From contig JAYWIR010000048.1 in NCBI GenBank assembly GCA_036172245.1, positions 1,302,001-1,335,139 on the forward strand: a stretch of DNA of 33,139 nucleotides, written 5' to 3'. The notes beneath the pieces are model-generated. The model was not told the origin of the DNA. It searched no databases and saw only the letters and a list, made by a program, of their open reading frames with translations. Origin of the DNA: Raillietiella orientalis (Eukaryota). The position numbers and the translations under genes are program-made. Shown in pieces: positions 1-33,139 of the stretch (positions within the stretch are counted from its first letter, which is position 1; each line of letters starts with the position of its first letter).

Positions 1-100
1 CTCCCTGACTCCGGCAATCACGGTACGCTTATCGTCTAAGAGGGCCTCGTCTTCTGCAAAGGAGCAAACCCTTAGAAAAAAAAACAGGCGCGTGGTTGAC

Positions 101-1160
101 TCACGTGACGGACCTCACCATCTCAAGCGTGCAGCTCGAGCACCCTCTGCCCTCCGACAGAGAGCACTCTGGATGGTTACCATCCACTTCTTGCTTCCGC
201 AGGGACGACGCCGTCCAAGCGTTCCTAAGGGCGCTGCAGATCTGAAAGCACAACGAGATCAGCAATAAGGCATTTTCTAATGGGATGTCGGATGCGGTCT
301 TGGGTTTTGGCGCAGGGATTGCGTCCTTAACGGCTGCTCTCGTTGCTAATTTCTTCCTTTTTTCCGCATCGCAATTTTTTTGATTCCTTCCAGACGCGAA
401 GCGGCCGACACCTTTGTGCATATGCGACGGGAATACCGCATAATTTGGCAAATGTGACACTGCACGTTGGGGCAACTCATCTGGAGGTGTCCCTCCGTAC
501 TGCAGTGCCCGCAGTACCACAGGTCGACCGTTTCACCCGCCACCTGCGGTTGGTGGGGCAATCCGCTGCGTTCTCGGTTCGTTATGAGGGTGACAGCAAG
601 ACTGCGTGGGAGCAATTGGTGCTCCGAGAAAGGAGAGGGCTTTCTCCACAACGCGTGGACCGTGCCGAACTTACCGAATTCTCTTCAGACAGCATTCTTT
701 GGCCATCCGAAAAGTGATGTCGAGGAGGTGGACCACGATGCACCTATCCTCCGTAATGGGGAGGAACCGGCGATTGCCCGTGGAAACATGGGTGCGGAGC
801 AGACGCTGAGCGAGACCTGCTTCCCTGCAAATCACCTCCACGTACTGCCCGCGGCGCCTGATGGTCATCGCGACCTGCTCCTCCTGAGGGACGTTCAGAA
901 AGCGCAGCGCCTTCGAGAAAGCGCGCGCGCTCCCAGGAGAATAGAGATTGCCAACCGTCTATAACAGAGGTGGGTTGTACCCCACTACCAGGAGGGACTT
1001 CATTTCAGCTGCGACCGCAGGCGCCTGCGCCGCAGCCACGGAAATCCATGCCCGCGCTGCCGCGAGGGACGATTCTGTGGGTGTGGTTGTCCCCACGTCC
1101 ATCGGCTCTGGGGCGACGTACACGTCGCACTCAGTAAAACGTTGTGCGGGCGCTCCATGG
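101..1160 (-). pseudogene. Copy A: decayed ORF1 of the L1/Tx1-like LINE family
   Basis: Frameshifted minus-strand pieces align with ORF1 at 20651-21710: PEPMDVG..ARAW, GYNPPLL*TVGNLY, MTIRRRGQYVEVICREAGLAQRLL, GETVDLWYCGHCSTEGHLQMSCPNVQCHIC (CCHC knuckles). Confidence 0.9.
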
Positions 1161-1689
1161 AAAATATCTGCAATTGCTGCAAGGCAAATTCATGCAAAAC
1201 GAAATCTGACGCTCCGGTTTGGAGCAGGTTTTCCATGGGTGAACTGTGTTCTTGAAGCTGTCAGGTCAATGTGTCCGTGCACACCTGGAAGAAGAGTGCA
1301 CGAACTGATTGTCTCCTTTCTACTGAAGGATTGTCCATTGAGCTCAGCACCTATCCAACCATCTACTTGGATAGCGAAAGTGAGCGTCCATATTACTCTG
1401 ATTATAGGTACTCTGAAGGGTATCCTAACGCGATTGTGGAGGCAAAGCCAGAAAGTTCCATTTCTGCGAATTATGCCAACATGATAGCAAAGAATTATCT
1501 GAATTCTTCCCAAATTGGTGACTCCAATCGTGCAAAGGGACATTCGGATAAAGTCCCACGTTTGCGGATGGCGGTGTCACTCTGAGTGCTGACATTCGCA
1601 ATAGCCACGAAGGACGTTGTCCGCGTGGAGAGTGTGGCAATGGAAATTCGGAGGTCACGAGGACGGGAAGCGAACGAAAGGCGGAAAAC

Positions 1690-2190
1690 ACCCTGACAGA
1701 CGAGACCATGCCTTTTCGACACGTTGACCACAGACTGAAGTGAGAGTGACGTCAGCGTCAACACTTCGCGTGAAGGGTGTTCCAGTGCGGAAGGTGGCTC
1801 GCTGACGCGGGCAGAACTGGAAACTCGGAGCGCGTCCGCCATCCAGCCCTCTTTCAGAGGTGATAGACTCGGGATGACAAAGTCTCGAAATCCCCACGGG
1901 AGTGTGAGGGAAGTGCGATGCTGAAGGATGAGATGACGTCAGTACGGAGCTCGCGATGTGCCTTTTTTGTGTTTCGATGGGACCGCCCTTTGCCGGGGCT
2001 TTATCTTGTATACACCGTGTGTAGTAGGCACCAGCGACCAACTTTCCTCGTTCTCCCTTTCAGCGGGATCGATAAAGTGTTGTGTTTTTAGCATTGCAAT
2101 GCATTTTGCAAAAGTGCAAACGGTAATGCTTGCACCACCTCTGCAATTCGGAGGCACCACCTTTTGCTGGCTCTGTGGATTTCCCTTCGA
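1690..2190 (+). pseudogene. Possible decayed RBR (RING1-IBR-RING2) E3 ubiquitin ligase
   Basis: Ordered remnants across frames: DHAFSTR, GCSSAEGGSLTRAELE, SPRECEG..VRSSRCAF, HCNAF..NG, CLHHLCN, GTTFCWLCG. Several Cys residues are missing and frameshifts are required. Confidence 0.4.
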
Positions 2191-3914
2191 ATGCTTCTTC
2201 GTTTTCTGTTGCTGCTGAGAGAGAATAAGAAAGCACTGCCCCGCAAGATAGGAAGCATCAGCTATTAATGAAACACCCAGAATCGTTTCTCGATTAAATG
2301 GTCGAGGCTTGGTGTGCTTTTGCTCTCTCCAAGCATTCGAGAAAAAGAAAGATCTCTTGAACGGGTCAATAGGAAACAACACGCACAGTGTTCATTCCGA
2401 GTCGACGGAGTTTGTCGACAGGCGGCACCATCAGCACGAGAATGGGCACTCAACGGAGGGTGGAAACGTTCGTGCGTGCGAAATGGAAACTTCGCGACCA
2501 AACGAAAAAAACAGACAAACGTGGCATTATGTAAAGCGCCTATTCGTTTCATGTTATCGCCCCAAACACTTTGCATGCTCCTTCAATTGGGACTGCTGAC
2601 ATCACTGCTTTGCTGTCATGGGTGACGTGCCCGAAGTCTGGCGGGAAACAGTAAAATAACTCCTAACTCACCTACCTACTTCTCCTACTGCTTCTCTCGG
2701 ATTCCAATCGGAAGGGGATGCGGCCGTGGAAGCCGATGGGACTCTGGAAGGACAGACACAGGTCGTGATGGGTCCAAGTGGAGGTGTCGTCCGGCGCTCG
2801 TGAACGCTGCCGCCCTCAGCGTTCCAGCTCACACCTGTTGGGTGATGTGTTTGCACAAATGCGTGCTGGTCCGATAAGATCTCATCCACGAATCGACCCA
2901 CGCCACATCCCTGAGAGCAACAAGCAGCATTTTCGTTTCCCCTCTGTCCCAAACAGTTACTCTGCTTTGGATTCCTCGAGGACGCGAACAGCAAGCAACT
3001 GCGCCACGTCCATCGTATGATTGCCAGTTGTTGCAGGATTCAGGCTCCAGGCAAAGGATACTTTCCACTTCCGCGCCCTTCAACTTACCCTCGTCAGCAA
3101 GGCGAGGTCCGCAACGCTCTCACTGACGACGCAAAGATGAGCGTAGGTCGCACATGCAGTGTTGCACTCTTTGAATGCCTCGATCTGTCGAAGATATTCC
3201 GAGAGGGGATCAGGTAGTGTGAGCACCGTACGGTGGTCAGGTTTCTTGCAACCACATGGAGAAATTCTAGCTGGATTCTGGAAAGGAGAAGAAAGTTGCT
3301 CGTAAGCACTTGTTCTAACGTTTTCGGAACTTCCAGAAGGCATCAGCAAACGATGGTTCTCAGAAAATACCGAGCTCTTACCGAATGCTTTCACCACCAG
3401 CAGCGCCTGCCGCCGAACTTCCTCTGAGATGCTCCTCGACCGGATGTGGAACACTGCCAAAGATCCCAACGAATTTGGTCAAAGTCCAGCAGCCGAACCG
3501 CGTCCTTCTTTCAAGAGAGATACGATGAATCAAAATTGCAAAAATTTCAAACACAGTTTCCCATTCCGGAAACCCGAGCTGCTACCCACATGTTTCGCAC
3601 TTGCTGGTGACGGAGGGAAGCCAAGGAATGCTGGGGCGAACAACACCACAGCAACACGAACTTGTCCTCGAACCCAACTGTTCGAAAACGTTTATGCGAA
3701 TGCGTGGGTTGGGCAACTTCTAGAACCACGGATGTACACGTTCTCACTTTTCTGGAAGTAGAAGGCAAGCACTCAGAGGAAATCACCGAAGCTCTCGGAC
3801 TCTTTCTGTCCAGGTTAAGTTGCCGTTGTTGGAGCAGCCTCCAGCCTCATAGCTGCATTTTCAAATCGTCTTAAAATGAATTCCAATGCCTTGAAAAATG
3901 TTTTCCAGTTTTTC

Positions 3915-3964
3915 TGTGCAATTAAAAGAAATTGTGCAATGGAAACAAATTGTGCAATGGAAAC
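3915..3964. repeat. Short tandem repeat, about three 18-bp units
   Basis: TGTGCAAT(TA/GG)AAA starts at 3915, 3933 and 3951. Confidence 0.85.
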
Positions 3965-4039
3965 ACCTTCCATGGGTCAACGGGTTCAAATGAGCGACAC
4001 GCGGGACATGGAATTTCCGCATCCGTGAAAAATGCCCTA

Positions 4040-5150
4040 GAGAAGGGTAAACCCGAACCGATTTGACCAACCTTCTGCGGACTGATGGAACGATTCCGCA
4101 CTGCACTGCACTGCACGCCTCGACTGATGAAGAATGCCTCTGCAGACGGTCTTTCTCTTAGGGGTTCGAGGACGTCTCCTCTGCCGACGTCTCCATTTCC
4201 CCGACAGGGTGTGATTTCCGGTGAATCGACTGCCACCCTCCAAATATCGGGGTCGTTCTCCCCACTTTCCTGGGATCCCTTCCCGTAAATCTGAGCCAGA
4301 TCGGGAAATTCCTTCTCTCGTTTTCCATTCCAGGTTGAGTTTCATTTTTGCATTTTGGACGAATCCTCGGAGTTCATTTGTCGCTTGCTTGCTAAGAAGG
4401 GCAATGCTACGTCTTCCACCGTTCTCTTGTGCTTGCAGATTGGAAAGCAAGTTGCGTTTGTCCGTGATGCAACTTTCTTGTTCAGGGCCTTGCAGTGTAC
4501 ACCATGATATTCCTTCTCAAAGCACTGGTGGTGGTTCCTCAAGCTTCTTTCTGTTCACCCGCAACAATCTCGCTTTTCTCTTCCTTCGTGTTCAGCTTGA
4601 TCTGAACTTTTGGCTTTTCCACGCTATCCTGCTTGCGTTGCTTCTGGACCTCCTTGTCCACCTCCTTTCTACGTTTCGCAATCTGTTTTTCTTCCTCCTT
4701 TTTCTGCTTCTTCAGCTTAGCATTCATCTTCCTTTTATCCCCCCTTCCACATCGGATGGATTCTTCATCCCTCTTTTTCAATCTTAGGCTCTCCTCCTCT
4801 GACGCACTGAGCTTTTTCTTGAACAGCCACGTGCTTTTGCGGGGCTTCGGGGGAGTTTCCTCAAAAGACAGAGTGTCCTCGCTTTCTCTGCCCAACCACA
4901 AGGACATTATCCTGGACGACACGATGTTGCAAGCTGGACACAATTTTCAAATAGGACGTACACGACCTGGAAGTCATGCACAATTCCTGAATCACCATCT
5001 GCATCGCAAGTACTGCACAGTTTCAAGAACCTTTGCCTTCACCTTACCGATTCTCAGCTCTGCTTGTCGATCCGCTTTCCTGCTTTCTCAAGGTAAGCGT
5101 GTTCTCAAGTCGACAATAGGGAATTTCTTCGGGAATACCCCTAGGGCAAA
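4040..5150 (-). pseudogene. Decayed ORF with Lys/Glu-rich coiled-coil-like region; possibly a divergent ORF1/gag-like relic
   Basis: Purine-rich minus strand encoding KKQKKEEEKQIAKRRKEVDKE, preceded by RGIPEEIP..LENTL, ELRIGKVKAKV..YLRCRW* and LCPAC, with stops. Confidence 0.3.
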
Positions 5151-5199
5151 ACACACGAGATGTGTTTCAAAGTAGCGAGCGATGAGAATCGCTTTCCGC

Positions 5200-6430
5200 T
5201 TTGCTTAGAGAGCGAATCCGAGGTGGTCGATTCGCAGAGATCCGAATTCCATCTGGATGATATTCGCTATCTGCTACGATGTTCCGAACTCACAAACAAC
5301 GGCCAAATAGATGAGGAATGGATTCAGAATCAGTACGATGCTGCGATTTGCGATCTGTTCCACGAAATCCACGAGTCGCTCCGAGAACCGAATTCACAAT
5401 CAGCACGCGTTTCAGGAAAAATCTCTTTTGCTAAGCAACCAGAATGGCTGCTGAACACAGATGTGCTGATGTCACACAATCGACTGAGCACGCAATCAAG
5501 AAACACGTTTGGCGGCTGTAGGTTCATCCTGGTGGTGTGCACAGTGGTGCACACAAACCTGCGAAAGAACCCAACCGGGCCCTTCATCGAAAGTCTCTTT
5601 GCTTCGTTCCCTTTTTCCCGATTCTCGCAGAGAATTGACCCCCTTGGTTATCTTGCTGCTTCACGGTTTCGTCTATCCGCGTTTGTACGATGATGTACGC
5701 TGCTAACGGAGGTGGTCACACGCGCCATCGAAGGCGTGCGTGTTCCTTTTCCGTGAAGGATGCGCATGACCATCGTACCTGTGCACGCGTGAACCCCCGC
5801 ACCACCGTCAGCGTGAGCGCACGCATTCTGAAACGCAGCACACGCGAGTTGCGCGAATCGGAAATGACGCGGCTGGCGTCGAATCTTTTCTTCAACACGG
5901 CAGCAGTCCGTGGAGCATGGGTTTCCCGGGGACACACGCTTCTTTGGAGGAACGCATCCTTGTTGCCTGCAACAACGAGGAGGAGGCTAATGAGCACGAT
6001 GCTGGTGAGTGCGCAGTCCACGATGTACCCATTGGATGTTCGCGAAAAGGGTACGTCGGGAAAAACTCGCTTTCGACTTCTTTTTAGGGTAAGAACATCT
6101 CGGATAGGTGAAGTCATGTCCGGTTGAGTGAATTACTTCCCTCTGAGTTCATTCATCAGTCTCGAGTGGCGAGAGCAGCACAGGAATTGATGCTGCACCT
6201 GGTGTCACGCGAAGATGGTACCTTCTTCACACTGGTGAAGAAGATACGGCGACGACTGCTACGACACCACGCTCGAAACAAGCGGCCATATACAGTGGTC
6301 GGGCGCCTGCTCTCAATGGGAACACTGCCTTTTGCTAACGATGAGACCGTCTTTTAGCTTGTAACGCTGAACCGTCGCTTTCCGAATCGTCTAGTTCTTC
6401 CTGCTCGAACCCTTACTGTGACATGCTAAC
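5200..6430 (+). pseudogene. Decayed copy 1 of an unidentified multicopy coding family
   Basis: Colinear short peptide matches to copies 2-4: EIHESLREPN, SARILK, RRRLL..V.GRL..GTLPFAN; DNA AACCCTTACTGTGACATGC at 6408-6426. Confidence 0.3.
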
Positions 6431-7569
6431 TGTAGCGAATGCTTTGAACTCCTTCCCTGGTCACCAGTTCAACCTGACTTCTCGTTATTTGTCCAGCTTC
6501 TCTCTCTGAAAACTTCTGAAACAGAATTCTGAAACAAACAAGGAGCGGAACAAGCTCTGTTTCTTCATTTTGAACGGTCGCTCTTGCGTTCTGGCTGCAA
6601 GCCTTCATGGCTCCGACGTATCATGTCTACCTCCCATCCGACCTCTGGATAGAAGGAGCTGCACTTTGCTTCTTGTTCGCGGCGTTGCTCACCTTCACGA
6701 CCTCGACCCGCATGGAGAGTTTTGGAGGCCTCTGCATTCATTTTGTTAACCTAGTAAGATGAGTTCAAGTCGTTGCTGCCCCCCGACTGCTTGCAGTTAT
6801 TCTCCTTCCGGGCTTCTCTTTCCTCTGACGGGATCCTTCTCCAGGATTCAGCCATCACTACTGGCATTTGGGAATCAAATCCATGCATGAAAACATTGGG
6901 AGCCACCCACCTCCTGGCGCCAAATCCAAACCGATGGTGTTTTCCCATGCCCAAGAGGCAAATCGCACTTCGAGATGGCATTATTTCACAGGCAGTGCAA
7001 GAGACGAGAGAAACGACTCCACAATGCAACACATGTTTTTTTCTGCTGCTGATTTTTTGTCAATGAAGGGAATCCAAGGAATCCTTCATCGAAAACCGAG
7101 AACCATAATCCCGTAGACCTTTTATAGATTATCAGTATCTTCCTTGCTCAGAAGAGATACTGCTAAACGACCCCCAGAAATTGTATACAAAAACAACAAG
7201 GAAGCAAGAGGCCAAAAATAACGGACGTAAAGCTCAAGACAAAGCATTTTTTTGCAATTGTCCTTTCCTCTTTTACTTATTTCCCTCTACAACTCTCCGA
7301 TTTCCTTTGTGACTCAACGGCCTCTTTCCTTATTTCTCTGTGCAGAATTCTTCGTCCAATTTCTGTTTCACCCTCGCGTCTTCCTCGTACGACAGCAATC
7401 CTTCCACTCTCGCCCTCCCTTTCTTTTACTGCGCTTCTTCTTCTCCTTTTCCTTACACCGTCCATGTCTTTCTCTCTTCGAGCTCTTCCCCATCTTTCTT
7501 TTCCTCTGCGTCTTCCTCCTCCATCTTATCCCCCTCCTTCGCATCGCTGCCTTGTCTAGTGATCGACAA

Positions 7570-8450
7570 GTGGAACTGCATCTCACGGAAGGGTTTTACC
7601 GGTAAGGGGGAGGGTTACAGCCAACACCAAGCGCCATCCTTCGAAGATTTCTGTATTTATCAAGGCTCTGATTACCGGATTTCCAAATGCATACGGGTGT
7701 ATCCAACGTTTGTGCGTGTGCAGTCACCTCTACATATTTTTTTTTGCTGCACTGTTCTTCACAGTGATTCTACCTTTTCATGTGATGACGTTCACGAGAG
7801 AATTCTCTTGCATGCTGATTTACTTGCACTGCCATGGGTGTGGATGAGCACGCATAGATCGCTGCTTCATATTTCGCCATGCTGAGAACATCCACTTCCT
7901 TTTATAGTATCCTGTACGTTACTCCGTAAAGCAACCTTGTATTCATGACAGCAAGAATCACCTCATCACCTGTTTCCGATGGTCTTTCTGTTATCTCGGT
8001 TCGCAAGCAGGAACCCTGGTTCCATCTGCCTGTGACACTGACCATTCATTTCGCGAGCATCCACGAGAGCTGTACATACTTCCTTCTCAAGAATCTTTCC
8101 GATGTAAGTTTCTGGAACAAGTGGTGTAGACGAGGTCCTTAACAGCTTGTATGGGCTGCGCAAAATCTCCTGTAGCAGCTGTCGAGTGCGCCGCATTTTC
8201 CAGAGCCAGACGTACTCCGTCACGCTACAGCCCTAAATCTTTTAGCACTCTGAAACTGTCTTTTGAATTCTGGCAATGCAGTTGGCCAAGAATAGGGAGA
8301 TCCAGATGTTCTCTTGCATCAAAGGAACCATTTGCTGCAGCTCATGGCCGCATTGTCTCAAGTCGATATCGTTCGTCACGGGAATCGACGAGAGTATCTT
8401 GCAACAGGACGCTCTTCTAGCAAGCCTCTTCTTCCTGTGCTCACCATTGC
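7570..8450 (-). pseudogene. Decayed copy 2 of the unidentified family, followed by a charged low-complexity tail (about 7250-7570)
   Basis: CKRILS, YAFGN and KPFREMQFHL in order; AACCCTTCCGTGAGATGC (7578-7595, minus) resembles 6408-6426. Confidence 0.3.
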
Positions 8451-10053
8451 GTGGTCCATAACTTCACCACAAGGGCAGGCTCTATAAACTGGTGCTAAAG
8501 CTCCAATCCCTCCAGCCTAAGGAGGCTGGGTCCACCATTCCAGCGCGCCATACACAATTCCACAAATGGAATACGGGACCTCTCTGTGCACCCAGTAGGA
8601 ATCCCGTGAAGAAGTCTTTAGTTCGCATTCTGATGGCAACTTTGCTCTTCACACTGAGCAGAGCAAATTGTCAGTGTTAACGACTGAGATGTAAAGCGGT
8701 GGCTGCTCAAACATTCCCGGTCGCTCTTTTTCGCCAACAGTGGAAAGCTGGCTGATGCGTAAGAGTCAGGTACTTGACCCGTCTTGCGATCCTTAGCGCC
8801 AATCAGTGTAAGCGAGTTCTGCTGCAAAGAGTTTCGCAAATTCTGCTAAGAGCTCGTGCGCGGGGAAGGAAATTTTGCCTCGCCACCCTCCAATGGCCGC
8901 TGCATTCGTTTGATCGGGAAGAATGGCGCAAGCCGGCTAGGAGCCTCCTCCGCCGTCAGCGTCTGCATGGCTCACTCGAGCGTCTCTGTAGCTCATTCCT
9001 GATCGGGAGGCGCACTTGCTCATAATTCTGCCTTATCACGCGGTCTGCGTGCTGCGTCGGAAAACACCATTGGGCATCAGAGTTTTGGCAGGCCTGCTGC
9101 ACCGTCTGCCAGACTTGTGGTCTCGCCGGAGTCGTGTAATATCAGGATGCCCACCAGAATCGCGGTCTTGCAAAAACATTATCTGACACGCTTTTTTTCC
9201 ACGAAAACGGTGAGGGATGCAAAGGATACCACCGGCACGGAATCATTGTGGTAGATCTCAATCCGTTACCGTGTCGATGGAACAGCCCGTCTGGATGGTT
9301 CGGAGTTCCTCTTACCTTTCCGATGGCTGATCAGGACTCCGGACATGCTGCGTGTCTTCTTTTCTGCAGTAGCCTTATCAAACTCCATGCTGTTGTGATC
9401 TCACAAGGGTAGGCCTTGTTTGTTCTGGTCATCTCATTCCTGAACAGAGGTAAGCACCATGGCATGATTGGTCAAAGGAGTCGGACCTTTGACGCTTCTC
9501 TGTCCACGGATTAGTGATGTACACCTCCGCTCATATTTTATTGACTTGTAGGCGCAGACTTGGAAAGCGCTTCTTCTAAATGCAGACAAATCAGAAGGGA
9601 TTTTCCCTGCCGTGTGGTGTCATCCCAGAGTGCGTTGGTTGCAATGAAGGATCACCTCAACTTCTCCAAAAATTGAACCTTGTTCCGATAGTATTCACAG
9701 TAGAAAAGAGCGTATTCGCTGGTTACGATGAGGTTCATTGTGTCAGGTCTCTTGATCGCCGCCGACTCAAGCGACTGTCCTCGTCGAAGAGAACGAGTGG
9801 CATTACCTAACTTAGGTGAGGATTGGAAAGAGACATGCGACTCCAAATATGTATACGAAACCGCACTTCGCCCCAAAGGATTTCTCGTGAGGACTGTTCG
9901 ACCACGAAAGTGATCTGCATGGAGAAAGATTGCACCTGCTGCAGAAGCACGAGGTGAGACTTCCGGAAATACTCCGCAAGCTTGCATCACTTGGTGCTCT
10001 TCCACACAGGTCTCTGATGCTCCACGCATTCTCGAGGGCTGTGTTAACGGTGA

Positions 10054-11640
10054 TTTTTCACCCGGGTGCGCCAGGTATGGATTTTTTTCCTTCTTTACAA
10101 AGGAAGCGCAAGCGACGTGCCAAGACGCAGACCAGAAAAATTCACCTCGGCGGCATAAGGATAAGGGGCAAGAAAATAAAACAAAAGCAACAAAAATGTA
10201 AATAAGAACACCTCTGGATAGATTGTAAAGGGATGGTCACCGGTGGACACAGAGACGATCTTCTCATTGTGCCTGCGAAGAAGACTTCGTCTTTCACGTC
10301 ATTCTTCCTGTAGTGGTAGGTTGCACAGCCGCTGGAGGAACAGTAACCAGGGTCTCATTTTCGGAGGATGCAAGGCTGTGGCTGAACACGAATCCTTGTG
10401 CGTTCCGTCAGATACTCTTACCCTTCCCAAATCTTCCTCACTGAAAACCACTTTCCCCCTAGGAGCTTTGAGGTGCCCTCCCCGGTCCGGTCCAAGCGAT
10501 TTTGTCGCGCTGAAGTATTTCATTTCGGAGTCGCGCGAGGCTATTTGATGCTCCAGAGCCCGTAGGGGCCTTTTCGATGGGATGTTTCTCCCTTCGGCAG
10601 AGCCAGCTCCCAGAAGGTCGCGTGCAAGGAGAAATATATCAGTAGTGTCGTTATTTGCCACCAGCCGCTTTCCTCCCTAGGCATCGTCTTGGTCAATTCT
10701 GCTCGCATTGCACGTCGTGCGCTTTCCTCCTCTGTCTCCTTCGCGGTACCATTTTCTTCGTATGCAATGCTCTTTCTGGAAGGCTTCTGTCTTTCTGAAT
10801 TTGGTGCGTCATTTTCTTCAGGCAGTTCACCTCCCAAAGTTTGTTTGGCTCCCAGGTAAACCGGAAACATCCATTGCATCCTCCACTTTAGGCAATTTGA
10901 GCGCCACTACCTTCTTTGTGCCCGCGTTCCTTTTTCGGAAAATTGTGCCTGTCGTGCACCCTTTTCACTTGAAATAGTTTGCCACGTTGCCTGGAATTGC
11001 CAGATTATCGCAGATTAAGCGCAGCGAGTGCGCCTCATGTTTGCTTTCGGTGACCTTGCAGAGTGTAGAACTTTAGGCCTAACCACATACCGCATCTCTT
11101 CGATTTCGTCGTTGATGCATAGTTCTTGTAAGATGAGCGACCTATCTTATGCACGAATGCGCGTTTCTTCCAGCCCACTGAATGTGGTGAAAGGCTAGTA
11201 TAGCACCTGTTTTGCGCCAAACAGCATAAACAGCACCACACTTTGATAGTTCGGTCAACACCGCATCCTTGTGCACATCGGCAGCAACCCCCCTTGAATG
11301 GATGAACACAGATTGGCCCTTGGGGATAGGAAGGGTCACATCCCTGCTTCCTACACACATTGTCGACTTTAGTAGGCGGTGGTCCAAGACTACATTTGTA
11401 CTTCATAGCTCTCCCCAGCTGCTTGCAGGCGTTACCAGCACTCGTCGAGCGCACTCGGAAACGTTGAATTTCCTGAAGGAACGGAATAAAAAAAAATTTC
11501 ATATCAGATCTACTTGCATTTAAGGGCAACTGTTGCACCCATGGAAAAAAAAAGTCCTGGTCAGCAAGCTCATGGTTTTATCCCTGCTCGTTGAGGCAAC
11601 CACTGCCTCTGGAGAGGTCTCCGATTCGACTTTTGCCACA
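10054..11640 (-). mobile_element. Copy B: LINE-family element with decayed ORF1 joined directly to the family 3' UTR; no ORF2 recognisable
   Basis: HRLLKSTMCVGSRDVTLPIPKGQSVFIHSRGVAADVHKDAVLTELSKCGAVYAVWRK (11142-11387) aligns to the ORF1 RRM-like region. ELCINDEIEEMRYVVRPKF precedes degenerate knuckles. The 3' UTR has a T-rich tract, GGTCTGCGT (10125-10133) and the terminal hairpin (10060-10076). The 5' boundary is uncertain. Confidence 0.75.
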
Positions 11641-12049
11641 GGGAATTCGCCAGGCCCAACTTTTGAAATTTGCAGGAGAGTCAATTCACTTTCAAGGGTC
11701 ATCCGGAATGTGAAAGCTATCTTCGCCATCCAGGTCTCACTTGGAATAAAAAGCCGTTGCTCACCCTGTGGGATCTGCCGAACAACATGCGCACAGGGAG
11801 AGCGAAACCCACCCTCGCCGCTTTGGCAGAACCTGGTGAAAAGGCGTTCTTTGTAGAGCACGACCGAACATTCCCAACCACCAGAGCCAATTCCTTTGCC
11901 CGAGAATGTGGAGTCCGCCGGTTCGCGCACTGTGCGACCGTGAGCTGCTTCCACACCTACCGTCATTCGGAAGAACCACTACCCCACCGGCTGAAGGTCT
12001 TCCTCTTAGCGCAGGCAGGGCTGTGAGGAGCTTTTGCCTAAGTGGTGAA

Positions 12050-12900
12050 GGAAAAAAATGAAACACGAGAGGCTGGTTGTCATCGAGAAGAATCATCAAT
12101 CCATCGACGTAAATTCCGATATCACTGCGGTCTGTGCAGCACTTGGTCTGCTCCTGTTGAAAGGAGAAGACCTGGCTCAGCAAGAGCTAGAAGTACGAAG
12201 GACTCACAGTAGATTGACTTGCTTGTTACACTGTATGCTTTGAAGAACATTTCGATGTCTTTGAAGAAACTGCATGAGGGCACAAAGGAAGCGGATCCCA
12301 ATACGGGGTGATTCGCTTCTTTCCCCGCAACCTCATTCAGCGAAGCAAATCTGCTAAAGTAATTCCGAAACAGTGGGATCTTCAAAATCTATGTGATGCA
12401 CCACGAAATACGCATATCTGGCAAACATATGTTCTCTCTACGTAAGGGAGAAATCCCCTCGTCCGCTGCTCACCTTCTATTTGGGGGTGCTGTGGATGAG
12501 CTGCTGCTTCCACGGAACGTGTGAGAACAGTGCTGTGCATAGACCACGCTAAGATAAAAGTTGACCAACTGCGCAGTAAAATGCAGCTGTGGACCTGAAA
12601 CATTTGCGAGAATTCTCTCCAACAAGCAAGAAACACATCTTAGAAAATGTGATTGACATCTGTGAAGATGACGCCGGTTTTCTTTTCCAGCACTTGCGTC
12701 CAGGTTTATGCATTTCGCGATAACTGCATATGAGATAGCCGGAAACACTTGTACATCGGCGGAATCTTCATTTATTCTCAAGAAAGAGCGCTCACCTCGC
12801 AGTTCACCCTTCCAGTTTACCTGGCGTCTTGTTGCTGCATCGGAGTCTCCAGTAGGCATCAGTAGGCAATCCACAAAAATTCAAGAGAAATGATTCTTTC
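12050..12900 (+). pseudogene. Decayed copy 3 of the unidentified family
   Basis: KLHEGTKEADPN, SAAHL and TFARILS occur in the same order as in the other copies. Confidence 0.3.
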
Positions 12901-13189
12901 GAGGATGCACATGGTGAGAGACTTTTGCATTCCTTTCTCTTCAGTCTGGAAAAGCCTGACTAGCCACTCTTCATACGAACCTGCGGACAGGAGCGCAGGA
13001 TCGACTGGTCGACTTGTTTTCCTCCTTTTCTCCTCCTTCAGGACAGAATAAATCAATTCTCCTCGGCCTGCATCTTAGGATGCTTGCGCAGTCCGAGGCT
13101 CCTACTCTCAGGGCTGCCAACGGCGATTCGCGACAGGTGACAGCTCGCTCCTGATTTGTGGATTGGGACTCCAAACCGCTTCTCGAACC

Positions 13190-14100
13190 GCGGCACGCGC
13201 GTTGCCACTACTCAGAGATAGCTCCATGAGATGCGGGCTGAACTCATCTTTGTTCCTCCCTTGCATCACCATGAGCTAGAAGTGTGTTTAAGGGCGTTTC
13301 TTGTTGAACTCTGTGGCTAATGCGGAAGGTGCGCTTGCGGGACCAATGCTGAAGAAGCCATCACGTCATCAAGTAAGCCATCACGGGCAGCAGACTCATA
13401 GCAAAGCAGTCCGATGCTTGGGATGCCTTACCGGTGAAACGCAAAACTTCGGAAGGTTTCTGAGATGAAGGTGCATCTCGGGATGGGGTCGCAGGAGTCT
13501 TGGAAGCGCAGGGACGCAAAAGTGGACGTCTTAGCTGAAATCCTTGCGTTGCGAAAGTGCAACCGCTGCGCTGCAATGCCGACAAAGACTTTTCGCCTCC
13601 GTCGAAGACTCCCACGCGCATGGGGAATCGAGGTGGGTGCATAGCAATGGGGTTCTTTGCTACCCCGAATCGTCGATCCTTTAATGGATCATGCACGACG
13701 TTGAAAAATTTTGCAAGGAGATGACTCACACGTTTCAGCTGCTACTGCTGGCCGTAGTTCTTTTCTTGGCAATCAGCATGTCTGCCGCAAACTCTATGAA
13801 GCTCCGCCATCATTGGGATAACTTAAGATTTCGGAATTACAATGGAAACTGTACATTTTCTCTCGAAATTCCAAATGAACTGGGTGCGTCTTTGGATGTT
13901 TGCCGGATAGGATGGGGACCCGATGTATTGCCAACAAAACGTAAAGAACGATGCTCTGTCGATGTCACGGTAAGATGACAGTACGCCTTGAGGATTGCCA
14001 TATCGGTTTTGTCAGACTGACAGCGGGCTTCCGGAGTATGTAACCGTCTTCCTCGTTGAAGGTCCCTGTAAGCTTCATTGCATATTCTCACCTCAAAATG
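13190..14100 (-). pseudogene. Decayed protein kinase domain (TKL/TK-like)
   Basis: Subdomain remnants in the correct order: EAYRDLQRG (I), DMAILK..H..LRFVG (III-IV), AADM..EKNY..LK....LL (VI), frameshifted KIxDFGVAK (VII), PSEVLRFTGKASQASDCFAMSLL (VIII-IX), LMEL..*WQH (XI). HRD and VAIK are destroyed. Confidence 0.55.
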
Positions 14101-15459
14101 GGTAAGAGACCTCTCCATTTCAGCATCGAAACATGGACTTTGCTTTACCCCATTTGCATTGATATTTCCTCACAAATACGAGATGCAATCCAAATGGGGA
14201 CTTCTGTCCTGCGTCTGGATGCGATTTTCATCACAGGATGAACGCGCAACTCGGTGCTTTCCATCTTCGGCATTATGAAAGGCAAGACAGCATGCCGCTG
14301 ATCAGCGATGCTGTCTTTTCGTAGTTTTTCTATCACCTTTGATAAACTTGCAAGGCAATGGATCCTCGCCACGGTTATCAACTTGACTGCGTGGCTCGGG
14401 GTGGCAAAGTTCAAATTACGATTTTTCCTGATCTCAATATAATTTTTGAGATGCAAATACCAACGTCCCAATCCAAACTTCTTATCAGAATCATCCATGA
14501 CGTTCACAGAATTCACGGCATAAAAGTACATATACCACTATTGATAGACAGCATACTCTTTCAAAGAAGATGTCTTCTTTTTTAACCGAAACTTTATTTA
14601 TTTCAGTAAAAAGGCAAAGTTGCATTACATCCTGACATTAACAACTCCGTTCGGTGTGGAGTGCGAGTTTCCTTCAGATTCCCTATGCACGCTGGAATTC
14701 GCGCCAGGAGATGGTTGGCATGGTCCACAGGATCCCGCAGAATACGAAGAAAAGAACTGATAATGAGAGAAGAACATGTCATTTTTTGCCTTGTACTGAA
14801 AAAATTGACAGTTTATGGTTCTCATTTATTCTCATTTCCGAATACAGCGGAATGATCGAAGAAGGCCATCAATCTGCAGTGCGTTTGAACGTTAAACCAC
14901 CAGGAACGTGTCTTTCGTTTCGAGTTGCCACGAACAGCAATGCACGCGTTAAATCCAGGTCGCAAGCGCGGTGCGTAAGAGTCAAAGGTCATCTGATCAT
15001 CTGACCTGTTCGTGCATAGAATTCAGTACTGTTACTGAAAGCTATGCGATGGGCTTAGCTGATGGCTCCCTACGATGATATTTCTCGGCAGAAGCACAGC
15101 GTGTTGCTCGATCAATGGGGAGCGAACTCGCAGCTTCGCCGTTGGAAAGCACATGCGGCGATGGGTGGGTTTCCAGAATCTGCAGCCTGCGGCAAGCAGC
15201 CCAATAGCGATGAATGAATGGACGGGAGGGAACGAAGCTGACCAGCTAGGATAACATCCGCGATGCAGAAGCAGTCACGGCCTTACACTGCTGCCGAGCA
15301 TCTCCGAAAATACGTGAATTGATACGAGAAACGCGAATGTTGCACCTTGAGGCACTTCTATTCAAATGGTGATAATAATCTGCACAGAAAATTTGAGAAT
15401 AATGGAGTTGCTTTCAAATTCCGTGAGTTTCAGATGAAGCTAAGATGAGCACTTGGGAC

Positions 15460-16200
15460 CTTCTCCTGCTTTTTTGTATGCAATCTGGAATTGCATCTGC
15501 GAAATTAAATCATAAGTGCAAGCATGCTTGAGATTCTCTATCACTTGAAAACAACCAAAGTTATGTGTCTCTGTAAAGTATTGAGCCCGCCTTCTCAGAA
15601 TTGCAAACTTGAGATGAGCCAGACGTTTGAGCCGTACGTGCACTACTCTCAGAAGTGTGCGTGGATATAAACTTCAGGATGCGTCTCTGGAGACGTAATC
15701 TCTTCCGTTCCGAGCCAAGTTTGAAGACAACACTCGGGAAATGACGACTGCTGAGCCAGGCTTCTGCAGCAGGCACCTCAGTTCTTGCAATGATATGCTC
15801 CCAATTCGAGTTTCCACTTGAAACGTGCGAGCTTTCCTGCAGATCATGCAGGTAAAACATCGCAAGCATGTCTGCTCGAGCTTCCATACTTCCCACAGAT
15901 GATGCATCGTAGGCGTCTTCACGGTGAATTGAAAGAATTCTCGCAACGAATGTGTTTCTGGAGGAAGTAGTTGGGAAAAATTTTTGATGGATCACGACGG
16001 CATAAACCCACTCCTTCTCACCAAGTTATTGCCATCTCGGGATTCCAGGGGCTATGGCAAGTTTTCGTGCGCCCTGCGTACACCACTCAGGTGAGCAGAG
16101 GCAATCTGTTAGAGATTCTTCTTTCCGATGACTTCTCTGAAGTATCTCCCAATGTCTTCGTTGCTCTGTTTTTGACCCTCTTGTCTCCAGTCACCTGCAC
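15460..16200 (-). pseudogene. Decayed copy 4 of the unidentified family
   Basis: ASAHL, FVARILS, QRRILK..VHVRL..LAHLKFAI and SQMQFQI are colinear with copies 1-3. Confidence 0.3.
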
Positions 16201-16884
16201 CATAAACATTCTCGGCAGCTACTCTCCTCTCCGAACCTTCCTGATTCACCATCCCATTGCGACCTTCCATACAACTATCTCCATTTATCACATTTCTTGA
16301 ATCTGGCTAATCCAATGCACGCAACGTGGAAACGAAACACATCATTTCCTCTCCCTTCACTCATAGAAGCACAAATCTCAAAATTCAACCCACATGGTTT
16401 CATCATCACCACCACGGTAAAAATTCTCGCCTTGGCATTCTAAAATGGTCCCATCATCCTCATACCCTAATTTCCACTTGTTGCCATGGAAGTAACTGTA
16501 GGACTTATTCAAGCTTACAGCTTTCCTACCCAAACCTCTTCATGTACAAAAATGCGTTTGATATCAATACACCAACTGTTTATTTTTCATCCTCGCAACC
16601 AGAACCAGGCCACCGGTAACTTCACTTACTTTCTCAGCACCACCGATAACCCTTTCACCAATCTTCACATAGACATGAACACACTCCGCTGCAAAGTCAA
16701 AATTTCAGGTAGATTTATCCAGGAGAACAGGAGTCTGAATTTCTGGGTATCCTTGCAAAAATAAAAGATGCATTTTACCTTGCAATGCTCAAATCCATTC
16801 TGTAAAGGAAACTTTCATTTATTTCTTTCTTTTGAGCATTCTTCAATGTCAACTTTAGGGTAAAGTAAGAATTCCTTATTTTCT

Positions 16885-17640
16885 AGGGGAGATTTCGACG
16901 GTGGCGAAGCGATGTTCTTTGGGCACACCACTTTGGTATGACCCTTCTCGCCACAAGTTGGGCATAGTGCGTCCAGGCATCTCTTTTTGAGATGCCCGAA
17001 CGTCTTACAAATTCCGCAAAACTTTGGCTTACCCACTCACCCGACGTCGACGAACTCGCCTCCGAGCTGGAGATTGTGGGGAAGTTCAAAACCCTTGCGC
17101 AAGGTCACGCGTTTAGCGACACGCCCACTGAAAGCGGCCCTGACCCCGAAAAGGTTGGGCTTCCTCCACTACACATGAATCACGGCGCATTTTTCAATTT
17201 CGCTGCGAATGGCCGTTTCGTCCATTCGCACCGTTCTTCCCGTTGCATGGATCAGGATCGATCGGTCCACCGTGTGGGGGAGGATGTTGCGTCCCTCCAT
17301 CTGTAGGGACGTGAACAGCGGTCTGAGAGTTAGAGCTGCTTCTTTGCAGGTTAACTCGGCGCAGTGGCCACAGCTGCGCACGGAGAGGCACGCAATCTCC
17401 TCTTCCTTAATGCCCATCCTAAGGATGGCATTCTCGAATTTTCGCATCCGGAGAGGCGAATACAAATTACCTACCCTGTGAAGGAGGGCGGGATTATAGC
17501 CCTCCCGGATGTAGGCAACAACTTCGACGGTGACATCCAACGTTTCTGCAGCTGCACCGCCCCACGCTCCATGCCCTAGCCGAGGAGGCGGCAGACTATT
17601 GGGTTGTGGGGCGTGACCCCACCTCCGCATACTTGGATGA
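16885..17640 (-). pseudogene. Copy X: ORF1 fragment (RRM-like domain plus two CCHC knuckles), 3'-truncated
   Basis: AYIREGYNPALLHRVGNLYS...GKPKFCGICKTFGHLKKRCLDALCPTCGEKGHTKVVCPK; one stop and a frameshift. Confidence 0.92.
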
Positions 17641-17666
17641 CGTGATTTTACAGCATCCCAGCGGAA

Positions 17667-18268
17667 ATTTATCACCCGGATATGAAGGAGCATTTCTTTT
17701 TCACAATTTTTTAATAGAAAAAAAATTTCACAGTGAGGTCTTGTAGTTATAAATATGTGCAGGAAGAACACGTGGTTCCGCCTATCTTGACACACTTGCC
17801 GCTGCCAATTCGCAGACTCCTGAGATCCCCTCTGGAGGCAATGGGGAAGGAAAAACCTCAAAGGAAAACAGAAAAACCAAACAAAAACCAATAGGAGAGA
17901 AATGTTTTAGGAAAAGGGAGGGCTGGGAAGGGATCATCGTTCGCCCCGAGTGGTCCTCTGCATCCTGTTTAGGATGCGGACAAGCGCCGGAAGTAATGCT
18001 CTCAGCCCGGACCATAGGGAAGCTTTCTCAATGTTGAGTCGCCCAGAAAATGGCGTTTCTGCTCTTATGTCATCTCCTGGACACAGCCCATTTTCCCAAG
18101 ATCCCACGTATGCAGCAGAAAACTGCCATACACGCGGCTGCTGGCAGGACGTCCTGCATGAAGAGGCGACGGAAAATGTCCTTCGGGTCGCCCCCGGGAA
18201 TGTTCAAGATCGCTGACAGTCGATCCCACATGGGTCGAAGGGCGACACACTCGATGAAGAGGTGGAGG
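17667..18268 (-). mobile_element. Copy Y: ORF2 C-terminus plus 3' UTR
   Basis: LHLFIECVALRPMWDRLSAILNIPGGDPKDIFRRLFMQD..FCCIRGI aligns with the ORF2 end of copy C; stop near 17934; T-rich tract, GTCTGCG (17811-17817) and CCGGGTGATAAA terminus. Confidence 0.85.
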
Positions 18269-18480
18269 GGAGGACGGCCTGCCAGCAGAATTTTTTCAAT
18301 GTTTTGCGACAGAGCTCGCCCCCCTGGTAAAGAAACTCACCTTGCTAATCCGCGAAATGGCAGACGTCCCCGCCTCGTTTCGTTCGGCAAAGGTGCGTCT
18401 CCTCCCTAAGGGAGGAGACCTTCGGAGCATGAGCAACTGGCGGCCGATTACCGTTATAAACGCGGACGCCAAGTTGCTGG
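18267..18480 (+). mobile_element. Copy Z: short RT N-terminal fragment
   Basis: GEDGLPAEFFQCFATELAPLVKKLTLLIREMADVPASFRSAKVRLLPKGGDLRSMSNWRPITVINADAKLL matches RT motifs 0-2 of copy F. Confidence 0.92.
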
Positions 18481-20567
18481 TTGCAACCTGGTCACGCCGG
18501 GGCGTTTATTATAAATTCTCTATAATTCGTGGTACGAGGCCCCACTACTGCCAACTCAACAGGACCTGCCGGGTCGCCGGTACGCAGACCGGCGCGACTC
18601 TCCTCGGCAGCGAAAGGGGATGGGGGAAAAAACAAAAAGAAAAATAAAACATAGAAAACAAAAAGATTTGGGAGGGTTGGGGAGGGATCACTGACCACTG
18701 GGAGGAGGGTCCATCCTTTGCAGGATGCCCTCAAGGTCCGTCCGTATGGTTCCCAGGTGGGGCCATCTGGTTGCAATCCGCAAATAGCGAACTGCAAGTT
18801 CGATGGCATCCCTGTCGTGGCTCGGACTTCTTGTGTCACTCCAGCACGTCACAATCCCGCGTACGCAGCAAAGTGCAGCCAGGGCAGCGGCTGTTCGCAG
18901 GGCATCCTGCACGAACAGAAGCCGAAAAACGTCTCTGGGCTGGCTGCCATCCTGAATCCGTAGGGAGGCACGAAGACGTTCCCACAGGGGTCGGAAGGCA
19001 GCACAATCAACAAGGAGGTGGGAAAAAGTTTCCCGCTCCCCACACCTGATGCAGGCAGGATCTACTCGATCCCTGGTCCAGTGGTGGCGGCGTGCGTTGC
19101 ATGGTAGACCCCAATGCAACAACAGAAGCGCCGAATCCTGCCACTTCAGGGGGGGGATCCTCGAACCAATTAATACCGAGGGCCACTTCAGGTCATCCGG
19201 CTGGATGCCGAGCAGCTCGCCTCATCTCGTAAGTCCTCTCGGCTGGACACTAGGGGTAGTGGCGTCCGCCAGTTCCCCCATGGACCAGCCGCTCATCAAC
19301 TTCTCCTTGCCTGCGATGCGGCAGGACACTTGGCACCTAGGCTTGCGGCTGCTGGAGAACGCCGTAGCTAGGGGCGTGGTCTCGGCCCACGTGCTTCTCG
19401 CGGGACACTGGAGTATCTTCCGCAGAGTGCAGAGGGAATAGGCGCCGCGTCGCAGGCAGTTCCACATCTCTTCATTCTTTTCATTAATCTTCGCCCACGT
19501 GCCAGCTGTCTCCTCCAGCCATGCGGAGGAGTTGGCGGGGCTGCATACCATCCAGCCGTTTTCCTTAGCCAGAGTTGCCATGCGTCCCAGGAGAAGTCCG
19601 CATCTCTTGATCTTCGAGCCACGGCACAGAAGATAAGACGCGAGACCCTCCGTTCCGGATACACGGCTGGCAAGGAGGCGGGCCGGAACGCACCAAGGGG
19701 TGCTCCATAACTTCGCTGCGATGGCAAGGGAGCGCCATCGCAGCTAAATCTTTACTCGCTCCAACGTCAAGAGGCCGATACCGCCATCCCGACGTGGAGC
19801 ACGCAAGTCCTTCAACAAGACTCGGGGCCTCCTTCTTCCCCAAAGGGCAATTCTAAGGAGGTCCTTCGTCCGTTTCTTCAACTCTCTGGAGACGGGGCAA
19901 ACAAAAAGCAGGGGGCGGAGGATGGGAGCCGCGAACGCGTTCCATACCGCGGCCCGTTCCGGAAGGAGACACTTGTCTTCCAGGAACGGGCCGATCGCCG
20001 TTTCCACTTTCTGGAGGCAGCCGGACCACGCTTCCGCAGGAGACAAGTCCCCCAACGAAACACCAAGGTACTTCAAGCACTTCGCCGTGGGGATCCCCAA
20101 GCAGACTCAGTTCTGCTGCCCTGCCCACGCCGCACCAACTGGCATCACGGACGACTTCGCCCTGTTCACCGTAAGTCCGGTTCCCCGACGCAGCAGGTCG
20201 AAGAACTCCCCGACCGCCTTCGCCGGGGTGGACATCGGCAACAAGAGCAAAAGATCGTCGGCGTACGATGCAACGACGGGCGTGCCAGGGCACAAGCTTG
20301 GCAAGGGCGCCAAAGTCACCCTGTACGCTTTCAGCACCAACTCAAAGTAGGTGCTAAAGAGCAGGGGACTGAGGCTGTCGCCCTGCCGTATGCCCCGCCG
20401 TACCGGCACGCCGTACGCCATTTGACCTCTGAAAGAGATATTGATTAGCGCGCTGCGCCAGCTAGAGCGCAGGTAGGTCAGTAGGGAGGGAGGGAAGCCC
20501 ATGCGTCCCAGGAACTCCAGCAAGAGATCCTGGTCCACGCAGTCGACCGCCTTGTGCGCTCTAGGGC
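18481..20567 (-). mobile_element. Copy C: 3' half of ORF2 (RT from the HKA.D motif, C-terminal CCHC) plus complete 3' UTR; pseudogenised
   Basis: HKAVDCVDQ, RRGIRQGDSLSPLLF, YADD, KYLGV, CIRCGERETFSHLLVDC; stop at 18688; internal stops and frameshifts; terminal hairpin at 18487-18501. Confidence 0.95.
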
Positions 20568-21710
20568 GGACGTGTTTTCTTGGTGCTCCTTGTGCCAGGA
20601 AGTCTTCCCCAGAGCAAGCGTCGTGTGGTTCGGTGGTCGATAAGGCAGCGATGCCTGACGCGACCACCAGGGATGGCAAGAAAGCAGCGGCAACGTCGCT
20701 CCCAGAGGCGATGGAGGTGGGGGCATCCGCCCCCACAGAATCGGTCCCCGCTGCAGCGCGGGCGTGGAGCGCCGTTGTGTGGGCGCCATCGCCTGCAGTC
20801 GCGGCGAAATTGTCGGCCTATGTAGAGGAGGGGTACAACCCCTCATTGTTCTACAAGGTAGGCAATCTCTATTCTTTATAGAGCGCGCGCGCCGTCTCGA
20901 AGGGCATGCGCGCTCTCGATGTGAAAGAGGAGGAGCTCAGCGCTATGACCATCCGCAGCGGGGGTCAGTACGTTGAGGTCATCTGCAAACAAGCAGAGCT
21001 GGCCCAACGACTGCTTAAAACCCCCGTGGTGATGGGGACGCGCAGGCTCCTCCCTATTACGGCGGACCGCAGCATGATGGTCCACCTGTTAGGTGTTACC
21101 GCGCGGATGCGCAAGGAACAGGTTCGCGCCGCGTTGGAGGAATACGGAACGGTCCACGCGCAGTGGACGAAAGTTAGTCCTTTCAAGGACTACACGGGGC
21201 TGCAACACGGCCTCACTGCTGCGCGCGTGACCGTTCGGGAGGGCTGCACTCTTTCCCACAAACTGGTGGTCGAAGGCGAAACCGTCGACCTCTGGTATGT
21301 GGGGAAGCCGAAATACTGTGGCTTCTGCAATACGTCGGGCCACCTCAAAAAGAGGTGTCCCAATGTGCAGTGCCAAGTATGCGGAACCATGGGACACACG
21401 AAGGAGGTGTGCCCAAAAGAAGCAGTGCGGGTGGTTTCCAAGAGAAACCTTAAAAAACGCGCCCGGCTTCTGCAGAAAAGGCTGGCGGCGAAAGCTGCCG
21501 CGAAAGCTGTGCCACCCGCGCCCAAGGCCCAGGCCGCACCCAAGACCCCGGCGAACAACGCTGAGCAAGTCGTGGGAACTAGCCAGGAGCCTGGGTGGCA
21601 GGTGGCTACGGCCAAAGAATCAAAGAAGGAGAGGAGGATCGAGAAAAAGCTCGCGTACCGCCAGAAAAAACAGCAGGCAAGCGAGCAGATAAAAGAAGGC
21701 AGCGTTGTCG
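20565..21710 (+). mobile_element. Copy D: 5' UTR plus N-terminal half of ORF1 (ATG 20651, one premature TAG at 20879-20881)
   Basis: ORFs 20501-20881 and 20906-21859 share a frame; RRM-like region and CGFCNTSGHLKKRC / CQVCGTMGHTKEVC knuckles; interrupted at about 21710 by the 3' end of copy E. Confidence 0.93.
20567..20578 (+). promoter_or_regulatory. 5'-end motif CGGACGTGTTTT of copy D (candidate internal promoter element)
   Basis: The same motif opens copy F at 24169; the function is inferred. Confidence 0.45.
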
Positions 21711-21741
21711 TTTATTACCCGGTTGCGCCGGGACGTTTATT
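21711..21741 (-). other. LINE 3'-terminal signal: AATAAA followed by hairpin CCCGG-CGCAA-CCGGG and TAATAAA
   Basis: Perfect 5-bp stem; homologous termini at 18487-18510, 10054-10076 and (decayed) 17667-17690. Confidence 0.7.
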
Positions 21742-24160
21742 CATAATATCAACTGGGAACTGTGTTCCCAGGCAAGGGGAACAGAAAATGGGGAGTAGAT
21801 TTTCCAAAACGCAGACCGGGCACACTGAGAGTTCGGAACGGGAGAGGGGGGCACAATAAATAAATAAATTGGGTGGGAGGACGGGGACAGGGGTATACTG
21901 TCTAACCGTTCCTATTCTCAGAACCGGCGGTGAATGCCGCCGATCTCCGTCCTCACTTCTGCTCCAAGATGTGGCCACCCGGCAGCCAATTGCAGGTTGC
22001 AGGCTGCGGTGTCGGGGACCGACGTTGGGACTGCTCGCATCTGCAATACGTGGCGGACCCTGACAATGGCGCGGACGCAGCAGATGATTGAGACGATCGC
22101 TCCAAGAGAAAGACCGCCACGCGTGTAGAAGCGGCGCATCCAATCGAGTGCGGTGTGTCCGGGGTGCAGGAGCGCTGAAGACAGCCGCTGCCACAGATCC
22201 TGGAGGGCACCGCACTCAAACAGCAAATGCGGAAGCGATTCCACCGCTCCGCATTGGGCACAGTTCGGGGACGCAACTCCCCCGGAAATCAGGTGCGCCC
22301 GCTGGTTGCAGTACAAACCCCAATGCACCAGCAGAAAAGCGTCCTGTTTCCACCGAAGAGGGAAGAGAGTCGCGTTCAAACACGCAGAAGGGACCACAAG
22401 TTCATCGGTGGGCACCCCGAGGAGCTCACTCCACCGGAGAAGTCCCTTGGCACGAAGGCGAAGTGTGGCAGCGTCTGCCACTTCGCAAGTCTGCCAGCCG
22501 CCCAGCAGTCGGGTTTCGCCTGCGATTTCGCAAGGGATCTCCCACCTCGCCGGCAGGTCACTGTCATCTCGCACCATCAGTGCACACAGTGCTTCGGCGA
22601 GTGGCATAGCGGCTAGGCGTGTCCACTGGTCCTGGTCTTCCAGCACCTCCCCCACTGGACAGTATGGGGAAATGTTAACGCAACGGAGTTCCAAACGGGA
22701 CACATCCTGTTGCTCTGCCCAGGACGATAAGGCTTCCTGCCTCCAGGCATTGATGCTCGTCGGCTGGCAGGAGATCCACGCATGCTTTTCCAGAAGCGAG
22801 GCGAGCTGCTTCAGAGGGAAGCCGAATCCTCTCTGGATGCGCTCCGTGCGCAGATGCAACGAACGTAGTCCGTCGCCACCCGTGCAGCGCCGCAGCAGCA
22901 GCCGCGCTGGAGCACACCAGGGAGTAGTCCATAGCTGCGCACAAAGTGCCAGCATGCGGAACTGCACTAGCAGTCCGATCCGCTCCAGCGTCAGGATGCC
23001 CAATCGTGCATCCCGCCGAGGAGCCGCCAAGTCCTTCAGGCGTATCCTGGACCTCGCCGGTCCCCACAGGGCGTTCCGCAACAGGCGTTGCGCCCGGCGC
23101 TTAGCCGAGTAAGGAGGAGGACAAAGAAAAAAGAGGGGACGGAGGAGGGGGGCAACGAAAATGTTCCACACGAAGGCCCGTTCCGACAGGAGAAACCTGC
23201 CGCCCTGGAACGGGCCCAGAGCAGTCTCTGCCTTGTGAAGGCAGTCCGACCACGCTTCTGCTAAACAGAAGGCGCCCAAGGGAACGCCGAGGTACTTCAA
23301 GCACCTGCCCGTGGGGATCCCCAGGCGGATCCAGTCGGACTGCCCCTCCCACGTAGAGCCAACCGGTACAACGGTTGATTTCGTCCTGTTGACGCTCAGG
23401 CCCGCTCCTCGACGAATGAGCTCGAAGAAGTCCTCGAGCCTGGACGCCGGGGTGGACATGGGCAGCAGCAGGAGAAGGTCGTCAGCATAGGCGGCCACGG
23501 CCGGTGTTCCCGGGCAGTAGCTCGGCAGGTTGGCCAGCGTAAGCCTGTACGCCCTCAGCACCATCTCGAAGAAGATGCTGAAGAGCAGGGGGCTTAAGCT
23601 GTCTCCCTGCCTGATACCCCGCCGTATGGAAATGCCGTACACGTGGCGCCCGCTGAAAGAGATACAGCATAAAGCGTGGCGTTAGCAGGAGCGCAAGTAG
23701 GCGATGAGGTGCGTCGGTAGGCCTACGCGTCCCAGAAGCTCCAGAAGGAGGTCCTGGTTTACGCTATCGAACGCTTTGCAGAGATCGACGGCGACCGCTT
23801 AGGCTCCCGGCGTTCCATCGTGCCTCGAACACCGCCGCTTACCTTTGGCAGCGGCGATTTCGGCTGCCTTGCTCTGCTGCGCCACGCGCTGCTGCAACTC
23901 GAACCATGTTCGCGCGAAAAAGAGATTCGCGTCCATGGACCGCCCCGGAACAGCATACGTCTGCTCCGGACTTACCAAGGACTCTGCGATTCTCCCCAGG
24001 CGCGCGACCCATAGCTTGGAGAACAACTTGATGTCCGAATTCACCAATGTGATGGGACGCCGGTTGCTGAGGTGGCGCAAATCACCGCCTTTCGGTAGGA
24101 GCGGCACCTTTGCTGAGCGGAAAGAAGCGGGAACATCTCCCGTCTCACGCATCAGCGACG
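21711..24160 (-). mobile_element. Copy E: RT through C-terminal CCHC of ORF2 plus complete 3' UTR; pseudogenised
   Basis: LMRETGDVPASF..RPITLVNSDIK..DLCKAFD, then 574-aa ORF 21918-23642 with QGDSLSPLLF, YADD, KYLGV and CAQCGAVESLPHLLFEC; stops near 23680 and 23799. Confidence 0.96.
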
Positions 24161-24168
24161 GTCGCGTA

Positions 24169-24181
24169 CGGACGTGCTTTT
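24169..24181 (+). promoter_or_regulatory. 5'-end motif CGGACGTGCTTTT of copy F (candidate internal promoter element)
   Basis: Shared with the divergent copy D, within about 10 nt of the element boundary. Confidence 0.45.
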
Positions 24182-24242
24182 GCGTCGCTCCGCGGTAGAT
24201 TGGCTCTTGTGTGTTTTTGTTCTGCTGTGCTTCTGTGCTGCA

Positions 24243-26323
24243 ATGGGAGCAAGGAAGAACATCAGCCGCAAGAAGGGAACGCCACCTGCTCCTGAGATGG
24301 CTGCTTCGGCTGCTAGCAAAGAGCCTCTGTCCTCGCCGACGGCGAGGACATTCGCTCAGGTCGCTGCCCTCGCGGCTACGATGGGACCTTCGCCCGACAG
24401 CCCTGAGCTTCAGGCGTATGTAGCAAATGGCTACACGCCTGCACTCAGATATAAGGTAAGTGTCCTCATGCCTGAGCGGGTTGGGCGCGAGTTTGGCCAG
24501 GAAGTCCAACGGATTGGAGTTCAAAAAGGCCAACTGGAGTCCATCATGCTCAAGAGTGGGTTCGGCTAAGTGGAGGTGTCCAGTAAGGACGCTCTCCTTA
24601 CGCAGCGTTTGCTGCACACGCCGCTGCTCATTCGTGGGCAGGAAATACTGCCTGTCACAACGGACCAGTCGTTCGTTGTCCGGCTCAGTGGAGTGTGTAA
24701 GGGCCTTTCGGACCTCCAGGTCGTGGAGGCCCTTGAAAAATACGCTACCGTCCACGCGCTTTGGAGGCTGCCAAACCCTGCTGAAGGGTTCGAAGACCAC
24801 CACAGCGGGCTCGCGCAAGTGCGAGTGACGATGACGGATCGCCGTGCAATGCCCACGCGACTGCAGGTGGATGGAATGACCGTCCGCCTGTGGTTTGCCG
24901 GGCAAACGCGTGTATGCGCGGAATGCGGGCAGGAGGGTCACTGCATTACGAAGTGTCCCTCGGCCACTTGTCGTTCCTGCCACGAGCACGGGCACACTAA
25001 AGGAACGTGCCCGGAGCTCCTCTTAAAAAACGAAAAGCGCAGGAACGAATCGCGTTCCGCATCGCGGAATAATCGCCGCGAATCGAGAGAAAGAAACATC
25101 AAAGCTCCGAAAAGCGTTGCGAAAACCGCGACCACGCACGTGCAGAAAACTGTTTCTCGCCCCCACAAAGAAGGGGTGAAAAAAAAAAAAAAAACCCGTC
25201 GCGGCAAAGCCTCCGGCTATCGACCCGAAGGAAGCTCGCGAAGAATGCGACCTTTCTACGAGACCTCACAGCCAATTGTTGAATGCAGGAGACATTGTGC
25301 CGATGGTCAAAAAGCCTCCTACTGTCGGCATCACGACCGCGAAGCCTCGTACCAAGGCCTCCACGAGCGGCGCGGAATGCGGTCGTTCGCCCGATACGGG
25401 AAAAACGCGCCCGCGGGCAAAGAACACCGCGCCGTCTGAAGCTACCGCGGCCAAGGTGCCCCAGGCGCCGAGTGCCGCGAAGAAACAGACGGCAAACCCG
25501 CAGTCCTCGCGCGCGGACGCAGCGCCTACTGCGGCCAAGGAAGAAACTGCTAGGGCGAGCACAACCGCTACAGCAGTGTCCCCAACGGTCCCAACGGCAA
25601 CGCGCGAACCCTCCGATCTGGAAGAGGCAGCGCCTCTCGCGATCGCTAAAAAAGTTGCTTACGCCTGCGTGGAGGCAGCACTCCAAGAGGCAGCCAAGGC
25701 AACGCCTCTTACATCCGTGGAAACAGCGCCATCTCAGGATGGCAAAGATAACTGCGACGCGAAGGAAGACGGATGGATGCAGGTGAGAAAGATCATTAGA
25801 AAGAAACCATCAAGGTCTTCGCAGCTCTGTGTGAAGGTGAGTGGGCGAAAGAAGCCCGCGAAACCTTTCCAGAAAAAGATTGCGATTCTTTCCTCCTGCG
25901 CAGTCGTCCTCGCGGATGGAGCGGGAAGCTGCTGCTGCGGCTAAAAGGACGGAAGTCCCAGCCGCAGTTGCATAAAGCTCTAGGAAACAGGCAGACAACG
26001 ATTTCCCTAATTCCGGGAAACAGCAGCAGCGCCTGGCAAGCCCTCGACTGTCGGATTCTGATCCAGAGTCCGACAGAAAGAGCACACAGCGCGACAACCG
26101 CCCGAAACCGCGCAATCGCCTCCCGAAGACCCGCTAGCGCGTGGTTGCCGAGGAGGAACTGCTGCTGGGGAGCAAAGAGGAGGGAAAGGACCTCACCTCT
26201 GAACTACCGGCAACAAACAGTGGGGCTTCGAATGGAGATTTTTAGTCTCCGAGATCGACCGCTCTGTCTCGTGACCACTCGCCGGACAAGGCGAGAAATC
26301 CGTGCTCACCTTCCCAGCCTTAA
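24243..26323 (+). pseudogene. ORF1 of copy F (nucleic-acid-binding protein), disrupted
   Basis: ATG 24243; TAA at 24567; CAECGQEGHCITKC and CRSCHEHGHTKGTC; frameshift at the A16 run 25179-25194 plus later lesions; C-terminus DHSPDKARNPCSPSQP* aligns with copy G DFSPDGARSTPSCTQQ*. Confidence 0.9.
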
Positions 26324-29085
26324 TGCAGGAAGTCACCTCTTCTCGTCGATTCAGCATAGCCTGTTGGAACGTCAATGGGCTGCGCAGGGACGGAAAGAGG
26401 CGCGGCGTGTTAGGCCCCCTGCAACATTTCGAGTTAACGATCCTTCAGGAGATGCAGTACATCTCCGATGCGGAGGTAGCGGAAATCGAACAGCGCGCGG
26501 GTGGCACCTTGTACTGGCGAAAAGGTACTGCACAATCGTGCGGAGTCGGTTTTCTCGTCAATAGTAGGATGGCAAGAGCGGTGCGCAGCGTTCGATTCGA
26601 CCAGGTAGGGCGAATGGGCCAACTTGTACTCAAGTGGTCAGATTCAATCGACCTCGTCGTAACGAACGTCTACGCGCCGAGCGGCTTTCATCGGCGTGTC
26701 GAAAGAATCGAGTTCTTCGACGTGCTGGAGAGCCAATGGCTGAGAAACTCCGGAGCAAGAGTGGCGCATCTCGTCGCAGGGGACTTCAACGTCCACCTGC
26801 TTTCCGACGAGACGCGTTCCCTGGCGGAACGGTCGCGGGTGGAAGAGGCATGCGCGTCGGTGCATGCGCGTAACTTGGAAGCCGGCGAGCCTGGACTGGA
26901 AAGGTGCGTGGATCACCTCTACCTCGATGAACACCTACTCTCCCGAGTGGGAAGGAGAGGCAGGGTGCCGTCCACGTTATCGCACCATGATAGGCTGGAG
27001 TTCGAGCTACTCCCGCCTGGCAAGGGACCTCCAAACAATGTTAGGAGGATGCCGGCGGATTGGCTGAGTCATCCGAAAGCAGCGGAGCATCTTTGCCAGT
27101 TCCTTCGCGGTTTTGCCATCCGGGAACTCAAAGACTGGGACCATCTTAAGAGATCGGTTCGCGAGTTTTGCGACCGGTTCCTCCTGCACCTGCTACCACG
27201 CAAATTCGGGGAAGGCGTGGCCAATAGCAGAGCATTTCTGCAGGCGCGCACCTTCTCGAGACGTGCGGAAGTCCGGCAACTCGCAGAGTACAAGGCGAGG
27301 GCCGAGCGCCACGTCTGGCAGTCTGGAGCGGCTATTCTGCTCGACGACCAAGGCCGGGAATGCACGGCTCCTGCCAAAGTGCGGCGAGCACTAAAGCGTC
27401 ACTTCTCCTTGCTCTACGCTAATTCCCCGACGGAAAGAGTCCTCTCCGAACTACTTTTGCCGCGGGCTGCACATGGCATCGGCGAGGAGGAACGCGATCG
27501 TCTCGACGAGCCCTTCACATTGGAGGAAGTTTCTTCCGCCATCGCAGGACTCAAGAGACGGAAGACGCCAGGTGAGGACGGACTGCCCGCGGAGTTCTAT
27601 CACAGCTTCGCGGCGGAACTCGCCCCACTGGTGCTTAGAATCTCGACGCTGATGAGGGTGACAGGCGATGTCCCTTCTTCCTTCCGCTCAGCGAGGGTGC
27701 GTCTCCTTCCGAAAGGAGAAGATCTGCGCCAACTCAACAGCTGGCGTCCGATCACATTAGTGAATACGGACGTCAAGTTGTTTTCGAAGCTGTGGGTCAC
27801 GCGCTTAGGGAAAGTCGCGGAGTCCGTGGTAAGCCCGGAGCAGTCTTACGCTGTACCGGGTAGATCCATGGATGCGAACCTTCTTTTCGCGCGCACCTGG
27901 TGGCAGCTTCAAGAGCGCGTTGCGGCGGATAGCCGAACAGCGGCAAGACCTTCTGCCGACTGCGTGAGCCAGTGCGGACGGATGGAAGAAAGGCCGGGAG
28001 CCTTAGCACTAGCAGTAGATTTGCACAAAGCATTCGACTGCGTAAACCAGGAACTCCTCTTGGAGCTCCTGGAGCGTCTTGGGCTTCCGAATCATCTTCT
28101 CCTGTATTTGCGCTCCTGCTGGCGCCACGCGATTATCAACTTGTATTTCAGTGGCTCCCGCGTGTACGGAGTGGCCGTGCGCAGAGTCATCAGACAGGGC
28201 GACAGCTTAAGCCCGTTGCTCTTCAGCATCTACTTTGAGTTAGTGCTAAAAGCGTACAGGCTGACGCTGGCCGTCCTGCCCAGCGCCTGTCCGTGCACTC
28301 CGTCCGCGGCAGCATACGCCGACGACCTTCTGCTTCTGTTGCCCATGTCTACTCCGCCGGACTCGGTCCAAGACTTCTTCGAGCTGATCCGTCGTGTAGC
28401 GGACATGAGCGTTAACAGGGCGAAGTGCTTCGTCGTGCCGGTGGGTGCCTCGTGGGAGGGACAAACCGACTGGATCCGCCTGGGGATCCCCACGGTCAGG
28501 TACTTCAAGTACCTAGGCGTACCGTTGGGCGACTTCTGCTCGTCTGAATCGTGGTCGGCCTGTCTTCAGAAGGCAGAGATGGCTCTAGGCCCGTTCCTGG
28601 AAGGCAAGTTCGTCTTGCCGGAAAGGGCGTGCATATGGAACACTTTTCTTGCCCCCCGCCTCCGCCCCTTATTTTTTGTTTGCCCGCCTCCCTATGTGGT
28701 TAAACTCCGGCCGCAGCGTCTCCTACGTAAGGTCTTGTGGGGCGCTGCGCGATCCAGGGTTCGCCTCAAAGATTTGGTGGCGCCATGCCAGGACGCAGGC
28801 CTGGGCATCCTGACCATCCAGAAGATTGGACTGCAAGTGCAGTTCCGGCTTCTATCCCTATGTGGGAAATTGTGGTCTAGTCACTGGTGTGCTCCGGCTC
28901 GCCATATTCTCCAGCGATGTGTCGGCAGTGCAGGATTGCTTTCGTTGCTGCCGCGCAACCTTCGCCGGAGAACTGGATTTGGCTACCCACTGAGGCACTT
29001 GTCCTCGTTGCTGTTAGCTCATTCCTGGATTTCCTGCCGCCCCTCCAATTGGAATGCTTGGCAGCAGGAAGCTCTGGAGCACCGG
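26323..29085 (+). CDS. ORF2 of copy F: APE endonuclease plus reverse transcriptase; open for about 920 codons but 3'-truncated and probably inactive
   Basis: EN motifs WNVNG, LQE, NVYAP, GDFN, DH, and SHH (SDH in copies G and H). RT motifs PGEDG, WRPI, DLHKAFD, RQGDSLSPLLF, YADD (28315-28326), KYLGV. Homology stops after WQQEAL. Confidence 0.93.
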
Positions 29086-29087
29086 AC

Positions 29088-31255
29088 GTCCACTTTGACT
29101 ACGCGGTGTACTTCATCTGCAGCCGAGCATTCCTGGCCAGCGTCATTGAGCAGACAAGCCGCTCCAGACTGCCAAACCTGGCGCTCGGCTCTGGCCTTGT
29201 ACTCCGCCAGACGCCGGACGTCCGGGCATCGGGAGAAGGTACGCGCCTGCAGATAGAATCTGCTGTTCGCGACACCCTCCCCGAAGCCGCTGGGAAGCAG
29301 GTGCAAGGGGAATCGGCAGCAGAACTCGCGGACCGATTTTTTCAGATCGTATCAGTCCTCGAGTTCACGGATGGCGAAGCCCCGGAGGTGTTGGCGAAGA
29401 TACTCCGCCGTTTCCGAATTGCTAATCCAGTCGGCCGGCAACCTCCAGACATTCATAGGAGGCCCTTTGCCAGGCGGGAGGAGCTCGAACTCCAGTCTCG
29501 GATGATCCGAAATCGCGGACAGCAGGCGCCCTCTCCGACCTACTCGTGAGAGCAGGTGTTCATCGAGGAACGCATGGTCCGGCGATCTCTCCATCCCGGG
29601 CTCACCAGCAAGCAAGTTTTGCACGCGCACGGACGCGCATACCTCGCTCACCAGTTGCTTCTCCCTCAAGCGGCATCTCTCCTCTGTTAGCAGGTGGACG
29701 TTGAAGTCTCCTGCAAGGAGGTGCGCCACGTTAGGGCCAGAGTCAGCGAGCCAGCGGCTGCGCAGGCCACCCAGGAATGCAAGTCGCTGAACGTAATGCC
29801 GGCCGCCGCTCGGCGCGTAGATGTTCGTAACGACCAGGTCGATCGATTCGGACCACTTGAGGACAAGTTGGCCCACACGACCTTCCTCGTCGAAACAAAC
29901 GTTCCGCACCGCCTCCGCCACCCTGCCTCGGACGAGGAACGCGACTCCGCACGTGTGCGCGGAGCCTTGCCGCCTGTGTACCGTCCCGCCCGCGCGCTCT
30001 TCCAGATCCGATGCCTGCCGTACGGAGATGCTATGTATCTCCTGCAGCAGCACCAGATCGATGCGCGCAAAGCGTTGGCTACCGTCCGCCTTTTGTCAGC
30101 ATCACGCAGCCCGTTGACATTCCAACAGGCCACGCTGACGCGAAGAGCGGACGCGAGTCCACGCATCACTGCTGCGTACATGACGGCGTGCTCCTCGCCC
30201 CGTCCGGCGAGAAGTCAGCTGGTAGGAGAGCGCATTGGGAAGCGGAATCGCTCCCGTTCGCCGCCACATCGCGCCCAGCTGAGTCCTGGGAGCCGAGGAT
30301 GATCGCCTCGGTCTCCGTGCAGGAGCCGGAACCGCCTCCGGCAACAGGCTCGTGCTTTCGCACTTTAGCCCGGCGCGCTACCGGCTTACCCCGGGATGCG
30401 CGCTCCATTTGTTTGCACTCGGACTCCACCTCGGAATCCGGGTGCCTGGCGCGAGACTGGCGTTTTGCCAGTCTCTTTTTGTTTCGGCAGGTGGAGACTT
30501 GCCCTGCCCGCGCGGGGGTCGTCGCAGTCGCCAACGCAGCTTCCGGAGCTTTGGCTTCCGCAGCCGCCCTCTCGCGCGAAGCGACGGAGACAGAGCACGC
30601 AGCCGTAGTGCGTACCTGGGTACGCACCTTCTTCGGCGTGCTTCTCTTTTGCCTCCCACCCACCTTAAGGATGGGGAATATTGAAGAGTCAACCTTCTTC
30701 TTCCCCTTTGTGGGCGTCCTGGAGACGCGAGTCCAGCCCGCGTCGGGGACGCCCTCCTGGGAGGCCGACGCCTCCCTCAATTGTTTGGCCGGAGATGCCG
30801 GCTCACGTTTCTCGCTCGCGGCGGGAGACGGCTCCGTCCCCGTTACGCACTGCACCTGCTCCTTAGCCGATGCGGGCGAAACGGCGGTCATTGCCGTCGT
30901 CCCGCGAGGCGCTATTGCAGCCTTCGCTGCTCGTGCCTTCGGCGTGGAAGACGTGATCTCCACCGCCGTAGGAGGAGACTGCCGTTCAGAGGCAGCTCCG
31001 GGGGTACCCGCGCACGGTTTCCTGTGTGCTCCGCTGGACGCGCAAGCGGACGCGGACGGTTCAGCAGCCTTGATTGAGTGCGTGCCCGCACTCTTAGGCT
31101 GCTTCGAAGGGGGCGATTTACCCCCAGGGCGACGTGGCATCTTTCCCGTCTGCGCGGCTGTCTGGGATGGTGGCTTCCCTGAAGCAACCGCGCCCTTTCT
31201 CGCGGGACCGCCACTCAAAGATGCCCCGCCTTTCGCGCTTGATTTCACACTACTA
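29088..31255 (-). mobile_element. Copy G: ORF1 C-terminal half plus ORF2 endonuclease and linker; frameshifted
   Basis: Ala/Ser/Lys-rich ORF1 tail ending at 30166; ORF2 MRGLASALRVSVACWNVNG from 30166; LQE, NIYAP, GDFN, SDH; ends at LLNDAGQECSAADEVHRVVK. Confidence 0.94.
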
Positions 31256-33139
31256 TAAAAAAAATAAAAGAAAAATATGGAGAGTAGGGGACAGATGTCT
31301 TTGGTAAGTCTGTTCCTTCCTTTCAAAACCGGCGATGGATGCCGGCGATCTCTCTCCTTACGCCCTGTGGCAGATGGGCCCACTAAGCAGCCGACGACAT
31401 GCTTGTGCTGGCTAATCCGATGGGCTGACGGAGGATGGCCAGCTTCTCTATCTCTCGATGGGCCTTGTCGATGGCGCGGGTGCAACACACGGTTGCAACG
31501 ACAGCACCCAATGACAGGCCGCCTGGCGTGAAGAAGCGGCGCATCAAGTCCCTCGCGGTGTCCCCCTGGTGCAAAAGAGCTGAGGCCAGCCTCCGCCAGA
31601 GTCCTGGAAGGGCACCGCAGTCCAGGAGCAGGTGCGGGAGCGTTTCCACTTCCCCGCACCGCTTACAGTTTGGGGAGACGACTCCCCCGGAAACACGGTT
31701 CGTCAGCTGGTTGGAGTGAAAACCCCAATGCACCAGCATGACGACGTCCTGCTTCCACGAAAGGGGGAACACAGAAGTGTTCAAGCAGGAGGAAGGAACC
31801 ACAAGTTCTTCGGGGGGCACACTCAAGTGTTCGCTCCACCGAAGGAGTCCCTTCGGAACGTGGCGAGGTGTGGCGGCGTCCGCCAGCTCGCAAGTCTTTC
31901 AGCCGCCAATAGGTCGCGTTGTTCCTGCGATGGGGCAGGCGACCTCTCATCTCGCCGGTTCGCAACTGTCATCTCTTGCCCTGAGGGCTGACAGTGCGTC
32001 GGCGAGGGGGGTGACGGCCAGGCGGGTCCACTTCTCCTGGCTGTTGCACACCTCATCCACCGTGCAGTACGGAGAGAGGTGAGCGCAACGGAGTTCCAAT
32101 AGGGAAACATCCTGGTGCTTTGCCCAGCCATGCAACGGTTCCTGCCGCCAGGCTTCAAAGTTCGTTGGGCGGCAGGAGATCCATTCCTGGGCTTCCAGGA
32201 GCCGGTACAGCGGTTTCAAGGGGAAACCGAAGCTTCTCGTGGCGCGCTCCGTGTGCGGCAGTAGCGACAGAAGTCCATCGTTGCCTGTGCAGCGCCGCAG
32301 AAGCAGGCGCGCGGGAGCGCACCACGGAGTGGACCAAAGGTTGGCGCACAGGGCCAACATCCGAAGCTGCACCTGCAGCTCGATTCTCTCCAGCGTCAGG
32401 ATGCCTAAGCCAGCATCCCGACGCGGAGCCGCCAAGTCTTTAAGGCGGATCCTGGACCTCGCAGGTCCCCACAGAGCGTTCCTCAACAGGCTGTGCGCCT
32501 GGAGCTTAGCCGAGTAGGGGGGCGGGCAAACGAAAAGCTGGAGGCGCAAGAGGGGGGCAACGGAGGTGTTCCATATCGTGGCCCGCTCCGTCAGGACGAA
32601 CCTGCCATGGTCGCAGAACTCCTGGATCGACCGCTTGAAGCGGTCCCAGTCCTGAAGTGTCTGCATCCTGAAGCTCCAAATAAACGCGCGGAGGTGTTCC
32701 GCCGCGTCGGGAAACTTCAGCCAGTACCCTGGCAGACGCCACGCTGACGAGGGGGGGACCTTGTCGCGCGGACGCACTTCGAACATGATCCGACCATGGT
32801 CCGACAGCTCGGATGGTACCTTGCCGCGCCTGCCCACCCGAGAGCATAGGTGCTGATCAATTTACACGTGATCGATGCTGCTTTCCATGGCCGTGTACCC
32901 GGCCAACAAGTTGCGCGTGTTCATTTCTGCGTACAACTCGTTGACGCGGTCGTTCAGTGAATCCGGCGCACGTGAAAGCAGGCGCAGGTTGAAATCACCT
33001 GCGATCAGGTGCGCTTTGCGAACTCCTGCATCGGTCAGCCAATCGCGTATAAGGGCAAGGTAGAATTCCCTTCTTGCCTTCGCCCTCAACGCGTTGTTTT
33101 CGCTAGGAGCGTATAGGTTGGTGACGACCAGGTCGATAG
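31256..33139 (-). mobile_element. Copy H: ORF2 with endonuclease joined to the post-RT region (RT deleted) and a partial 3' UTR; runs off the window
   Basis: NLYAP, GDFN, IDH, SDH, then QEFCD|HGRFVLTERA junction at about 32608, CKRCGEVETLPHLLLDC, and the IHRRF* end at 31323 as in copy E. Confidence 0.94.

Follow-up and report, generated by a model that had tools for sequence, protein, structure and literature searches.

How does a run of LINE pieces come to alternate strand after strand with no host DNA between them? The question is raised by positions 17667-31255 of the window (the whole 33,139-nucleotide stretch of Raillietiella orientalis DNA analysed here), where seven adjoining pieces, Y, Z, C, D, E, F and G, lie edge to edge (Table 1). 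An earlier note on this DNA had taken them for seven copies in strict alternation. All seven indeed abut without host DNA, but E and G belong to a single element that F has divided in two, and the pieces represent six copies. An uninterrupted copy of this element is present at locus L235 on contig C26, where it is 91.6% identical to window positions 20309-24158 and 96.3% identical to 29095-31246. The alternation holds within the nest but stops outside it, as X(-) lies left of Y(-) and H(-) lies right of G(-). X probably represents the 5' region of Y-family elements, judging from X-like sequence that follows Y-family 3' ends at L185 and L201. At their left edges Y, C and E have natural 3' ends and D and F have natural 5' ends, and the right edges fall within coding sequence. 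This asymmetry was described earlier and is borne out, and the same natural ends are found again at many other loci. The right end of the window is the contig end, and the missing right halves would lie beyond it. The nest pieces are only 65-75% identical to one another and thus belong to different families rather than being copies of one element.

Table 1. Pieces of the LINE nest and the features flanking it
Feature	Position	Strand	Description
X	16831..17666	-	ORF1 fragment with CCHC knuckles; head-to-tail with Y; outside the finding
Y	17667..~18265	-	3' UTR and ORF2 C-terminus; natural 3' end, hairpin decayed
Z	~18266..18480	+	ORF2 piece, aa ~433-503; left edge a microhomology joint (truncation or deletion), right edge the C target site
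C	18481..~20556	-	3' half: RT to zf-RVT, 3' UTR, hairpin, family tail; antisense at Z ORF2 aa ~502; itself interrupted at aa 586 by D
D	~20557..21711	+	5' end and ORF1; antisense at K-A-F/V-D-C codons (ORF2 aa 586) of C; interrupted in ORF1 by E
E	21712..24157	-	3' half of the E/G element; antisense in D ORF1; interrupted by F
F left target duplication	24148..24157	+	10 bp; right copy gone with the deletion, present at sister loci
F	24158..29097	+	5' end, broken ORF1, ORF2 from 26275; frame open through APE endonuclease and RT as far as the break; 3' part (last ~1.05 kb) deleted
G	29095..31246	-	5' half of E's element: endonuclease and part of ORF1; both edges deletion joints
H	31247..33139	-	3' part of another family, without last ~150 nt; reaches contig end
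H internal joint (H1/H2)	32606/32607		deletion joins H to an endonuclease piece

The nest is very probably the work of several families in one small clade of L1-group LINEs, and every family has a single base of its own in the coding sequence of related LINEs as its target. C enters ORF2 at aa ~502, D at aa 586, E the ORF1 of a D-type element and F the E element at aa ~457-461, all opposite to the host, and every new copy supplies targets for the other families. Since new copies carry looped targets and insertion is opposite to the host, successive insertions would give alternating strands. Later deletions at short microhomologies took away the 3' end of F and the 5' end of E.

The joints Z|C, C|D, D|E and E|F are family-specific insertion sites, and all four are found throughout the genome, accompanied by empty alleles, target duplications and tandem copies. 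Of the 28 F 3' ends (30 pattern matches minus 2 that were E), 22 lie at one base of an E-type host, 5 belong to F-F tandems and 1 lies in another place. The F site, at aa ~457-461 of E, is empty at L235, and at L004 F occupies the homologous base in a host just 72% like E. D is found at aa 586 at 26 of 30 5' ends (25 placed by blastx and 1 by sequence), the others being two tandem copies, one doubled 5' end and one deletion; at its 3' ends, 6/12 have no antisense host match at the site. Twenty-five of the 26 visible E 5' ends are at the E site, in at least three host types and with variable junction bases. C-tailed 3' ends lie at aa ~502 in 11 of 16 cases, in D-like and other hosts. The target duplication of E (9 bp) is seen at both ends in L235; those of F (10 bp), D (~12-14 bp) and C (7-8 bp) are inferred from junctions at different loci. 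Flanks of one type exceed 20%, which is Kojima's threshold for target specificity, for F, D, E and C but not for the closest relatives of Y, whose flanks are scattered. Among other Y-related 3' ends, 24/28 have no common flank and 4/28, from a more distant subgroup, are at one site. No consensus is common to the target sites, and the clade, at 65-75% nucleotide identity, has ten or more of them. Followed from family to family, the targets form loops (F→E→D→F, C↔D and D↔E), and a stack can therefore grow on itself without hitting host genes. The earlier idea of one self-targeting element with a strand-biased nick gives way to families that each have a single-base target in other families. Its series of copies, each antisense in the previous one, stands for C, D, E and F, as seen from duplications and from empty sites at sister loci, but G did not arrive by an insertion of its own and Y|Z does not recur as a site.

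The elements are L1-group APE-type LINEs, as defined by an APE endonuclease, a reverse transcriptase (RT) with a C-terminal Cys/His motif, a separate ORF1 and target duplication. The N-terminal endonuclease (PF03372) has invariant E38, Y112, D149, N151, D192 and H217, and its predicted structure has an APE fold with human L1-EN as the best match (Z 25.4, rmsd 2.4 Å, 214 aligned). PF00078 is found in F, E and C, and PF13966 in C is just below the cut-off; the separate ORF1 with CCHC knuckles was read from sequence. In place of poly(A), the 3' ends carry AATAAA, a small hairpin (5 bp) and a short tail particular to the family, and the targets are GC-rich coding motifs; the poly(A) and TTTT/AA of mammalian L1 are lacking. 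The region of the specificity loop is some 20 residues shorter in this endonuclease, with 38-40 aa between GDFN and the next catalytic Asp in 28/28 distinct copies versus 45-68 aa in 28 database relatives. Neither the 36 relatives (21-31% identity) nor the members of their clusters include a named Tx1 reference. On the side of the host, whose being an animal is a trait of the Tx1 clade, the Pfam hits obtained (MINDY and CAP_N) point to a eukaryote and nothing narrower.

In the putative insertion reaction, ORF2p would nick the host coding strand at the family's site, reverse transcription would be primed on RNA ending in AATAAA, the hairpin and the family tail, and a second nick 7-14 nt away would lead to the target duplication. 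Orientation would be fixed per family because each site lies on one strand. By analogy with Tx1L and R1Bm, site specificity most likely lies in the endonuclease, although the segment with the known specificity loop is short here. The site could instead be chosen partly by RNA, with the 3' tail pairing with the nicked target, or with an R-loop (the host transcript or an incoming related RNA on the template strand) exposing the host coding strand to a loosely specific nuclease, so that antisense landing is the default. This alternative is rather unlikely, though it is the strongest of the rivals. It draws on the lack of poly(A), on the shortened GDFN-Asp segment being modelled as coil, and on the first 4-5 bases beyond the D tail, which are identical in 12/12 3' ends, off-site ones included; these constant bases may, however, be the core site of the nuclease. 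The prevalence of antisense insertion across unrelated sites also fits it. Against it, R-loops fail to account for single-base precision, E and K target ORF1 regions without detected homology to themselves, and one family, s7, inserts in sense at a single base, in 8 loci of D and one further host. In support of the family-site model, 17 of a position-ordered sample of 70 3' ends adjoin an antisense LINE, 5 a sense LINE and 48 neither (p=0.017, or p=0.041 minus two look-alike pairs). The antisense excess anticipated in the earlier note is thus present, but antisense landing is a bias and not a rule.

The recurrence of junctions would have another meaning if a few chance nestings had been amplified as composites, by segmental duplication or co-retrotransposition, and the junctions were inherited rather than repeatedly hit. 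The single assembly from which all loci come does contain identical duplicates (L054/55, L063/64, L081/82 and L092/93), the host-X-Y-Z block has a duplicate at 94-99.6% identity, and the junction of family K in F (window-equivalent 25634, read from one side) is repeated in at least 4 loci. F hosts are mostly of one family, and the test of F against its hosts (Mantel rho -0.09, p=0.68; 8/19 loci with at least 600 bp of host) is weak and underpowered, with star-like trees. For D, composite amplification is refuted. The hosts of D find their best match, at 74-100%, in C, E, F, D or a fifth family. They fall into 17 clusters at 85%, the D copies themselves being 89-100% alike, and the use of one codon in hosts of many families indicates independent insertions. 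C, like E, uses several host types. The E site in D ORF1 is filled at 13/30 D loci and empty at 17/30, and filled and empty alleles are interleaved on the D tree, requiring 7 changes, of which at least 3 are forced by starred branches. The starred clades of the E and D trees do not match. E and D identities are correlated among the filled loci (rho 0.50), for which shared age or some co-amplification could be the cause. Tandem copies, moreover, sandwich a remnant of the target. Taken as the general explanation, amplification of composites is improbable, and repeated insertion at family-specific sites is preferred.

A chromatin domain in which LINEs pile up, such as a Zepp-like centromere, with orientation filtered later by, for example, direct-repeat loss, is more doubtful still. 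The nests are clustered, fill small contigs and sit at contig ends, deletions are frequent, and Zepp nested clusters are described at probable centromeres in the part of PMC3446292 drawn on here. However, such a domain gives no single-base family-specific sites and is excluded as the sole cause; targeting to a domain of this kind was the other option in the earlier note. LINE nests also occupy at least two places per contig (2.36-2.60 and 3.58-3.59 Mb on C5; 2.46-2.50 and 4.39-4.43 Mb on C13), several clusters are present on C26, and 2366 3'-end matches are dispersed along large contigs. An assembly or amplification chimera, or inversion by twin priming, is very improbable: the window is at a contig end and F|G, G|H and H1|H2 are known from this locus only, but the four joints turn up again at many loci, 5-12% diverged and with target duplications, Y|Z is also found in a diverged duplicate, and adjacent pieces, 65-75% identical, cover in part the same element coordinates (E and F overlap by 1433 bp at 73% identity), which means that they do not derive from one RNA.

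The remaining joints, Y|Z, F|G and G|H, arose by deletion or truncation. The deletion at 29095-29097, with 3 nt of microhomology, removed ~1.3 kb consisting of the F 3' end and ~250 bp of E. Placing the end of F|G at the site of some other family was rejected, as that site is ~20 nt off and empty. A former position of H in the endonuclease of D is not supported, since the D sequence there is unlike the H target. The leftward decay proposed for the nest is a weak gradient by stop counts in the best single frame. F ORF2 is open over 2823 nt, but the element's own ORF1 is broken, and Z, farther left, has 0 stops in 215 nt; E has 2 in 2238, G ORF2 3 in 1118, D ORF1 1 in 1082 and C 3 in 1842. No RIP-like or CpG mutation signature was seen, and the only tandem repeat within the nest is one short weak array. 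Among sequencing runs, no RNA run was listed as carrying the words; one DNA run (0.14 of words present) gave contigs mostly 90-95% alike, the longest listed being <500 bp, and none of the contigs listed crosses a window joint. An opposite-strand joint at 24158/27626 in this run may be read-through of an empty site.

Sequence-specific LINEs are known in rDNA, snRNA genes, microsatellites and DNA transposons. Families that target each other's coding motifs in loops would be a natural experiment on how the single-base specificity of an APE endonuclease changes; with ten or more sites among close relatives, such change is testable by domain swaps. They would also bear on how large LINE-only islands nucleate and grow without gene damage, and alternating LINE stacks at contig ends are not necessarily assembly chimeras.

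The closest known systems, by features and not by RT phylogeny, are the TE-targeting LINEs of the Tx1 clade and Zepp; the comparisons below extend to the portions of the papers cited. Tx1L inserts in Tx1D, Tx1-Mar in Mariner-N4_AMi, and Tx1-8_Crp and Tx1-4_AMi in LTR elements (PMC4494074, PMC1950540). The present families resemble them in the APE endonuclease and RT, in preferred positions within another TE (PMC4494074, PMC1950540), in an orientation fixed per site and in tandem copies that enclose the target duplication. Tx1-clade targets are DNA transposons, LTR elements, snRNA genes and microsatellites, whereas here they are coding motifs of sister LINEs; the ten or more sites, closed target loops and short specificity-loop segment also set these families apart. 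Clusters of the L1-type elements Zepp (Coccomyxa C-169) and ZeppL (Chlamydomonas) likewise grow by insertion into existing copies (PMC3446292, PMC8226300). Zepp forms one cluster per chromosome from one element in tandem, mostly 5'-truncated copies (PMC3446292, PMC8226300), in contrast to the many families, many intact 5' ends, mostly opposite strands and several clusters per contig seen here. Human L1/Alu nesting shares positional hotspots and orientation bias of TE-into-TE insertion, but its hotspots account for a minority of the insertions, which a promiscuous nuclease makes, and L1 enters L1 ~2:1 in sense (PMC2836564), whereas here a family has most of its copies at a single base and mostly antisense. 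Human LINE-1 ORF2p (PDB 8sxt, 1vyb) is the best solved match by sequence (E 2e-37) and endonuclease fold (Z 25), with ~20% identity in the endonuclease; ORF1 with CCHC knuckles, no poly(A) tail and strict targets distinguish the present elements. A literature search confined to the main text of mostly open-access papers, Repbase Reports not among them, listed no report of mutually targeting LINE families; the target tables that supplement PMC4494074 could be relevant here.

A broader and tentative picture is of a LINE community living only in one another. Targets would be looped in rock-paper-scissors fashion (F→E→D→F), with each insertion destroying a rival copy and supplying sites. A shortened APE endonuclease and a hairpin end devoid of poly(A) would go with a single-base specificity that lies outside the known βB6-βB5 loop, in other loops or in RNA-DNA pairing, and is easily reprogrammed. 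The mainly antisense landing would in addition produce cross-family silencing RNA. The fold-back arms of the nest share 71-73% identity, and their longest perfect matches span 16-30 bp, so a hairpin would make poor double-stranded RNA, contrary to what had been proposed for a transcribed nest. Judged from the layout, read-through transcription would yield RNA antisense to the host family.

The nest is real, and four of its joints are family-specific targets. By self-comparison and translated mapping, the window (G000:C48:1302001-1335139) holds only LINE pieces, with no non-LINE host DNA, from the start of X to its right edge, which is the contig end. The pieces are 65-75% identical to one another in self-comparison and therefore belong to separate families. 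An earlier note had described seven abutting copies (Y to G, 17667..31255), each inserted antisense into the previous one, and the two methods confirmed its coordinates and its list of natural element ends. Strand alternation holds inside Y-G and stops at both borders (X-Y and G-H are each same-strand); the reported decay gradient is present but weak.

LINE pieces and other features of the window, of contig C48 and of other loci
Feature	Position	Strand	Loci
LINE pieces X, Y, Z, C, D, E, F, G, H, in order	16831 to window end	-, -, +, -, +, -, +, -, -
s7 sense site	~177 nt past E site in D-type ORF1		L047, L055, L065, L069, L071, L211, L212, L226, L234
Isolated ORF1 fragment	269-1119	-
Isolated ORF1 fragment	11178-11387	-
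Host exon	3080-3478	-
Host exon in L011	6765-7145	-	L011
Inverted duplicate of host-X-Y-Z block, then a different nest	G000:C48:30001-51885		L233, L234, L174

The ORF2 of F encodes an APE endonuclease and a reverse transcriptase; among solved structures it is matched best by human L1 ORF2p (E 2e-37). At the 3' terminus every family carries AATAAA, then a hairpin of 5 bp (CCCGG/CCGGG), then a short tail peculiar to the family, and poly(A) is absent; the 5' ends have a short motif in common. One pattern describing this 3' end has 2366 genome matches scattered along large contigs, and its reversed control has 0.

Each of the four joints recurs across the genome. Among 28 F copies (from 30 pattern matches), 22 are joined antisense to an E-type host at a single base, 5 are tandem F-F copies with a target remnant between them, and 1 lies elsewhere. 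In 26/30 loci D begins antisense where the host encodes ORF2 aa 586, the others being tandem (2), with a doubled 5' end (1) or a deletion (1); the host resumes at aa 588 after 6 of 12 D 3' ends. Of 30 D loci, 13 carry E at its site in D ORF1 and 17 have that site empty, and the E 5' end, visible in 26/29 other G-family loci, lies at this site in 25 and in a tandem in 1. For C, 11/16 3' ends bearing the C tail lie antisense at aa ~502. Other recurrent antisense sites are aa ~71, ~80, ~288, ~312, ~366 and ~1080, and F ORF1. Counts are slightly inflated by identical or near-identical locus pairs (L054/L055, L063/L064, L081/L082, L092/L093, L123/L129), possibly haplotigs or recent duplications.

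K, a more distant LINE family with a different ORF1, adjoins F ORF1 antisense at one base, window-equivalent 25634, where many F matches start; the junction was read in four loci (L007-L010). A family with a distinct tail (L016, L020, L028, L133, L143, L159, L161) has similar downstream flanks that match none of the LINE references; these flanks may be a further fixed target, within some repeat outside that reference set. In a Y subgroup with an (AT)n tail (L191, L198, L201, L202), insertion is antisense at one fixed position near ORF2 aa 366, and the closest relatives of Y (L175-L190) lie at scattered positions; target specificity would thus have been gained or lost within the Y group.

E and G are one element. 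Locus L235 on contig C26 consists of the 5' portion of D, a full-length E whose F site is empty, and the rest of D, and is 91.6% identical to window 20309-24158 and 96.3% to 29095-31246. In sister loci a complete F is followed by a 10-bp duplication, and E then continues. About 1.3 kb was lost from the window at F|G, with a microhomology of 3 nt. G|H likewise arose by deletion: 29/29 other G-family loci continue differently past this position, and the final ~150 nt of H are missing. Y|Z is a microhomology joint, found besides the window only in the duplicate at the opposite end of C48.

Repeated joints could also arise by amplification of one composite. For D this is clearly not the case, and its copies are independent insertions: the copies themselves are 89-100% alike, while their hosts form 17 clusters at 85%, with best matches to C, E, F, D or a fifth family. 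Deletions in some flanks lower the median host identity of 65% (a 26-locus set with L072, not L046). Mapping the filled state of the E site onto the D tree takes 7 changes, of which starred branches force 3; the starred clades of E do not agree with those of D, hosts are of at least three types, and junction bases vary; against independence, pairwise identities of E and D are correlated (rho 0.50). C hosts include D-like copies (85-95%) and another family (90-93%). For F, independence is indicated by an empty site, by tandem copies and by one host that resembles E at only 72%; the F-versus-host tree test had no power.

The inverted duplicate on C48 matches window 15800-18480 at 99.6% in host DNA and at 96.8, 95.5 and 94.4% in X, Y and Z, a LINE divergence about 10 times that of the flank; no RIP or CpG mutation signature was found in the LINE DNA of this block. 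Past the C site it carries five bases resembling empty host sequence, then a deletion joint. These five bases, thin evidence, suggest that C may have entered only one of the two duplicates.

The families target one another. F enters E, and E enters D; D enters F (hosts 94% identical; L051, L059), E (94%; L070), C (in the window; 90% in L071) and D-like copies (88%; L056), and C enters D (93-95%; L111, L122, L124, L125). These assignments close the loops F→E→D→F, C↔D and D↔E, so nesting can continue without limit, the strand alternating with each insertion, which accounts for the pattern first noticed.

The first 70 listed exact 3'-end matches on contigs C1-C5 (from a total of 2366, by a pattern that does not catch D and Y) adjoin an antisense LINE in 17 cases and a sense one in 5, with no abutting match in a small reference library in 48 (p=0.017; 0.041 without two look-alike pairs). 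All fetched loci, a nest-enriched sample, gave 105 antisense, 22 sense and 90 unassigned 3' ends (n=217), and 42, 21 and 4 5' ends (n=67). Tandem copies at an element's 5' end make up 10/22 sense 3' ends. The family s7 inserts in the sense direction at one base, in 8 D loci and one other host; antisense insertion is thus a strong bias, not a law.

In the standard TPRT model, antisense insertion means a first nick on the host's coding strand. No consensus is common to the target sites, so specificity differs from family to family. The endonuclease most likely sets it, by analogy with Tx1L and R1Bm, where it is the usual determinant (PMC1950540). The F endonuclease model (pLDDT 89) superimposes on L1-EN with Z 25.4 and rmsd 2.4 A over 214 residues. 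An oddity new here is a short stretch from GDFN to the next catalytic Asp, 38-40 residues in 28/28 distinct copies versus 45-68 in 28 database relatives, from which the D-x-W-R motif of relatives is missing. The model has a coil in place of the L1-EN βB6-βB5 hairpin, gap placement resting on an uncertain alignment. Given the shortened stretch and the coil, specificity may come from other loops or from RNA-DNA pairing, the latter being the main rival explanation. Fold-back arms within the window share only 71-73% identity, their perfect stretches measuring 16-30 bp, and antisense read-through RNA against the host family would be a more plausible RNA product than fold-back.

Tx1L is a transposon-targeting LINE inserting in Tx1D, and Tx1-Mar occupies a Mariner element, in an orientation that depends on the site and with tandem copies (PMC4494074); transposons are generally listed among LINE targets (PMC5035012, PMC4640811), self-nesting is known for Zepp (PMC3446292, PMC8226300), and human L1-into-L1 nesting is sense-biased (PMC2836564). 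A literature search of incomplete coverage found no report of loops in which several LINE families target each other. New from the window are the E/G identity, the counts with empty sites, the closed loops, a counter-example that targets in sense, and the shortening of the endonuclease.

Isolated ORF1 fragments from the LINE clade of the nest also occur in the part of the window that carries genes. The host exons in the window and in locus L011 have Pfam matches to CAP_N and MINDY deubiquitinase, and ordinary genes lie ~13 kb from the nest start.
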